From positions 4,160,001-4,224,000 of the forward strand of contig CBDDPY010000002.1 in the NCBI GenBank assembly GCA_965232515.1: 64,000 bases of DNA. The letters are read 5' to 3'. This stretch comes from Alphaproteobacteria bacterium. GTDB lineage: Bacteria > Pseudomonadota > Alphaproteobacteria > GCA-2731375. Position 1 is the stretch's first letter; every line of letters begins with the position of its first letter. The position numbers and the translations under genes were made by a program. The notes under the pieces were generated by a model. It had not been told where the DNA came from, searched no databases, and saw nothing but the letters and a program-made list of their open reading frames with translations. This document shows positions 1 to 64,000 of the stretch, one piece after another.

Positions 1-353
1 AGCAGCAGCATGACGCCGGCGGCAACGTTGCTGAGGGTGCCCTGCAAGGCCAGGCCGATGGCCAAACCGGCCGCGCCGAGCACGGCGATCAGGCTCGCGG
101 TCTGGATTCCGAACTGCGACAGTACCGCCAGGCCGGTGAAGATCAGAACGAGATACTTGGCGAAACTCGCGAAGAAACCGCGCAGGGTAACGTCGAACTT
201 CTCGACCTTGCCGAGGCCCTTATCCACCGCCCGGTAGACCCAGCCCGACACGATCCAACCGACGATCAGGATGACGATCGCGCCGATAACATCAAGGCCG
301 TAGGTAGTGATCAGGCTGACGACCTGATCGGCGATCTGCTGCGCATCCGACAT
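1..353 (-). CDS. mscS: Small-conductance mechanosensitive channel, 5' part (truncated by window edge)
   Basis: Manual minus-strand translation from ATG at 353: MSDAQQIADQVV...FGIQTASLIAVLGAAGLAIGLALQGTLSNVAAGVMLL, the MscS TM2/TM3 signature. Not in the ORF track. Confidence 0.9.
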   Translation of the reverse strand, partial: MSDAQQIADQVVSLITTYGLDVIGAIVILIVGWIVSGWVYRAVDKGLGKVEKFDVTLRGFFASFAKYLVLIFTGLAVLSQFGIQTASLIAVLGAAGLAIGLALQGTLSNVAAGVMLL

Positions 354-739
354 GCTGCCTGCCCTCACCCGCTGTTGATGCCCCGACCCGCAAGTTTTCT
401 TGTTTGCGCGGGCCGCCCCGTTACTTGATCCCTGAAAAGCACAAATCAGTTTGCCCCGCAACAATTCGGTTCAATAGTGGGGAAAACTACCTATTCGCCA
501 AATTGTCCACGCGAATTTCTATTCGCGAATGGCGATGAATTTCTTTCTAATACGAGTTGCCGTTTGGCGGGCATTTGCCGCGGATTCCCGGCGCGACGTA
601 TGGCTATCGCCTGGCACGGCCGCAAGGACGCCTGCGCCACCGCGAAGGCCGCTTCAATGGTGTAACAAATTGAGGGCGATTGCCGGCGCGGGACCGTTCC
701 TTTCGGAACGATCCGGCGACCGACAAAAGGTCGCGGCTG

Positions 740-1342
740 TTACTGTAGTCGGACCTGGGCGTTGTTCCGTCTGGCTTCCAGCTTGTCCAGTTCGACCTGC
801 CTGGCTGCCTCGGCCTTTTCCATCTCGGCCGGGCAGTCCTTACCGCCTTCGACCCGATTGCACTCGTCCCGCACGGTCAGCATCGCGGTGTCCCACTTCT
901 TCATCAGCATATCGCGACGGTTGTCGTACCAGGCGTCGCGGGCGGCGAGGTCCTCGAACTCACTGGGCTCCAGCACGACGGTGACCCTGGGCGGATACTT
1001 CTGACCGGCGCCGCGGGCCGCATCGATGGCAATACCGACGACGCCGCCAAGCAGGATGTTGCCGAGAATCCAGCCGTCCGCGGCCGTGTCCATATCCTCC
1101 GTGGTCGGCAGGTAGCCGTCGGCGCTGCAGGTCAAGGTGATCGGCGCCGCCTTCGCCGGCAGTTCCAGGCTGGTCGGTGTATCGACGACCTGGACGAAGT
1201 CGTTGCCGTTCAATTCGCAACTGGCGACTTTCGGCACGGTCTCGATCGATGTCATGGTGTCGTCGTCGCTGACGACGCTGGCGCAGTTGGCGAGAATTGC
1301 GGGAACGAAACCAAGCACAAGAAAACGCGGAAACTTCATCAT
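740..1342 (-). CDS. Putative lipoprotein, hypothetical
   Basis: Signal peptide with lipobox-like LAN|C; Gly-rich hydrophobic segment GNILLGGVVGIAIDAARGA; helical C-terminus. Confidence 0.7.
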   Translation of the reverse strand: MMKFPRFLVLGFVPAILANCASVVSDDDTMTSIETVPKVASCELNGNDFVQVVDTPTSLELPAKAAPITLTCSADGYLPTTEDMDTAADGWILGNILLGGVVGIAIDAARGAGQKYPPRVTVVLEPSEFEDLAARDAWYDNRRDMLMKKWDTAMLTVRDECNRVEGGKDCPAEMEKAEAARQVELDKLEARRNNAQVRLQ

Positions 1343-1512
1343 GACCCCCCAACGAATCGTGTCACAGGAGGGTCAGCATATCGTCAGAGTAGATATAGCA
1401 ATAGAAAAAACGCTCAACCTAAGGTGCATTTGCCCTTGAACGGGGAGCGATGGGCGTCGTGCCGATCGCGGACGGCAACCGGCGGCCCGGCCAGGATCAA
1501 ACCGACCGACGG

Positions 1513-1926
1513 TCAGCGCGCCTGCTTCAGCTCGAATAACCCGCCGCAGCCGAACGCGGTATCGAACTTGCCCTTGCCGGCGCCCGACGTCGCGTCGATC
1601 GAGCCGCGGAAGTTTGCGAAGCTGCTCTTCATCACGACGACGCCACCTTCGTTCACCGTGCCGTCGATATTGATCCAGCCGTAGTGTCCGGCCTTGAACC
1701 GGCCAACGATCGCCGGCCCGTGCACCTCGAAGTCCAGGTCGAGCGACGAAACGCCATCGCATTCATTGATGTCGCCACCCATCAGGCCTTCACCCATCCA
1801 TCGACCGTCGAGTTCGGTGGATGCCGCCGGCAGGGCGATAATCGACTGCAACAGAAGCGCAGCGACAGCCGCGGGTACATAGGCAGTTCGAGCCATGGAT
1901 CCGCTCCCGATAGTTGCGGCATCCAT
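1513..1926 (-). CDS. Hypothetical secreted protein (start may be the second Met)
   Basis: Hydrophobic signal segment, then LDGRWMG; two Cys; beta-rich composition. Confidence 0.6.
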   Translation of the reverse strand: MDAATIGSGSMARTAYVPAAVAALLLQSIIALPAASTELDGRWMGEGLMGGDINECDGVSSLDLDFEVHGPAIVGRFKAGHYGWINIDGTVNEGGVVVMKSSFANFRGSIDATSGAGKGKFDTAFGCGGLFELKQAR

Positions 1927-1989
1927 GTTACGCGCGAACGGACAGCGTACGCTAGTCGGCGGGCGGGACGCCCGGATGGACCAGGCCGA

Positions 1990-2208
1990 CTATTCCTCGA
2001 TATCCGCGTCGCCGAGCGCCTTGGCCAGATAGTGGTTTTCGAAATCGGCCGGCGACAGATGCGTCAGCAGATCCGTCGAGCCGACCCATTGACAGCCATC
2101 GTGATCGAGCCGTCCCGGCAGCCGTAGCCCCCAGCTCTCACTGCCGGCGTCAAAAAACAACTCAAGTCCATAGCCCCCCGCAATGCGTTTCGCTTCGCTT
2201 GTCGTCAT
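1990..2208 (-). CDS. Small hypothetical protein, 72 aa
   Basis: AGAAGGA RBS upstream; protein-like composition. Confidence 0.55.
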   Translation of the reverse strand: MTTSEAKRIAGGYGLELFFDAGSESWGLRLPGRLDHDGCQWVGSTDLLTHLSPADFENHYLAKALGDADIEE

Positions 2209-2383
2209 CGTCCTTCTCGACCCTGCCCGTGATTGCGTGACACGCCGTTCCGCAAGTTACGTCGGCAACGATGACAACGATGTAACGGCCCGCCGTTCCA
2301 GCAATTGCCCCGCTGCCACAGATCCATAGATGGGGTGCCACGGGGCAACCGCCAGTCGCCTTCTATTTGCCACTCTGTTGACG

Positions 2384-2528
2384 TTTGCGTGAGCGCCGAT
2401 GCCGACGCCTAATCACGCGAAGCCGCGACGTCCCCCGATGGCGTTGACGGTCGGCCCGCCTGATCCCCCCTCGCAACATCAGGCGGGCCTTCTTGCCATG
2501 GGCCGCCGGTAGACGGCCCTTTTCTGTT
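2384..2528 (+). ncRNA. Candidate structured small RNA or attenuator leader
   Basis: Consecutive hairpins at 2384-2421, about 2423-2450, 2453-2489 (perfect 12-bp stem) and 2500-2519 followed by a T-tract; C-rich loops; lies in a 585-bp intergenic gap. Confidence 0.45.
2453..2494 (+). terminator. Intrinsic terminator-like hairpin
   Basis: GGCCCGCCTGAT/ATCAGGCGGGCC stem followed by TTCTT. Confidence 0.6.
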
Positions 2529-2792
2529 AGTAAAAACGAATTTCGCTGGTAGAATTTCGGCAAATGGACGGCTGCGCCGGGGACCATGCCGCGCGACCGA
2601 GGGGGATTGCCATATCGGCGGCGCGGGTCAGCGTCCGCGACATCGGCACGTCTGCCGGATGTCAGTTCCTTCGGCCAACCGGAACCGCGCAGCGGTAAGC
2701 AATAACGCGAATTCGGCGTCTACGGCGCGATAACCGCGCCTCGGGACGCCGATATGTCGGTCGATCGAACGGCCACGGAGGGAGGAAACATC

Positions 2793-3818
2793 ATGCAACG
2801 TAATCATCTCACCGCGCTTGCCGGCGCCATCGCCGCCGTCGGCATGCTGGCGTCCGCCGCCGTCGAGGCGGCGGATCCGATCCGCTGGCAGGTGCAGACG
2901 CTCTGGCAGGCGGGCAACATCAACCAGAAGGCCTTCGAGACCTTCGCCAAGAATGTCGAGGTCGCGAGCGGCGGGCGGCTGATCATCGAGGCCCTGCCGG
3001 TCGGCGCTATCGTCTCGGCCAACGAGGCGGCGGACGCGGTGCGCGACGGCCTGCTCGACGGCCAGCACTCGAACGAAGGCTATCTCGCCGGCAAGGAGCC
3101 GGCCTTTTCCGTCCTGGTCGACATGAACATGGCCTACGACTCGCCGGAACAGCAGATCATGTGGTTCAAGTTCGGCGGCGGCGAAGAGCTGGCGCGCGAG
3201 CTGCTGGCAAAGTGGAACCAGCATTATCTCGGACCGGTGAGCTGGGGCGCGGAATCGATCCCGTCAAAGATGCCGCTGGCATCCGTCGCCGACTTCAAGG
3301 GTATCAAGATGCGGGCGCCGGAAGGCATGGGCGCCTCGATCTGGCGCAAGGTCGGCGTCGGCGTCTCGACGCTGCCCGGCACCGAGGTCTACACGGCCCT
3401 GGAGCGCGGCAAGATCGAGGCCACCGATTGGGGCTCGCTCGCCATGAACGACGACCTCGGCTACGACAAGATCGCCAAATACGCCATCTATCCTGGCATC
3501 CATTCCCAGCCGATGGCCTGCGGTCTCTGCATCCGCAAGGACAAGTGGGACGCGCTGCCGGACGACCTGAAGCGGATCGTCGAGCTGGCGGTAACGCAGC
3601 TGCGCGAAGACATGTTGCTGACCAACCGCCTGCGCGACATGGAGGCGGCGGCGAAACGCGATCCCGAGACCCTGGTGTCCTGGTCGCCGGAAGCCCGCGC
3701 GGAGCTGCGCGGCATCGCCCGGGACGTCTGGCAAGAGTGGGGCAGCAAGAGCGAAATGGCCGACAAGATCTATCAGAGCCATGTCGCCTGGATGAAGAAG
3801 ATCGGCCTGCTGCAATAG
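2793..3818 (+). CDS. dctP: TRAP transporter substrate-binding protein
   Basis: GGAGG RBS; signal peptide; DFKGIKMR and EVYTALERGKIEA motifs. Confidence 0.93.
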   Translation: MQRNHLTALAGAIAAVGMLASAAVEAADPIRWQVQTLWQAGNINQKAFETFAKNVEVASGGRLIIEALPVGAIVSANEAADAVRDGLLDGQHSNEGYLAGKEPAFSVLVDMNMAYDSPEQQIMWFKFGGGEELARELLAKWNQHYLGPVSWGAESIPSKMPLASVADFKGIKMRAPEGMGASIWRKVGVGVSTLPGTEVYTALERGKIEATDWGSLAMNDDLGYDKIAKYAIYPGIHSQPMACGLCIRKDKWDALPDDLKRIVELAVTQLREDMLLTNRLRDMEAAAKRDPETLVSWSPEARAELRGIARDVWQEWGSKSEMADKIYQSHVAWMKKIGLLQ

Positions 3819-3930
3819 CCGCACGTCACCGTGACGGCGCCGGCCCGTCCGGCGCCGTTTCGACCCCGTTCGGGGCCGGGTCCTCGTGGCCCGGTCCCGC
3901 GCGCTTCGCGCATCGCCCCGGTGAGGTTTC

Positions 3931-4416
3931 GTGAATCCGACCAATCCCATCGACCGGCTGTCGATTCGTATCGGCAACGCCTTCAGCTACGTGTTCCTGA
4001 TTGCCGTCGCGCTGACCTGCTTCGAAGTGATCATGGACTATGTGTTCCGGTCGCCGACGATCTGGGTGCATGACTCGACCATCATGCTCAGCTCGATCGG
4101 TTTCCTGTTCGGCGGCGCCTATGCGTTGCAGCAGCATGCGCATATCCGCATCACCAGCCTGTACGAGCGGTTCTCGCCGGGCGCGCAGCGGATCTGCGAC
4201 ATCATCGGCCTGGTGCTGGCGCTGTTCTATCTCGCCATCCTGGCCTGGAAGACGGGCGTGCAGGCCTTCGAGTCGATCACGATCATGGAGCGCAGCGGGC
4301 GCGCCTGGAACGTGCCGATGCCGGTCGTCATCCGCTCGGCCCTGTTCCTCGGCACCGTTCTGCTGATCGCGCAAGCGCTTTCCAATCTCTGGGCGCTGCT
4401 GACGCGGGCCCGTTAG
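3931..4416 (+). CDS. dctQ: TRAP transporter small permease
   Basis: 4 TM helices; GGAYALQQHAHIRI motif; lies between dctP and dctM. Confidence 0.92.
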   Translation: MNPTNPIDRLSIRIGNAFSYVFLIAVALTCFEVIMDYVFRSPTIWVHDSTIMLSSIGFLFGGAYALQQHAHIRITSLYERFSPGAQRICDIIGLVLALFYLAILAWKTGVQAFESITIMERSGRAWNVPMPVVIRSALFLGTVLLIAQALSNLWALLTRAR

Positions 4417-4420
4417 CGCC

Positions 4421-5746
4421 ATGGATATGAGCATCGAGCTGATCTCGATCCTGATGCTCGCCACCATGGCGGGCCTGATGATCATCGGTATGCCGCTGGC
4501 CTTCGTCACCGGTTTCGTCGCCGTCGTCTTTTGCCTGATTTTCCGGGATGCCAACAGCCTGGTGATCGCCGCCAGCCGCACCTACGGCTTCGTCAACACC
4601 TATGTCCTGGTGGCGGTGCCGATGTTCATTCTGATGGCCTCGATCCTCGAGCGCTCGGGCGTCGCCCGCGATCTCTACGACGCGCTCAAGGTCTGGGCCG
4701 GCCCGATGCCGGGCGGCGTGGGCGTGATGACGCTGCTGGCGGCCGTATTGATGGCGGCGATGACCGGCATCATCGGCGGCGAGATCATCCTGCTGGGGCT
4801 GGTCGCGCTGCCGCAGATGCTGCGGCTCGGCTACGACCGCAAGCTGGCCATGGGCATCGTCTGCGGCGGCGGCTCGCTGGGAACCATGATTCCGCCCAGC
4901 ATCGTGCTGATTTTTTATGGCCTCACCGCCAACGTCTCGATCGGCGATCTGTTCATCGCGACGCTGATCCCGGGTCTGATGCTGGCCGGCATCTACACCG
5001 CTTATGTGATTCTGCGCTGCTCTCTCAATCCGGCCATGGGACCGCCGGCACCGCTCGAGGAACGCGCCATCCCGGCGATCGAGAAGCTGCGCATGCTGAA
5101 AGGCGTGCTGCTGCCGATCATGGTCGGCGTTTTGGTGCTGGGCAGCATCTATACCGGCGCCGCCTCGGTCAGCGAAGCGGCCGGCGTCGGCGTCGCCGGC
5201 GTCATCCTGTCGGCCTGGCTGCGCGGCGAACTGAGCTGGCAGATGCTGCGCGAGGCGTCGTACCAGACCATGTCGACCTGCGGCCTGCTGCTGTGGCTGA
5301 CCTTCGGCGCCAACACGCTGATCGGCGTCTACAACCTGCTCGGCGGTATCGCCTACCTGAAGGCCACCTTTACCGGCCTGCCGTTCGACCCGATCGTCGT
5401 CGTGCTGATCATGATGGCGGTGCTGCTCATCATGGGTTTCTTCATGGACTGGATCGGCATCATGCTGCTGACCATGCCGGTGTTCGTGCCGACGATCACC
5501 GCGCTGGGCTATGACCCGGTCTGGTTCGGCATCCTGTTCTGCATGAACATGCAGATCTCGTATCTGACGCCGCCGTTCGGGCCGGCCTGCTTCTACCTCA
5601 AGGGCGTGGCGCCGCCGGAGATTAGTCTGGACGACATCTTTCGCGCCGTGACGCCGTTCATCGCGCTGCAGGCCATCGGTCTGCTGCTTGTGCTGTTCTT
5701 TCCGGAGATCGCGCTCTGGCTGCCGTCCGTGTTTTACGGACTGTAG
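4421..5746 (+). CDS. dctM: TRAP transporter large permease
   Basis: LVAVPMFILM, GGSLGTMIPPS, YLTPPFG motifs; about 12 TM. Confidence 0.94.
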   Translation: MDMSIELISILMLATMAGLMIIGMPLAFVTGFVAVVFCLIFRDANSLVIAASRTYGFVNTYVLVAVPMFILMASILERSGVARDLYDALKVWAGPMPGGVGVMTLLAAVLMAAMTGIIGGEIILLGLVALPQMLRLGYDRKLAMGIVCGGGSLGTMIPPSIVLIFYGLTANVSIGDLFIATLIPGLMLAGIYTAYVILRCSLNPAMGPPAPLEERAIPAIEKLRMLKGVLLPIMVGVLVLGSIYTGAASVSEAAGVGVAGVILSAWLRGELSWQMLREASYQTMSTCGLLLWLTFGANTLIGVYNLLGGIAYLKATFTGLPFDPIVVVLIMMAVLLIMGFFMDWIGIMLLTMPVFVPTITALGYDPVWFGILFCMNMQISYLTPPFGPACFYLKGVAPPEISLDDIFRAVTPFIALQAIGLLLVLFFPEIALWLPSVFYGL

Positions 5747-5768
5747 CCGCACAGCGGGGAGAGACGAC

Positions 5769-6872
5769 ATGAACTTCCGTGCCGCCGTCCTGCACCGGAT
5801 CGACGAACCGCTCGCGATCGAGGAGGTCAAGACCACGGATCTGAAGCCGACCGACGTGCTGATCCGCAATCACGCGAGCGGCCTCTGCCATACCGATCTC
5901 GAGGTGATCCAGGGGTCGCTCGCCTATCCGCTGCCGATCATCCTGGGTCACGAAGGCGCGGGCGTGGTTGAAGCGGTCGGCGCCGATGTCACCCACGTGC
6001 GGCCGGGCGACCATGTCGTCGCCTCGTGGAACCCGCATTGCGGTCACTGCTTCTACTGCGATCAGGACCAGCCGATCCTGTGCGAGCCGTTCGGCGCGCA
6101 CCAGCCGCAAGGGCGGCTGCTGGACGGCAGCTCGCGGCTGTCGCTCGGCGGCGGACCGCTGCATCACTTCTCCATGGTCTGCTCGCACGCCGAATACAGC
6201 ATCGTGCCGGAATCCGGCGCCATCACCGTGCCGCGCGACTTTCCGTTCGACCGTGCCTGCCTGATCGGCTGCGGCGTGATGACCGGTGTCGGCGGCGTAC
6301 TCAACGTCGCCAACGCCCAGGTCGGCGAAAGCGTCGCCGTGATCGGCTGCGGCGCCGTCGGCCTGAACGCGATCCAGGGCGCACGGTTGGCCCGAGCCGA
6401 GCCGATCATCGCCATCGACACCTCCGCTGAGAAGCTTGCGCTCGCCGAGACCTTCGGCGCCACGGAGCTGATCGACGCCAGCCAAAACGAGGCGATACCG
6501 GCGGTGCAATCGCTGACCAACGGCCGCGGCGCCGACAACGTCATCGAGTGCGGCGGCAACGAGGCGGCCTTCCGGCTCGCCTTCGAGATCGCCCGGCCCG
6601 GCGCCGATATCGTGCTGCTGGGCAAGACCAACGTCGACAGCAACGTCTCGTTCCGCTGGGGCGCGATGATGGGCGAGAAGCGCATGACGCGCTCCAGCTA
6701 CGGCCGGGCGCGGCCGCGGCAGCATTTCCCCATGCTGGCCAAGCTCTATCTCGACGGCGACCTGCTGCTCGACGAGCTGATCAGCCGGCGCCTCCGGCTC
6801 GATCAGATCAACGACGGCTTCGCCGACATGGCCGCCGGCCGTATCGTCCGGGCGGTGGTGGAGATGGCGTAG
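5769..6872 (+). CDS. Zn-dependent alcohol dehydrogenase (class III-like)
   Basis: GLCHTD, GHEGAG, CGHCFYC..C structural Zn site, IGCGAVG Rossmann motif. Confidence 0.92.
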   Translation: MNFRAAVLHRIDEPLAIEEVKTTDLKPTDVLIRNHASGLCHTDLEVIQGSLAYPLPIILGHEGAGVVEAVGADVTHVRPGDHVVASWNPHCGHCFYCDQDQPILCEPFGAHQPQGRLLDGSSRLSLGGGPLHHFSMVCSHAEYSIVPESGAITVPRDFPFDRACLIGCGVMTGVGGVLNVANAQVGESVAVIGCGAVGLNAIQGARLARAEPIIAIDTSAEKLALAETFGATELIDASQNEAIPAVQSLTNGRGADNVIECGGNEAAFRLAFEIARPGADIVLLGKTNVDSNVSFRWGAMMGEKRMTRSSYGRARPRQHFPMLAKLYLDGDLLLDELISRRLRLDQINDGFADMAAGRIVRAVVEMA

Positions 6873-6877
6873 CGACC

Positions 6878-7681
6878 TTACGGCGCCCCGCTCCAGCCGA
6901 GCTGCCGGGAGATGTCCACCGCCGCCTCGGCCAGCGCCGCGCGCACCGTTTCGACATCGGAGCCGCCGTGTAGCGGTGTCAGGATCGGCACCGTCAGCGC
7001 CGCCACGGCGGCGCCGCTGTGGTCCAGGATGGGATAGCTGATGTCGGCCATGCCGTTGATGAAGTCGCTGTCGCAGTGTTCATAGCCACGCGCATCGATG
7101 GCGGCGAGCCTGTCCAGCACCGTCTGGCGCTCGGCCCGTTTCGGCACCTGCGCCGGCAGATCCGCCAACCAACGCGTGCGCACGTCGTCGGGTTGATGCG
7201 CCAGCAACACCCGGCCCGAGGCCGACTGAAACAGCGGGAACAGGCCACCCATGCGCACCAGAAAGCCCATGGCCTCCGGGCTTTCTTCCTGCGCGACGAT
7301 CATGATCTGACGCTGATGGTGCACCGCCAGATGGCAGGACTGCTGCACCGCCGCCGCCAGCCGTCGCATGGCCGGCAACGCCGCCCGCAACAGCTGCTTC
7401 GTCGGCGCCTGGCGGTGACTCAGCTCGAACAGCCGCAGCGTCAGGTAATAGAGATCCTCCGGCCGCGTGCGATAGACATAGCCCCGCTGCTCCAACGTCT
7501 CCAGCATGCGAAAGATCTCGCTGACCGAACGGCCCAGGCGCTCGGCGATCTGTTTCTGGGTGATGCCGTCCGCCTGATCGGCCAGCAGCTCCAGGATGTC
7601 GAGCCCCTTCTCCAGCGCCGGGGCGCTGTAACGGCCATTGGTCGTGGCGCGGGCCGCCATTTTTTGTTCCGGCCGCATCAC
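6878..7681 (-). CDS. IclR family transcriptional regulator
   Basis: YSAPALEKGLDILELL HTH start; SASGRVLLA effector-domain motif. Confidence 0.92.
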   Translation of the reverse strand: MMRPEQKMAARATTNGRYSAPALEKGLDILELLADQADGITQKQIAERLGRSVSEIFRMLETLEQRGYVYRTRPEDLYYLTLRLFELSHRQAPTKQLLRAALPAMRRLAAAVQQSCHLAVHHQRQIMIVAQEESPEAMGFLVRMGGLFPLFQSASGRVLLAHQPDDVRTRWLADLPAQVPKRAERQTVLDRLAAIDARGYEHCDSDFINGMADISYPILDHSGAAVAALTVPILTPLHGGSDVETVRAALAEAAVDISRQLGWSGAP

Positions 7682-7702
7682 CCGCTCGCATTTTTATGGA
7701 AG

Positions 7703-7724
7703 GAAAGCGCTTTCATAGATAAAA
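7703..7724. promoter_or_regulatory. Candidate operator in the divergent iclR/phyH promoter
   Basis: Perfect palindrome GAAAGCGCTTTC (7703-7714) overlapping imperfect TTTCATAGATAAAA in an AT-rich island. Confidence 0.5.
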
Positions 7725-7843
7725 TATATAGCCTGGTCGGTGCGTGTGCCCAGCGGCGGCGGAGATTAGGCAGACGCCGCCGCCGTGGCAAGACACGACC
7801 GGCCGAAACGAACGTTTGACGACGCGATTGGACGGAGGAAACG

Positions 7844-8710
7844 ATGACGGCAAGCCTGTCGGCCGAGGCGGTGCAAGCTTACGAGCGGGACGGCTACTAC
7901 TTTCCGCTTCGCGTCATGCCGGCCGACCGGATGGCCGAGCGTTACGAGCGCATGCAGGCGTTCGCCGCGGCGCATCCGGGCGAGGCCAAGCGCGCCTTCG
8001 GCGCCAAGTGCCACCTGCTGTTCCCCTGGCTCTACGACGTCGTCGCCGACGACACGATCCTGGACGCCGTCGAGTCGGTGATCGGGCCGAACATCCTCTG
8101 CTGGAGCTCTGGTTTCTTCAACAAGGATGCGCACGATCCGGCCATCGTCAGCTGGCATCAGGATTCGACCTATTGGGGCCTCGACCCCATGGACATCATC
8201 ACCGCCTGGGTCGCCTTCACGCCGAGCACGATCGACAGCGGCTGCATGCGCGTGATCCCCGGTACCCATACTGTGGGCCAGCTACGCCACGAGGATACCT
8301 TCGCCGAGCACAACCTGTTGAGCCGCGGGCAGGAGATCGTCGACGACATCGATGTGTCCAAGGCGGTGGACATCGAACTGCAGCCGGGCGAGATGTCCCT
8401 GCATCACGTGCGCATCGTGCACGGCTCCGGCCCCAACCGGACCGACATGCCGCGCTTCGGGCTGACCATCCGCTACATCCCGACGCATGTGCGCCAGCAC
8501 GGCGGCCGCACCACGGCGACGCTCGTGCGCGGCGTCGACGACGACAACCACTTCGACCCCGAGCCTCGGCCGACCGCCGACTACGACGAGGCCGCGCTCG
8601 CCTTCCACACCGACGCCATCGAACGTGTCGAGCGCATCCTCTACGAATCCGCCACCGAAACCGGCCGCCGCACGACCGGTGCGGCAGCGACACCGCCACC
8701 GGCGGAGTAA
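7844..8710 (+). CDS. PhyH-family Fe(II)/2-oxoglutarate dioxygenase
   Basis: WHQDSTYW (HxD), distal HGSGPN..R; GGAGG RBS. Confidence 0.9.
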   Translation: MTASLSAEAVQAYERDGYYFPLRVMPADRMAERYERMQAFAAAHPGEAKRAFGAKCHLLFPWLYDVVADDTILDAVESVIGPNILCWSSGFFNKDAHDPAIVSWHQDSTYWGLDPMDIITAWVAFTPSTIDSGCMRVIPGTHTVGQLRHEDTFAEHNLLSRGQEIVDDIDVSKAVDIELQPGEMSLHHVRIVHGSGPNRTDMPRFGLTIRYIPTHVRQHGGRTTATLVRGVDDDNHFDPEPRPTADYDEAALAFHTDAIERVERILYESATETGRRTTGAAATPPPAE

Positions 8711-8717
8711 CGGCGCG

Positions 8718-9074
8718 CTACTGCTTCTTCGCTGACCGCACCGCCGTCCGGCAACGTTTGAGGGCGGCATCCGCCGCCTTGGCGGTGTCGGTGCAGGCGG
8801 TGACGAGGTGGCGGCACTGGCTGACGGTGCGGCGGGCGCAGGCGCCCGTGCCCGCCTGGCGGCCGTAGCGGCCGAGGGTGTAGCTGGAATGGCCGGTGTT
8901 GCAGGCCTTCGCATCGGCGCGCAGCCGGTCGACGATTTTCTGGTAGCCGGCGTAAAGCGCCGTGCAGGCGCTGGCGTCGGTTGGTCGAAGCGGATCGGGC
9001 GGCAGGGCAATCTCTTCCGCATGCGCGAGGCCGGATGCAAAACAGATCAGCCCGGCCGCAGCCCAACGCCGCAT
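8718..9074 (-). CDS. Small secreted Cys-rich hypothetical protein
   Basis: MRRWAAAGLICFASGLAHA|EE signal peptide; 6 Cys in the mature part; starts 2 nt after the desaturase stop. Confidence 0.6.
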   Translation of the reverse strand: MRRWAAAGLICFASGLAHAEEIALPPDPLRPTDASACTALYAGYQKIVDRLRADAKACNTGHSSYTLGRYGRQAGTGACARRTVSQCRHLVTACTDTAKAADAALKRCRTAVRSAKKQ

Positions 9075-9076
9075 GG

Positions 9077-9925
9077 TCAGACGGTCGGCTGGCCGTGTTG
9101 GCGCACGACCGGGGTGGCGTCGGCGGGACCGCGGAAAGGCTGTACCAGCATTTGGTCGAGGCGCTGGTCGCGTGGCGTGCGGAAGCGTTCGAGGCCGATT
9201 GTCATGCCGGCATGGCCGGCCGCCGGCTGCGCGCGATAAGTGCCGAACAGGCGGTCCCAGACCGACAGGTTGAAGCCGAAGTTGCTGTTGGTCTCGCGCG
9301 GCACCACGGAATGGTGGACACGGTGCATGTCGGGCGTGACGAACAACGTGCGTAGCGTGCGGTCCAGGCCGGCAGGCAAGCTCACGTTGCCGTGGTTGAA
9401 CATGGCCATGCCGTTCAACACCACCTCGAAGATCAGCACGGCCAGCGCCGGCGCGCCCAGCGCCACGACGACGAGGAATTTCAAGCCCATCGACAGCAGG
9501 ATCTCGATCGGGTGAAAGCGCGCCGCCGTGGTGACGTCGAAGTCCTGGTCCGCGTGGTGCATGCGGTGCAGCCGCCAGAACACAGGCACGGCGTGAAAGA
9601 CCACATGCTGAAGATAGATCGCCAGATCCAGCAGCACGACGGCGAGCAGCACCGCGAGCCAGGCCGGCAGCGCCACGACGTTGAACAGACCCCAGCCCTG
9701 CTGCGCGGCGAAGACGGCGAAGCCGACGGCAGCGGTCGGCAGGCCGATGCGCACAATCACGGTGTTCAGCGCGAAGATGCCGAGATTCGACGGCCAGCGC
9801 GTCAGGCGCGACAGCGACAGCCGCCGGCGCGGCGCCAGCAGCTCCCACAACAGCATCGATGCGAACACGGCCGCGAAGCAGGCGAGCCGCACCGTGGGCT
9901 CGTGCATCAGGATCGTCTCGGTCAT
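9077..9925 (-). CDS. Sterol desaturase / fatty acid hydroxylase family protein
   Basis: His boxes HVVFH, HRMHH, FNH, HRVHH; WDRLFGT. Confidence 0.92.
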   Translation of the reverse strand: MTETILMHEPTVRLACFAAVFASMLLWELLAPRRRLSLSRLTRWPSNLGIFALNTVIVRIGLPTAAVGFAVFAAQQGWGLFNVVALPAWLAVLLAVVLLDLAIYLQHVVFHAVPVFWRLHRMHHADQDFDVTTAARFHPIEILLSMGLKFLVVVALGAPALAVLIFEVVLNGMAMFNHGNVSLPAGLDRTLRTLFVTPDMHRVHHSVVPRETNSNFGFNLSVWDRLFGTYRAQPAAGHAGMTIGLERFRTPRDQRLDQMLVQPFRGPADATPVVRQHGQPTV

Positions 9926-10050
9926 CGCCCCATCAGCCTACGCCTCTACGCGGCGGTGACGCCAATAACGTTTCCCGGCGTCGATGTGATTGCATTGTGC
10001 GCGAACGCCGCTCTACACTCATATCTGTTATAACCAGTATGAAGGTTATC

Positions 10051-10482
10051 ATGACCACCAAGACCTATACTGGCGGCTGCCTGTGCGGCGCCGTGCGTTA
10101 CGAGGCGAGCGTCGCACCGGCCAACAGCCACTTCTGCCACTGCCGCATGTGCCAGCAGGCGACGGGCAACGTGTTCGCCATGTTCGTCAACTTTCCCACG
10201 GACAAGTTCCGCTTCACCGGCGCCGCGCCGAAGCGCTACCGCTCTTCGTCCTTCGCCGAGCGCGGCTTCTGCGCCGAATGCGGCACGCCGATCCTGTTTC
10301 AGTACGACAACCACAAGGATCGCATCGGCATCACGCTCGGCAGCCTCGATCATCCGGAGGTCGCGCCGCCGGAACGTCATATCGGCATGGAAAGCCATGT
10401 GCCTTGGCTCGCCATCGACGACGGTTTGCCGAGCATTGAGACCAAACTCGGCCCGGAAGTTACCGATGTGGAGATCGGCTGA
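10051..10482 (+). CDS. GFA (CENP-V) family Zn protein
   Basis: GGCLCGAVRY, CHCRMCQ, RGFCAECG. Confidence 0.92.
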   Translation: MTTKTYTGGCLCGAVRYEASVAPANSHFCHCRMCQQATGNVFAMFVNFPTDKFRFTGAAPKRYRSSSFAERGFCAECGTPILFQYDNHKDRIGITLGSLDHPEVAPPERHIGMESHVPWLAIDDGLPSIETKLGPEVTDVEIG

Positions 10483-10683
10483 ACGCTGCCAGCCAAACTA
10501 TTTTGCGACCCGGCGAATAAAAGTCGTCGAATCACGCGTCAGAACGGTACCCGTAACCGCGAAGCTTGGTTAACATGACACTTGAATCGGCGGCGCCGCA
10601 TGACCGGCCGATTCGGGGACAGAAGGGCGGCGTCATGCGGAAGCACAAGAAACCGGGCCGCCGCCCGCAGCGGAGGCGTGTCA

Positions 10684-11256
10684 ATGTTCACCGAACCAAA
10701 CGGTGTGCAGGTGCTGGACAATTTGTTGCAGGACCTGCAGCAGGCTGAAGAGGGCGGCCGCAAGCTCGATATTCTGATTTCCTTTGTCATCGGCGAAACG
10801 CCGGCCCGGCATCGGCCGGTGATCAAGATCCTGTTGGAAGACGAAACCAAGACGGCGCTGATCTGCAAGCTGATCGGCGAAGACTTTCCCCGCTACACCG
10901 AATCGCTGGATGCGAATCTGCCGGACGAGAATATCGTCCTGTCGATGTATTCCGAGGCGCGCGGCAAGTGGGCCGCGGCGCACAAGCCGGCGAGCGGCGA
11001 GGAAGTCGTGGCTTGGGCGGCGACCGAGGCGCTGGCGCGGCGGTCGGCCGCACTGAAAGCGCGACAGGCCGCAACCGTGGAAACCAGCGCCGCCGAGCCC
11101 CCGGCGCGGGCGGCAACCACCATAGACCGCAGCGCCCGGATCGCCGAAGCGCCGCGCATCGTCCGGCCGCGGCCGGTGCCGGCGCGTACCGAACCGCCAA
11201 TTGCGCCGCCGGTTCAGGCCGATGCGGCGACAGAAGATTGGGATATCCGCTTTTGA
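10684..11256 (+). CDS. Hypothetical protein resembling the phage ABA-sandwich domain, with Pro-rich linker and acidic-aromatic tail
   Basis: GGAGG RBS; RKLD..I, PRYTESLDA, AATEALARRSAALKA; ends EDWDIRF. Confidence 0.65.
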   Translation: MFTEPNGVQVLDNLLQDLQQAEEGGRKLDILISFVIGETPARHRPVIKILLEDETKTALICKLIGEDFPRYTESLDANLPDENIVLSMYSEARGKWAAAHKPASGEEVVAWAATEALARRSAALKARQAATVETSAAEPPARAATTIDRSARIAEAPRIVRPRPVPARTEPPIAPPVQADAATEDWDIRF

Positions 11257-11363
11257 TGTTTGTCACATAACACCAGCGGCCGCCGGCACTGACCCCGTGA
11301 GTCGATGCCGGCGCGGCATCGTGGGCGACCGCCGACCCGAGCCATGGCCTGAGACAGCAGGAG

Positions 11364-12227
11364 TTGGGGGATATGATTGATCCAGGGGCTGGTCCCGACC
11401 CTGAGGGGGACGGGCCATATGTCATCGTGGTCGGCAATGCCAAAGGCGGTACCGGCAAATCGACTACGGCCATGCATCTCATCGTCGCCCTGCTACGGCT
11501 GGGCTATCGAGTCGGCAGCGTCGACCTCGACGGCCGCCAGGGCACGCTGACGCGCTACTTGACCAATCGCGAGAACTACGCCCGCGACGCGGCGACCCCG
11601 CCACGCCTGCCGGTGCATATCTGTCTCTGCCCGTCGGAGCTGACCGACCGGACCGCGGCGGAAGCCGACGAACAGGCCCGGTTCGACGCGGCGCTGAAAA
11701 CGCTCGCCGATTGCGACTTCATCATCATCGACACGCCGGGCAGCGATTCCCATCTGGCGCGGCTCGGGCACCTGACCGCCGACACCTTGATCACGCCGAT
11801 GAACGACAGCTTCATCGACATCGACGTGCTGGCGCATATCGACCGGGAAAAGCGCCAAGTGCTGGCGCCCAGCACCTACACGCAGATGGTCTGGGAGCAG
11901 TACAACCGGCGCATCGCCAACGGCCAGACGCCAATCGACTGGATCGTGCTGCGAAATCGCCTCGCGCACATCGAGGCGCGCAACATGCGCGACATCGGCC
12001 GCCTGATGGAGCAGCTCGCCAAGCGGCTCGGCTTTCGGCTGGCGCCGGGCTTCGGCGAACGCGTGGTGTTTCGTGAACTGTTTCTGAACGGCCTCACGCT
12101 GCTCGACCTGCCGACCGACGACGCGACCGCCGATCAGAACCGCAGCCATGTCTCCGGCCGGCAGGAAATCCAGGACCTGCTGCAGGCGATCGGCCTGCCT
12201 ACGGCGCTGGGCGCGGCAACCGGCTAG
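11364..12227 (+). CDS. mipZ: Division plane positioning ATPase MipZ family
   Basis: GNAKGGTGKST, DTPGSD, ADTLITPMNDSFID, DWIVLRNR, GFGERVVFRELF..GLTLLDL. Confidence 0.9.
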   Translation: MGDMIDPGAGPDPEGDGPYVIVVGNAKGGTGKSTTAMHLIVALLRLGYRVGSVDLDGRQGTLTRYLTNRENYARDAATPPRLPVHICLCPSELTDRTAAEADEQARFDAALKTLADCDFIIIDTPGSDSHLARLGHLTADTLITPMNDSFIDIDVLAHIDREKRQVLAPSTYTQMVWEQYNRRIANGQTPIDWIVLRNRLAHIEARNMRDIGRLMEQLAKRLGFRLAPGFGERVVFRELFLNGLTLLDLPTDDATADQNRSHVSGRQEIQDLLQAIGLPTALGAATG

Positions 12228-12240
12228 AAGACGGTCGCGG

Positions 12241-14046
12241 CTAAGACCGCGGCAACGCGACCACGACCAGACAGTCCTGATTGCCGGCCTTGAACCGGGC
12301 GCAATAGCTTTCGGCGTTGGCGCGTGCGACGAACGGGCCGGTGCGCACGCGGACATAAGCATTGCCGCCCCGGCGGCTGTCGATGATCAGGTTCAACCCG
12401 TCCGTCAATTCGGGAAAGTCTTCCCGCAGCTCGGCCCAAAGCCGTTCGGCATGGGTCGTCGACTTCACCGAAGCGAGCTGAATGACGAAGCGGCCATCCG
12501 CCGCCATCGCGTCCGGCGTCTCGGTGCCGGGTTTGCTCAACGGCACGGGCGGTGCGTCGTCGGGCCGGTCCGGGACCAGCGCGGAGGTTTCATCCTCCTC
12601 GTCGCCGGCGCGGCTGCCCTGTTCCTCGGCCGACGGCTCGGCGGCCGATGGCGCTTCGCCGTCCGACCGCGAGGACGGCGACGGCAGCGTCACGTTGCCA
12701 TAGGCCTTCTTCACGACGATGGCGAAATTGTGCTCGCCGCCCGGCAGCGGCTCGTCGGTCTGGAACACCCACTCGCCCGCCGGCGTCGCGGTGACCGTGC
12801 CGATCGGCTCGCCATTGTCGAGCAGGATCAGCTCGGCATCCGGCGCGGCGCGGCCGACGATGATGCCGTCGCCCTCGGACGAGATGCGCACGAGGTCGAT
12901 GCTCGGCGCCGTCTCGGCGTTGCCCGCCTCGGGCACCACGCTGGGCGGCGGTGCGGCGGCCGCGGCAACCTCGGCCAGGGTATCGCGCTTGTCCGTCGGC
13001 GTCGCTGCCGGCGGCGGTGCATCGGTGTTATCGGACGCCTCGCTTTCGGGTGCCGGCGGCGTTACCGCGTCGCGGGACGCGGGCGCTTCCGGCATCGCGC
13101 GCTCGGCCGGCGCGGTGTTGTTCGGTGTCGGAGTCGACGCCGCCGGCGCCGTATCGGTCGCCGCGCCCTCGCCGGCACCTTCCGTGGCCGGCGCCTCGGC
13201 GGCCGGACCGTAGACCAGCGTCAGCACATGTCCGGCCAACCGCCGGAACTCGGCCTGCAGGCCCGGCGACTGCTGGACGGCATACCAACCGGCCACGGCC
13301 GATGCCGCAAAGATCGCGGCGGACAACAGCAACGTGCGCCCGCGACGCCGCTCGGGCATCGCCGGTTCCGCCGCGGCTAGCCGATCCGACGGCGACGCCG
13401 CCATCGGCGTCACCGGTGTCGGTTCGGCCGGCGGCGTTGTCGCGGCTGCAACGGCGGGCGTTTCGTCATCGGGTTCCGGTTCCGCCGCCGGTTCGTCGGG
13501 CGCGGCCGGGTCCGCGACAGGTGCGGCGTCAGGTTCGGATGCCGCGACTTCGGTCGAGTCGGCTTCCGCCCTGTCGGCATCGGTCCCGGCGTCCGACGGC
13601 TCGTCCGTGGTTGAGGGTTCTGCGACGGTTTCGGCCACCGTCGATTCCGACGCATGGCTCGGCACGGCGGCGTCGCCGCCGGTTTCGACGTCCGTTTCGT
13701 CTTCCGACGGCGTCTCGGCCGCCGGCGTCGGCGCCGCGTTGCAAAAATCGTCGCCGCCGGGCCGATCGTCCGACCGCGCCTCGACCGCGACCCGCAGATC
13801 GGTCAGCGCGGCTTCCGGCGCGACCTCCTCGGCGACGACGTCGCCAACACGGCTCTCCCGGTCGTCGTCGGATCGCGCCGTATCGTCGCGCGGCGGATGC
13901 AACGCCGTGACCACGGCAGTCGGTCCCGCCTGGCCGGTCGGCGGGGTGACCGAACGATAGACGTCATGATCCAGGGCGGCCGGCTTCGCCGCCCCTTTTC
14001 GCGCCAGCAACGAACTCGTCAGCGACGCCGCCTTCTCTGCGGTCAT
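12241..14046 (-). CDS. Bitopic membrane protein: basic N-terminal peptide, acidic disordered region, TM, Ig-like domain, C-terminal SPOR domain
   Basis: SLTSSLLARKGAAKPA; TM LLLSAAIFAASAVAGWYAV; PSIDLVRI..GRAAP..GEW; FVIQLASV..AERLW..VRVRTGPF..A..YC..C (SPOR). Confidence 0.8.
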   Translation of the reverse strand: MTAEKAASLTSSLLARKGAAKPAALDHDVYRSVTPPTGQAGPTAVVTALHPPRDDTARSDDDRESRVGDVVAEEVAPEAALTDLRVAVEARSDDRPGGDDFCNAAPTPAAETPSEDETDVETGGDAAVPSHASESTVAETVAEPSTTDEPSDAGTDADRAEADSTEVAASEPDAAPVADPAAPDEPAAEPEPDDETPAVAAATTPPAEPTPVTPMAASPSDRLAAAEPAMPERRRGRTLLLSAAIFAASAVAGWYAVQQSPGLQAEFRRLAGHVLTLVYGPAAEAPATEGAGEGAATDTAPAASTPTPNNTAPAERAMPEAPASRDAVTPPAPESEASDNTDAPPPAATPTDKRDTLAEVAAAAAPPPSVVPEAGNAETAPSIDLVRISSEGDGIIVGRAAPDAELILLDNGEPIGTVTATPAGEWVFQTDEPLPGGEHNFAIVVKKAYGNVTLPSPSSRSDGEAPSAAEPSAEEQGSRAGDEEDETSALVPDRPDDAPPVPLSKPGTETPDAMAADGRFVIQLASVKSTTHAERLWAELREDFPELTDGLNLIIDSRRGGNAYVRVRTGPFVARANAESYCARFKAGNQDCLVVVALPRS

Positions 14047-14750
14047 ACCGGCTCCTGCCGCAGCGCGCGATCGGCCGCGGTGGCGGCCGCCGCCAGCGGA
14101 CCCGGGATCGGGAAGTGCCGGCGCGACACGTTGCCGTCAAGGCGATCCCGCAGATAGCCCCAGAGCTCGGCGATCTCGGCCGCCGAGCGCGACTTGCCCG
14201 GCAGCTCCATGACGGTGCGACCGTCGATCATGCTGCTGGCGAAATCGACGCGTTGATGAACGACCGTGGGCGCCAGCGTGCCGTGGCGCGACAGCACGGT
14301 CACGGCTTCGGCCGTGATCCGCGCGCGCATGGCGGCGCCGTTCAAGACGAATATCAAGGGCTTCCCCAAATGCTCCACCAACTCGACGGTGGCGCCGATC
14401 GACCGCAAGTCGTGCGGACTCGGCCGAGTCGGGATCACCACCAGATCGCTGACGTCGATCACATCCTTGATCAACGACGTCAGCGCCGGCGGCGTATCGA
14501 TGACCAACAGCTCGACGCCGAGGTTCTTCAGTTCGGCGATATCGTCGGACAAACGTGAGACCGCGGTATGCACGAAGTAAGGTGTCGGCGCCGATCGCGC
14601 GTTCCACCATTCGGCCAAACTACCTTGTGGGTCGACATCGACCAACGCGACCGGCCCGGCACCATCCAGCTCGGCCTGCACACCAAGGTGTCCCGCTAAC
14701 GTCGTCTTGCCCGAGCCGCCTTTACGCGAGGCAACGGCAATCACCCGCAT
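14043..14750 (-). CDS. Orphan ParA family ATPase
   Basis: RKGGSGKTT deviant Walker A, DVDPQGS, IDTPP, PTRPSPHDL; ATGA overlap with the downstream SPOR gene. Confidence 0.92.
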   Translation of the reverse strand: MRVIAVASRKGGSGKTTLAGHLGVQAELDGAGPVALVDVDPQGSLAEWWNARSAPTPYFVHTAVSRLSDDIAELKNLGVELLVIDTPPALTSLIKDVIDVSDLVVIPTRPSPHDLRSIGATVELVEHLGKPLIFVLNGAAMRARITAEAVTVLSRHGTLAPTVVHQRVDFASSMIDGRTVMELPGKSRSAAEIAELWGYLRDRLDGNVSRRHFPIPGPLAAAATAADRALRQEPV

Positions 14751-15189
14751 CTGTCGATTCTCCCTACCACGCACGAGCCGCAGTTACACCCCCGACTCGT
14801 TTTCTTGGTTCTAACCGAGTGCCCGTTCTCGATCCCAACCGAATGCCCGACAGAAAACCTACATATGCCCCTTTAATGTCACGACGTTACTATATCGGCG
14901 AATCGCGCGGAAGCATCCCGTGAAGACGAACCCAACATCACCGCGCAAATGCATCGTTCTTGACTATCGCCGATCGGCCGGAAACGCTGCGAATACCGCC
15001 ATTATCAGGCTGTTGTCGCCGCCCGAACTCGGCGACAAAAAAATTTCTCGCGACACTCGATCGTCGCCCCCGATTCCCGCGGAAACGCCAAACTGCCGTA
15101 AGCTCGATGTCAACTGATTCGCTGGACGGCGGCCAAGACCCGCATCGCGGGCCCGAGGCGCCGCCGGCTCCGATAGGGGTGGCCAGGAC

Positions 15190-16068
15190 ATGCCGGGGCC
15201 GTCGTCTCCGCAAGGTGGGATTTTGTTGCTGATGCTGTCGATCGGCATCATCACGGTCGTCGACACCATCGCCAAGTATCTGACCGTCGAGCTGCATGCC
15301 CTGCAGCTGGTCTGGGGCTACTTCCTGGGCATCGCCATCTGTCTCGTCGCCTATCTGGCGCTAAGCGGCGGCGACCGGCAACAGGCGCTGACCACCCGGC
15401 GGCTGGCGACGCAGTTGCTGCGCGCCGGCCTGCTCGTCACCTCCATCGCCGCCTTGTTCGTCGGTCTGACGCACCTGCCGATCGCCGACGCCACGGCCAT
15501 CAGCTTCATGTCGCCGCTGTTCATTACCGTCCTCTCGGTGCCGTTGCTGGGCGAGCGCGTCGGTCCCCACCGCTGGGCCGCCGTCGTCATTGGCCTGATC
15601 GGCGTGCTGGTCATCGTGCGGCCGGGCGGCAGCATCGCGCATTGGGCCGCGGCGATGCCGTTGATCTCGGCGGTGGCGTTCGCCGGCTATCAGATCGCGA
15701 CCCGATTGCTGGCGGCGACAGAATTCACCTTTACAACGCTGTTTTACACCGGCGTCGGCGGCTTCCTCTGGATCAGCCTCGCCGTGCCGTTTGTCTGGAC
15801 CTGGCCAACGCCGGCGCAGTGGGCAATCTTCGTGGGCCTCGGCGCGCTCGGCGTCGCCGCGCATCTTTGTTTGATCCGCGCCTTCGCGCTGGCGCAGGCG
15901 TCACTGCTGGCGCCATTTAACTACACCAAGCTGATCTGGGCCGCCTTGCTGGGCTACCTCGTCTTCGGCGACGTGCCGAGCCTGAACACGCTCGCGGGCA
16001 GCGCCGTGATCATCGGCGCCGGCTGCTATGTGATCTGGCGGGAGCGGCAGCTGCAGCGCGTGGCGTAA
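15190..16068 (+). CDS. DMT/EamA family transporter
   Basis: 10 TM; LLGERVG, APFNY..L motifs. Confidence 0.9.
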   Translation: MPGPSSPQGGILLLMLSIGIITVVDTIAKYLTVELHALQLVWGYFLGIAICLVAYLALSGGDRQQALTTRRLATQLLRAGLLVTSIAALFVGLTHLPIADATAISFMSPLFITVLSVPLLGERVGPHRWAAVVIGLIGVLVIVRPGGSIAHWAAAMPLISAVAFAGYQIATRLLAATEFTFTTLFYTGVGGFLWISLAVPFVWTWPTPAQWAIFVGLGALGVAAHLCLIRAFALAQASLLAPFNYTKLIWAALLGYLVFGDVPSLNTLAGSAVIIGAGCYVIWRERQLQRVA

Positions 16069-16083
16069 TACAGTTTCGGCCGG

Positions 16084-16350
16084 TTATTTTCGCCCGGCCA
16101 GGAACCGCACGCCGTCACCGCCGATGCGCTCGCTGTGCGGGATGCCCGCCGCCAACGAAAAGGTCTCGCCGGCCCGGCATGTCGTGTCGCCGTCCTCGGT
16201 CGTCACCGTGATCTCGCCGTCCAGCACCAGGATCATGGCGCTGAAGTCATGCACGTGCGTATCCATGATCGTGCCCGGCGCCAAATCCCTCACCTCGCCG
16301 GCCGCATAGCCCTCTTGCGCCAGCTTCGTGCGAAATTGTGCTTCGTCCAT
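16084..16350 (-). CDS. Cupin domain protein
   Basis: HVHDF and GIPHSE cupin motifs; GGAGG RBS. Confidence 0.85.
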   Translation of the reverse strand: MDEAQFRTKLAQEGYAAGEVRDLAPGTIMDTHVHDFSAMILVLDGEITVTTEDGDTTCRAGETFSLAAGIPHSERIGGDGVRFLAGRK

Positions 16351-16378
16351 CTTGTGCGGTCCTCCGGATCGGCGTCCG

Positions 16379-17677
16379 TCAGTTGGCGGCTTCGGACTTA
16401 ATCTGCGCCACGGCGTCACCGAACGCCGTCAGCGTGGCCGCGATGTCGTCATCGTCATGGGCCAGCGAGATATAGAACTTGGAATCGCCCTTCAGCAGGC
16501 CATTCGCGCGCAGCAGCTGGTTCATCCGGGCGCCCATGGCGGCGTCGGCGCGCTGCGTCGCGCGAAAATCGTCGATCTCGGCGTCGGCGAATACCACGTC
16601 GAACAACGGATCCTCGCCGATCACCCGTGACGGCAAGCCGCTCTCGGCCAGCATCTCCGCGAAGCCCTGCTTCAGCCGGCCGCCGATCGCGAACAGCTTG
16701 TCATAGGCGCCGGGCTGCTTCAGCACGTTGAGGGAGGCAAGACCGGCGACGGCGGCGACGGGATTGCCGCTCAGCGTGCCGATCTGCAGCGTGAAGCCGT
16801 CCTCGCCGACGGCATTCTTGTCGAAATGCGCCATGAAGTCCTCGCGTCCGGCGATCGCCGCCAGCGGGAAGCCGCCGCCGATCACCTTGCCCAGCGCGCA
16901 GAGGTCGGGCGTGACGCCGTAATAGGCCTGGGCGCCGCCATAGGCGAAGCGGAATCCGGTCACGACCTCGTCGAAGATCAGCGGGATCTCGTTCGCGGCC
17001 GTCACCTCGCGCAGCGCCTCCAGGAAGCCGGGCTTCGGCGGGATCAGACGCTGGAACGGCTCGACGATGACGCCGGCCAGCTCGTCGCGGTGCTGGTTGA
17101 TCAGGCTGGCGGCGAGGTCGGCGTCGTTGAACGGCGCGATCAGCACCTCGCCGCGCACGTTCTCGGGGATGCCGGCCGAGTCCGGCATCGCCTGCGGAAA
17201 GTTGCCCGGCCGCTTCGGCGCCATGCTCATCAGCGCATAGTCGCTCATGCCGTGATAGCCGCCCTCGAACTTCAGGATCTTGTCGCGCTTGCGATGCGCC
17301 CGGGCGACGCGCATGGCGTAGAGCGTCGCTTCCGAGCCGCTGCTGACGAAGCGGACCTTCTCGGCGCACGGCACGGCCTCGACGATCGCGTCGGCGAGCC
17401 GGATGCCGTGTTCGTTGTTGACGAAGAACGTCGTGCCCAGCGGCACCTGCTCCAGCACCGCGGCGGTGACGTCGGGGTGGGCGTGGCCGATCAGCATCGG
17501 GCCGGAGCCCAGCAGGTAGTCGATATATTCGTTGCCGCTGACGTCCCAGACCCGGCCGCCGCGCCCCCGGGCGATGACGGTATCGAGCGTGATGTTGCCG
17601 AAACAGCCGGCCGGCAGCACCCGGTGCGCCATCTCGACCAGTTCCCGCTCGGCGTCGCTGTGCAGTTTCTCCGTCAT
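16379..17677 (-). CDS. Class III PLP aminotransferase (GSA aminomutase-like)
   Basis: SSGSEA, GGYHG, FDEVVTGFR, GKVIGGG, GTLSGNP. Confidence 0.9.
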   Translation of the reverse strand: MTEKLHSDAERELVEMAHRVLPAGCFGNITLDTVIARGRGGRVWDVSGNEYIDYLLGSGPMLIGHAHPDVTAAVLEQVPLGTTFFVNNEHGIRLADAIVEAVPCAEKVRFVSSGSEATLYAMRVARAHRKRDKILKFEGGYHGMSDYALMSMAPKRPGNFPQAMPDSAGIPENVRGEVLIAPFNDADLAASLINQHRDELAGVIVEPFQRLIPPKPGFLEALREVTAANEIPLIFDEVVTGFRFAYGGAQAYYGVTPDLCALGKVIGGGFPLAAIAGREDFMAHFDKNAVGEDGFTLQIGTLSGNPVAAVAGLASLNVLKQPGAYDKLFAIGGRLKQGFAEMLAESGLPSRVIGEDPLFDVVFADAEIDDFRATQRADAAMGARMNQLLRANGLLKGDSKFYISLAHDDDDIAATLTAFGDAVAQIKSEAAN

Positions 17678-17817
17678 CGCGTCCCTCCCCGTGTCTTGCC
17701 GCAACATCATAAGTCAACGGGGAGCTTGCGTCATACGCGCAAGTCGGGCGAAATCGGGACTCGCCCGCCAGACCCATGCCGGCCTGAATCGCGAGCCGGC
17801 GTCATTAAGGAAACTGG

Positions 17818-18690
17818 ATGTCCGAAACGGTCTCGCCGTCCGTGCCGCGCGCCATGCTGTGGATGGTCGGCGCGCTGCTGTCCTTCGCGGCCATGGCGCT
17901 GGCCGGGCGGGAGCTGTCGAGCGAGCTGACGCTGTTTCAGATCCTGTTCCTGCGCAGCGCCATCTGTCTCTGCGTGCTGGTGCCGCTGGCGGCTCGGCTC
18001 GGCTGGGACCGGCTGGCGACGCGGCGGCCGCTGATCCATCTGGCGCGCAACAGCGTCCACTATGCGGCGAGCTATTTCTGGATGCTGGGGGTGATCTCGA
18101 TCCCGCTGGCGGAAGTCTTCGCCATCGAGTTCACGACGCCGATCTGGACGGCGATCCTGGCGGCCCTGTTCCTGCGCGAACCGCTGACCCGGATCCGCCT
18201 TGCCGCCATCGCGCTGGGTTTCATCGGCGTCATGGTGATCCTGCGGCCGGGCGCGGCGATCGTGCATCCCGCCGCCTTCGCCGTGCTGGCCGCGGCGCTG
18301 GGCTATGCCGCGGCCTACGTTTTCACCAAATCGCTGAGCGCCGACGACCGGCCGATCGTGATTCTGTTCTGGATGAACGTGATCCAGCTGGTGATCGGCC
18401 TCGTGCCGAGCGCGCTCACCTGGGTGACGCCGAGCCCGGCGCTCTGGCCCTGGGTCGCGGTAATCGGCATGTCGGGCCTGGCCTCGCACTATTGCATCGC
18501 GCGGGCAATGGCCTTTGCCGACGCCACCGTGGTGGTGCCGCTCGATTTCCTGCGCCTGCCGCTGATCGCCGTCGTCGGTTACATCGTCTATGCCGAACCG
18601 CTCGATCCCTTCGTGCTGGCCGGCGCCGTGCTGGTCGTCGGCGGCAACATGCTGAACCTGTTCGGCGACCGCTTCGCCCGTAAAGCCTGA
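17818..18690 (+). CDS. DMT/EamA family transporter
   Basis: 10 TM; FTTPIW, PLDFLRLP motifs. Confidence 0.9.
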   Translation: MSETVSPSVPRAMLWMVGALLSFAAMALAGRELSSELTLFQILFLRSAICLCVLVPLAARLGWDRLATRRPLIHLARNSVHYAASYFWMLGVISIPLAEVFAIEFTTPIWTAILAALFLREPLTRIRLAAIALGFIGVMVILRPGAAIVHPAAFAVLAAALGYAAAYVFTKSLSADDRPIVILFWMNVIQLVIGLVPSALTWVTPSPALWPWVAVIGMSGLASHYCIARAMAFADATVVVPLDFLRLPLIAVVGYIVYAEPLDPFVLAGAVLVVGGNMLNLFGDRFARKA

Positions 18691-18700
18691 CGCCGCCTTT

Positions 18701-19564
18701 TTAGGCGGCGAGCCGACCGCCCTCGATGGTGATGCGGTGCATAAGGCGGCGGGCGCCGTGATAGTCGTTCAAGGCATAGTGCCAGGTGGCGCGGTTGTCC
18801 CAGAAGGCGATCGAGCCCGACGCCCACTGGAACCGGTAGGTATGCTCGGGCCGTGCCGCGTGCGCATAGAGCATGTTCAAGAGCGGCGCGCTCTCTGCAT
18901 CGGTCCAGCCGTCGAAGCGCAACGTGAAGCCGGGATTCACATAGAGCGCCTTGCGGCCGCTGATCGGGTGGCGGATGACGACGGGGTGCACCGCGTCCTG
19001 CGTCGCCGCCGCCTCATTGCCGAACCGATCGCCGAAATCGGCGCCCTGGTGCTTGTAGCGGGAGTCGGCGCCGAACACGTGGCGACTGGAATGCACCGCC
19101 GACAAGCCGTCGAGCGTGGCCTTCAGGCCGTCCGACAGCGTCTCGTAGGCCGCGTACATGCTGGCGAAGAGCGTGTCGCCGCCGCTCGCCGGCGTCTCGC
19201 GCGCGACCAGGATCGAGCCCAGCGCCGGTTCTTCGTCATAGCTGTGATCGGTGTGCCAGCCGCCGCCGATATTGGCCTGCTGGTCCGGCTCCTTGCGCAC
19301 CTCGGCGATGCGCGGATGGCCATCGACGGCCTTGAAGAAGCGATTGACGTTGATCGCGCCAAACCGCTCGGCAAACGCCAGATGCGCGTCCGGGCTGAGG
19401 TCCTGATCGCGAAAGAACAGCACGCCATAGTCGCCGAGCGCCTCGCGCAGCATGTCCCGCGCGTCGTCGCTCACGCCCAGCGACAGATCGATGCCCTCGA
19501 CAAAGGCTCCGACCCCGCCACCGCTCGACCGCACCTCGAACCGCGTATTCTGCACCACGACCAT
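18701..19564 (-). CDS. TauD/TfdA family dioxygenase
   Basis: VLFFRDQ, WHTD, GGDTLF, HPVV, WDNRATWH..R. Confidence 0.93.
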   Translation of the reverse strand: MVVVQNTRFEVRSSGGGVGAFVEGIDLSLGVSDDARDMLREALGDYGVLFFRDQDLSPDAHLAFAERFGAINVNRFFKAVDGHPRIAEVRKEPDQQANIGGGWHTDHSYDEEPALGSILVARETPASGGDTLFASMYAAYETLSDGLKATLDGLSAVHSSRHVFGADSRYKHQGADFGDRFGNEAAATQDAVHPVVIRHPISGRKALYVNPGFTLRFDGWTDAESAPLLNMLYAHAARPEHTYRFQWASGSIAFWDNRATWHYALNDYHGARRLMHRITIEGGRLAA

Positions 19565-20042
19565 CCCTCCAAGATCCGAAACCGGACGCCGCAGTGTAGC
19601 AGCCAGCCGGCGACAGGCGGAGACGTAATCGCGACAGGGATAGGCCAAGAGTCGGCATTTATGGCCAATGGGTTTCGCCCGGCCATCTGGCCCAATCGGG
19701 GCGTTGCTTGCACCCGCAACGTGGCGGCCGGCAGGGCGCCGATTGACCGGCATCTCGATCCTGCCGTTGCGGTGGCAATCCGGTCGGTCCTGACGCTTCT
19801 CCGACGGCATCCAATTCCCAGGATCGTCGCAATTTGCGGCGCCCCGGCAGCGGCGAGGTGCAAATATCGGTGACAGCTCTTCTCCCGTACCGATTTAGGG
19901 ACTAAAAATTCATTGGCGACGGGACGGCGGAAACGACTGTCGCAACGACTGTGGAAACGGCCGCCGATAGCGCCCGGACCGCTGGCGCATCGACGTGCGC
20001 TGCATTGCGAATTACGATTAGTCACGGGAGGGGAGAGTAACG

Positions 20043-20789
20043 ATGTCACGGGATGCCCTGGGCTGGCGCTGCAAGTTCGCCGTGGTGGCGCCGTCCACCA
20101 ACACCATCGTGCAGCCGGATATGGAAGCACTGCGGCCGGACGGCGTGACCAACCATTTCGGCCGCATCTATGTGCCCAACATGCCGGTGCATAATGACGC
20201 CGATTTCCTGGCCCTGGTCGAGGCCATCGGCGCGGAACTCTACGCCACCGTCGACCGTTGCAAGACCATGGCGCCCGACTATCTGATCATGGGCATGTCG
20301 GCGCTCATGTTCTGGGACGGCCGGGCGGCCTCGGAAAAGCGCATGCAGGAGCTGTCCGAGCATGCCGGTGTGCCGGTCTCCGCCGGATCCTTTGCCTGTG
20401 AGGCCGCGCTCAACCTTTCCGGCGCCAAGCGCATCGCGGTGATTTCACCCTATATGCCGATTTCGGACGTGAACGTGACGCGCTTTTTCGAGGACTGCGG
20501 CTTCACCGTGGCCAAGTTCGTGGGGCTGCGCTGCAACAGCCCGATCGCCATCGCCGAAGTGCAGGCCGATACCCTGCGCCAGCATTTGCTGGAAATGAAT
20601 GACGACAGCATCGACGCCATCGTCCAGGTCGGCACCAACCTTTCCATGGTTGGCCTGGCGCTCGAGATGGAACAGGAACTGGGCAAGCCGGTCATTGCCA
20701 TCAATGCCGCGACCTACTGGCACGCCCTGCGCGCTAATGGCATCAACGATCAGTTCGCCGGGCACGGACCGCTGTTCGAAATCCACTAG
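20043..20789 (+). CDS. Maleate isomerase / arylmalonate decarboxylase / Asp-Glu racemase fold protein
   Basis: PSTNTIVQ, KRIAVISPY, LGKPVIAIN..W. Confidence 0.85.
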   Translation: MSRDALGWRCKFAVVAPSTNTIVQPDMEALRPDGVTNHFGRIYVPNMPVHNDADFLALVEAIGAELYATVDRCKTMAPDYLIMGMSALMFWDGRAASEKRMQELSEHAGVPVSAGSFACEAALNLSGAKRIAVISPYMPISDVNVTRFFEDCGFTVAKFVGLRCNSPIAIAEVQADTLRQHLLEMNDDSIDAIVQVGTNLSMVGLALEMEQELGKPVIAINAATYWHALRANGINDQFAGHGPLFEIH

Positions 20790-20922
20790 GTCGGGTACCC
20801 CTGAACGAGACACCTGATTTCAAACCGATGTGGTTCACTGCCTCAAGCCAGAGGCGGTGATCGTGGCGCGGTGCGAATTGGCGGATTTCGAGTGGTCGGT
20901 GACCTGGACGTGCGAACAAGAG

Positions 20923-20997
<75 letters not shown>

Positions 20998-21068
20998 ATT
21001 CCGGGTCGCGGCGCGGCGGAATGTACTGGCAAGCGGGTGCGCGCGCAACTGTCGTAGCAGCGCGCGAT

Positions 21069-22643
21069 CTAGGCCCTCCGGGCGGGCGGGATGGGTTCGA
21101 CGTCGGCGGGTTTGGGGCGGGGGCCGTTGTCGGCGATAGCTTCGTCGCCGACGGGCATGGCGTCTGGCGTCGGGATGGGTTCGTCGAGGGGTTTGTCGTC
21201 GACGGGGACCGGCGGGGCGGCGATGGCGCCGTCGGTCTGCGCGGCCTCGGGCGGCTCGGGCGTCAGCAGCGCGGGCGGCGGCGTGGGCGGGGTTTCCGCC
21301 GGCTTTTCTTCGGCGATCTGCGCCGGCGGTTGCGGCATCAGCAGAACGGGCGCGGCCGTGGGCGGCCGGCGCCAGGCGAAGCTGTCGAAGTTGCCACAGT
21401 TCGGGCAGTGGGTGGTCCAGGTCGCGGCCTGGTGGCCGCAGCTGTCGCAGACCCAGGTCGGGTCCGGCGCCGCCGTCGTCATCCGGCGCAGCCATTCCCG
21501 CGCCGCGCCGGCATCGTCGTCGCCGCGTTCGGCCAGCTCGGCCATCAGCCGGCAGACCCGCGCGGTCGGGCTCTCCTCGGCGAGCTCGGTGAGCTGCTTG
21601 CGGGCGAGATCGAAATCGTCGGCCGCCAGCGCCGCTTCCGCCAGCATCAGCTTGCTGGTCGCCGGGCTCGGACGCAGGGCGGCGACGCCGTGCAGCCGTT
21701 TCAGGCGCGCGTCCGGCTGCTCGTCCGGCTCCAGCGCGGCGAAGGCCTTGGCCAGCTCCGGATGCGGCTCCTGCTTCCAGCCGTCCTCCAGCATCTTGCG
21801 CGCCTTGCGGCGTTCGCCGGCGGCGAGGTGCAGGCTGGCGGTGAGCGCCGTCGCCGGCGCGAATTTCGGATCGTGGCGGTGCGCCTTGCGGGCGAGATCG
21901 AGGGCACGGCGCACTTCGCCCGCGGCCTGCGCCGCCTGCGCCTGCGCGAACAGCACGACCGCCCGCCGCCGGGCCGCCTCGGCCTGGCTCACGACCTTGC
22001 GCTTGGCCGCGTGTTCGAGCGTGCGCTCGGCCGCGGTCCATTGCCGGGCGCCGGCCTGGAGCGCGAACAGCTCGGTCAGCACCCACTGCGTGTCCGGCCG
22101 CAGCTTGAAGGCGCGCTCGGCCAACTGCAGCGCGGCGACATCGTCGCCGGCGCGCCGGGCCAGCACCAGCAAGCCGCGCAAGCCGAGGAACTCGGTCTCG
22201 GGCCGTTCGAGCATGGCCGAGAAATAGCCCTTGGCCGCGGTCTCGTCGCCGTCGAGCTGGGCCGCCTGGGCCGACAGCAGCAGCGTCAGCGGCGGCTCGT
22301 CCAACAGCGCGTCGGTGCGCCGGGCGAGCTTGCGGGCTTCGGCCGCGTCGCCGGCCGCGACGGCCACCAGGCCGCGCGTCAACGCCTGATAGCCGCGGCG
22401 CTTGCGCGCCTCGCCGCGCGAGGCCCAAAACACCGCCGGCCCGCCCAGGACCCAACGCCAGAGACGATAGGCAACCAGCACGATGCCCAGCACCAGCAAC
22501 AGACCCAGCACCAGGACGGCGAAGCTGGTCTCGATGCGGTAGCCGCGCCAGTCGAGCGTCAGCGCGCCGGGATTGTCGGCGAACCAGGCGGCGCCCGCCG
22601 CCAGCGCCGCCAACACCAGAAACAGAACAATGGCGCGCAGCAT
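21069..22643 (-). CDS. HemY_N/TPR membrane protein (Orf52-type) with C-terminal Zn ribbon
   Basis: 2 TM; TLLLSAQAAQ, FLGLRGL; WVCDSCG..CPNCG; TGATG coupling to the upstream gene. Confidence 0.85.
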   Translation of the reverse strand: MLRAIVLFLVLAALAAGAAWFADNPGALTLDWRGYRIETSFAVLVLGLLLVLGIVLVAYRLWRWVLGGPAVFWASRGEARKRRGYQALTRGLVAVAAGDAAEARKLARRTDALLDEPPLTLLLSAQAAQLDGDETAAKGYFSAMLERPETEFLGLRGLLVLARRAGDDVAALQLAERAFKLRPDTQWVLTELFALQAGARQWTAAERTLEHAAKRKVVSQAEAARRRAVVLFAQAQAAQAAGEVRRALDLARKAHRHDPKFAPATALTASLHLAAGERRKARKMLEDGWKQEPHPELAKAFAALEPDEQPDARLKRLHGVAALRPSPATSKLMLAEAALAADDFDLARKQLTELAEESPTARVCRLMAELAERGDDDAGAAREWLRRMTTAAPDPTWVCDSCGHQAATWTTHCPNCGNFDSFAWRRPPTAAPVLLMPQPPAQIAEEKPAETPPTPPPALLTPEPPEAAQTDGAIAAPPVPVDDKPLDEPIPTPDAMPVGDEAIADNGPRPKPADVEPIPPARRA

Positions 22644-24106
22644 CAGCCGCCACCAAGCTGCGCGATGGCGCGGGCCTGCAGACCGTCGAGCGCCGCCATG
22701 GCGTCGAGATGCGCCTGCGCGTCGGCAAGCCAGGGCGCCGCGGCCTCGGCGCCGCCGCCCTGGAGCGCGGCGAGCTCGTTCACGGCCGCGGCGAGATCGC
22801 CGGCCGCCAGGTGACCTTCGGCGCGGGCGACGAGCGCATCGACGGTGTCGCCCTCGGCGTCGCCGATGCGGCGCACCTTCACCGCCGACGTCAGCCGCTC
22901 GACCGTGCGCTCGACCCAGTCGGCATCGGGATTGCGGCGCGCGGCGGCGACGATCTCGCCGGCTTCGCGGGCAAAGCGGCCGCGCAGCTGCCGCACGGTC
23001 GGCACGCCGTCGGCGGCCCATTGCTCTAGCGCCGCCAGTGGTGCTGCCGTTTCGGCGTCACCGACGCCATCGGCGAGACGCGTGGACGCGGCGAGCTCGT
23101 CGGCAAAACCGCCACCGCGCTCGACCGCGCCCCGCAGCTGCGAGAGCGCCAGCACGAAGGCGTCGCGGCGATCGCCCGGCGTCGCGCGACCGGCGGTCGC
23201 CTCGACCTCGGCCATACGCCCGGCCAGCGCCTCGATGCGGTCGGCCGCCGGCTGCAGCGCGGCCAGCTGGCCGGCGAGTGTCTCGATGCGGCCTTCCAGC
23301 TCCAGGCCCATTGTTCTGAGACCGGCAATCTCGTCCGATGCGCCGTTCGCGTGGCCCACTGCCGCGAGGCGCGATTCCATGTCGTCGAGCCGGTCCAGCA
23401 GCGGCGCGAGGTCGATCCCGCCATCGCCGCTGACGGTGACCGGCGGACGATTCGCGATCGCGTCGATGCGGCTGGCGAGAACGGCGATACGTTCCTCGAT
23501 AATGCTGGTGTCCGGCTCCGGCGGCGGCGCGTCGGCGAGCGCGTTGACCCGTGTCTCCAACCCCGACAGGGTCTTGTCCATCAAGTCGACCTGCGTCAGC
23601 AGGCGGGTCATCTGAGGGTCCGGCTCGGCCGGCGCCTGCAACGCCGCGACCGCCTCTTCGAGCGTCGAGAGTTGCGACTGCAACGCGGCGAGGCGCTCGG
23701 CAGTGGCGTCGGTGTCGCGGCCGGTCAGGCCCGGCGGCAACAACGGCGACAGCACCGGCCAGGTGGCGGCGCCGATCAGGAAGGCGATCAGCACGACGAG
23801 CAGCCAGCGGCCGACGCCGCCGGATTTCTTCACCTCGGCCGGCTCGGGTTCCGGTTCCGGTGGCGACGCCTCGTAAGATGCCGCCCCGTCGTCCGTGGAC
23901 GCGGCCTCTACCGGCTCGGCTTCGAGGATTTCGGCCTCGGTCGCCTCGGCCCGGTCATCGATGTCGACCAGATCGTCGACCTCCGCATCGTCGGCGTCGC
24001 GGTTGGACCAGGGGCCGGCCTCGGTCTCGGTCGGCGATCCTTGGTCCGGTGTGGCGGAGCCGCTCTCCGTCTCCGGCGTCGCGTCGTCGTCTTTGCGATC
24101 GGTCAT
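22643..24106 (-). CDS. Mitofilin-domain protein (alphaproteobacterial Mic60, COG4223)
   Basis: Acidic N-terminus, one TM, long coiled coil, C-terminal GVPT..L..RF..AGDLAAAV..W; lies between hemD and the hemY-like gene. Confidence 0.8.
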   Translation of the reverse strand: MTDRKDDDATPETESGSATPDQGSPTETEAGPWSNRDADDAEVDDLVDIDDRAEATEAEILEAEPVEAASTDDGAASYEASPPEPEPEPAEVKKSGGVGRWLLVVLIAFLIGAATWPVLSPLLPPGLTGRDTDATAERLAALQSQLSTLEEAVAALQAPAEPDPQMTRLLTQVDLMDKTLSGLETRVNALADAPPPEPDTSIIEERIAVLASRIDAIANRPPVTVSGDGGIDLAPLLDRLDDMESRLAAVGHANGASDEIAGLRTMGLELEGRIETLAGQLAALQPAADRIEALAGRMAEVEATAGRATPGDRRDAFVLALSQLRGAVERGGGFADELAASTRLADGVGDAETAAPLAALEQWAADGVPTVRQLRGRFAREAGEIVAAARRNPDADWVERTVERLTSAVKVRRIGDAEGDTVDALVARAEGHLAAGDLAAAVNELAALQGGGAEAAAPWLADAQAHLDAMAALDGLQARAIAQLGGG

Positions 24107-24109
24107 GCG

Positions 24110-24826
24110 TCAGGCCTTCGGTTCACGCAACAGGTCGAGCAGATCCGCCTGGGTCGGCCGGATCGCCACGCTGATGTCCCGCCACGGTACGACCCCCGCC
24201 GCGTCGGCAACGGCCTGGCTGAGACAGAGCGCCGTCACTCGCCGGCAGGCCCCGGCCAGACCGGCCGCTTCGGCGAGCCTAACAAACGCGGCGGCGCTGC
24301 GGGGAGAGAAAAACAGCGCCCCTTCCAGCTGTCCGTCTTGCAGCGCGGCGCGGCAGGCCGGGCTCAGCGCGGTGGCTTTGCGGGCCTCATACAGCACAGC
24401 CCGGTCGACGGCAAATCCGGCCGCGCCGAGCGACGCCGACAGGTCGCCCGCGACCGCCGAACCGGCGACATGCACGAGCCGGCCGGCGGCCGGGTCGAGC
24501 CGCGCGCTGACCAATTCGGTCAACGCTTCGACATCGCCGTCGGCCGAGGCGACATCCGCGAAACCGGCGGCCCGCGCGGCACGGGCGGTGGCGTCGCCCA
24601 CGGCACAAACCGGCAGATCACGGCGGGCGGTGGCGGCGGCGAGCGCGCGGGCGCCGTTGGCGCTGGTCAGCAGCACGGCCTGCACGCCATCGAGGTCGAG
24701 GGCGGCGGCCGGCATCGGGCGGATCTCGAGCATGGGCTCGATCAACACCTCATGGCCGGCCCGACGCAGCTCGGCGGCGAGCGGTTCGGAGTCGTCGCGC
24801 GGCCGGGTCAGCAGCAGGCGCATCAA
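24110..24826 (-). CDS. hemD: Uroporphyrinogen-III synthase
   Basis: LLTRP, TSANG, VGDATA, FFSPRSA. Confidence 0.93.
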
Positions 24827-25749
24827 TCGCTGAAGAAATCGGGCCCGGCGCGGCGGCGCAGTTCGTCGCCGGCGTCACGGCCCAGGTCGACAACGTCGGC
24901 CGGCGCGCCCCGGCGCTCGACCTCGAACGACCGGCTGCCGTCTGGTGTCAGGATCTGACCCTGGAACGACACCTCGCCGTCGAGCACGGCCAGCGCCGCG
25001 ATCGGCGTGCGGCAGGAACCGTCGAGGGCGGCGAGAAAGGCGCGCTCGGCCATCACACAGGTCACGGTGTCGGCATGATTGAGCGGCGCGAGGCGGGCGG
25101 CGATCACGGCATCGTCGCGCCGGGTCTCGATGCCGATGGCGCCCTGGGCGACCGCCGGCAGCATCGTATCGGTCGGCACCACGGCGGTGATCTTGTCGGC
25201 GAGGCCGAGCCGGTTCAGCCCGGCGCAGGCGAGCAGCGTGGCGTCGACCGCGCCGGCGGCGAGCTTTTTCAGGCGTGTGTCGACATTGCCGCGGAACATC
25301 ACCACCTGCAGGTCCGGCCGGCGGTGCCGAAGCTGGGCCTGGCGTCGGAGCGAGGACGAGCCGACCACGGCGCCTTGCGGCAGCGCGTCGATGCTCTCGG
25401 CGGTCTCGGACAGGAAGGCGTCGCGCGGATCCTCGCGCTCCAGCAGGCAGGTGATGGCGAGGCCGTCCGGCAGCCGGGTCTCGACGTCCTTCATGGAATG
25501 CACGGCGAGATCGATCGTGCCGGCGAGTAGCGCCTCCTCGATTTCCTTGGTGAACAGGCCCTTGCCGCCGACCTCGGCGAGCGGCCGGTCGCGGATGCGG
25601 TCGCCCGTCGTGCGGATGATCTCGATGGCGACGCTGGCGTCGTCAAGGTCGGCATGCGCCGCCAGCAGCCGGGCTTTCACCTGGTTCGCCTGGGCCAGCG
25701 CCAGCGGGCTGCCGCGCGTACCGATACGGATGGCCGGTTGTTCGGACAT
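24823..25749 (-). CDS. hemC: Hydroxymethylbilane synthase
   Basis: [37 protein letters not shown]. Confidence 0.97.
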
Positions 25750-25796
25750 GGCCGGAGTGCTAAGGGCTGGCAATCGAATAGGCAAGAAGTTTGGGC

Positions 25797-26840
25797 ATGA
25801 TCGTCCTGGGCATCGAAACCAGCTGCGACGAGACGGCGGCGGCCGTGGTGACGGACGCTCGGCTGATCCGCGCCAATGTCGTGCTGAGCCAGATCGACGA
25901 GCACCGGCCCTATGGCGGCGTGGTGCCGGAGATCGCGGCGCGGGCGCATGTCGAACATCTCGACCGGCTGATCGCGCAGGCGCTCGCGGAAGCCGATGTG
26001 ACGCTCGCCGATCTCGACGGCATCGCGGCGACGGCGGGCCCGGGCCTGATCGGTGGCGTGATGGTCGGGCTGGTGACGGCGAAAGCGCTGGCGCTCGCCG
26101 CCGACAAGCCGCTGATCGCGGTCAATCACCTGGAAGGGCATGCGCTGACGGCGCGGCTCACCGACGACGTGGCGTTTCCGTATCTGCTGCTGCTGGTCTC
26201 GGGCGGGCACTGCCAGTTGCTGGTGGTCGAGGATGTCGGCCGCTACCGACGGCTCGGCACCACCATCGACGACGCCATCGGCGAGGCCTTCGACAAGACG
26301 GCGAAGCTGATGGACCTGGGCTATCCCGGCGGCCCTGCGGTGGAGAAGGCGGCGGCATCAGGCGATCCGAAGGCCGTACCGCTGCCGCGGCCGATGCGCG
26401 GACGGCCGGGGTGCGACTTCTCGTTCTCGGGCCTGAAGACGGCGGTGCGGCATGCGCTCGCCGGCCCGACCCCGCCGACGCCCGCCGACATGGCGGCGAG
26501 CTTCCAGGCCGCCGTCGCCGACGTGGTCGCCGACCGGGTGACGCACGCGGCCGAGTTGGCGCGGACGCGGCACCCCGGTCTTGAGACCCTGGTGGTGGCG
26601 GGGGGCGTGGCCGCGAACCAGGCCCTGCGGACGCGGCTGACCGAGATCGCAGATGACCTGGGCCTGCGCCTCGCGATCCCCGCACCTGATCTGTGCACGG
26701 ACAACGCGGCGATGATCGCCTGGGCCGGGATCGAGCGGCTGCGGCGGGGGCTGACCGATCCGCTGGACGCGCCGGCCCGCGCCCGCTGGCCCTTGGACGC
26801 CAATGCCAAGCCGGCACCGTTCGCGGGGGTGAAGGCTTAA
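25797..26840 (+). CDS. tsaD: tRNA threonylcarbamoyltransferase
   Basis: [34 protein letters not shown]. Confidence 0.97.
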
Positions 26841-26968
26841 GGGGGGGTGTCGCGCCGGGGAGACGGCGGAACAACCCCATGCACAGGGCGCGTCAAGGAA
26901 AGAGAATGGCGGAAATCCGGGCCGCTTCGACGCTGCCGGAAATGTCGAAATAAGGACCGGCCTGAACG

Positions 26969-27988
26969 CTATTTCAGGTCTTCGATATCGCCGTAGTGCA
27001 GGTCGTCGTCGAGCTGGGCGACCTCGAGCCGGCGCACGCGCTCGAGCGTCATCTCGATGAGCTGCCGGTTGAAGTTGATGAGATCGGCGACCAGACCGAC
27101 CAAAAACGCGATGAAGCCCATGACCACGAAGGCGCCGCCGAGGATCAGCGACTGGATATGCCCGCCGCCCTCGCCGATGGCGTAGAAATAGACGAAACGC
27201 AGGATCGGGATGGCGCCGATCAGGCCGATCACCAGGCCGAGATAGAAAAACACCCGCAGCGGCTGGTACATCGCATACATGCGGATCATCGTGACCAGCG
27301 AACGTTCGATAAAGGCCGGGATACTCTTGAACAGGCGCGATTCGCGGGTCTTGGGGTTGGTGCCGACCGGCACCGACGAGACGGCCAGATGCTTCTTACC
27401 GGCCTGGATCAGCATCTCGATGGTGTAGCTGAAGCTGGAGACGATGTTGAGCTGCATGGCGGCGTCGCGCGAGATCGCGCGAAAGCCGCTGACGGCGTCC
27501 GGGATGGTGGTGCCGGAGGCGGCGCGCACGGCCGAGCTGCCGAGCTTCTGCAGCTTCTTCTTGGCCCAGGAGAAATGCGCGACCTTGTGGGTCTCGCGGT
27601 CGCCGACGACGATCTCGGCTTGGCCGTCGATGATCGGCCGGATCAGCTTGGGGATATCGCCGCCGGCATACTGATTGTCGCCGTCGGTGTTGACGATGAT
27701 GTCGGCGCCAAGGCGCAGGCAGGCGTCGAGTCCGGTGCGGAAGGTGCGCGCGAGGCCGCGGTTGTTGCGGTGGCGGACGATGTAGTCGACGCCGAGCCCG
27801 CGCGCCACTTCGACGGTGCGGTCGGACGAGCCATCGTCGATGATCAGGATCTTGACGGCGCCGACGCCGGCGATATCGCGCGGGATATCGGCCACCGTCT
27901 CGGGCAGCGTGTGCTCTTCGTTGTAGCAGGGGATCTGAACGAAGACCGTCGGTTTCCGAACCGGTTCGACGGCCGCTGGCTGAGACAT
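26969..27988 (-). CDS. GT2 glycosyltransferase, polyprenyl-phosphate (DPM/GtrB-like) type with 2 C-terminal TM
   Basis: IPCYNEE, DDGSSD, NTDGDNQY, DAVSGFRA. Confidence 0.88.
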   Translation of the reverse strand: MSQPAAVEPVRKPTVFVQIPCYNEEHTLPETVADIPRDIAGVGAVKILIIDDGSSDRTVEVARGLGVDYIVRHRNNRGLARTFRTGLDACLRLGADIIVNTDGDNQYAGGDIPKLIRPIIDGQAEIVVGDRETHKVAHFSWAKKKLQKLGSSAVRAASGTTIPDAVSGFRAISRDAAMQLNIVSSFSYTIEMLIQAGKKHLAVSSVPVGTNPKTRESRLFKSIPAFIERSLVTMIRMYAMYQPLRVFFYLGLVIGLIGAIPILRFVYFYAIGEGGGHIQSLILGGAFVVMGFIAFLVGLVADLINFNRQLIEMTLERVRRLEVAQLDDDLHYGDIEDLK

Positions 27989-28175
27989 CAGGTGCAGTTC
28001 CTCGACCCCGGGACGGCCCACTGCCTGTCCGCGTTCACGGGGGTGTGTGTTTTACGGGCCGGAAACTAACATAGGGTAATTCGCGCTTCCAACCGATGGT
28101 AAGCAAACGGTAAACAGTCGCAGCGCAGGATATCCGGACCGGCGATCGCCGGAACCAGCCACAGGCCGTTTTACG

Positions 28176-29489
28176 ATGATCGAACGAGTACGCCGTCAGC
28201 TTCGCGGCGAGATCGCCCGCGGCGCGATCGGCACCTTTGGCCTGAAGGGCTTTCAGACCAGTGTCATGTTTCTGATCAGCCTGAGTCTGGCGCGGCTGCT
28301 GGGCCCCGACGGCTACGGCGCCTATTCCTTCGCCATGTCCTGGGTGAATATCCTGCTGGTGCCGGCCATGTTGGGGCTGCAACCGCTGCTGGTCCGCAAT
28401 ATCGCCGCCTATCAGACCAAACAGGAATGGGGGCTGATGCGCGGCCTGCTGCGGCGCACCTACCAATGGGTGACGCTGGCCTCGCTGACCGTCGTGTCTC
28501 TGGCATTCCTGGTGACATGGCTGCTGTCGAGCCAGATGGAACCGGAAATGCTGCATGCGGTCTGGGTGGCGCTGGCGCTGGTGCCGGTGCTGGCGCAACA
28601 GCGCGTGCGGCAGTCGATCATGCGCGCGCTGCGCCACGTGGTAACCAGCCAGGTGCCGGAGGTCGTGGTTCAACCGCTGCTGTTCGGCGCCTTCCTGGCG
28701 TCGAGTTTCCTGGTCGCCGGCTATGCCTTGACGGCCCCCAACGTCGCCGGCCTGCGCACGGGCGCGGCGATCATCGCGCTGGCCGTGATTTTGATCTGGT
28801 TTCGCAGCGTGCTGCCGAAGGACATCCGGCGGCATGCGCCGCTTTATCGCGACGGACCGTGGTTTCGCGGCAGCCTGTCGATGCTCTGGCACAACGGTAT
28901 GGCCGTGTTCATCATGAACATCGGCACGATTCTCGTCGGCCTGATGGCCGGCGCCGAATCAGCCGGCATCTACAGCCTGGCCAATCTGATCGCCAACCTG
29001 ATCGCCTTCGCCATGGCGTCGATCGACGCACCGCTGGCGCCGTCATTGTCCCGCCTCTATGTGCGGGACGACATGGCCGGCATGCAACGGCTGGTCACGA
29101 AAGCGGCGCGGGCCGCGCTGTTGGCGACGCTCGGCATGACGATCATCTTCGCCATCGGCGGCGAGTGGGCGCTGTCGCTGATCCATCCGCGATTTGCGAC
29201 GGGGTACGAAACCCTGTTGATCCTTTGCACCGGAAAGCTCGTTTTATCGTCGCTTGGCTCGGCAGGCGCCGTCCTGGTCACCACCGGCGATCAACGGAGT
29301 TTGGCGGTCGCCACAACAATTTCAGCCTTGCTGACGACGTCGCTCTGCTTTCTGTTGATACCGATCTGGGGCATCAACGGCGCAGCCGTCGCCGGGATCT
29401 GCGGGCCGTTGGTCACCAAGTCCTACAACGCATTTCGCGTCTATCGCCGGTTGGGACTGAATACGACGGCCATCGGCTCGCTTTCCTAG
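28176..29489 (+). CDS. Wzx-type oligosaccharide flippase (copy 1)
   Basis: LARLLGPDGYGAY; about 12 TM; LLIPIWGINGAA. Confidence 0.88.
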   Translation: MIERVRRQLRGEIARGAIGTFGLKGFQTSVMFLISLSLARLLGPDGYGAYSFAMSWVNILLVPAMLGLQPLLVRNIAAYQTKQEWGLMRGLLRRTYQWVTLASLTVVSLAFLVTWLLSSQMEPEMLHAVWVALALVPVLAQQRVRQSIMRALRHVVTSQVPEVVVQPLLFGAFLASSFLVAGYALTAPNVAGLRTGAAIIALAVILIWFRSVLPKDIRRHAPLYRDGPWFRGSLSMLWHNGMAVFIMNIGTILVGLMAGAESAGIYSLANLIANLIAFAMASIDAPLAPSLSRLYVRDDMAGMQRLVTKAARAALLATLGMTIIFAIGGEWALSLIHPRFATGYETLLILCTGKLVLSSLGSAGAVLVTTGDQRSLAVATTISALLTTSLCFLLIPIWGINGAAVAGICGPLVTKSYNAFRVYRRLGLNTTAIGSLS

Positions 29490-29572
29490 TCGCCGGCCTA
29501 TGGCACGAGCGGGACGCACGCGCTCGCTTCAACATCAGCATCGCCTGGCGCCTCAGGCATCCCGCTCGGCGG

Positions 29573-30298
29573 TCAATCGGGCCGGCGAAGCCGCGGCTTC
29601 TCGGCCAGCACACTGATCGCCAACGGGTAGACGCGCGACCCACGGAGGAAGCCACTGGTCACCAGACATACGGCGCCAGCCAGCCGGGACAGCACGATAA
29701 GCGGCAACAGCAGATACTTCTGACGTCGGGTGACCCGGAAGAAACCACCACGGCTGGTGTGCTGCAACATCAGCGCGACGATACTGAAGTAATTGCCCAG
29801 GCATTCGACTTTCTTGATCTCGAAGTCGCGGAACAGATCGACAAGACCGCTGGGCGTGTAGCGGACGTAGTCGTCCGGCGCACCGTGTATCGGGAACAGA
29901 AACGGTATCGTGATGAATATCCTGCCGCCTGGCTTCAAGGTCCGGTGGACCTCCCTCAACGCCACACGACGGTCGGCGATGTGCTCAAAAACCGAGAGCG
30001 CCGCGTAGTTCTCGACCGACTCGTCAGGCAGATCGATGTCCATGGCGTCCATGAAGATATAGCCGTCCTCTTCGATCATGTTGGCGAGCCGATATTTATC
30101 CGGGTCGCTGGCGAAACCGGCATAACTGTGACCCTTCACCGCGCCGATTTCGATAATGCCGCCTTGCAGATGGCGGTAACCGTCCCTGATGGAGGCGTCC
30201 TGCAGCATGCGCGCCGGCGTCCGCGCGCCGGTCAGGTACGCGATTACATCACTGAGCGCGATCCTTGAATGCCGCTCCTCGATCGTTTGCCCGGACAT
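29573..30298 (-). CDS. Class I SAM-dependent methyltransferase
   Basis: EIGA, VFEHI, LKPGG, HGAPDDYVRYT. Confidence 0.82.
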   Translation of the reverse strand: MSGQTIEERHSRIALSDVIAYLTGARTPARMLQDASIRDGYRHLQGGIIEIGAVKGHSYAGFASDPDKYRLANMIEEDGYIFMDAMDIDLPDESVENYAALSVFEHIADRRVALREVHRTLKPGGRIFITIPFLFPIHGAPDDYVRYTPSGLVDLFRDFEIKKVECLGNYFSIVALMLQHTSRGGFFRVTRRQKYLLLPLIVLSRLAGAVCLVTSGFLRGSRVYPLAISVLAEKPRLRRPD

Positions 30299-30476
30299 CA
30301 GCAACCTACTCCTACGACAGCTTCGAAGTTCGGCCGGACCGGCGCGCCAGGGCATCGTGCATACCCAACCGCGACCGGCGATCGCGAATACGCCCTGCAT
30401 ACCCCGAAATGCCCTGGTTCGCGACCGACGCCATTGGCCAAAAAAAGGCCACTTTATCGACACTCGAACTGGTCAG

Positions 30477-31601
30477 ATGAAACCCGCATCGTTGCTCGTT
30501 AGAGACCGTACGGTGCAAGCAATGGCAATCAATTCGCCGATTCCCAGTTTGGCTTCTTTGATAAGGCTTCCCAATTCGGAAGGTTTCGTTCGACGGTTTA
30601 CCGGTGAAATCGATCGATCGCGCAACAACGACGATGCGAGAAGCCGTTATCGCGATAAGTTGTCGAACGCCATTCAGCGGCGGTACTACGCGGCACTGAG
30701 ATTTCGCCATCAGCACATCACTTGGCGTGCGCACCCGGCGTCGGCCGTCCAGCCCAAATCGCCCGGTATCCTGATCATCTCGCTGCCGCGCAGCGGTTCG
30801 AGCTGGGTCGGGTCGATCCTTGGCGCCGCCGGCAATGCCATCTATCTGCGCGAACCGCTCAATCAGAGCTATCTTGCCGCCGGCGGCAACGGCACGGTGT
30901 TTCCTGTCGACGACACCCGGCTGCCGCCCGGCTATGCCGACGCGGCCCGCGCCGCGTTCCTCGCCCAACCGACGTTCGACACCGGCATCGCGCCGCATCC
31001 GCAGCAGTGGACGGGCGGGGATCGCAACCGCCGACGCGTGGTCGTCAAGGAGGTCAATCCGTTCGTTTGCGATTGGCTGGCCCGAGCCTACCGGCCGCGC
31101 ATCGTCCTGTTGCTGCGCCATCCGGCCGCGATCGCGCAAAGTTATCATCGCCTGGGCTGGGATCTGTCCTATGCGCCCCTTGGCATCGACCCGAAGGAGT
31201 CGTTCTGGATCCGGCACGGCGACTTTCAGGCCCGGACGCTGAAACATGTCTTGGCGTTCAGCGCCCGCTACCAAGACATCAAGGTCGTGCGTTACGAAGA
31301 CATCTGCGCGGATCCCGTCGCGCAGTTCCGCGCGCTGTTCGACTACGGTCAAATCGCGTGGGATGGCGATATCGAACAGCGGATCCGGCGGCAGAGCACC
31401 AGCAACGATGATCCGTCGAGCTATGCGACCTCGCGGTTCAGCAACACGATGGCCGGTTCCTGGCGACAATCCCTTAGCCCCGTAGAGATCGCCAATGTCC
31501 GGCGCGGCTACTCGCGGCAGATACTGCCGTGGTACCAAACCGACGCGGATTGGGATGGAATTCGGAGCTCGGGCGAAGATAAACGTCGCTCCAGCAGATA
31601 A
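30477..31601 (+). CDS. PAPS-dependent sulfotransferase (start uncertain)
   Basis: LPRSGSSW (5'-PSB), REP, RHP..IAQS (3'-PB), RYED. Confidence 0.85.
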   Translation: MKPASLLVRDRTVQAMAINSPIPSLASLIRLPNSEGFVRRFTGEIDRSRNNDDARSRYRDKLSNAIQRRYYAALRFRHQHITWRAHPASAVQPKSPGILIISLPRSGSSWVGSILGAAGNAIYLREPLNQSYLAAGGNGTVFPVDDTRLPPGYADAARAAFLAQPTFDTGIAPHPQQWTGGDRNRRRVVVKEVNPFVCDWLARAYRPRIVLLLRHPAAIAQSYHRLGWDLSYAPLGIDPKESFWIRHGDFQARTLKHVLAFSARYQDIKVVRYEDICADPVAQFRALFDYGQIAWDGDIEQRIRRQSTSNDDPSSYATSRFSNTMAGSWRQSLSPVEIANVRRGYSRQILPWYQTDADWDGIRSSGEDKRRSSR

Positions 31602-31682
31602 CGGAACAAATCACCTGCCAGTTTCGCCGACCAATACCAAGGGCGGGATGATTTTGACGGATCGAATTTGCCCGATCTGCAG

Positions 31683-32441
31683 TTATTGGCGAACCTTCCG
31701 GGCCAAATGCCCGGGAATTTTCGCGACACCGTGCAGCGCCCGCCAAACGTTATATGGCGCGTATTGCAGATAAAGATCGGGATGAACGATATCGAGCCGA
31801 ACACCGTCGCCAAACAAATCCTGCGGCAGTGACCCGCTGATTTTTGTGTAGGCGTCGCCGGTCGCGTAAACGAGCGTATTCTGCCGATACCAGTAAGGTA
31901 TTCGATCGTCGTTCCAGATTGCCGGCCTGACAATGTCCAACGGTCGATAATCGTTTCTTGCGAACTTTTCGGCCCAATAGCTCTGCCATTGCTCGTTAAT
32001 ATGCAACTCGCCGCCCTGGCCAGGCACCGCGGCCGAAAACAGCACCAAATTCGCCGACCGGCAGATATCGTCCACAAACGACATGGCCCGGCTTGCGCTC
32101 AGATGTTCCGCAACCTCGAGCGATATCGCCAGATCGAAGCGTTCATTCACGCTTACCGGCTGTTCCAGCTCCCAGGTCAGCATGTCCTCCGACGGGATAT
32201 CCAGGTGCGCCGCGTCGACCCAACTTCCTTCGATCCCGAGAACACGGCCGGCGCCCAGATCGCGCGCAACCGAAAGCCACGTCGCCGATCCGCAACCGAA
32301 ATCGACGACGCTGCGAATATCCGCGACCCGATTAAGGATCCCGAGAATAGATCGCGCGGAGTGAAGCGTGTTTTCTCGTCGATCCCGGTAAAAGTCGGCG
32401 GCGTAGGTCTGGGCTTTTCGTTCTTGATCGGCTTCAGTCAT
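31683..32441 (-). CDS. Class I SAM-dependent methyltransferase
   Basis: DFGCG, SLEVAEHL, FSAAVPGQGG.HINEQW. Confidence 0.88.
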   Translation of the reverse strand: MTEADQERKAQTYAADFYRDRRENTLHSARSILGILNRVADIRSVVDFGCGSATWLSVARDLGAGRVLGIEGSWVDAAHLDIPSEDMLTWELEQPVSVNERFDLAISLEVAEHLSASRAMSFVDDICRSANLVLFSAAVPGQGGELHINEQWQSYWAEKFARNDYRPLDIVRPAIWNDDRIPYWYRQNTLVYATGDAYTKISGSLPQDLFGDGVRLDIVHPDLYLQYAPYNVWRALHGVAKIPGHLARKVRQ

Positions 32442-32731
32442 CGTCAACCAGCTTCGAACATCGAGCGGCGGCTCGTCAAAGAAACGCCGTTTCGTTGTGG
32501 CATCCTTTCCGGCCGGACGGCAACCACCGGACAGCCCGACACACGTCAATGTCACCAAGGACGGCGGTCGCCGGTCAGTTGACGGGATCGGTTGTCACAC
32601 GTTTGCCACGGCCAGCGTCGATGCACGGCTGACCAAAATAGGCCCGATCTTGGTCACTGGAGGAAGGACGAACCTGTTCGCTAGTGTTTGCCGGCCGGAG
32701 ACGTTCGCCGCATCCTCAGGTTGGCCAACGA

Positions 32732-33709
32732 ATGCGAGTGCTGGATCAAAGTTCGACGTCGTCGCCACAGGTATTCGTCGGCGGCTGCGCACGTAGCGGC
32801 ACCACGATGCTGGGCTCGATGCTGGGCTCCGAGCCCCACATCCTCTGCCTGCCCGAGGCGCAGTTCATCGCGCAACTGATCACGGATAAGCGGCCGCTGA
32901 ATGCGACCGACATCACCCGGCTGGTCGAGCGCATCGGCAGGCATCCGCGCTTCAAACCCTGGGGCGTCGAGATCGCGCCCGAACGGTTCCTGCATCTGGC
33001 GGACAGGGTCGACTATGCGGGCTTCATCGATGCCTTTGCCGCCGACTACGGGCGGACCGTCGGCAAGCCGCAAATTCAGCGCTGGGTCGACCATTCCCCG
33101 ATCAACATCCGCCAGGCAGGCAAGTTGGCCAACGCCTTCCCCAGATCGAAGTTCATTCACATCTACCGCGACGGCCGCGCGGTGGCGAATTCGCTGCTGC
33201 CGCTGGACTGGGGACCGAACGATATCATCGGCATGGCGGGTTACTGGCGCGACTCGCTGAGTATCGGCTTCGGGCTCTCGGTCGTGCTTGCACCGGAACG
33301 GCTGCTGCATGTGAAGTACGAAAATCTGGTCCGGCACCCGGAAACGACGATGCGGCATGTCGCTGCGTTTCTGGGAATTGCCTATTCGGATTCGCTGCTG
33401 GACACCGGCGGGTTGGCGGTACCGGCATACACGCGGGCAAATCACAGCCTGATCGGCGCCGCGCCTTCCGCCGATCGCATCAATGCCTGGCAGAACCGGT
33501 TGAGCAGCCGGGAAATCGAGGTGTTCGAATACCTGGCCGGCGGATTGCTGGCGCATCTGGGCTATGGCCTGGTGGCCGGCGGCAAACCGCGGGCGCCGTC
33601 ACAGCCGGAACGTCTGCGCTGGCGGCTGCACAATGCGTACAAACGGCGGATCAACGCCAGACGCTATCGCGCCCGCGTATCCGATTTCGGCTCGATGCAG
33701 TCCGCCTAG
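32732..33709 (+). CDS. PAPS-dependent sulfotransferase
   Basis: GCARSGTTML, RDGRAVANS, KYENLV. Confidence 0.9.
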   Translation: MRVLDQSSTSSPQVFVGGCARSGTTMLGSMLGSEPHILCLPEAQFIAQLITDKRPLNATDITRLVERIGRHPRFKPWGVEIAPERFLHLADRVDYAGFIDAFAADYGRTVGKPQIQRWVDHSPINIRQAGKLANAFPRSKFIHIYRDGRAVANSLLPLDWGPNDIIGMAGYWRDSLSIGFGLSVVLAPERLLHVKYENLVRHPETTMRHVAAFLGIAYSDSLLDTGGLAVPAYTRANHSLIGAAPSADRINAWQNRLSSREIEVFEYLAGGLLAHLGYGLVAGGKPRAPSQPERLRWRLHNAYKRRINARRYRARVSDFGSMQSA

Positions 33710-33728
33710 ACGCAGCTTCCGTCAGTTT

Positions 33729-34601
33729 TCAAGACGCGGCCGCGACGGTCATCGGGATTTGCCAGGCCTGCTCGACGTCGATGCCATAGACGTCGCGGAG
33801 GCGAGCCAGATCGGGCATGATTCGCGCTTCCGCCACACGCTTCTGATCGGCCGAGAGGCTGAAATCGCCTTTCGCCTTCGGTGAGACGGCGTGACGGAGC
33901 CGTTGCCGCAGCGACCGGGGCACAACCGACGTCGCCAACTGCTCCAGCGGCCGAATACCTTGCAGGAACGACCAGGCCGGATTCTCGAGATGCCGGCGGC
34001 CGGACTCGTTGTAGGTCCGACTGGTGTCGAATGCGAAGGGCGGCAGATCGAGAAACCGGCAGGTCCGGTCGAGAACGGCGCGGGTATCGTGGCGCAAACC
34101 CTCGGCGGTCAAGATCAGCACGTCCTTCATTTCGACGTGCGCCGCATAGGCGTCCAGCTGCATGGCGTAAAGCGAGGACGTCAATGCCTCCTCGAACAAC
34201 GTGTCTGTCCAAGCGAACGGTGTTCCGGCGTCACTGTTCTGCCGGCTGACGAAATACTTCTGCTCGGCGTAGGACGGCATGCGCTCGAACGGGTGCCGCA
34301 GAATGTAGATGAACCGAAACGACAGATCGGTGAGGGTGGCGATACGCGCCGGCACGCTCGGAAACATGGGCTGGATCGTATAGCTGGGGGAAGCTTCGAG
34401 CGCGATACGATGCAGATCCGGATCCCAATCCCAGTGGCCGAGATAGAAGTCGCGGCCACGGTCCCAGTGCCGCGAGAAGAAGTTGATCTCCTTGCGGTTG
34501 GCAGCGCAGATCCGGGGGTGCTGCGACAAATAGCTGAACAGGCTTGTGGTCCCGGCCTTGCCGGCGCCGATGATCAGGGCAAGATTTTTCGGTTTAGCCA
34601 T
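33729..34601 (-). CDS. PAPS-dependent sulfotransferase (heparan-sulfate ST-like)
   Basis: IGAGKAGTTSL, KEINFF, EASPSY, LRHPFER..S. Confidence 0.9.
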   Translation of the reverse strand: MAKPKNLALIIGAGKAGTTSLFSYLSQHPRICAANRKEINFFSRHWDRGRDFYLGHWDWDPDLHRIALEASPSYTIQPMFPSVPARIATLTDLSFRFIYILRHPFERMPSYAEQKYFVSRQNSDAGTPFAWTDTLFEEALTSSLYAMQLDAYAAHVEMKDVLILTAEGLRHDTRAVLDRTCRFLDLPPFAFDTSRTYNESGRRHLENPAWSFLQGIRPLEQLATSVVPRSLRQRLRHAVSPKAKGDFSLSADQKRVAEARIMPDLARLRDVYGIDVEQAWQIPMTVAAAS

Positions 34602-34647
34602 GCGCGCTCGACAATAAATGACAACCTGGACGGCAAATGCATCCGGT

Positions 34648-35775
34648 CTATCGGCCGGTCAATAAGCCGGCCATCTGCCGGGGTGTCTCCGGTTCGTTCC
34701 GCCAAGACAGCGAATGCCGGATCTTGGTGACGACGGACGGCCAAATCAGGCGGCGGATCCGCAGCAGGAACCGCAGCGACAGCAGCGGCCGCTTCGAGAC
34801 CTTGCCGTTTCGGAGGATCAGACTGATGAGCGTGATGCGGGCGCGGTTAAGCAAGGCAACCCTGGCAGCACGCCGCGGCGCGGCGTCCCCGCCGGCCAGC
34901 AGCCGGTCGAGCAGGAGATCGGCGACCCGCAGCAGGTCGCCGACTTCGCCCGCCGAGAGCGGCGCCGGGGCCGGTTGCAGGTGCAACGCGACCAACCGCT
35001 CGAAGGCCTCCAGGTGGGGCGCCAGGTCCGGAAACTGGCGCAGCAAATGCGCCGCCGCGATGCGTTTGTGATTGGCGATCTGGTCGTCCCGCCGCGTCAC
35101 CCCGACGGCGCCGCCATGTCGACGCCAGAAGACCAACGGCCCCTGGAGGACGGCGGCGTCACCGTGCAGCAGCATGCGGGTCCACAGGTCGTAATCCTGG
35201 CTGGTGGTCAGACGCTCGTCGTAGCGCAGGCCGGCGTCGCGGATCAGCTCGGCGCGAAACATCGCGCTTGGATGCAGCAGCGGCGACCAGAAGAACGAGT
35301 GCCAGCGAACCTCGATGGGCCGGAGGGCGCGGATTGCCACGGCCCGCGTCCGCGCATCGTCATCGAGGCGAACATGGCCCGATCCCGCCAGAACGACCTC
35401 GGGATTGGCCTCGAAGAACGCCAACTGTCGGGCGAAACGGTCCGGCACCGCGATGTCGTCGGCATCCATTCGAGCGATGAAACGGCCGCGCGCCGCCGCG
35501 AGGCCAATATTCAGCGACCGGGTCAGGCCCAGGTTATGCGGATTGACGATCAGCCGGATGCGCGGATCGTCAAAGCTGCGCAGGATATCGGCCGTGCGAT
35601 CGGTCGATCCGTCGTCGACGATCAGGAACTCGAAGTCGGTGGCGCTCTGGCCGAGGATGCTCTCGACCGCCTCCGCGAGAAACCGTTCGCCGTTGTAAAC
35701 CGACATCACAACGCTGATCGCCGGCCCGGGGGTCGGTTGCGTTTCCGTGCTGGATGCGCCCGCCGGCATGGCCAT
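34648..35775 (-). CDS. GT2 glycosyltransferase
   Basis: VYNGE, DDGSTD, RMDADD, HPSAMFR, DYDLW. Confidence 0.92.
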   Translation of the reverse strand: MAMPAGASSTETQPTPGPAISVVMSVYNGERFLAEAVESILGQSATDFEFLIVDDGSTDRTADILRSFDDPRIRLIVNPHNLGLTRSLNIGLAAARGRFIARMDADDIAVPDRFARQLAFFEANPEVVLAGSGHVRLDDDARTRAVAIRALRPIEVRWHSFFWSPLLHPSAMFRAELIRDAGLRYDERLTTSQDYDLWTRMLLHGDAAVLQGPLVFWRRHGGAVGVTRRDDQIANHKRIAAAHLLRQFPDLAPHLEAFERLVALHLQPAPAPLSAGEVGDLLRVADLLLDRLLAGGDAAPRRAARVALLNRARITLISLILRNGKVSKRPLLSLRFLLRIRRLIWPSVVTKIRHSLSWRNEPETPRQMAGLLTGR

Positions 35776-36849
35776 CTATGTCCGCGCGGCCGAGGCCAGA
35801 CGGCGGGCGGCGACGGCCAGCATCGACGGCAGGTAGCGGTAGGCGCGGACGAGAAAACAGGCCGCCAGCAAGGGCCGCTTGTGCAGGCGGCCCTTGCGCA
35901 GCACGGCGCCGAACAGCAGCAGCGCGGCGTTGCGCGTGACAGCGATCCGATCGTCGACCGACAGCGGTCGCGGCGGCTGCGCAACGAAACTCCGCAGCAT
36001 CTGGTTCACGGCGCCGAGGCAGGCGGCGGCGTCGCGCCAGCTGATCGGCGCTTCGGCGCCGAAGCCATGGATCTCGACCAGCCGCGCGATCTTGTCGCGC
36101 TGCGCGCGCAGCGCCGGGAACTGCCGTTCGACATTGGCCCGCGCGATGGCAATGGTCGTCGCCATCTGTTGCCGCCGCCGGGCGACGCCGATGGCGCCGG
36201 CATGCCGCCGCCAGGTCACCAGCGGCCGGCCGAGACGCGCGCCCGCGCCAAACGCAAGCATGCGGACCCACATGTCGTAGTCCTCGGCATCGGCATGCTC
36301 GTCATAGCGCAGGCGGCCCTGGCCGGTCAGGCTGGCGCGAAACATGACGCTGGGATGGATCACCGGCGAATGGAGCAGCGCGGTCCAGCGAAACTCGGCA
36401 TCGGCCATCGGCCGGGCGACCCGCTCGACCTGATGGCCGGCATCGTCGATCGAGACATAGCCGGAACCGAGCAGAACCACGTCCGGGTTGGCCTCCAGGA
36501 ACGCGACCTGTTCGGCCAAACGCTCGGGATGGGCGATGTCATCGGCGTCGAAGCGGGCAACATAGCGGCCTCGAACCGCCTCGAGGCCGACATTCAACGT
36601 CTTCGTCACGCCCATATTGCGTTCGTTCGCGATAACCCTGAGGCGCGGATCGTCGATGCCGGCGAGCACCGCGCGGGTGCCGTCGGTGGACCCGTCGTCG
36701 ACAATCAGAAACTCAAAATCAGTGAAACTCTGTCCAAGGATGCTGTCGACCGCCGCGCGCAGATAACGCTCGCCGTTGTAGACGGGCATCAGGACGCTGA
36801 CCATCGGTGGCGCGCCGGACGGCGTTTCGGTGGCAGCAGGAATACGCAT
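35776..36849 (-). CDS. GT2 glycosyltransferase
   Basis: PVYNGE, DDGSTD, DADD, EDYDMW. Confidence 0.92.
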   Translation of the reverse strand: MRIPAATETPSGAPPMVSVLMPVYNGERYLRAAVDSILGQSFTDFEFLIVDDGSTDGTRAVLAGIDDPRLRVIANERNMGVTKTLNVGLEAVRGRYVARFDADDIAHPERLAEQVAFLEANPDVVLLGSGYVSIDDAGHQVERVARPMADAEFRWTALLHSPVIHPSVMFRASLTGQGRLRYDEHADAEDYDMWVRMLAFGAGARLGRPLVTWRRHAGAIGVARRRQQMATTIAIARANVERQFPALRAQRDKIARLVEIHGFGAEAPISWRDAAACLGAVNQMLRSFVAQPPRPLSVDDRIAVTRNAALLLFGAVLRKGRLHKRPLLAACFLVRAYRYLPSMLAVAARRLASAART

Positions 36850-37132
36850 TTACGGAACCTGCCACAACGCCGATAACGAAAACGCAAACAATCCTGAGAC
36901 AATTGTATGGCTTGCGGTGCCGGGCACGAGCACTCTGGAGAGGCGATCCGCATCGCGGATATATCTCAGGTCGATTAAAACTTTAGCGGGTGCGCCGCCA
37001 GTCAGGTGGATGACCCGCCATCGAATTGCTGATACAGATCTCGACGCAAGCTCGCCGGCCGAACCACGCCATCCAGCGAAAACAAACAAGTTGCGAGACG
37101 ACGGCGCGGCCGGCCGTCGATTCGAGGGCACG

Positions 37133-38065
37133 ATGACCGACAGCCGACGCGACCGGCCAGACCAGATCTGCCTGATCATCGGCGCGATGAAGTCGGGCAC
37201 GACGAGCCTGTTCAATTACCTGGCGGACCATCCGCAGATCTGCCCCAGCCGCACGAAAGAGCCGGATTTCTTCGCGCTGGACGAGGTCTATGACCAGGGT
37301 CTGGACTGGTACTTCGACCTCTGGAACTGGCGGCCCGGCGCGCAGGCGGTGGCGCTCGAGGCCTCGACCAACTACACCAAGCGGCCCGTCTTCGAGCACA
37401 CGGCCGATCGGATCGCCGCGGTCACGGGCGTCCGGTTCAAGTTCATCTACGTGATGCGGGACCCGCTGGCGCGGATAGAATCGCAGGCGAAGTATGCGGC
37501 CTATGCCGGCCGCGAGGTGCGGGGCGAAGCGCATGCCCGGATCATGCCGCGCTATTCGCGGTCCTATTCGCTCGACGAGGGCGTCAGCGAGCTCGCGGTC
37601 GCTTTTTCGAAGTACGCCTATCAGCTCGATCCGTTCGCCAAGCTGTTCCCGCGGCAAGACATCAAGCTGGTGTCGTTCGAGGATCTGATCGGCGACCCCG
37701 CGGCGGTGCTGCGCGACATCTGCGGCTTTCTGGCGATCGATCCGACGCACCCGTTCGCCGTCGACGGCAAGGCCTTCAACGAGTCGGCGGGTCTGACCCG
37801 GCCGGCGGACGCCTGGCTCAAGCTGCGCGCGATCGGACCGCTGGAGAAGTTGGCGGTGGGCCTGGTGCCGGCGGCGTTCAGGCGGCGGATGCGGGACATG
37901 GCGACGTCGCGGCCCCGGGGCCGGTTCGAACTGACCGCGGCAGAACGGGCCGCGGTGCTGCAGGCGCTGGCTCCCGATCTCGTCCGGTTGCGGGACGACT
38001 TCGGCTTCGACGCCGAGGCCGCGTGGGGCATCGATCTGGGCCGGGACCATGCCGGCAATCCCTGA
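37133..38065 (+). CDS. PAPS-dependent sulfotransferase (paralog of 33729-34601)
   Basis: IGAMKSGTTSL, KEPDFF, EASTNY, RDPLARIES. Confidence 0.9.
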   Translation: MTDSRRDRPDQICLIIGAMKSGTTSLFNYLADHPQICPSRTKEPDFFALDEVYDQGLDWYFDLWNWRPGAQAVALEASTNYTKRPVFEHTADRIAAVTGVRFKFIYVMRDPLARIESQAKYAAYAGREVRGEAHARIMPRYSRSYSLDEGVSELAVAFSKYAYQLDPFAKLFPRQDIKLVSFEDLIGDPAAVLRDICGFLAIDPTHPFAVDGKAFNESAGLTRPADAWLKLRAIGPLEKLAVGLVPAAFRRRMRDMATSRPRGRFELTAAERAAVLQALAPDLVRLRDDFGFDAEAAWGIDLGRDHAGNP

Positions 38066-38086
38066 ACGGCGGCGGGCGGCGACGGC

Positions 38087-39241
38087 GTGACCGACGCGAA
38101 CGGGGCGGCCGACGGTCGGCGCAAACGGTTCACGTTCGTGACGGTCGCGCCCTACTATCCCGAGGCGGTGGGCGGGGCGCAGCTATCGACTCATACCCTG
38201 CTGACGATACTGGCCGGGTTGGGCTGGGATGTCGGCGTGATTTGCGCCAAGGAAGCCTCGACGAACGCGTCCAGCTATCTCGGCCGCCGATGGCGTTCGG
38301 CCATCAACGCGCTGGCGGGGCCCAGTCGCGAGACCGATATGGACTGCGGCTATGCCTGCACGCGGTTCGGGCGGCTGTCGCAGCTTCGCCTGCGCCCGCT
38401 GTTCGCCGAACTTGAACGCCGCGGCCCAACGGTGATCGCCACCGAAATCGGCACGGGCGGCCATACGCCCTCGAAGCTCGCGCTGCTGCGGTCGCTGATC
38501 GCGCGGCCGGCGCCGAGCTTCGTTTTCGTGCGCACGTTGTCGGATCCGGCCTTCGAGCGGATCGACGGCTGGTCGGGACCGCATCTGACCTTCGTCGCCA
38601 ATTCGCCGTTCGTCGCCGGAGAACTGGAACGCCTCTACGGCATCGCCGCCAAGATTCTGCTGCCGGTGATCGAGATCGACGGCTTCGGCATGGACGATGC
38701 CGACAAACGGCCTTTCGTCACCTTCATCAATCCGGTGCCGGAGAAAGGCGCATCGGTGTTCGTCGAGATCGCCGAGCGCATGCCGGACGTGCGGTTTCTG
38801 GTGGTCAAGGGCAAGTGGTCGCAGCGCGACTATGACGGGGCCGGCGATCTCGATGCCATCGCCCGGCTGCCAAATGTCCGCATCGCCGCGTTCACCAATG
38901 ACGTCGTGCAGATCTATCGGCAGACGCGCGTGCTGCTGGTGCCGTCGCAGTTTCCCGAACCGTTCGGCCGCGTCGTTGTCGAGGCGCAGGCGAACGGCAT
39001 TCCCGTGGTCGCGAGCGATCGGGGCGGATTGCGCTATGCGGTCGGCGCCGGCGGCATGCTGGTGTCGCCGGCGGACGCGCCGGGCGGCTATGTCGACGCG
39101 CTGTACGCGCTGCTGAGAAACGACGCGGCGTACCGGGAACATCGCCGCGCGGCGCTGGCAAACGCCGAGGGCTACCGCCACACGCGCGAATCGCAACTGA
39201 ACGATTTTCTTTCCGGCCTGAATGGTCTGTTACGACACTAA
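38087..39241 (+). CDS. GT4 glycosyltransferase
   Basis: GGAQLS, INPVPEKG, EPFGRVVVEA (EX7E). Confidence 0.9.
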   Translation: MTDANGAADGRRKRFTFVTVAPYYPEAVGGAQLSTHTLLTILAGLGWDVGVICAKEASTNASSYLGRRWRSAINALAGPSRETDMDCGYACTRFGRLSQLRLRPLFAELERRGPTVIATEIGTGGHTPSKLALLRSLIARPAPSFVFVRTLSDPAFERIDGWSGPHLTFVANSPFVAGELERLYGIAAKILLPVIEIDGFGMDDADKRPFVTFINPVPEKGASVFVEIAERMPDVRFLVVKGKWSQRDYDGAGDLDAIARLPNVRIAAFTNDVVQIYRQTRVLLVPSQFPEPFGRVVVEAQANGIPVVASDRGGLRYAVGAGGMLVSPADAPGGYVDALYALLRNDAAYREHRRAALANAEGYRHTRESQLNDFLSGLNGLLRH

Positions 39242-39276
39242 CGTCCCGGCAAGACGGTTGCCGGTTGCCTGGACCA

Positions 39277-40485
39277 TCATCTCGGCGCCATCAGTCTCCG
39301 GATTGGGCGGACGACCTGCGGCAGAAGTGGCACCCGTCGCAACTCGCTTCGCAGCAACATCGCGGCCGCCTTCAACGGCCGCAGTCGCTTCGAACGCGCC
39401 ACACTCCGATCGATGGCGCGAACAATGTCATCGCGGCCGCGTTCCTGCGCCGCGTCACGAATCTCCAACGCGAAATCGACGTCGCTCTGATGCATCAGAT
39501 AGACGTTCGCCACGCGATCCAAACTGTAGTCGATCCAGTCGAACGATCTGCCCAGACGCCGCTTGTCCAGCAGATCGAGCGTCACCATTGTCCGCAGGCA
39601 TTTGCTGCATTGGCTGCAATTCGACGCGCTGCGAGAACGCCAGCACACGCGCAATGTGGCCGCCGCCTCGGGTTCTTCGCAGATCCGCGCCGTCTTTTCG
39701 ACACGCGTGGCGACGCCGCCATGATGAACGAACGCCATATGCGCCGAGCTGTATAGCGGGTCGGCCAGCGGATGCGATCCCCAGGGCGCCAGATGCCCGA
39801 AGTCATGCGTCGATCCGATCAGCATGGTCTTGAACTTGTTCGACAGCAGATGGCCGACGCATGCCAACGCCGCGCCATGTGTCAATTCACCCCACCAGCG
39901 CTGAAATCCAGGCAAATCGCGCAGATTTGTGGCAATCGGAATGAGCGCCTTGTCGAAATGCGCGGCCGTACGTTCGCCGATCGCGCATGCCTGGGCAAAC
40001 TCGTCCGGCGCCTCGAGCGGAATATCGAAGCCCCACATCATCACAAGGCTGGTCACATCGGCGCTGGCGGCATCGTCAACGCCGTCGTCCGCACCCAGCA
40101 ACGAGAAATAGCCATCGACGCCGCCACTGAAGAACAGGCCGGTTTCGGTGCCACGAATTGGATTGGGACACGCCTGTGTCTCGATGTCGACGGGCCGCGT
40201 CCACGGATACCAGCTGTGCCAGAGACGTTGCAGGCCCTTGAGATTGTAAAGAAGCGTCGGATCGACCGGGAGGTCGATGACGAGGTCCTCTTCCGCGCAT
40301 ATCGCCGCCGGCAAAAGCATGACCAGCCAGGGTTCGCCGCGGTCGTTGACACTGGCCTCCAGGCCGGTCGGCAAATCGAACCATATCGTCCGGGGCTGCT
40401 GACGTGCGAACGCGACCTCTGCTGAAATTCGAACGTGGCCGGAACCCGACGGCGATGGGCGCCGATCGACGGCAACGAGCTGCAC
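39277..40485 (-). CDS. PP-loop (adenine nucleotide alpha-hydrolase, QueC-like) protein, copy 1
   Basis: FFSGGVDG, WGSHP, RVEK, VCW..NCSQCSKCLRT. Confidence 0.7.
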   Translation of the reverse strand: MQLVAVDRRPSPSGSGHVRISAEVAFARQQPRTIWFDLPTGLEASVNDRGEPWLVMLLPAAICAEEDLVIDLPVDPTLLYNLKGLQRLWHSWYPWTRPVDIETQACPNPIRGTETGLFFSGGVDGYFSLLGADDGVDDAASADVTSLVMMWGFDIPLEAPDEFAQACAIGERTAAHFDKALIPIATNLRDLPGFQRWWGELTHGAALACVGHLLSNKFKTMLIGSTHDFGHLAPWGSHPLADPLYSSAHMAFVHHGGVATRVEKTARICEEPEAAATLRVCWRSRSASNCSQCSKCLRTMVTLDLLDKRRLGRSFDWIDYSLDRVANVYLMHQSDVDFALEIRDAAQERGRDDIVRAIDRSVARSKRLRPLKAAAMLLRSELRRVPLLPQVVRPIRRLMAPR

Positions 40486-40653
40486 AATTCGACCTCGTGC
40501 AATTGCTCAAATTAGCGAATAGCAATGTAACTCATACGACCTAGTTCCTAAATTGGATTTAACAAGAAGGGGTATTGTCCGGCGGTCACACCTGGACGAT
40601 TGCGAGAGCATCACCGCGTCGACCCGCGTCGGCCTCGGCCGCAGAATCCGGAC

Positions 40654-41454
40654 TTAGTTTTTCGGCAGTTCGAAGTCGGGAAAATATCGCTGCAATAAAT
40701 CGTCGCAGTGCGTTCGCAGTTTTCGGCGAACGAAATCCGCATCCAATTCGGATATCAGATTCCGGTCCTTCCTGGTCGGATGGGAGTGCGACTTCGACGC
40801 GTTCAGCTTTTTCAGCGGGCTTCCGGTGAAGCCGGCGATTTGTTCGAGGCTTGCGGAAATTCGATCTGTTCTCAAGACCAGCAGCCTGTCGGGCGGCACC
40901 ACCGACAACACCCGCCGATTGTGCGCCGCCCAATAGGCGAAGTATCCATCGAGCGTGTAGAACCCGTGATCCTTAAGGATCTTCTCTTCGGCGGAATGAG
41001 TATGGATTTCCGGCTTGAATCTCAGCTCGCTCAATCGCAGCCAAGGATTGTCCGGCGGCGACGGGTTGTTGATGCGGTGGTTGACGAACGAGTTGACCCA
41101 GGAGTAGGGATCGCGGATCGTCAGAATGAACTTGGCCGCCTCGAAGCGGTCGACCAGCGTGTCGATGAAGAAGTAGTTCAGCTGGCTCGAATTCATCTCC
41201 AGATCGAGGCGTCGGTCGGTCGCCACGATAAAGTCGTCAAATGCCTGTCGGGTGATGCGGCCGTTTTCGAACGAGATGATGGCGTCGATCGCCGCCGCGG
41301 CGTCCGGCTCGTGCCCGGCGCGGTACCTCGTGGCGAACAGCTGGGCCAACGATACGGTTCCGGATTTCGCCGTGCCGACGCAATAGATCTGGAAACGCCG
41401 CTTGCGCCCGGGCAATCCGCGCCGGAGCGCCGGGCGCACGAGCTTCATCAGCAT
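40654..41454 (-). CDS. Sulfotransferase family protein
   Basis: VGTAKSGTVSL, KFILTIRDPYSWVNS, HNRRV..VP.DRLL. Confidence 0.85.
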   Translation of the reverse strand: MLMKLVRPALRRGLPGRKRRFQIYCVGTAKSGTVSLAQLFATRYRAGHEPDAAAAIDAIISFENGRITRQAFDDFIVATDRRLDLEMNSSQLNYFFIDTLVDRFEAAKFILTIRDPYSWVNSFVNHRINNPSPPDNPWLRLSELRFKPEIHTHSAEEKILKDHGFYTLDGYFAYWAAHNRRVLSVVPPDRLLVLRTDRISASLEQIAGFTGSPLKKLNASKSHSHPTRKDRNLISELDADFVRRKLRTHCDDLLQRYFPDFELPKN

Positions 41455-41640
41455 TGGAACGACACGTCCTACTCCCGATCCCGCCGGGGCGATGTGATCC
41501 GCCCGAGCGGGATCTCGACTGCGTCACGGCACCGCGAACGGTATCACAGCGGCCGAACGCTTCCAATTCGGCGGGCCCTGGTGGATAAAGTGCGACAGGT
41601 TCAAGCTGTCATCGACGCTCGGACGTGACGAAAAGCGCTT

Positions 41641-42648
41641 ATGAGTGAAAATCCGACACCGCCTCGCTACACGGCGCAGGCACAGGAGTTGAAAGACAAG
41701 CTGCTGCTCCTGAAAGACCTGATTCCGGTCGGTTCACCGATTTTCTATTTCGATTACGCGGTCTATTCGAATGTCGGCGATCTGCTTATCCACTATGCGA
41801 CACAGAAGTTTCTGGAAGATCACGGCTATGCGATACGAAGCTGGACGTCGCACCAGAACCTGACGCAACGGACGCTGGACTCGATCACCGACGACGCCAC
41901 CATCGTCTTCCAGGGCGGCGGCAATTTTGGCGACCTCTACAGCCTTCATCAGGACATGCGGCTGCGCGTGTTGTCGGCCAAACCCAACGTCCGGTCGGTC
42001 ATTCTGCCGCAAAGCATCTATTTCACGGACGAAGCAAAGACGCGGGAGACGGCACGCATCTTCGCGCGCTGCCGCGACCTGCATTTCGTGACGCGGGACC
42101 GTGTGTCGCTGGCGTTCGCACAGAAGCGCTTTTCCGCCAATCTCTACTGCCTGCCGGATATCGTGCATTATCTTTTTCAAGCCGACCGTCCCGCACCGAC
42201 GGCCGGCGGCACGCTGTATTTCGTCCGCCGCGACCACTTCCGAAGTCCGGATCAGGACCCGGCGGTTCAACATCTGTTGGCGGACGCGCAAGAGGCCGAT
42301 TTCGTCGACTGGTCCGATTTTCTGAGCCGGTCCGACAAACGGATCTTTCGACTTGCAGACCGGCTGCACCGGCTCGACCGGCTGGCCGGCAACCGCATGC
42401 CGGTGCATGCGGGCTGGCTGATCTACCGGGACCGGCTGGTCGACCGCGCGCTGTCGTTCTTCGCTCGACACGACGGTCTGATCACCAACCGCCTGCACGG
42501 CCTGCTGCTGGGACTTCTGTCGGGACACCGTATCTCGGTCTTCGACACGCAGTACGGAAAGCTGACGTCCTACTACGAGAGCTGGCTGTCCGATTTCCCC
42601 GATCTCGATCTGGTCGGCGCGCCGATCCACGAGGGCTATATGACCTGA
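41641..42648 (+). CDS. Polysaccharide pyruvyl transferase, copy 1
   Basis: NVGDLLI, GGGNFGDLY, LPQS, RD..S, TNRLHG, YGK. Confidence 0.9.
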   Translation: MSENPTPPRYTAQAQELKDKLLLLKDLIPVGSPIFYFDYAVYSNVGDLLIHYATQKFLEDHGYAIRSWTSHQNLTQRTLDSITDDATIVFQGGGNFGDLYSLHQDMRLRVLSAKPNVRSVILPQSIYFTDEAKTRETARIFARCRDLHFVTRDRVSLAFAQKRFSANLYCLPDIVHYLFQADRPAPTAGGTLYFVRRDHFRSPDQDPAVQHLLADAQEADFVDWSDFLSRSDKRIFRLADRLHRLDRLAGNRMPVHAGWLIYRDRLVDRALSFFARHDGLITNRLHGLLLGLLSGHRISVFDTQYGKLTSYYESWLSDFPDLDLVGAPIHEGYMT

Positions 42649-42669
42649 GGCCGCCCCCTCTCGTGCCGC

Positions 42670-43815
42670 CTATCGGCCGGCCGGCCAGAGCCGGTTGAAG
42701 TCGTCGGCAACGGCAGCGGCTTCGGGCCGTCGCTTGCGCAGCAGGCGCCGGACCATCAGGCCCGCCGCCGCGGGCAGATAGCGCCAGCAACGGAGAACAA
42801 ACCGCACGGCCGAAAGCCGCCGCCGGGACAGTCCGCCCTTCAACAGCATCGTTTGAAACAGCAGGCGGGTCGCGTTCTGCCGGACGGCCAGGCGATCGGC
42901 ATTCGTCAGCGAGGCCGCATAACGACGGAAAAAGCCATCCAGCAACCCATCGACAGCCGCGCGACAGTCCTCCGCCTCGCCAAGCGTGATCGGTTGCGGA
43001 TTGTCGCCCCCATGAATCGCGACCAGGCGTGCGACGCCGAGACGATACGCGGCAAGATCCGGAAACAGTCTTTCCAGATATCCGTGCGCGATCGAGGTCG
43101 TCACCGCGAGCTGCATATCCCGCTTGGCGACACCGATCGCCGCCGAACCGCGATGCCACCGCAGCAGGGGTTCGCCGAGCCGAACGCCCCGGCCCCGATC
43201 GAGAATACGGACCCAAAGCTCGTGATCCTGGGCGATGGGAATGGTTTCGTCATAGCTCAGACCGGCATCGCGGACGAGTTCGCCGCGAAACATCACCGTG
43301 GGGTGGATGACCGGCGAATGGAGCAGCAACGTCCAGCGGAACTCGGCATCATCCATCGGCCGGTTCACGAACTCGACCACATTGCCCGACGGATCGACGG
43401 ATACATAGCCCGTCCCGGCCAGCACGACGTCCGGATGGGCATCCATGTAGGCGACCTGGCGCGCGAGGCGTTCGGGATGGGCGACATCGTCCGCATCGAT
43501 GCGCGCGATATAGCGCCCGCGCGTGGCCTTCAGGCCGACGTTGAGCGCTCTCGTGACCCCGAGATTCCGTGCATTGGTGATGACACGAACGCGGGCATCG
43601 GCAATTTCAGCGAGCAACGTCGACGTCGCGTCGGTCGAGCCGTCGTCGACAATGATGAATTCGAAGTCGGTGAAGCTCTGGGCGAGGATGCTCTCGACCG
43701 CCGTCAGTACATGCGCCTCGCCGTTGTGCACCGGCATCAGGACGCTGACCGATGGCACGGTCGCCTTGGCGCCGGTCGCGCCGTCGCGCATTGCACCGTC
43801 ACTGAGCGAATACAT
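42670..43815 (-). CDS. GT2 glycosyltransferase (close paralog of 35776-36849)
   Basis: PVHNGE, DDGSTD, DADD, RPMDDAEFRW..LHSPVIHP. Confidence 0.92.
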   Translation of the reverse strand: MYSLSDGAMRDGATGAKATVPSVSVLMPVHNGEAHVLTAVESILAQSFTDFEFIIVDDGSTDATSTLLAEIADARVRVITNARNLGVTRALNVGLKATRGRYIARIDADDVAHPERLARQVAYMDAHPDVVLAGTGYVSVDPSGNVVEFVNRPMDDAEFRWTLLLHSPVIHPTVMFRGELVRDAGLSYDETIPIAQDHELWVRILDRGRGVRLGEPLLRWHRGSAAIGVAKRDMQLAVTTSIAHGYLERLFPDLAAYRLGVARLVAIHGGDNPQPITLGEAEDCRAAVDGLLDGFFRRYAASLTNADRLAVRQNATRLLFQTMLLKGGLSRRRLSAVRFVLRCWRYLPAAAGLMVRRLLRKRRPEAAAVADDFNRLWPAGR

Positions 43816-43875
43816 GGCGGCACGTTATGCGGGGCTGATCCAGACAGCGTGTGAGCCCGGCCACAGGACCCCCCG

Positions 43876-44784
43876 TCACCCCTTGATGACGTTGGCCAGA
43901 TGCTTGAGCGAGGGGAGGTGGCCGGAGCGTTGGCGGCGCAAATGATAACGCGCGGGCTGGTAGAGCTGCTCGACGGAACGCACCTCGATGTCGCGTATCT
44001 CGTCGGCCTTCACGAAGAACGCATTTACCCCCGCCAGACCGCAACAGACGAGTTCGTAGCCGCGACCCTTCAGCAGCTCGACGAAACATTGCAACGAGGC
44101 GCCCTGATAATCGTCATCGTGCCACGCGTGCCGGTCATTGTAGTCGATAGTGATTTGCATCGGTGGCGGATACTTGGCGTTGTATTCGACGCAGACCACC
44201 CTGGCATCGAGACGCGTGAGCCGCTCCAGCACATAGACATCGTTGCCGTCGATATCGACCGACAGGAAATCGACCGCAAGCGGAAACGTCGTCTCGCCAA
44301 GCGATCGGAAGGCGTCCTCCAGAACGTCGTCGATATTGTCCCGATCGACAAAGGCGTTCGCGACCACCAGCTTGCGGCTGCGCAGGGGCAGGAACCGGGC
44401 GATGAAGTCGGTCTTCTTCTTCGATCCCTCGACCCAGACGCCGCGCCAGTCCTTGAGCAACAGCGCATGCGTGTTGTTCTCCAAACCATCGGAAGCGCCG
44501 ATCTCGCAGAACAGCTTCGACCTGGTGCCGATACGATCGAAGATCTCGGCGACGATACCGTCCTCGTCGTTTTGCGAGTAAATCTTGTGCCCGGACAGCA
44601 CCAGGGATTTGTCGTCTTGGGCGCGAACCCTCTCTTTCAGCCGGTCATATTCCTGCTCGATGGCGATCTGCAGGTTGACGTCCTCGATGATCTGCAGCGT
44701 GCCCTGCAGGACGAAGCGGAAGAATTTCTGCAGCGGTCGGAAGATACGCTTCAATACGTCGATCACGGCAATCACTTTCGGCAA
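43876..44784 (-). CDS. FkbM-like methyltransferase (start uncertain)
   Basis: YSQNDEDGI, EIGASDG.ENN, SVDIDGND, EYN, GASL, NAFFV. Confidence 0.8.
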   Translation of the reverse strand: MPKVIAVIDVLKRIFRPLQKFFRFVLQGTLQIIEDVNLQIAIEQEYDRLKERVRAQDDKSLVLSGHKIYSQNDEDGIVAEIFDRIGTRSKLFCEIGASDGLENNTHALLLKDWRGVWVEGSKKKTDFIARFLPLRSRKLVVANAFVDRDNIDDVLEDAFRSLGETTFPLAVDFLSVDIDGNDVYVLERLTRLDARVVCVEYNAKYPPPMQITIDYNDRHAWHDDDYQGASLQCFVELLKGRGYELVCCGLAGVNAFFVKADEIRDIEVRSVEQLYQPARYHLRRQRSGHLPSLKHLANVIKG

Positions 44785-44814
44785 TTTCGATCGGCAATAT
44801 GGCCCGACATCTGG

Positions 44815-45942
44815 TCAGCGACCAGCCGCGGCAGCGAGGAAGCGGGACGCGGGCTCGGCATAGGCATCGGGCGCGAAACGGGCCGAGATCGCCGGCGGCA
44901 CGCTGGCCGCGCGCAGGTCGCGGACCGCCGGCGACGACAGAAATCCGACCCAGTCATCGGCCTCGTCCAACCAGACGACGCCCTCGGTCCCGGGCAGGTC
45001 CAGGCCGCGTCCGGCGAAGCGGGTGGCGACGGTGGGCATGCCGTTGTAGAGCATCTCGGCAAACTTCACGTTGACCCCGGCGCCCGAGAAGATCGGACAG
45101 ATCATGATGTCGCAGGCGGCCCAGACGTCCCGGATCTCGGGCACGAAGCCGTGCCGGACGACACGGTCGTCGTCGAAGCGCATGGCCTCGCTGCCCTGGC
45201 CGAACAGATGCAGGCGCACGTTGCCGGGCAACCGTGGCAGCACCCGAACGACAAACCAGTCGAGCCCTTCGCGGTTCGGCCAATGGCTCCATTTCGACAG
45301 AAAACCGATATCCAGATCCAGCTTCGATGCCGGCGGCACGCGGCGGGCATGGGGCCGGTAGGCAAAGACCGGGGGCAGATGCAGCACGCGCGCGTCCGGC
45401 GCCTGATCGAGGATGTAGGCGCGGTCGTCGCTGGAAATGGTGATGATGCCGTCGGCGCGTCGAAAAACGCGATGCTCGAATTCGGCGAACTTGCCGACGT
45501 CGCGGTCATACCAGCGGCGGTAAAGCGCGTATTCGAGGCCCAGGTTTTCGACACTCAGCGCGTGCAGCCTGCTCTCGATGTTGTGGGATATGAGCACCAC
45601 CGGCGTTTCGGCCGCGAGCTCGTCGATAATCCAGGCCGCCGGCAGATAGTTGACGAGCACGAGGTCGATACCATCGCCGCGGATGTCGGCCCGCACCCGC
45701 TCGGCAAGAGACCGCGAACGATAATACGCCATCGACGCGGGCAGCGCGGGGTCCGCGCCAAGGGTCAGGCGATACAGGCGTTTCAGCTTGCGCAGACCGG
45801 CCGGCGCCTCGCCGCAGCCGAGATAGTCGATCCGAGCGTTGATGGGCGGCGCCCGCAACACGTCCAGCACGCCCTGCGAATAGGCCGCGCCACCGCCCTT
45901 CTGGCCGGCGAGATCGACTGTCGAAAGGCAGAGAATACGCAT
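44815..45942 (-). CDS. GT4 glycosyltransferase, copy 1 of a pair
   Basis: HNIES, WPNREGL.WF, PIFSGAGVNVKFAE. Confidence 0.87.
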   Translation of the reverse strand: MRILCLSTVDLAGQKGGGAAYSQGVLDVLRAPPINARIDYLGCGEAPAGLRKLKRLYRLTLGADPALPASMAYYRSRSLAERVRADIRGDGIDLVLVNYLPAAWIIDELAAETPVVLISHNIESRLHALSVENLGLEYALYRRWYDRDVGKFAEFEHRVFRRADGIITISSDDRAYILDQAPDARVLHLPPVFAYRPHARRVPPASKLDLDIGFLSKWSHWPNREGLDWFVVRVLPRLPGNVRLHLFGQGSEAMRFDDDRVVRHGFVPEIRDVWAACDIMICPIFSGAGVNVKFAEMLYNGMPTVATRFAGRGLDLPGTEGVVWLDEADDWVGFLSSPAVRDLRAASVPPAISARFAPDAYAEPASRFLAAAAGR

Positions 45943-46329
45943 GCCGAGCACATCCGCCAGCGGATCGAGACACCCTTGGCAAGCCGGCGGACGCCGCCGC
46001 GCCGGGAGGCCGAAAGCCCTGCATAACCGCTTTCGGCGGCACGCGCCAGACCCGCCGGAGCGGGAATAGCGGGTCGCCGTCAGATCAATTTGTGAGATCC
46101 GTGACGCGATGTTGTCACAGTACGGACGCGCAATATCGCGTTCTAATTCACGACATTGACAGGAAAGCCGGGCAGGTCGGCGGTCGAGCGCGCGTGACGT
46201 CTGATCTGGTCGAGGCGGCGTGCCGCCGGACGACGCACCGACGATCGTGCCCGACACGCGTAGGACGCCCGGCTCGACAGTCCCCGTCACGATGACGACC
46301 GGTGCGGACGTCCGGAGAGGGAGACGTGG

Positions 46330-47736
46330 ATGATGGCTGACCGGTTGGCGCGGCTGGCGTTCTGGCTCTCGCTGTGTGTCGCCGCCTTCGCTTATGGCGT
46401 CGCCGTCGTCGGCTTCCAGATCTTTCCCTATGCGTTCGTCCGATCGACGTTCGTTACGCTTGGCGAGATAAAGCAACACGTCACCGCGAAGAATGTCGGC
46501 GCGTTTCTGAAATTCTCTGACATCGAACGGCTGAACGCGGCGTCCGAACGCATTCAGCCGGTGCGTGACGCCGAGACCGACGATGGCTTTCTGTTCTTCG
46601 GCGGCCAGTTTCAGTTCATGGAGCACTGCCCCGAACGGGGCTGCCTCGCGGTCATCTATTCGCGGTCCGGCGAACTGGTCGAGGCCTATCCCTACCGGCC
46701 GCGCGACATCTTCGAGAGCAACGAAGCGACCGGCTTTCCCTACGAGACGATCTTTTTCGACTTCAGCCGGCATTCCAATCCGCTGGGCATCGAACGCTAT
46801 GCCAACGGCGACCTGCTGGCGGTGTTCCAGGGCCAATTCGTCTTTCCGTTCGGCACCGGCGTCGCGCGCGTCGACCGGGACGGCCGCCCCGTCTGGTTCC
46901 GCTGGGACTACAGCCACCACTGGCCGACGCTGAATGCCGACGAGCAGGCGATCGTGCCCGGTACGCAGATCGGCGACGCGCCCGTGGCCGTGAAGATGCC
47001 GGGCTGGGGCTTCCGCCTGCAATGCAAGAGCGGGCATCCCTATCGCGACACGCTGAAGGTCCTCGATCCCGACGGCGAGATGCGCCGCGAGATATTCGTG
47101 CTGGACGCGCTGCTGGCCTCGCCTTACCGCGCCGTGCTGAAGCAGTCGACGGATCCCTGCGATCCGACGCACCTGAACTATGCGCAGCAGGTGTCGGACG
47201 ACCTTGCCGCCAACATCGACGGCGTCGCGGCCGGCGACTTCCTGGTCTCGCTACGGAACATCAGCGCCTTCGGCTTCATCGACGGCGCGGACGGGCGCCT
47301 GAAACGCCTGGTGCGCGGCACCTTCATCCAGCAGCACAGCGTGCAGCACCTGCGGGGCACCCAGTTCCTGATGTTTGACAACCTGGGCGCCGACGCCGAG
47401 GGCGGCCCGTCGCGGCTGCTGCTGGTCGACCTGTCGAGCGGCGCCGAGACGACGATTTTCCCAAACGCGCGCACGCCCGAGGCATTCCGGTCCATGTTCT
47501 CGGCAACCGGCGGACACGTCACGGTGTCGCCGGACCGCCGACGCGCGATCATCGCCTATACGCGCGCCGGCAAGGCGTTCGAGATCCGCCTGTCGGACGG
47601 CGCCGTCCTGACCGCGTTCAACAATCTTCACGACGTCGCCAGGGTCGACGAACTGTCGGACAAACGCGCGCAGTTTGCCGCCGTCTTCCGCACCTACGGC
47701 ATCGATTACGTCCAGATGAGGAGACAAGTGCAATGA
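46330..47736 (+). CDS. Aryl-sulfate sulfotransferase (ASST family, PAPS-independent), membrane-anchored
   Basis: N-terminal TM; SHH, THLN, SLRN, QQHS, FDN in the order of the ASST catalytic residues. Confidence 0.82.
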   Translation: MMADRLARLAFWLSLCVAAFAYGVAVVGFQIFPYAFVRSTFVTLGEIKQHVTAKNVGAFLKFSDIERLNAASERIQPVRDAETDDGFLFFGGQFQFMEHCPERGCLAVIYSRSGELVEAYPYRPRDIFESNEATGFPYETIFFDFSRHSNPLGIERYANGDLLAVFQGQFVFPFGTGVARVDRDGRPVWFRWDYSHHWPTLNADEQAIVPGTQIGDAPVAVKMPGWGFRLQCKSGHPYRDTLKVLDPDGEMRREIFVLDALLASPYRAVLKQSTDPCDPTHLNYAQQVSDDLAANIDGVAAGDFLVSLRNISAFGFIDGADGRLKRLVRGTFIQQHSVQHLRGTQFLMFDNLGADAEGGPSRLLLVDLSSGAETTIFPNARTPEAFRSMFSATGGHVTVSPDRRRAIIAYTRAGKAFEIRLSDGAVLTAFNNLHDVARVDELSDKRAQFAAVFRTYGIDYVQMRRQVQ

Positions 47737-47978
47737 GATGTCTTTCCGTCCTCGCGCTCACGGCCGGGCTGCTGCTGGCGGCCGCCGAGGCGCAGGCCTA
47801 TATCGGACCCGGCGCCGGGCTGTCGGCGATCGGCGCGGTGATCGCCGTGGTCGCCGCCATGATGCTGGCCGTGGTCGGCTTCGTCTGGTACCCGGTCAAG
47901 CGGCTGATGCGGCGGCGCGGCGCCGCCAAGAGCGACGCGGCCAAGAACGCCCCGCAACAGGCAAACGCTGATCGATGA
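47733..47978 (+). CDS. Small membrane protein with AQA|YIGPGAG motif
   Basis: Signal peptide, YIGPGAG, second TM, basic tail; ATGA overlaps at both ends; GAGGAG RBS. Confidence 0.8.
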   Translation: MRCLSVLALTAGLLLAAAEAQAYIGPGAGLSAIGAVIAVVAAMMLAVVGFVWYPVKRLMRRRGAAKSDAAKNAPQQANADR

Positions 47979-48343
47979 TCATTGCGGCCGCGATCCTGGC
48001 CGTGGCGCTGTTCGTCGTCGCCTTCCGCATGGCGGGGATCGTGCCGATCGCGGCCGATGTCGTGAGCGTGTCGCGCCGGGCCGCGGCGGTGATCGCCGAC
48101 AGCAGCCTTGACGACGATGCCAAGGAACGGCAGATCCGGGCGGCCTCGAAGGGCTTGATGGTCAGCTTCCTGCAGATCTGCCTGCGGACGGGGGTCGTTC
48201 TGGCCGTACCGGCGATCTGCCTCTATGCCGCGTCGCTTGCCGGCCTGATCGAACTGACCGCGGTCAGCGAGACGCTGCTTCGGTGGGAGTTTATCCTGCT
48301 CAGCACCGTCGCCATCGTCGTGGTCAGCATCGTCTGGCGATGA
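47975..48343 (+). CDS. Small membrane protein (about 3 TM), hypothetical
   Basis: Hydrophobic helices around LDDDAKERQIR; ATGA overlaps at both ends. Confidence 0.75.
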   Translation: MIIAAAILAVALFVVAFRMAGIVPIAADVVSVSRRAAAVIADSSLDDDAKERQIRAASKGLMVSFLQICLRTGVVLAVPAICLYAASLAGLIELTAVSETLLRWEFILLSTVAIVVVSIVWR

Positions 48344-49428
48344 GCTTCGCCCACGGCTTCTCCGGCCTCGACCGGTTTCTGCACCGGCTGGCGTTCAACG
48401 GCACCGGTTTGCAGATGGCGGTGGCGGATATCGAGGACCGGCTCTATGCCGGGCGCTACGCCGAGATCGCCGTCGACCGGCCGGTCTTCGTTACCTCGCT
48501 GCCGCGCGCCGGCACGACGCTGCTGCTGGAAGTGCTGGCGGCTCACCCTGACTTCGCGACGCATACCTATCGCGAGATGCCGTTCGTGCTCTGCCCGCTA
48601 ATGTGGCATGCGGTGTCGCGGTCGTTTCGACAGGCCGGCGGCGCGCGCGAACGCGCGCACGGCGACGGCATGACCGTGGACTACGACAGCGTCGAGGCCT
48701 TCGAGGAAATTCTCTGGCGCGCGTTCTGGCCGAAAAAATATGCCGCCGACCGGATCGCGCTTTGGGACGGGGACGACATCGCGGCCGACGATGAGTTCGG
48801 CCCGTTCCTCGCCAACCATATCCGCAAGCTGATCGCGCTCAGGCGACGGGACGGCCTTGCGCCCAGCCGCTATGCATCGAAGAACAACGCCAACATCGCC
48901 CGGCTGCCGGCGCTGGCGCGGCTGTTCCCCGACGCGGTGATCCTGATCCCGTTCCGCAATCCCGTCGACCATGCCGGTTCGATGCTGCGTCAGCACCGGA
49001 ACTTCACGAAGATCCACGGCGAGGACGCCTTCGCCCGACGCTACATGCAGGGCATCGGGCATCTGGAGTTCGGCGAGGCGCTGTGCCCGATCGACTTCGG
49101 CGGCTGGCTGGACCGGAGCGACCTGGCGCCGGCGGACAGTGCGGACTACTGGCTGGCCTATTGGTGCGCGGCCTTCGAGCACGTGCTGGAGGCGCGGCCG
49201 GCCGGCGCGCATCTCGTGAGCTACGACGCCACTTGCCGGGCCGCCACGGGCGCGCTCGGCAGGATCGCCGATGAAATCGGGCTCGACGACCCGGCGCCTC
49301 TAATGTGCCAGGCCTGCAGGTTCCGGCCGCCGGTTGGTTATGACGCCGGCGACCTGGGCGGCAGCCGGGCGCTCGTCGAACGGGCCTTTGCCATCCATGA
49401 TCGGTTGCGCGACGCCGCCATCGGCTAG
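48340..49428 (+). CDS. PAPS-dependent sulfotransferase
   Basis: PVFVTSLPRAGTT, EAFEE, SKNN, FRNP..HA.S; no signal peptide. Confidence 0.9.
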   Translation: MSFAHGFSGLDRFLHRLAFNGTGLQMAVADIEDRLYAGRYAEIAVDRPVFVTSLPRAGTTLLLEVLAAHPDFATHTYREMPFVLCPLMWHAVSRSFRQAGGARERAHGDGMTVDYDSVEAFEEILWRAFWPKKYAADRIALWDGDDIAADDEFGPFLANHIRKLIALRRRDGLAPSRYASKNNANIARLPALARLFPDAVILIPFRNPVDHAGSMLRQHRNFTKIHGEDAFARRYMQGIGHLEFGEALCPIDFGGWLDRSDLAPADSADYWLAYWCAAFEHVLEARPAGAHLVSYDATCRAATGALGRIADEIGLDDPAPLMCQACRFRPPVGYDAGDLGGSRALVERAFAIHDRLRDAAIG

Positions 49429-49686
49429 CCGGACTTTCTCGCCCCCATCATCCTCAAACCATCTGACGTCAAGTCCGGACGCTAGAACAAACGGCTGACT
49501 TACCCAACAAATACGCCAGATTTCGCCCGAAGCCGTGGTGTGAAATAGATCATTCCGCGAATAAGTGGAAAGAAATAATACTGAATCGATTCACTTTGTT
49601 CGCGAATTTGTTACACATTCATCACATACATCTTTACCTGAAACAGAGATACTTTTGCAATAGTAACGAACACTGTAAGTTGTAAA

Positions 49687-50793
49687 ATGACGAGTAACAT
49701 CTCCCAACTCAACGGCGCAACAGCCGCCAGCAAGTCATTGCCTCTTCAGGCTGGCGCGCAATATCCATCGCTCCTGCCCCGGCAACTTAAGGTCTGGTTG
49801 CCGTATGTGCATACCGGCAGCGGCAGTGATGTCTATACCGAGCGGCTGGCCGCTGGATTGCAGGCGGCGGGCCACGAGGCCGTGCTGACGCCCGTGGACC
49901 GGCGCTGGCAATATCTGCCCTGGCGCTACATGTCGGTGCCAGAGCCGATCGATGCCGATATTACGGTCGCAAATCTAGATGCCGGATTCGCCTTCCGGCG
50001 CCCTGGCACCAAACTGGTCCTGGTCGATCATCACTGCGTCTTCGATCCGGCCTTCGCGCCTTATCGCAGCCGCAAGCAGGCGTTGGTGCACGAAACGTTG
50101 CTGCGGCACATAGATCGGAAAAGCCTGAGTGTCTGCGACGCCCTGGTGGCCGTGAGCGCCTATACGGCACGCAGCCTGCAGGCCGCGCTGGGCGGACCGG
50201 CGGCGTCGGTGATCTTGAACGGTATCGAGACGGATTACTTCAAGCCGGCCGAACCGCCACGTCGGCGCGCGCCCGACCAACCCTTCGGCCTGCTGTTCGT
50301 CGGCAATCTGAGCCGACGCAAGGGCGCCGATATGCTGCCGGCAATCATGGCGCGGCTGGGGCCGGGCTTCGAGTTGCGGTACACGCTGGGCTTGCGCTCG
50401 GACGATCCATTCGCGGATGTCGCCGGCATGCGCAAGTTGGGCCGGCTATCTCAAGACGAGTTGCTGGCGGCCTATCGGGAGGCCGACCTGTTGCTGTTTC
50501 CGTCGCGCCTCGAGGGATTTGGCTATGCCGCGGCCGAAGCCATGGCCTGCGGCACGCCGGCCGTCGTCGCAGACAGCTCGGCCCTGCCAGAGTTGATTGA
50601 CGACGGCGTTGATGGAGTGCTCTGCCCGGTCGATGACATCGATGCATTCGTCGACGCCGTCAAAAAGCTGGCCGCCGACCCGGACAGGCTGACGGACATG
50701 GGCCGCCGAGCGCGGGTGAAGGCCGTCGACAAGTTCAGCCTCGGCGCCATGACGTCGCAATACGTGAACCTGTTCGAACGGCTGTTGCGCTAA
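49687..50793 (+). CDS. GT4 glycosyltransferase
   Basis: VSAY, NGI, RRKG, EGFGYAAAEAMACG. Confidence 0.92.
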   Translation: MTSNISQLNGATAASKSLPLQAGAQYPSLLPRQLKVWLPYVHTGSGSDVYTERLAAGLQAAGHEAVLTPVDRRWQYLPWRYMSVPEPIDADITVANLDAGFAFRRPGTKLVLVDHHCVFDPAFAPYRSRKQALVHETLLRHIDRKSLSVCDALVAVSAYTARSLQAALGGPAASVILNGIETDYFKPAEPPRRRAPDQPFGLLFVGNLSRRKGADMLPAIMARLGPGFELRYTLGLRSDDPFADVAGMRKLGRLSQDELLAAYREADLLLFPSRLEGFGYAAAEAMACGTPAVVADSSALPELIDDGVDGVLCPVDDIDAFVDAVKKLAADPDRLTDMGRRARVKAVDKFSLGAMTSQYVNLFERLLR

Positions 50794-51119
50794 CCCGGGT
50801 ATCTGACCCCATCGCAGACTGCGCGGCGTCGCCGCCCTCAATCGCAGTCGCAATACGCGTTTCGGCCCGCTGGCGACGGATCTGACGCCCGCGCACCACA
50901 TTTACGGCAAAAATGGGCGATGCCGCAGATGCCGCATCGCCGTGCAGCGGGCGTCCAGATATTGCCCACGCGCCGTATCGCGGATTAACCGCCGCGGAAC
51001 CGAACTCAGAGTAGTGTCGACCATGATCCGGTGGTAAGCATTCAGGCAGCGTCATTCCGGCAACCCGGCGGCAGACCGGCAACTTCCCCGGCTTCTTATC
51101 GCCCCAGTCGAGTTCCAGC

Positions 51120-52451
51120 ATGATCGAACGAGTACGTCGCCGGCTACGCGGTGAGATCGCGCGAGGCGCAGTCGGCACCTTCGGGCTTAAGGGCGTTCAA
51201 ACCGGCCTGATGTTTGTGATCAGCCTGCTGCTCGCGCGACTGCTCGGCGCGGAGGGCTATGGCGCCTACTCCTTCGCGATGTCATGGGCGATGCTGCTGC
51301 TTGTGCCCGCCCTGTTCGGCACTCAGCCGCTTCTTATCCGGTCGATGGCCACCTACCGAAGCACGCAAGAATGGGGCTCGCTCAAAGGAATCCTGAGTTG
51401 GTCCAAGCAATGGGTGCTGGTGGCGTCGCTCGTCATAACAGGCGCAGCATCGCTGACCTTCTGGATCATCGCCGACCGTCTTGAGCCGGGACTGGCGATA
51501 ACCACCGTTGTCGCTTTGGCAATGGTGCCGCTGACGGCGCGGCAGCGTGTCCTGCAAGCGGCAATGCAAGGACTTCAGCATGTCGTCAAAAGCCAGGTTC
51601 CGGAGATGCTCATTCGGCCGACGCTGTTTGCCTTGCTCCTGGCCGTTGGATTTTCGTTCGCCGGCGATTGGATGTCTGCGTCCGTGGCGGCCGCTCTTCG
51701 AACGGCCGCGGCGGCCGTCGCGCTCGTTGTGACCGTTGTCGCCTATCGGCGGGTTTTACCCGCTGACATCCACAACGTCCCGGCGCGGCAGAGGGGGAAG
51801 ACCTGGATAACTACAGCGCTGCCGCTTCTCTGGATCAACGGGATCACCGTGTTCAATGCCCAGATCGGCATTATCCTGGTGGGTATCCTGAAAGGCGTCG
51901 AGTTTACCGGGATCTACAACATCGCTTTCGTGATTTCCGGCTTAATCGGCTTCGCCTTGGTGTCCATAAATGCACCGTTGGGCCCAATGAGCTCGAGGCT
52001 TCACGCCGAGGACAATCTGACGAAGCTTCAGAGCCTGACCACCAAGGGAGCCCGTACCGCTTTCCTGATTGCGGCCGTGCTGACGATTGCTTTTGCCATT
52101 GCCGGTAAGTGGCTGCTGTCGATCGTCGGACCGGAGTTCGTCTCCGGCTACGACGCGCTGCTGGTACTGGCGATCGGACAAATTGTCGTCGCGGGCCTGG
52201 GCTCGGCAGGCGTTCTGCTTGTCATGACCGGCGATCAGGACGGCGTCGCCATCGTCGGTACGGTCGGAATGGCGGTGAGTTTCTCGCTCTATATGCTGCT
52301 GATCCCCCGCTACGGGATCGACGGCGCGGCGATGGCCGCCGTGTCCGGCAGCTGCTTTACCGCCACGATACTTTGCTTTCGCCTGCATCGCCGCCTTGGC
52401 ATCGACTCGACCGTCCTCGGCTTTTATCGCCGCCATCTGCACAGGGCGTAA
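51120..52451 (+). CDS. Wzx-type flippase (copy 2)
   Basis: Near-identical N-terminus to copy 1 (MIERVRRxLRGEIARGA.GTFGLKG); about 12 TM. Confidence 0.88.
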   Translation: MIERVRRRLRGEIARGAVGTFGLKGVQTGLMFVISLLLARLLGAEGYGAYSFAMSWAMLLLVPALFGTQPLLIRSMATYRSTQEWGSLKGILSWSKQWVLVASLVITGAASLTFWIIADRLEPGLAITTVVALAMVPLTARQRVLQAAMQGLQHVVKSQVPEMLIRPTLFALLLAVGFSFAGDWMSASVAAALRTAAAAVALVVTVVAYRRVLPADIHNVPARQRGKTWITTALPLLWINGITVFNAQIGIILVGILKGVEFTGIYNIAFVISGLIGFALVSINAPLGPMSSRLHAEDNLTKLQSLTTKGARTAFLIAAVLTIAFAIAGKWLLSIVGPEFVSGYDALLVLAIGQIVVAGLGSAGVLLVMTGDQDGVAIVGTVGMAVSFSLYMLLIPRYGIDGAAMAAVSGSCFTATILCFRLHRRLGIDSTVLGFYRRHLHRA

Positions 52452-52567
52452 TCAAGAGTCCAAACGACACGGAAATGCCGACGCATGGATCAAGTCTTGA
52501 CCGGAACAGCGACAGATCTGGTTTGAACGACATATCTGCATGCTAAACCTTAGGGCGTCATACAATT

Positions 52568-53530
52568 ATGCAGAAAAATTCCGCTATAAAATATTTATCC
52601 GACAAACTGAACTCTACGCTTTCGAGCGCCATCTCAAATAATGAAAAGATATTCTATTTCGATTATCCGGTACATGAGAATCTGGGCGATTTATTGATAT
52701 ATCTCGGGACCGTCCGCTGGTTCGAAAAAGTAGAACTCGAAGTTGGCGGAAGTTGGAACTACAAGAACTTCACCTACCCGGAATTACCTAAGAGTCATAC
52801 AATTGTTTGCCATGGCGGCGGCAATTTCGGCGATCTATACGCCTATCAGAATTTTCGCGAGTCGTTGGTAACGTCCTATCCAGACAACAAAATCGTCATG
52901 CTCCCTCAAAGTCTGCATTTCGAAAAACCCGAGAACCTGGCGAAGACATCAGAGATATTGAACGCCCACCGTGATCTGCATTTGTTTTTCCGGGACACGG
53001 AAAGCCTGGACATCGCTCGCAGCCGCTTCGAGGCCCGCACCATCGACCTTGCGCCGGATATGGCATACTTCCTCCAGGATGATCTCGGCGCAATCCGGTC
53101 GGGCGACGGCGGCGCGCGGCGGTACAAGACCGTCTACCTGCTTCGCAAGGACATAGAAGCATCGGGCCAAACCATCGAACCGGATCCCGAACGATCATGG
53201 ACGGGCGACTGGGATGACGCGCTCGGGGGCTACGTGCCGTTCATCCGCGCGATCAGAAGAGTCAACGGCCGCCTCGGAAAGCACATGCCGGCCGGCTTGT
53301 TCGAGCGCGCCTGGCGCGCGACCGCCTGGCGTTTGGCGCTGAGATCCGCCGGATTGTTCAGGGATGCGGAAAGAGTTGTCACGTCAAGACTTCACGGTCA
53401 TATTCTGGCAAACTTGATGGGCGTGCCAAATATGTTGATAGATAACAGCTATGGAAAAAACAGAAAATATTTTGAAACTTGGCACAAAAACATGAATTTG
53501 GGCGAGTTATACGAACGAAAAAATCAATAG
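52568..53530 (+). CDS. Polysaccharide pyruvyl transferase, copy 2
   Basis: NLGDLLI, GGGNFGDLY, LPQS, TSRLHGHI, DNSYGK. Confidence 0.9.
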   Translation: MQKNSAIKYLSDKLNSTLSSAISNNEKIFYFDYPVHENLGDLLIYLGTVRWFEKVELEVGGSWNYKNFTYPELPKSHTIVCHGGGNFGDLYAYQNFRESLVTSYPDNKIVMLPQSLHFEKPENLAKTSEILNAHRDLHLFFRDTESLDIARSRFEARTIDLAPDMAYFLQDDLGAIRSGDGGARRYKTVYLLRKDIEASGQTIEPDPERSWTGDWDDALGGYVPFIRAIRRVNGRLGKHMPAGLFERAWRATAWRLALRSAGLFRDAERVVTSRLHGHILANLMGVPNMLIDNSYGKNRKYFETWHKNMNLGELYERKNQ

Positions 53531-53603
53531 AAACAGAAATCGAAAGCCAAAATAACCGCGAACAACATCAATATCCTGCACATGGGCCGCGCCGCGTGGA
53601 AAA

Positions 53604-54314
53604 ATGATCAAAGAGTTAATACGAAAATCCCGGCGTCGTTATCTTTACATGATGTTGCCGCGTATCGCCAAGAACGTCCTGAAAGACAAACTCACATATC
53701 TTTCACCGGCGAAGTTCCACAGCCTTTATTCGACGCTGGACAGCGTGCAGCAGAAAAACGTGGCCGGGGATTTTCTGGAGTTCGGCATCGCGTTGGGCGG
53801 TTCGGCCATCTGTCTCGCATCGGCGCTGGACGGCGACAGACGCTTTCACGGATATGACGTCTTCGACACTATACCGCCGCCAAGCGATCGGGACGACGAC
53901 GATTCGAAAACGCGCTACGACCAGATTCAGGCGGGAAAATCAGAGGGCATCAAAGGCGATCGCTATTACGGCTACGAGGACGATCTCTTCCTCAAGGTCA
54001 GCGACAACTTTCGGAAGTTCGGCCTGTCCGTCGACGGCGAACGGATCGTCCTTCACAAGGGACTGTTTCAGAATACGGTGCGCTTCGCCGACGACGACCG
54101 GATCGCCCTCGCGCACATCGATTGCGACTGGCACGATCCCGTCGCCTTTTGCCTGGACGCGGTATCGGCAAAACTCAGCGCCGGCGGCTTTATGATTATC
54201 GACGACTACAACGACTATCGAGGCTGCAAAACGGCGACCGACAAATTCGTCGAAACGAATGCCGGGTTCGACCTCATCAAAACCGAGCCTCATGCCGTGA
54301 TTCGCAAACGCTAG
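53604..54314 (+). CDS. TylF/MycF/NovP family O-methyltransferase
   Basis: GDFLEFG..GGS, KGLF, HIDCDW, IIDDY. Confidence 0.88.
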   Translation: MIKELIRKSRRRYLYMMLPRIAKNVLKDKLTYLSPAKFHSLYSTLDSVQQKNVAGDFLEFGIALGGSAICLASALDGDRRFHGYDVFDTIPPPSDRDDDDSKTRYDQIQAGKSEGIKGDRYYGYEDDLFLKVSDNFRKFGLSVDGERIVLHKGLFQNTVRFADDDRIALAHIDCDWHDPVAFCLDAVSAKLSAGGFMIIDDYNDYRGCKTATDKFVETNAGFDLIKTEPHAVIRKR

Positions 54315-54652
54315 AGTGACGTCACCAGCCTCTGCGACCGTTCGACCGATGCCCGCGAATTAGACCGATCTGGCGAGCCAGCGACGCCGCACGGCCATGC
54401 ACCGCATGACGCCCGACGTCGAACCGACCGAGCATGGCCGGAAAAACCGTTGGGCGAAAAAGTGTGGACCGGGTTATGTCTAAACGGGTCTAGTGTTTGA
54501 GTGAACTGTATTTCAAGCAATGGCAGATCACCGGCTGTAAGGCGTGTTCTGGCGCTGGAGAAGGAATGCAATCAGCTTGACGGAGGAAGGACATAGTTCT
54601 TTGGCCGAATTATAGGGCCGGCCGCTAACTTTCGATCAACCGACTTCGGGGC

Positions 54653-55594
54653 ATGGATATGAATTTATTGTTGGGTCGCATAGCAAATCTGGTACTCGTT
54701 CTACCCATTCAACACTCAAGGTTATTAAAATGGATGCTTCTTTCCTTATCCAGGCGTGTATTCAGACAAGTTGTAGATCCCTATAGCGCGCTTAAGGCCA
54801 ACTTTATTGAAGACGGTGATCGATCGACGTTCGATCGTGACGTTCGCATGGAAATCGTGAAGCGATTTGAGGCAATCGACAGAGGTGTCAACGTTGCATC
54901 GAATCCTTCAGACGGCTTGTTTCTGGCTCAAGCCATGTTGTCCCTTGATGGTCCTGGCTCGGTGATTGAGTGTGGATGCTTCGCCGGAGGCAGCACGGCC
55001 AAGCTCTCAATTCTTGCAAAGCTGACCGGGCGAGAACTTGTTGTATTCGATAGCTTCGAGGGATTGCCCGAGGTCGACTCATGGAACGAGGACGATCTGC
55101 ACGTCCGTCAGGGGAGCGAAACCGGGTCAAAATGGAAAAGCGGGGAATACAACGCGACGCTCGAACATGTGTCGGGGAATGTGAAGAAATTCGGCGAGAT
55201 CGAGGCATGTCGTTTCGTTCGGGGTTGGTTCAGCGATACGCTTATTGAAGAGAACCTACCGAACCAGATTGCATTTGCATTTACGGATGTTGACCTCGTC
55301 TCTTCCGCCCGCGATTGCTTGTTGGCGATTTGGCCGCGTCTTTCGGACGGCGCCGTCTATTTTACGCATGACGTAGCTTTCCTCAAAGTTTTGCAAGCAC
55401 TTACAGATCCCGAGGTCTGGCAGTCCTTCCGCGAGCCGCAGCCCGTTATTTTTGGCGCAGGCTACGGGCTCAGCGATGCCTCCCCCCATTTGGGCATGAT
55501 GATCAAGGGTGACCTGACGCCGGATTACCTTGAAAAGATCACCCTGAAGGTTTTTACCCACACAGTGGCGTTTGAGAAGCATGTGAACGGTTAG
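54653..55594 (+). CDS. TylF/MycF family O-methyltransferase
   Basis: ECGCFAGGS, FDSFEGLP, GWFSDTL, DVDL, HD. Confidence 0.85.
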   Translation: MDMNLLLGRIANLVLVLPIQHSRLLKWMLLSLSRRVFRQVVDPYSALKANFIEDGDRSTFDRDVRMEIVKRFEAIDRGVNVASNPSDGLFLAQAMLSLDGPGSVIECGCFAGGSTAKLSILAKLTGRELVVFDSFEGLPEVDSWNEDDLHVRQGSETGSKWKSGEYNATLEHVSGNVKKFGEIEACRFVRGWFSDTLIEENLPNQIAFAFTDVDLVSSARDCLLAIWPRLSDGAVYFTHDVAFLKVLQALTDPEVWQSFREPQPVIFGAGYGLSDASPHLGMMIKGDLTPDYLEKITLKVFTHTVAFEKHVNG

Positions 55595-55699
55595 CGCGCG
55601 GACCGCATGTCACCGAAATGCAAGCGTTCACCGGCGTGGGCAGCGTGCCAAAGCCGATCCGGACCGGCCACTTGCCGGCGTCACATGGGCAATCGCATG

Positions 55700-56911
55700 T
55701 CAGCGCCTCGATCGAACGGCGAAACGAACCAGCCGGCGGGCAATACGTCTTAGCGGACCGATAAACCTGTATTTCAACAACAACAGTCGGACCCGCCTGA
55801 ACGCTGGCGCGGACCGGCCATGCGCCTTTGCGTGATCAAGCAGCGACCGCAGCTCTTGGGCCTGGGCGTCCTGCCTGATCTTTATGCGGCTCAGGTCACG
55901 AATATCGAGCGCCGTTTCAAAGCACGGCGCTTCCTGGGCGCCAGCAGCGAGGAAATTCAGTTGCGTGCGCAGGCATTTTTCGCACTTGCCGCAATTTCGG
56001 TCCTGTCGTTTTCCCTCCCAGCAGACCTTGAGACTTCGGCAGGCCTGTTCATCCCGAAGCAACTGTTCGATCTTGTCCGTCCGTGAGAACCCGGCGCCGT
56101 CGTGGACGATGGTAAAGTTGTCTCCGGATAGCAGGTGGTCGGTGGCAGGATTCGAGCCCCATGGGAGGACCAACCCGTCATAGGGTTCTGAACTGCCCGC
56201 CAAACCGAATTCGTAGGCGTGCGCGTACTGATGGAGGCAGGCCGACAATTGCGGCAGAAATGAATCTTCCCACTTCTGCAGCCCTAGCTCTTTTATGTTT
56301 GTGCGAACGACGTGAAGCTCGAGACCCAACCTGTCAATGAGCGGCTCGCAGCGTTTGACTAACGATCTGAAGTCGCTGGCGTTGTCCAACTCGACGTCGA
56401 AGCCATGCACAACCAGCACGGCTGCAAGGTCGTAGGACTGGTTGCCAAGCCATCGACGGGCATGCCGCAGGGCCGTAAACGTTCCGTCGACGCCCCCAGA
56501 AAACGCCGAGATCGCCGTTCGGCTTCGGCGTTCGGGACTCGGATCGACGATTGCGTCGGGGACAACGTCAATCGGCTGATAGACATCCGGACGCCACATA
56601 TGCCAGGCGGCCTGGAACTCGGCGAGGTTCTGCATCGCGCGACGCGACATGGGTCCCCGCACCCGTAATGTGCGCGCCTGTCGCATGGCGTGCAGCACGA
56701 TGCCGAAGACGAAACCATCCAGCACCAGCGGTTCCGGTGCGTCTGGCATGTCAAAGCACTCGAAGTCGATATCCACCCGCCCGCCCGCATTGACGGCACT
56801 CGGGCCTTCGAGCGTCATGCGACGAACGGTTGTCCGTTCGCGCTGCGATTGGGAAACATGCAATGTCAGATCTTGCAACGGCGACTCCACGCTAAACGAT
56901 TGGCACGCCAC
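55700..56911 (-). CDS. PP-loop QueC-like protein, copy 2 (start uncertain)
   Basis: AFSGGVDG, VHGFD, PWGSNP, RTDK, VCW..NCGKCEKCLRT. Confidence 0.7.
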   Translation of the reverse strand: MACQSFSVESPLQDLTLHVSQSQRERTTVRRMTLEGPSAVNAGGRVDIDFECFDMPDAPEPLVLDGFVFGIVLHAMRQARTLRVRGPMSRRAMQNLAEFQAAWHMWRPDVYQPIDVVPDAIVDPSPERRSRTAISAFSGGVDGTFTALRHARRWLGNQSYDLAAVLVVHGFDVELDNASDFRSLVKRCEPLIDRLGLELHVVRTNIKELGLQKWEDSFLPQLSACLHQYAHAYEFGLAGSSEPYDGLVLPWGSNPATDHLLSGDNFTIVHDGAGFSRTDKIEQLLRDEQACRSLKVCWEGKRQDRNCGKCEKCLRTQLNFLAAGAQEAPCFETALDIRDLSRIKIRQDAQAQELRSLLDHAKAHGRSAPAFRRVRLLLLKYRFIGPLRRIARRLVRFAVRSRR

Positions 56912-56981
56912 AGCGGCTCGTGAACAGGAAGAATGCCAGAGGTAAGAACCGGTCGGGCATCCGCCTGCCGCTATGGCGCTC

Positions 56982-58055
56982 CTAAGCCGAACTCCGCAAT
57001 CTCATCCAGGCCGCCGACCAGAGGTACCGCCGCAGCCGAAACAGAACTCGAAGCAATAAAAAGAGCTTCCGCCTGGCCTCGCCGCTTCGCACGATCACGC
57101 TGTAAAGCGTGACGCCGGCCTGCGCGGACACGGCGGCCAGATCGCGCGGACTGAGGCGGTGTCGGCGATCCGAGATGAAGCTTTCATAAAGCAGATCGAC
57201 GGCGGTCGCGCACGTGTCCGCTCCCCGCCAGGACAGGGGCTGTGAACGAGGATTGAGGTGTATGTCGAGCAGCTGCTCGAACTTTTCACGATGTATCTCG
57301 AGCGCCGGAAACTGCCGCTCGATGTTGGCGATGGCCAATCTCTTGTGGGTTTCGGTCTGCTCCGCGCGCCTGGCAACGCCAATGGCATCGTCGTGCCGTC
57401 GCCAAAGCACCAAGGCGCCCGGCAGCCGGGCGGCGGCGCCAAGCTCGGTCATCCGGATCCACATATCGTAATCCTCGGCTGACTTCGCCGAGTCGTCGTA
57501 TCTCAAGCCGTGCTCGCGCACGAGAGCGGCCCGGAACATCGCGCTGGGATGCAAAATGGGCGACCAGAAAAGCAGCTGCCAGCGAAACTGAGCCGGCGAC
57601 AGCGGTCGCGTCGCCTTCGCCAAGCTGCGCGCATCGTGGCCAGACCGCGCATTGCCGGCGCCGACGAGAACGACATCGGGATGGGCATCGAAATAGGCCA
57701 TTTGACGCGCCAGGCGGTCAGGAAGCGCAATATCGTCCGCGTCCATCCGGGCGATAAACCGCCCACGCGCCACCTCCAGGCCGATATTGAGCGTTTGCGT
57801 GAGCCCCAGGTTGCGCGGGTTTGGGAGCAGCCTTATGCGTCGATCGTCATAGCCCCTTAAGATCTCGGCTGTCCGATCTGTCGAGCCGTCGTCAATGATG
57901 ATGAACTCGAAGTCGGAGAAGCTCTGGCCGAGGATGCTCTCGACGGCCTCGGCCAGAAAGCGCTCGCCGTTAAACACCGGCAAGATGACGCTGATGGCCG
58001 GCGGAGCCGGTTTCGCATCCGTCTCTGCAAGCTGTGATCCACGCTGATCCGGCAT
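56982..58055 (-). CDS. GT2 glycosyltransferase (close paralog of 34648-35775)
   Basis: NGERFLAEAVESILGQS, RMDADD, FWSPILHPSAMFRA. Confidence 0.92.
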   Translation of the reverse strand: MPDQRGSQLAETDAKPAPPAISVILPVFNGERFLAEAVESILGQSFSDFEFIIIDDGSTDRTAEILRGYDDRRIRLLPNPRNLGLTQTLNIGLEVARGRFIARMDADDIALPDRLARQMAYFDAHPDVVLVGAGNARSGHDARSLAKATRPLSPAQFRWQLLFWSPILHPSAMFRAALVREHGLRYDDSAKSAEDYDMWIRMTELGAAARLPGALVLWRRHDDAIGVARRAEQTETHKRLAIANIERQFPALEIHREKFEQLLDIHLNPRSQPLSWRGADTCATAVDLLYESFISDRRHRLSPRDLAAVSAQAGVTLYSVIVRSGEARRKLFLLLRVLFRLRRYLWSAAWMRLRSSA

Positions 58056-58159
58056 TCGCTACGACACTCCAAACGACGGGTCTTGCTCACGGGTGGGCAT
58101 GGCCGGTGTCGTGAAACAGCTTCTTATCGGTGACAGTTTCAATCCCGGCAACACAGGGG

Positions 58160-59320
58160 TTATGTCCCGCGCATCACCCCGCGTGGCTGGTTGGCGTCCC
58201 GCGCCATGACCTCGGCGACGAATGCCGCCAAAGCCCGGCGGTGTGATCGCAGATCGAAGTGTGACGCAACGTCGGCCGCGACATGCGACGCGCGCAGCGC
58301 CGTCGCCTTCTCGGACGACAGAAACGATACCCATTCATCCGCTGTATCAAGAAACACAAGGCCGGGCGTTTCCGGCAGCACCAAACCGCGGCCAGCAAAG
58401 CTTGTCGCCAAGGTCGGCATACCGTTAAAGAGCCCCTCGGCGAGTTTCACATTCACGCCCGAACCCGAAAAAATCGGACATATCATGATGTCGGAGATCT
58501 TCCAAACATCCTGAATATCTTCCACGAACCCATGGGCGACAACGCGCCGATCCGAGAATTTCAGCTTGTCGCTGCGCAGACCAAACAGGTGTACTCGGAC
58601 GTTGTCCGGCAAACCAGGCAGAACCTTGTCGACGAACCAGGCCAGACCTTCGCGGTTTGGCCACCAACTAAGCTTCGAAACATAACCAAGGTCCAGCGTC
58701 TGCTTGTCGACGGGTGGTGGCCGCTCGAAAGGAACATAGTCAAACATTGGCGGTACGCAAATAATGGGATATCCGGAAGAGTTCTCTCGAATGAATTTCA
58801 TGTCATCTGTAGAAATCGTTATGACACCGTCGACGTTTTTGAATGCCGAGCATTCGAAGTTCTGAAACTTGCGTAGATTCGATTCAAAATACGAGCCCAG
58901 AATTGGAACTTTCTCCCTAAATTTTTTCGTTCGCTCAGCATAAATATGATGCTCTATGTTGTGCGCGATCAAAATCTTCGGCACTTCTGGCGGCAATTGA
59001 TCCAACAACCAGAGGGTCGCGCCATAGTTGATCAATATTAGATCTATCTCGTTATGAGAAAGAAATTCAGATAATTCTAAAGAGAACTTTTTCGATCTTT
59101 CGTAAAGAACAAATGCCGGAATCTCCGACAACAGCGACCTGCCCGCCGAAAAAATCCTTGTAATTCTTTGAGACCCACAGATCAAACCATCGGATTTCAA
59201 ATACTTAATTTCAGCACACAACGGATTGCCACGAAATGCTTCGAGAACGCCCTTAGAGTACGCGGCACCGCCACCCTTTTGATTATCGAGATCAATTGTC
59301 GATAGACAAAGAACCCTCAT
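58160..59320 (-). CDS. GT4 glycosyltransferase, copy 2 (paralog of 44815-45942)
   Basis: MRVLCLSTIDL..QKGGGAAYS, WPNREGL, PIFSGSGVNVKLAE. Confidence 0.87.
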   Translation of the reverse strand: MRVLCLSTIDLDNQKGGGAAYSKGVLEAFRGNPLCAEIKYLKSDGLICGSQRITRIFSAGRSLLSEIPAFVLYERSKKFSLELSEFLSHNEIDLILINYGATLWLLDQLPPEVPKILIAHNIEHHIYAERTKKFREKVPILGSYFESNLRKFQNFECSAFKNVDGVITISTDDMKFIRENSSGYPIICVPPMFDYVPFERPPPVDKQTLDLGYVSKLSWWPNREGLAWFVDKVLPGLPDNVRVHLFGLRSDKLKFSDRRVVAHGFVEDIQDVWKISDIMICPIFSGSGVNVKLAEGLFNGMPTLATSFAGRGLVLPETPGLVFLDTADEWVSFLSSEKATALRASHVAADVASHFDLRSHRRALAAFVAEVMARDANQPRGVMRGT

Positions 59321-59592
59321 CCAATACTTCCCCAACTTTCTTGACGATCCAAGATGATGTGAGCTGCAAGCCCCGCACACTCGGACAAATGGTTTGATAT
59401 TTTGTCAACTATCGCGAGCAATGATAAGCCAAGCTCGCAAATGTTCAATCCGTCAAGACTGCGGCCAGCCAATCGTCAGTCGGGATCGTGCAAACTCGGC
59501 GCCCCTAAACGTCATCGACGCCATCGACGCCTTCGCCGCCGGCACAAGGGCGCCGTCCGTCGATCCCGACCGGCGGGCCGAATTGGACCGCG

Positions 59593-60678
59593 TCAGCCGC
59601 GGACGGGCTGTCCCGCGATCAGGTCGTTGAACAGGGTGCGATAGCGTTTGGCGATTTCGCGCCAGTCGTAACGTTCGCGCACGATTGTGGGAATCTGTTG
59701 CGGGTCGCGGACGTGGAGCTTTCCGTCGAGGAAAGCCTCGAGGCGCGCGTGGCATTGCCCGGCGCCGTCATAGACGAGCGCGGTCTCGTCCGGGACCACG
59801 GCGTCGGCGATGCCCTCGATGGCGCTGGTCAGCACCGGCAAACCCCAGGCGCCCGCCTCGATGGCGACGATGCCGAAACCCTCGGCGTCGCCCGGCACGT
59901 GGATGTTCGGCATCACGTAGAGATCGCCGTATTTGTAGAAGGCGTCGCGGTCGGGAAAATCGAGCGGCCCGAGCAAGACGATCCGGTCCCTGGCCGGCGA
60001 TTGCCGGATCGCATCCTCGACCAGGTGCCGTTCCTTACCCGAGCCGATGATGAAATAGCGGTAATCGGTGCGAGCCACCGCCGACAGCACCTCGCGCACG
60101 AACCATTCCACGCCTTTGCGCTTGGTGAAGTTGCCGATGGTAAAGAGCACCCGCTCGCCGGACGCGACGGCATAGCGTTCGCGCCAGGTCGCCTCGTCCA
60201 ACGCCTGGTCGTAGAAGGCCTCGAAATCGATGCCGTTCGGGATCACGTCGATGCGGCTCGGATCAATGCCGCGGGCGATGCAGACGTCGCGCGTGTAGCT
60301 GCTGACGCAAACCACGTGATCGAGCCGGCGTACGGCCGGCGGGATCAGCCGGCGGTAGAGCCAATGCTCGCGCGTCATGTCGAGGCCGTGGATGGTGATC
60401 GAGACCGGCCGGCGCGAGATCCACTTCAGCGCCAGCGCCACGGGCGCCAGCATGCCGTCGCCGAAATGCACCAGCCGGCAGCCCCAGACCGCGCCCAGCG
60501 CCCGGAAAAAGGCAATGACGGCGAAGATCGGGATCTGCTTCTTGCTGCCCTTGTGCGCGATCAGCCGGATCCGGAAGAACGGCGCAATGTTTTGAACCAG
60601 ATCGTGGCAATAGCGCGCCATGCCGCCGGTATGCGGCGGATAGTCCTTGGTGATGAACAGAATGCCGGGCTTGTCCAA
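59593..60678 (-). CDS. GT4 glycosyltransferase (PimB-like)
   Basis: DYPPHTGGM, HGLD, PNGI, EGFGIVAIEA; TTG start inferred. Confidence 0.88.
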   Translation of the reverse strand: MDKPGILFITKDYPPHTGGMARYCHDLVQNIAPFFRIRLIAHKGSKKQIPIFAVIAFFRALGAVWGCRLVHFGDGMLAPVALALKWISRRPVSITIHGLDMTREHWLYRRLIPPAVRRLDHVVCVSSYTRDVCIARGIDPSRIDVIPNGIDFEAFYDQALDEATWRERYAVASGERVLFTIGNFTKRKGVEWFVREVLSAVARTDYRYFIIGSGKERHLVEDAIRQSPARDRIVLLGPLDFPDRDAFYKYGDLYVMPNIHVPGDAEGFGIVAIEAGAWGLPVLTSAIEGIADAVVPDETALVYDGAGQCHARLEAFLDGKLHVRDPQQIPTIVRERYDWREIAKRYRTLFNDLIAGQPVRG

Positions 60679-60682
60679 GACG

Positions 60683-61723
60683 TCAGGCCCCGCCGCCGTG
60701 CATGGCTTCGACGGTCTCGACCATGGCGGCGGTGAGATCGATCTTCTCGGACAGCAGCTTCTCCTGCCGCGCCTTGGCGTCGGCCTTGACGTCGTCGAGC
60801 GCCAGCAGCTCGTCGAGGCGGGCGAGCGCGCGGTCCTCGTCGCTGGCGGTGAAGTAGTGCGCGAGGCCGTAGCGCTGCTCGATCTCGTCGATGACGCCCC
60901 GGCCGGAGCGCGAGACGAAGATCGCGTGGCTGCCGAGCAGGCAGGCCTCCTCGGCCATGGTCGCGCTCTCGCCGACGAACAGCCGGCAATAGGCCAGGAG
61001 GTGATGCATCTTCTCGACCGGCACCTTGGCGCAGTAGTGCTGGAACTCGGCCGGCACCGCGCCCTCAACCGAGAGGATCATCTGGCCCTCGCGCGCCAGC
61101 CGCTCGATCAGGCGGCGCTTGCCGCTGTCCGAGAAGCCGGTCTCGCCGACATCGTGGACGGATTCCCAGGCGACGAAGCGAACGACGAAAAAGGGTTTGT
61201 CCGGGCTCAGATCGAGCTTGGCCAGCACCGCCGGATCGGGCGTGAAGCGGTTGGGATGCAGATAGGCAAGCCCGTGAAAGCCCTCGTAGCGGCGGTGCGC
61301 CCGGCCCATGTCACCCACAAAGGACACCGGCGTCATATAGGCGTCGCAGAGCCGCGAGACCACGGCGTTGACGATGCGCGCGGTCTCGTTGTCGTAGTAG
61401 ACGATGGTCTTGGCCTTCATGAAGCGCCCGGCGATGGCGATCGCCGGGCCCATGCAGCCGATCATGAAATCGGGCTTGAACGACCGTGAGAGGCGCCAGA
61501 CGGCCCAGGCACGCCGCGCCAGCTCGGTCACCATGCTGACGGCGCCCTTGCGCTGCACGCTCAAGGTGCGATGCGGGATGCCGAAGGCCTGCAGCAACTC
61601 GACGGCGATGTCCTTCTCGCGCGCCGTCACCAGCACCTCGTGGCCGCGCGCCTGCATCTCGTCGATGAAGGCGCGAAACAGATGCACATGCGCGGGGTGC
61701 AGGATGTCGACCAGCAAACGCAT
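60683..61723 (-). CDS. DUF354 family GT-B fold protein
   Basis: DILHPAHVHLF, AYLHPNRFTP, VRFVAW..HD, GESATMAEEA. Confidence 0.85.
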   Translation of the reverse strand: MRLLVDILHPAHVHLFRAFIDEMQARGHEVLVTAREKDIAVELLQAFGIPHRTLSVQRKGAVSMVTELARRAWAVWRLSRSFKPDFMIGCMGPAIAIAGRFMKAKTIVYYDNETARIVNAVVSRLCDAYMTPVSFVGDMGRAHRRYEGFHGLAYLHPNRFTPDPAVLAKLDLSPDKPFFVVRFVAWESVHDVGETGFSDSGKRRLIERLAREGQMILSVEGAVPAEFQHYCAKVPVEKMHHLLAYCRLFVGESATMAEEACLLGSHAIFVSRSGRGVIDEIEQRYGLAHYFTASDEDRALARLDELLALDDVKADAKARQEKLLSEKIDLTAAMVETVEAMHGGGA

Positions 61724-61741
61724 TGGATACCGTCGTGTCAG

Positions 61742-62308
61742 CTAAGCGCCGCCGGCGCGCCGCAGAACGACAAGCTGATTGCAGCCCAACTCGAAGGTCG
61801 AATAGCGCTCGACCCGAAGATCGAATTCGTTGGCCAGGATTTCGAACCGCTTGCGGTTGTAGATGACAATATGGTCGTCCGCCGCCGACTTCGCGAACAG
61901 ACCCACCGCGGCGCCAAGACGATGCACGATATCGTTGCCGAACGGCGTCGGCGTGGTGACGACAATGCGGCCCTGCGGCTTCAGGCACTTGATAGCCTGC
62001 TCGAACAGATGACGCTGGTTGAAGATGTGCTCGATCAACGCGATCATCACCACCGTGTCGAACCTGTCATCCAGACCGAACCCCTCGATGTCGACATTCA
62101 GCGCGAAAAACTGCGAGTCGGGAAATTTCTGCTTCAGCTTTTCGACATTCGACGGGTTGTAGTCGATGCCGACATACCGGGAGATATTCTCGCCGCCCCA
62201 GATCTTGGTGTCGCCCGGTCCGCAACCGAGGTCCAGAACATCGCCGCGAATATACGGCCGCGCCTGCTTCATGCGCGCATCGCGAATATAGCCGGATAAC
62301 AAGCCCAT
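61742..62308 (-). CDS. Class I SAM-dependent methyltransferase
   Basis: VLDLGCG, ALIEHI, LKPQG..TTP. Confidence 0.87.
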   Translation of the reverse strand: MGLLSGYIRDARMKQARPYIRGDVLDLGCGPGDTKIWGGENISRYVGIDYNPSNVEKLKQKFPDSQFFALNVDIEGFGLDDRFDTVVMIALIEHIFNQRHLFEQAIKCLKPQGRIVVTTPTPFGNDIVHRLGAAVGLFAKSAADDHIVIYNRKRFEILANEFDLRVERYSTFELGCNQLVVLRRAGGA

Positions 62309-62346
62309 GGGATTACGCGTTCCTGTGGTTGGCCGGACGCGGCGGA

Positions 62347-63861
62347 TCAGCCGGCGCCGCCGGGGACGCGGTAAACCACCGCGGGCGGGTTCGGGCGCGA
62401 CAGGCGCGTGACGATGCCGGGCGGCAACACGCGATCGACCTGCAGCGCCGACAGCAGGATACCCAGCACCCGCGGCGGCGGGTCGATGCGCGCGACCTCC
62501 GGCCAATCGGCCCCGGGCTCGTACAGCGCCGGATCGAAGGCGGCGCGCTGATGCGCCCGGCCGGTCTTGGCGTTCTTGGGATAGTGGAAGAACAGACTGC
62601 CGGCGGGCGGCGGCTCGGGCCGCACCAGCGCCTCGTCGGCCGCCGCCCAGTCCAGGAAACGGTCGGCTTTTCGGGCCGTGCGCGGATCGGTATAGACCGC
62701 CTCGCTGGCACCCGCGACATAGCCGGCGAGCGCGCGTTCGCCAAACAGCGGATCGCGGTTCTCGACCATCAGGCAGAGCACGTTCGTGGCCACCAGGCCG
62801 GCCGCGACCAGACCGGCAAAGATCCGGGAGAAGCCCGGCAGCACCAGCACCAGCCAGACCGTGACCAGGACCACGCTGACGTAGGTCATGGCACTGAAGT
62901 ACCGCGGCAGCGGCCGGATCGACCCGCTGTAACCGATCCAGAGGAACCAGACCAGCGCGAAGCCGGCGAGCAGGCGGACGGTCCGCCGTTGCTGGTCGCT
63001 GAGACGCTGACTGCGGGCGGCCATCCAGGCGGCCGGGACGGCGAGGAAATACAGCAGGCCGAATTCCTGGTTCACGAGCAGCGCCAGCAGCGGCGCGATC
63101 AGGCGGTTGTCGCTGATATTCCCGCTGCCGCCGAGATGCGCGCCCGTGAGCGTGCCGATGTTGGCCACCGACGTGTGGGTGCCGAAGGCCGCCGTCAGCC
63201 GATGCAGCGGATCCCCGGTCATAATCACGTTGTAGAGCGTGTCGACGCCGACCACGACGGCGACGCCGGCGGCCATCACCCAATACAGCCGGCGCGGATG
63301 CAGGCTGCCGAGCAGGAACAGGATGGCGTAGAAGATGATCAGGCCGCCGCTGGTCAGCCGCGTCAGCAGCGCCATGCCGGCGGCGAGACCGGCGACGAAC
63401 AGCCAGGTCTTGGCCTTGGGCGACCCGGCCGCGGCCAGGAACAGCCATAGCGAAGCGGCGCAGAAGAAGACCTCGATGACGTCGACGCCGGCAATGGTCG
63501 CCTGCACCGCGAACAGCGGGGTCAGCAGCAACAGCGCCGTGCCGGCAAGCCCGACGCCCGTACCGAAGAAGCGCCGCAGGAAGACATAGCTGACCAGGAG
63601 CAGGCCCAGGAAATAGGCCGTTGTCACAGCCACGGTGTAAACCTCGGCGGCGCCGAACAGGCCGATCACGCCGGCGAGCGGCAGCACCAGGGTCAGCCGG
63701 TTCGACCAGTGGCTGTTGCCGACGACGGGCGCCTCGGTCAGCCACTTCTCGGCGGCGTTGAGGTAGATCTGGTCGTCGCTGCCGATATGGCCGACCCAGG
63801 CGAAAGACAAAACGGCGAAGCAGAGCAGCGCCAGGAACACTAGATTGGCCGTATCGCGCAT
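62347..63861 (-). CDS. GT-C (ArnT/PMT_2, GT39/83-like) membrane glycosyltransferase
   Basis: First-loop DD..Y, more than 10 TM, LPRYF, periplasmic C-terminal domain. Confidence 0.78.
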   Translation of the reverse strand: MRDTANLVFLALLCFAVLSFAWVGHIGSDDQIYLNAAEKWLTEAPVVGNSHWSNRLTLVLPLAGVIGLFGAAEVYTVAVTTAYFLGLLLVSYVFLRRFFGTGVGLAGTALLLLTPLFAVQATIAGVDVIEVFFCAASLWLFLAAAGSPKAKTWLFVAGLAAGMALLTRLTSGGLIIFYAILFLLGSLHPRRLYWVMAAGVAVVVGVDTLYNVIMTGDPLHRLTAAFGTHTSVANIGTLTGAHLGGSGNISDNRLIAPLLALLVNQEFGLLYFLAVPAAWMAARSQRLSDQQRRTVRLLAGFALVWFLWIGYSGSIRPLPRYFSAMTYVSVVLVTVWLVLVLPGFSRIFAGLVAAGLVATNVLCLMVENRDPLFGERALAGYVAGASEAVYTDPRTARKADRFLDWAAADEALVRPEPPPAGSLFFHYPKNAKTGRAHQRAAFDPALYEPGADWPEVARIDPPPRVLGILLSALQVDRVLPPGIVTRLSRPNPPAVVYRVPGGAG

Positions 63862-64000
63862 GAACTCAATCGCCCCCTGATCGTCGGCCGACCCGCTGGC
63901 CCGGCCGAATCGCATCACCGGAATCGCCGGATACTTACCAGCCGGCCGACCCGAACGGAAGCGATCAAAGACTGAAGATCTTAACGAAACGTCGCCGCCC

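Follow-up and report, generated by a model that had tools for sequence, protein, structure and literature searches.

Organization of the locus

In the window, a 64,000-nt stretch of alphaproteobacterial DNA (contig CBDDPY010000002.1, positions 4,160,001 to 4,224,000), four genes form a compact cassette that encodes, in this order, an ASST-like propeller protein, a micro-protein, a 3-TM membrane protein, and a PAPS-type sulfotransferase (Table 1). All four are joined by ATGA overlaps: the start of the micro-protein gene overlaps the stop of the ASST-like gene at 47733-47736, and its stop overlaps the start of the 3-TM gene at 47975-47978. The micro-protein is translationally coupled, both here and in many relatives, to the ASST-like propeller and to the anchored PAPS-type sulfotransferase. 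RNA-seq contigs from three libraries of a relative (95-99% identical) matched the operon, and one run covered 28 of 30 bins, with pieces spanning 47512-47813 and 47797-48102; depth was low and DNA carry-over possible, and this coverage was not counted as proof of transcription. One raw-read RNA run had no reads in the region and was treated as no test.

Table 1. Features of the cassette, in window coordinates
Feature	Position	Strand	Basis or remark
ASST-like beta-propeller, 468 aa, with N-terminal membrane anchor helix (residues 2-29)	46330..47736	+	Pfam, alignment, profile, AF2/Foldseek
GAGGAG hexamer, ribosome-binding-like (Shine-Dalgarno-like)	47718..47723	+	Read from the sequence; 9 nt 5' of the micro-protein ATG
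Micro-protein ORF	47733..47978	+	ATG start; 81-aa pre-protein
Signal peptide, predicted cleavable, residues 1-22, ending AQA	47733..47798	+	Alignment A1; putative cleavage site
Head Y-I-G-P-G-A-G (Tyr23-Gly29), invariant; predicted new N-terminus, periplasmic face	47799..47819	+	Family comparison
3-TM protein, 122 aa, detached membrane anchor of the sulfotransferase	47975..48343	+	Homologue fused to a sulfotransferase elsewhere
PAPS-type sulfotransferase, 362 aa from an ATG overlapping the preceding stop	48340..49428	+	Pfam, alignment A4, AF2/Foldseek

A conserved micro-protein with an invariant tyrosine

The micro-protein begins with a short n-region (MRC) and a hydrophobic core, which run through AEAQA into YIGPGAG and a TM segment at about residues 30-52 (L30-W52) ending in FVW; YPVKRLMRRR and a basic tail follow. 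Residues 20-29 read AQAYIGPGAG, so that the window protein carries the family motif, and it also has the family architecture of a single TM segment ending aromatic-Pro-x-basic (FVWYPVKR), a basic tail, and no other domain. The AxA-type site, the short hydrophobic core, and the positive-inside rule all point to a signal peptide that would be cleaved and to a mature protein that would span the membrane once.

The micro-protein gene is real and strongly conserved. A profile search of 1.84 billion proteins returned 2802 cluster representatives at E<=1e-3 and 1290 at <=1e-10; the best 150 matches listed were 64-132 aa long, and the length range of the family was taken as about 65-130 aa. In addition, a search among proteins of 44-142 aa gave 225 homologues at E<=0.01, and tblastn upheld 421 of the 573 pattern matches from a genome collection. 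Family records come from Alpha-, Gamma-, and Deltaproteobacteria-type organisms, Planctomycetota, and Bacteroidota, and the hosts encountered are environmental bacteria. A search for fused or longer forms found only two, of 155 and 196 aa, and in both the added N-terminal residues are apparently due to mis-called starts.

In a 30-sequence alignment, A22, Y23, G25, P26, G27, A28, G29, G34, G49, F50, V51, W52, Y53, P54, and R57 were invariant. The signal-peptide part varies in sequence and length across the family yet ends in an AxA-type site (Ala at -1 in 260 of 263 motif-bearing proteins; Ala, Val, Ser, Gly, or Thr at -3 in 262 of 263), and the residue right after that site is a tyrosine at 80/80 loci and, for the family proteins compared, in 265 of 266. 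Signal peptidase cleavage needs no invariant +1 residue. Thus, the constancy of this tyrosine next to a variable signal peptide points to a role for the tyrosine itself. The second tyrosine, Y53, is missing from a divergent subfamily (12 of 80 loci), where the context is W-P or F-P, and only Tyr23 is universal. The earlier note on this DNA had singled out the 81-aa ORF, and the features that it listed (AEAQA, YIGPGAG, the TM segment, FVWYP, and the basic tail) are all present in the sequence. The profile scan and neighbor tabulation that it proposed, once run, yielded abundant homologues in non-random neighborhoods, and the emphasis that it placed on the second tyrosine had to be dropped.

NCBIfam contained no named family for the micro-protein, all clusters listed by the ESM Atlas were unnamed "hypothetical protein" entries, and the only Pfam match was a sub-threshold one to the NfeD integral membrane domain (PF24961), which covered the hydrophobic stretch alone and was rejected at 19.1 bits against a cut-off of 26. 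A C-terminal sorting signal (PEP-CTERM, LPXTG, and the like) was likewise rejected, since there is no passenger domain and the signal peptide runs straight into the motif; moreover, no sortase or exosortase family was present among 122 neighboring ORFs from 15 loci. Searches of the literature on the motif, on the two enzymes together, and on tyrosine micro-proteins, with subscription-only papers lying outside their reach, found no description of the family or the cassette.

The flanking enzymes

The upstream gene product resembles ASST-type enzymes in family, predicted fold, and conserved catalytic histidine. PF14269 (Arylsulfotran_2) matched at 34.3 bits (cut-off 27), and the AF2 model (pLDDT 89.4) is a propeller for which Foldseek returned Cpz4 (9kf4, 5.8e-15) and then E. 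coli ASST as best matches. The profile of a 40-sequence alignment (A2) found the same two proteins (Cpz4 9KF6, E 3.6e-15; E. coli ASST 3ELQ, E 2.8e-6). Within A2, H197, H281, Q335, and H336 are invariant, and the QH pair aligns with Q435-H436 of E. coli ASST, where His436 is the histidine described as transiently sulfated in the available text of a recent review (PMC13426309). The propeller probably faces the periplasm.

The 3-TM protein matched no family in Pfam or NCBIfam. In 36 loci its homologue has an ORF of its own, and in 29 it forms the N-terminal part of a sulfotransferase protein of roughly 470-570 aa; the fused forms have a basic stretch after TM3. The sulfotransferase itself matched PF13469 at 68.8 bits (cut-off 27), and LPRAGTT and R-x-P-x-x-x-x-x-S motifs were invariant in its alignment (A4), where the fixed residues were L54, R56, G58, R206, P208, and S214. 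We take P-R-x-G-T-T to be the 5'-phosphosulfate-binding loop and R-x-P-x-D-x-x-x-S to be the 3'-phosphate-binding motif. With a family model and both PAPS-binding motifs, the protein is a predicted PAPS-dependent sulfotransferase; it has no signal peptide and is probably cytoplasmic. No RaxST model of NCBIfam matched it. Its AF2 model (pLDDT 93.9) was closest in Foldseek to Stf1 (2zq5, 5.1e-8) and Stf9, followed by tyrosylprotein sulfotransferases at ranks 3-11 with modest TM-scores (0.38-0.41 on the query). The place of the tyrosylprotein sulfotransferases directly behind Stf1 and Stf9 speaks for a tyrosine-peptide substrate; the modest scores, with Stf1 and Stf9 as the nearest relatives, speak against it, and we know of no peptide substrate for either Stf enzyme. 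Judged from their sequences, both flanking enzymes look active and appear to face opposite sides of the membrane.

Conservation of the cassette

Gene neighborhoods were tabulated, with partners found by profile searches, for the best 80 of 421 loci by similarity to the query; these were drawn from several phyla, and linkage is therefore measured on closer relatives. A PAPS-type sulfotransferase (Sulfotransfer_3) was present in 77/80 loci, an ASST-like propeller in 74/80, and both in 72/80. The commonest gene orders were ASST-small-ST (36 loci) and small-ST-ASST (14), and in 36 of the 80 a membrane ORF started in overlap with the stop of the micro-protein gene. In four full-length loci (L020, L072, L074, and L079) the micro-protein gene and the sulfotransferase were retained although no ASST-like gene lay within a distance of 7 kb, indicating that the ASST-like partner is not strictly obligatory close by. 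Outside the cassette, 15 sampled loci contained mostly unrelated housekeeping, transport, or regulatory genes, and this variation of the flanks indicates that the cassette is the functional unit.

These results bear on the function suggested in the earlier note, which was a general group-transfer carrier or an assembly subunit for periplasmic modifying enzymes. The linkage to such enzymes holds, and ASST was correctly anticipated among the neighbors, but the association is narrower than general group transfer and concerns one enzyme pair. Sulfatases and acyl- and carbamoyltransferases, which had also been expected, occurred only sporadically in the sampled loci, and the suggested link to surface-modification loci in general is contradicted by the mostly unrelated flanks. 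A polysaccharide-specific reading was rejected as a general rule because the flanks mostly differ among the 15 loci; a polysaccharide link may still hold for the window locus, and glycan-related neighbors were also found at L020, L043, and L079. PAPS-synthesis genes were rejected as regular neighbors, since just one of the 80 loci has a CysNC homologue at a distance of up to 7 kb, a point against the carrier reading set out below; the APS kinase encoded in the genome from which the window comes is a point in its favor.

The cytoplasmic face of the micro-protein varies together with its membrane partner. In all 12 loci without an A3-type 3-TM domain the small proteins lack the WYP tyrosine, and 11 of these loci encode a larger membrane partner of about 145-258 aa. 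This co-variation may reflect a single split in the tree. A complex prediction for the ASST-like protein, the 3-TM protein, the sulfotransferase, and micro-protein residues 23-66, made from a separate alignment for each chain and with no control runs, gave scores of 0.01 and 0.03 against a mark of 0.32, an outcome that counts neither for nor against binding.

A tethered tyrosine as a proposed sulfuryl carrier

Our best explanation, to which we give slightly less than an even chance, is that the cassette is a conserved, self-contained unit with two sulfotransferases that spans the membrane, and that the 81-aa ORF supplies its micro-subunit, with Tyr23 taking or giving sulfate between the two enzymes. 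The pre-protein would insert as a hairpin, and signal peptidase I would cut after AQA to leave a mature protein of roughly 59 residues consisting of a single TM helix. Tyr23 would then be the N-terminal residue, attached at the periplasmic face through GPGAG, a short and flexible tether, with WYPVKR and the basic tail in the cytoplasm. As a protein-borne phenol, it would be sulfated and then hand the sulfuryl group to the histidine of the ASST-like enzyme, or would receive the group from it, a step that would link PAPS in the cytoplasm with the PAPS-independent sulfation of envelope targets beyond the membrane. For the final sulfate acceptor, one candidate in the window is the polysaccharide locus around the cassette. 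Such chemistry would be in keeping with the available text of the review cited above, according to which tyrosine, tyramine, and tyrosine peptides all serve as AST acceptors and few natural substrates are known (PMC13426309). We are more doubtful of the specific proposal that the mature micro-protein is a novel type of protein-borne group carrier, in which the N-terminal tyrosine, equivalent to a tyramine fixed to the membrane through a Gly-Pro-Gly arm, receives PAPS-derived sulfate and acts as the physiological aryl-sulfate donor for the outward-facing ASST-type enzyme.

The main problem for a tyrosine carrier is topology, since the mature tyrosine is predicted to be periplasmic and the PAPS enzyme cytoplasmic. 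With the two on opposite sides, there is no obvious way to reload a reusable carrier. The likeliest route of loading would be for the membrane-held sulfotransferase to sulfate Tyr23 while the pre-protein has yet to be inserted, much as RaxX receives its sulfate ahead of export; the micro-protein would then be a single-use donor, with 81 residues spent per sulfate. Tight translational coupling suggests that micro-protein and enzymes are made in roughly equal amounts, as one would expect of a subunit more than of a consumable.

Alternatively, the micro-protein may be a structural or assembly subunit only, a reading that we consider rather unlikely, in which its TM helix would pack against both membrane anchors, the 3-TM one of the sulfotransferase and that of the ASST-like protein, and so hold the enzymes together or stabilize them, with the Tyr-Gly-Pro-Gly head acting as a docking element and not as a reactive group. 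The near-stoichiometric synthesis implied by translational coupling, a helix rich in small residues suited to packing (G25, G27, G29, G34, and G49 are invariant), and the co-variation of the cytoplasmic-face motif with the type of membrane partner (12 loci, perhaps a single tree split) are all consistent with such a subunit, which also sidesteps the topology problem. Left unexplained is the presence of tyrosine, and not of just any aromatic or small residue, at the cleavage-exposed site throughout the 80 loci and in all but one of 266 proteins, and a purely structural role gives no reason to keep a cleavable signal peptide just to expose it. Also to be considered is the possibility of a chance ORF, or of an unrelated small membrane protein that merely lies between two enzyme genes; high-GC DNA yields many spurious ORFs, and two overlapping ones are listed at the micro-protein site. 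Protein-level conservation across Proteobacteria-type, Planctomycetota, and Bacteroidota records and the recurrence of these partners at 72-77 of 80 loci refute this reading, to which we attach practically no probability.

It is improbable, in our estimate, that the sulfated tyrosine is the end product, with the cassette making a sulfotyrosine-tipped membrane peptide that is the final substrate of one enzyme or of both and that acts in signaling, recognition, or surface charge. RaxX offers a precedent, being a small ribosomal peptide that is sulfated and is encoded in one cluster with RaxST (PMC6637879, available text), ASTs are described as sulfating tyrosine peptides (PMC13426309, available text), and in the 15 sampled loci the cassette was mostly found by itself, with no evident acceptor pathway among its neighbors. 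Two different sulfotransferases would, however, be redundant for a single tyrosine, a peptide anchored in the inner membrane beneath the outer membrane would be poorly placed for recognition from outside, and no exporter or peptidase-containing ABC transporter was present among the 122 neighboring ORFs of those loci. We judge it less probable still that a lipid or small phenol carries the sulfate, for example a quinol-type molecule sulfated in the inner leaflet by the PAPS enzyme and then flipped, with the micro-protein assisting or serving as a secondary acceptor. A carrier of this kind could be catalytic and reusable and would explain the membrane anchoring of the PAPS enzyme; the nearest solved relatives of that enzyme are the mycobacterial Stf enzymes, and the phenolic sulfate of caprazamycin synthesis is a small-molecule precedent (PMC4257720, in the part available). 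Against this, no carrier-synthesis gene travels with the cassette in the sampled loci, nothing in these data points to such a molecule, and the invariant tyrosine would again have no explanation.

Implications

PAPS-independent aryl sulfotransferases have been investigated as catalysts for decades, yet according to the available text of a 2026 review their physiological role and natural substrates are largely unknown (PMC13426309). Extracytoplasmic sulfation in bacteria is puzzling because there is no PAPS beyond the cytoplasmic membrane. The cassette combines a predicted PAPS enzyme inside with a predicted ASST-type enzyme outside and places an invariant tethered tyrosine between them, an arrangement that recurs in at least 72 of 80 loci from hundreds of species genomes and several phyla. 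The micro-protein may thus help bacteria carry sulfate across the inner membrane. If the tyrosine is a donor, it would offer Gram-negative bacteria a means of sulfating the envelope where PAPS is lacking and would be a natural donor for this ASST branch. If it is a carrier, a ribosomally made sulfuryl carrier acting through an amino acid side chain would join the known carrier types, and a compact genetic tool for periplasmic sulfation would be conceivable. Even with a purely structural tyrosine, the cassette would define a pair of membrane-bound sulfotransferases that has gone unstudied.

Comparison with known systems

The signal peptide followed at once by an invariant tyrosine recalls the lipobox of lipoprotein signals, where cleavage by peptidase II exposes an invariant +1 Cys that is the site of modification. 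The likeness is one of analogy only, as the micro-protein has another residue, would be cut by peptidase I under the AxA rule, involves other chemistry, and shows no homology. In Xanthomonas oryzae, RaxST uses PAPS, and RaxX, whose tyrosine is internal, is sulfated before export by a dedicated transporter; we know of no membrane anchor on RaxST. The resemblance lies in a small peptide gene clustered with a sulfotransferase gene: RaxX is made by ribosomes as a small precursor and then converted to a sulfated-tyrosine peptide, and the cluster raxX-raxSTAB also encodes RaxST, the available text naming no ASST-type enzyme in it (PMC6637879). A RaxX-like secreted sulfated peptide was rejected for the cassette on the grounds that neither the window region nor the 15 loci held a peptidase-containing ABC exporter and that no RaxST match was obtained.

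Stf1 (2ZQ5), Stf9 (2Z6V), and TPST1/2 are the nearest solved sequences and folds to the cassette PAPS enzyme, at 14-18% identity and TM-scores of 0.38-0.51, and they lack a 3-TM anchor and a micro-protein partner. The ASST of E. coli CFT073 (AssT; 3ELQ, 3ETS, 3ETT, 4P04-07) shares with the window ASST-like protein a beta-propeller and a histidine aligned to His436, and both are extracytoplasmic, the window protein by prediction. In the structural alignment, identity is about 11%; the E. coli enzyme is soluble, belongs to PF05935, and has no PAPS-enzyme partner, whereas the window protein is anchored and belongs to PF14269.

A further close parallel is the caprazamycin system of Streptomyces sp. 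MK730-62F2, where the phenolic sulfate produced by a PAPS enzyme is the donor for an ASST-type enzyme (PMC4257720, in the part available, citing Tang et al. 2013). There, as in the window, a PAPS-dependent sulfotransferase and a PAPS-independent ASST-type enzyme are encoded together (Cpz8/Cpz6/Cpz4), and Cpz4 (9KF4, 9KF6) is closest to the window ASST-like protein in both sequence profile and fold. A tyrosine carrier, if it exists, would parallel this two-step sulfation. The caprazamycin carrier, as given in the same source, is a small triketide pyrone from a type III polyketide synthase, and the window contains no such synthase. Instead, the cassette has a ribosomal, signal-peptide-bearing membrane micro-protein with an invariant tyrosine as the putative carrier, and, unlike in caprazamycin synthesis, both of its enzymes are membrane-anchored and predicted to face opposite sides.

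RESULTS

Conservation of the micro-protein family

The earlier note had described an 81-aa product, and the window sequence matches it exactly: its n-region is short and basic, its 13-residue hydrophobic core ends in AEAQA, and YIGPGAG then leads into a hydrophobic segment spanning L30-W52, after which come YPVKRLMRRR and a basic tail. The sequence GAGGAG is found 9 nt before the ORF. Each stop overlaps the next start, so that ATGA junctions link four genes in a row: at the start of the micro-protein gene (47733-47736), between its stop and the start of the 122-aa ORF (47975-47978), and between the stop of that ORF and the ATG of the sulfotransferase gene (48340-48343).

Features of the cassette and of the surrounding glycan locus (window positions)
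Feature	Position	Strand	Context
ASST-like protein, 468 aa	46330..47736		Upstream of micro-protein gene; Arylsulfotran_2 above Pfam cut-off
Micro-protein ORF, 81 codons	47733..47978	+	ATG start
122-aa ORF	47975..48343		3' of micro-protein gene; reads as three transmembrane (TM) segments
Sulfotransferase, 362 aa	from 48340		After 122-aa ORF; Sulfotransfer_3
Two paralogous roughly 400-aa proteins	39277-40485; 55700-56911	-; -	Weak DUF6395 matches only; flank the polysaccharide locus
302-aa ORF	43876-44784	-	Inside glycan locus; no Pfam match at E<=0.01

A word-indexed protein search returned 225 homologues of 44 to 142 aa (E<=0.01), and the 120 listed among them were unnamed, hypothetical, or apparently mis-annotated automatically. 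A 30-member profile scored against 1.84 billion cluster representatives matched 2802 (E<=1e-3), 1290 of them with E<=1e-10, the best 150 matches all being 64 to 132 aa. In contigs from one genome per species, at least 421 of 573 pattern matches were confirmed; the ORF is real, and the lack of homologues that the earlier note named as evidence against its reading was not found. Only two longer homologues were seen, with extra N-terminal sequence resembling mis-called starts, so the family stands alone and is not a domain of a larger protein.

Across the family, signal peptides differ in both length and sequence, and the protein is nearly fixed from the AxA site on; A22, Y23, G25-G29, G34, G49-P54, and R57 are invariant in the 30-sequence alignment. 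A Tyr follows the cleavage-type site in all 80 loci kept for cassette analysis (76 by pattern, the other 4 by eye) and in 265 of 266 family proteins compared, with Ala at -1 in 260 family proteins and a small residue at -3 in nearly all. The second Tyr (WYP), which had been stressed alongside the first, proved not to be universal, since in 12 loci belonging to a divergent subfamily the position reads F-P or W-P. What all members share is limited to the cleavage site and the Tyr, followed by a Gly-Pro-Gly arm, a helix rich in small residues, and an aromatic-Pro-basic motif.

The host genome carries one copy of the gene, and matches were found in 3 of 41 genomes of relatives (host included) and in 1 of 24 other genomes of the same family; this patchy distribution is like that of an accessory element. 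In a closely related strain, contigs from RNA libraries span the operon, including the micro-protein gene, at low depth and with DNA carry-over possible. Their only two listed differences in the small gene (47749 and 47756; by frame reading, one Val6 to Ala and one silent) both lie in the signal-peptide part, which fits a variable signal peptide and a fixed mature part.

A recurrent sulfotransferase cassette

The best 80 of the at least 421 confirmed matches, which by record title come from alpha- and gammaproteobacteria, Desulfobacteraceae/Desulfocapsaceae, Planctomycetota, and Bacteroidota, were searched in all stop-to-stop frames with profile HMMs from our own alignments. Tabulating neighbors, as the earlier note had proposed, showed neighborhoods that are not random: a sulfotransferase in 77/80 loci, an ASST-like protein in 74/80, both in 72/80, and the three-TM domain of the window's 122-aa protein (A3 type) in 68/80. 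Contigs under 3 kb account for two of the three loci lacking the sulfotransferase and two of the six lacking the ASST-like protein. The main gene orders were ASST-small-sulfotransferase (36) and small-sulfotransferase-ASST (14), and the start of a membrane ORF overlaps the small-gene stop in 36/80 loci by the first-start rule. The 80 loci are the query's closest matches, so the partners may differ in more distant members.

In the ASST-like protein, a helix at the N-terminus (residues 2-29 of the model) precedes a propeller; H197, H281, Q335, and H336 are invariant in an alignment of 40 cassette-linked homologues. Its profile matches Cpz4 (9KF6, E 3.6e-15) and Escherichia coli ASST (3ELQ, 2.8e-6), also the two best folds, in that order, for its AF2 model (pLDDT 89.4). 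The QH pair aligned to Q435-H436 of E. coli ASST, and the H436N mutant chain gave a lower score and an alignment beginning past that position, in agreement with the numbering. His436 is the transiently sulfated residue according to a 2026 review (PMC13426309). The enzyme is predicted to face outward, with its putative catalytic histidines kept.

In the sulfotransferase, an LPRAGTT loop and an R-x-P...S motif, which correspond to the PAPS-binding motifs of sulfotransferases, are invariant in the alignment. The closest folds to its model (pLDDT 93.9) are mycobacterial Stf1 and Stf9, and tyrosylprotein sulfotransferases rank 3-11, ahead of glycan and small-molecule enzymes. The 122-aa protein matched no known family and carries a conserved D-D-x-K-E stretch, predicted to be cytoplasmic. 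The three-TM and catalytic domains share one reading frame in 29/80 loci (fused proteins of roughly 470-570 aa) and occupy separate ORFs in 36/80, so the 122-aa protein is the sulfotransferase's membrane anchor in detached form. Fusion and fission of the two recur across related loci, the window (47975-49428, split), L001, and L045 being among those compared (L handles number the 80 loci). By the positive-inside rule, the basic stretch after TM3 in fused forms would put the catalytic domain on the cytoplasmic side, where an enzyme using PAPS has to be. The conserved module comprises a membrane-anchored PAPS enzyme predicted to face the cytoplasm, an ASST-type enzyme predicted to face outward, and the micro-protein.

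Variant loci and genomic surroundings

Absence of the A3-type domain coincides exactly with absence of the second Tyr from the small protein: both mark the same 12 loci. In 11 of these a different membrane partner was seen, about 145-258 aa long (mostly 224-258 aa); two or three TM segments are predicted in it, and the longer versions also have a predicted periplasmic insert. In L056, L058, L060, L067, L072, L076, L077, and L079, a 224-258-aa protein directly follows the small gene, the predicted insert lying between its last two TM segments; no Pfam family matched it in L072 or L079. L072 (3858-10599) is one of four full-length loci without an ASST-like gene; a 651-aa type I phosphodiesterase-family protein and a 691-aa sulfatase-TPR protein surround its small gene and sulfotransferase and may replace the ASST-like enzyme as outside partners. 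L020 (2350-10883, a Sulfitobacter record) also has no nearby ASST-like gene, and its cassette adjoins genes for a GT4 glycosyltransferase and a UDP-glucose dehydrogenase; RepA- and ParA-type genes on its contig suggest a plasmid. L025 (4067-9624) has two tandem ASST-like paralogues before the small gene, the sulfotransferase upstream of both, and acyl-carrier-like and FkbH-like proteins after the small gene.

Among 122 ORFs from 15 loci, neighbors outside the cassette vary by locus and include ion exchangers, glycine-cleavage genes, flagellar export genes, DAHP synthase, TonB receptors, and regulators. Glycan-related neighbors, in keeping with the surface-modification setting that the earlier note gave for similar small ORFs, occur in the window (GT2, GT4, a Wzx-type flippase, pyruvyl transferases, TylF methyltransferases, and a second sulfotransferase) and in L020, L043, and L079, but are not the rule among sampled loci. 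PAPS-synthesis genes lie near the cassette in 1/80 loci; APS kinase is encoded elsewhere in the host genome.

DISCUSSION

Signal peptidase I cleavage would expose Tyr23 as a new N-terminus at the periplasmic face. Since this peptidase does not require an invariant +1 residue, the fixity of the Tyr speaks for its having a role of its own. Lipoprotein signals offer an analogy only, their +1 Cys being fixed because it is modified. That the micro-protein is a purely structural subunit is a somewhat unlikely alternative. The substrates accepted by ASTs include tyrosine and its esters, tyramine, and tyrosine peptides (PMC13426309, Table 1), and in the caprazamycin pathway a phenolic sulfate carrier links a PAPS enzyme and an ASST-type enzyme (PMC4257720, citing Tang et al. 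2013). With the invariant Tyr, these precedents make a tethered phenol that takes and gives a sulfuryl group the most likely reading, if a tentative one; that a lipid phenol is the true carrier here seems very improbable.

Loading is the weak point of the Tyr-carrier reading, as the membrane is predicted to separate the mature Tyr from the PAPS site. Most simply, the pre-protein would be sulfated before it inserts, for which RaxX offers a precedent (abstract of PMC6637879). Each molecule could then be used only once, which is hard to square with stoichiometric, coupled synthesis. A sulfated peptide as the end product itself is improbable, although less so than the lipid phenol.

A full-text search, with most subscription journals outside it, found no paper on the YIGPGAG-type motif or the two-sulfotransferase cassette. 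The micro-protein family is without a described relative, and the cassette is best filed as a variant of the known scheme of two-step sulfation.
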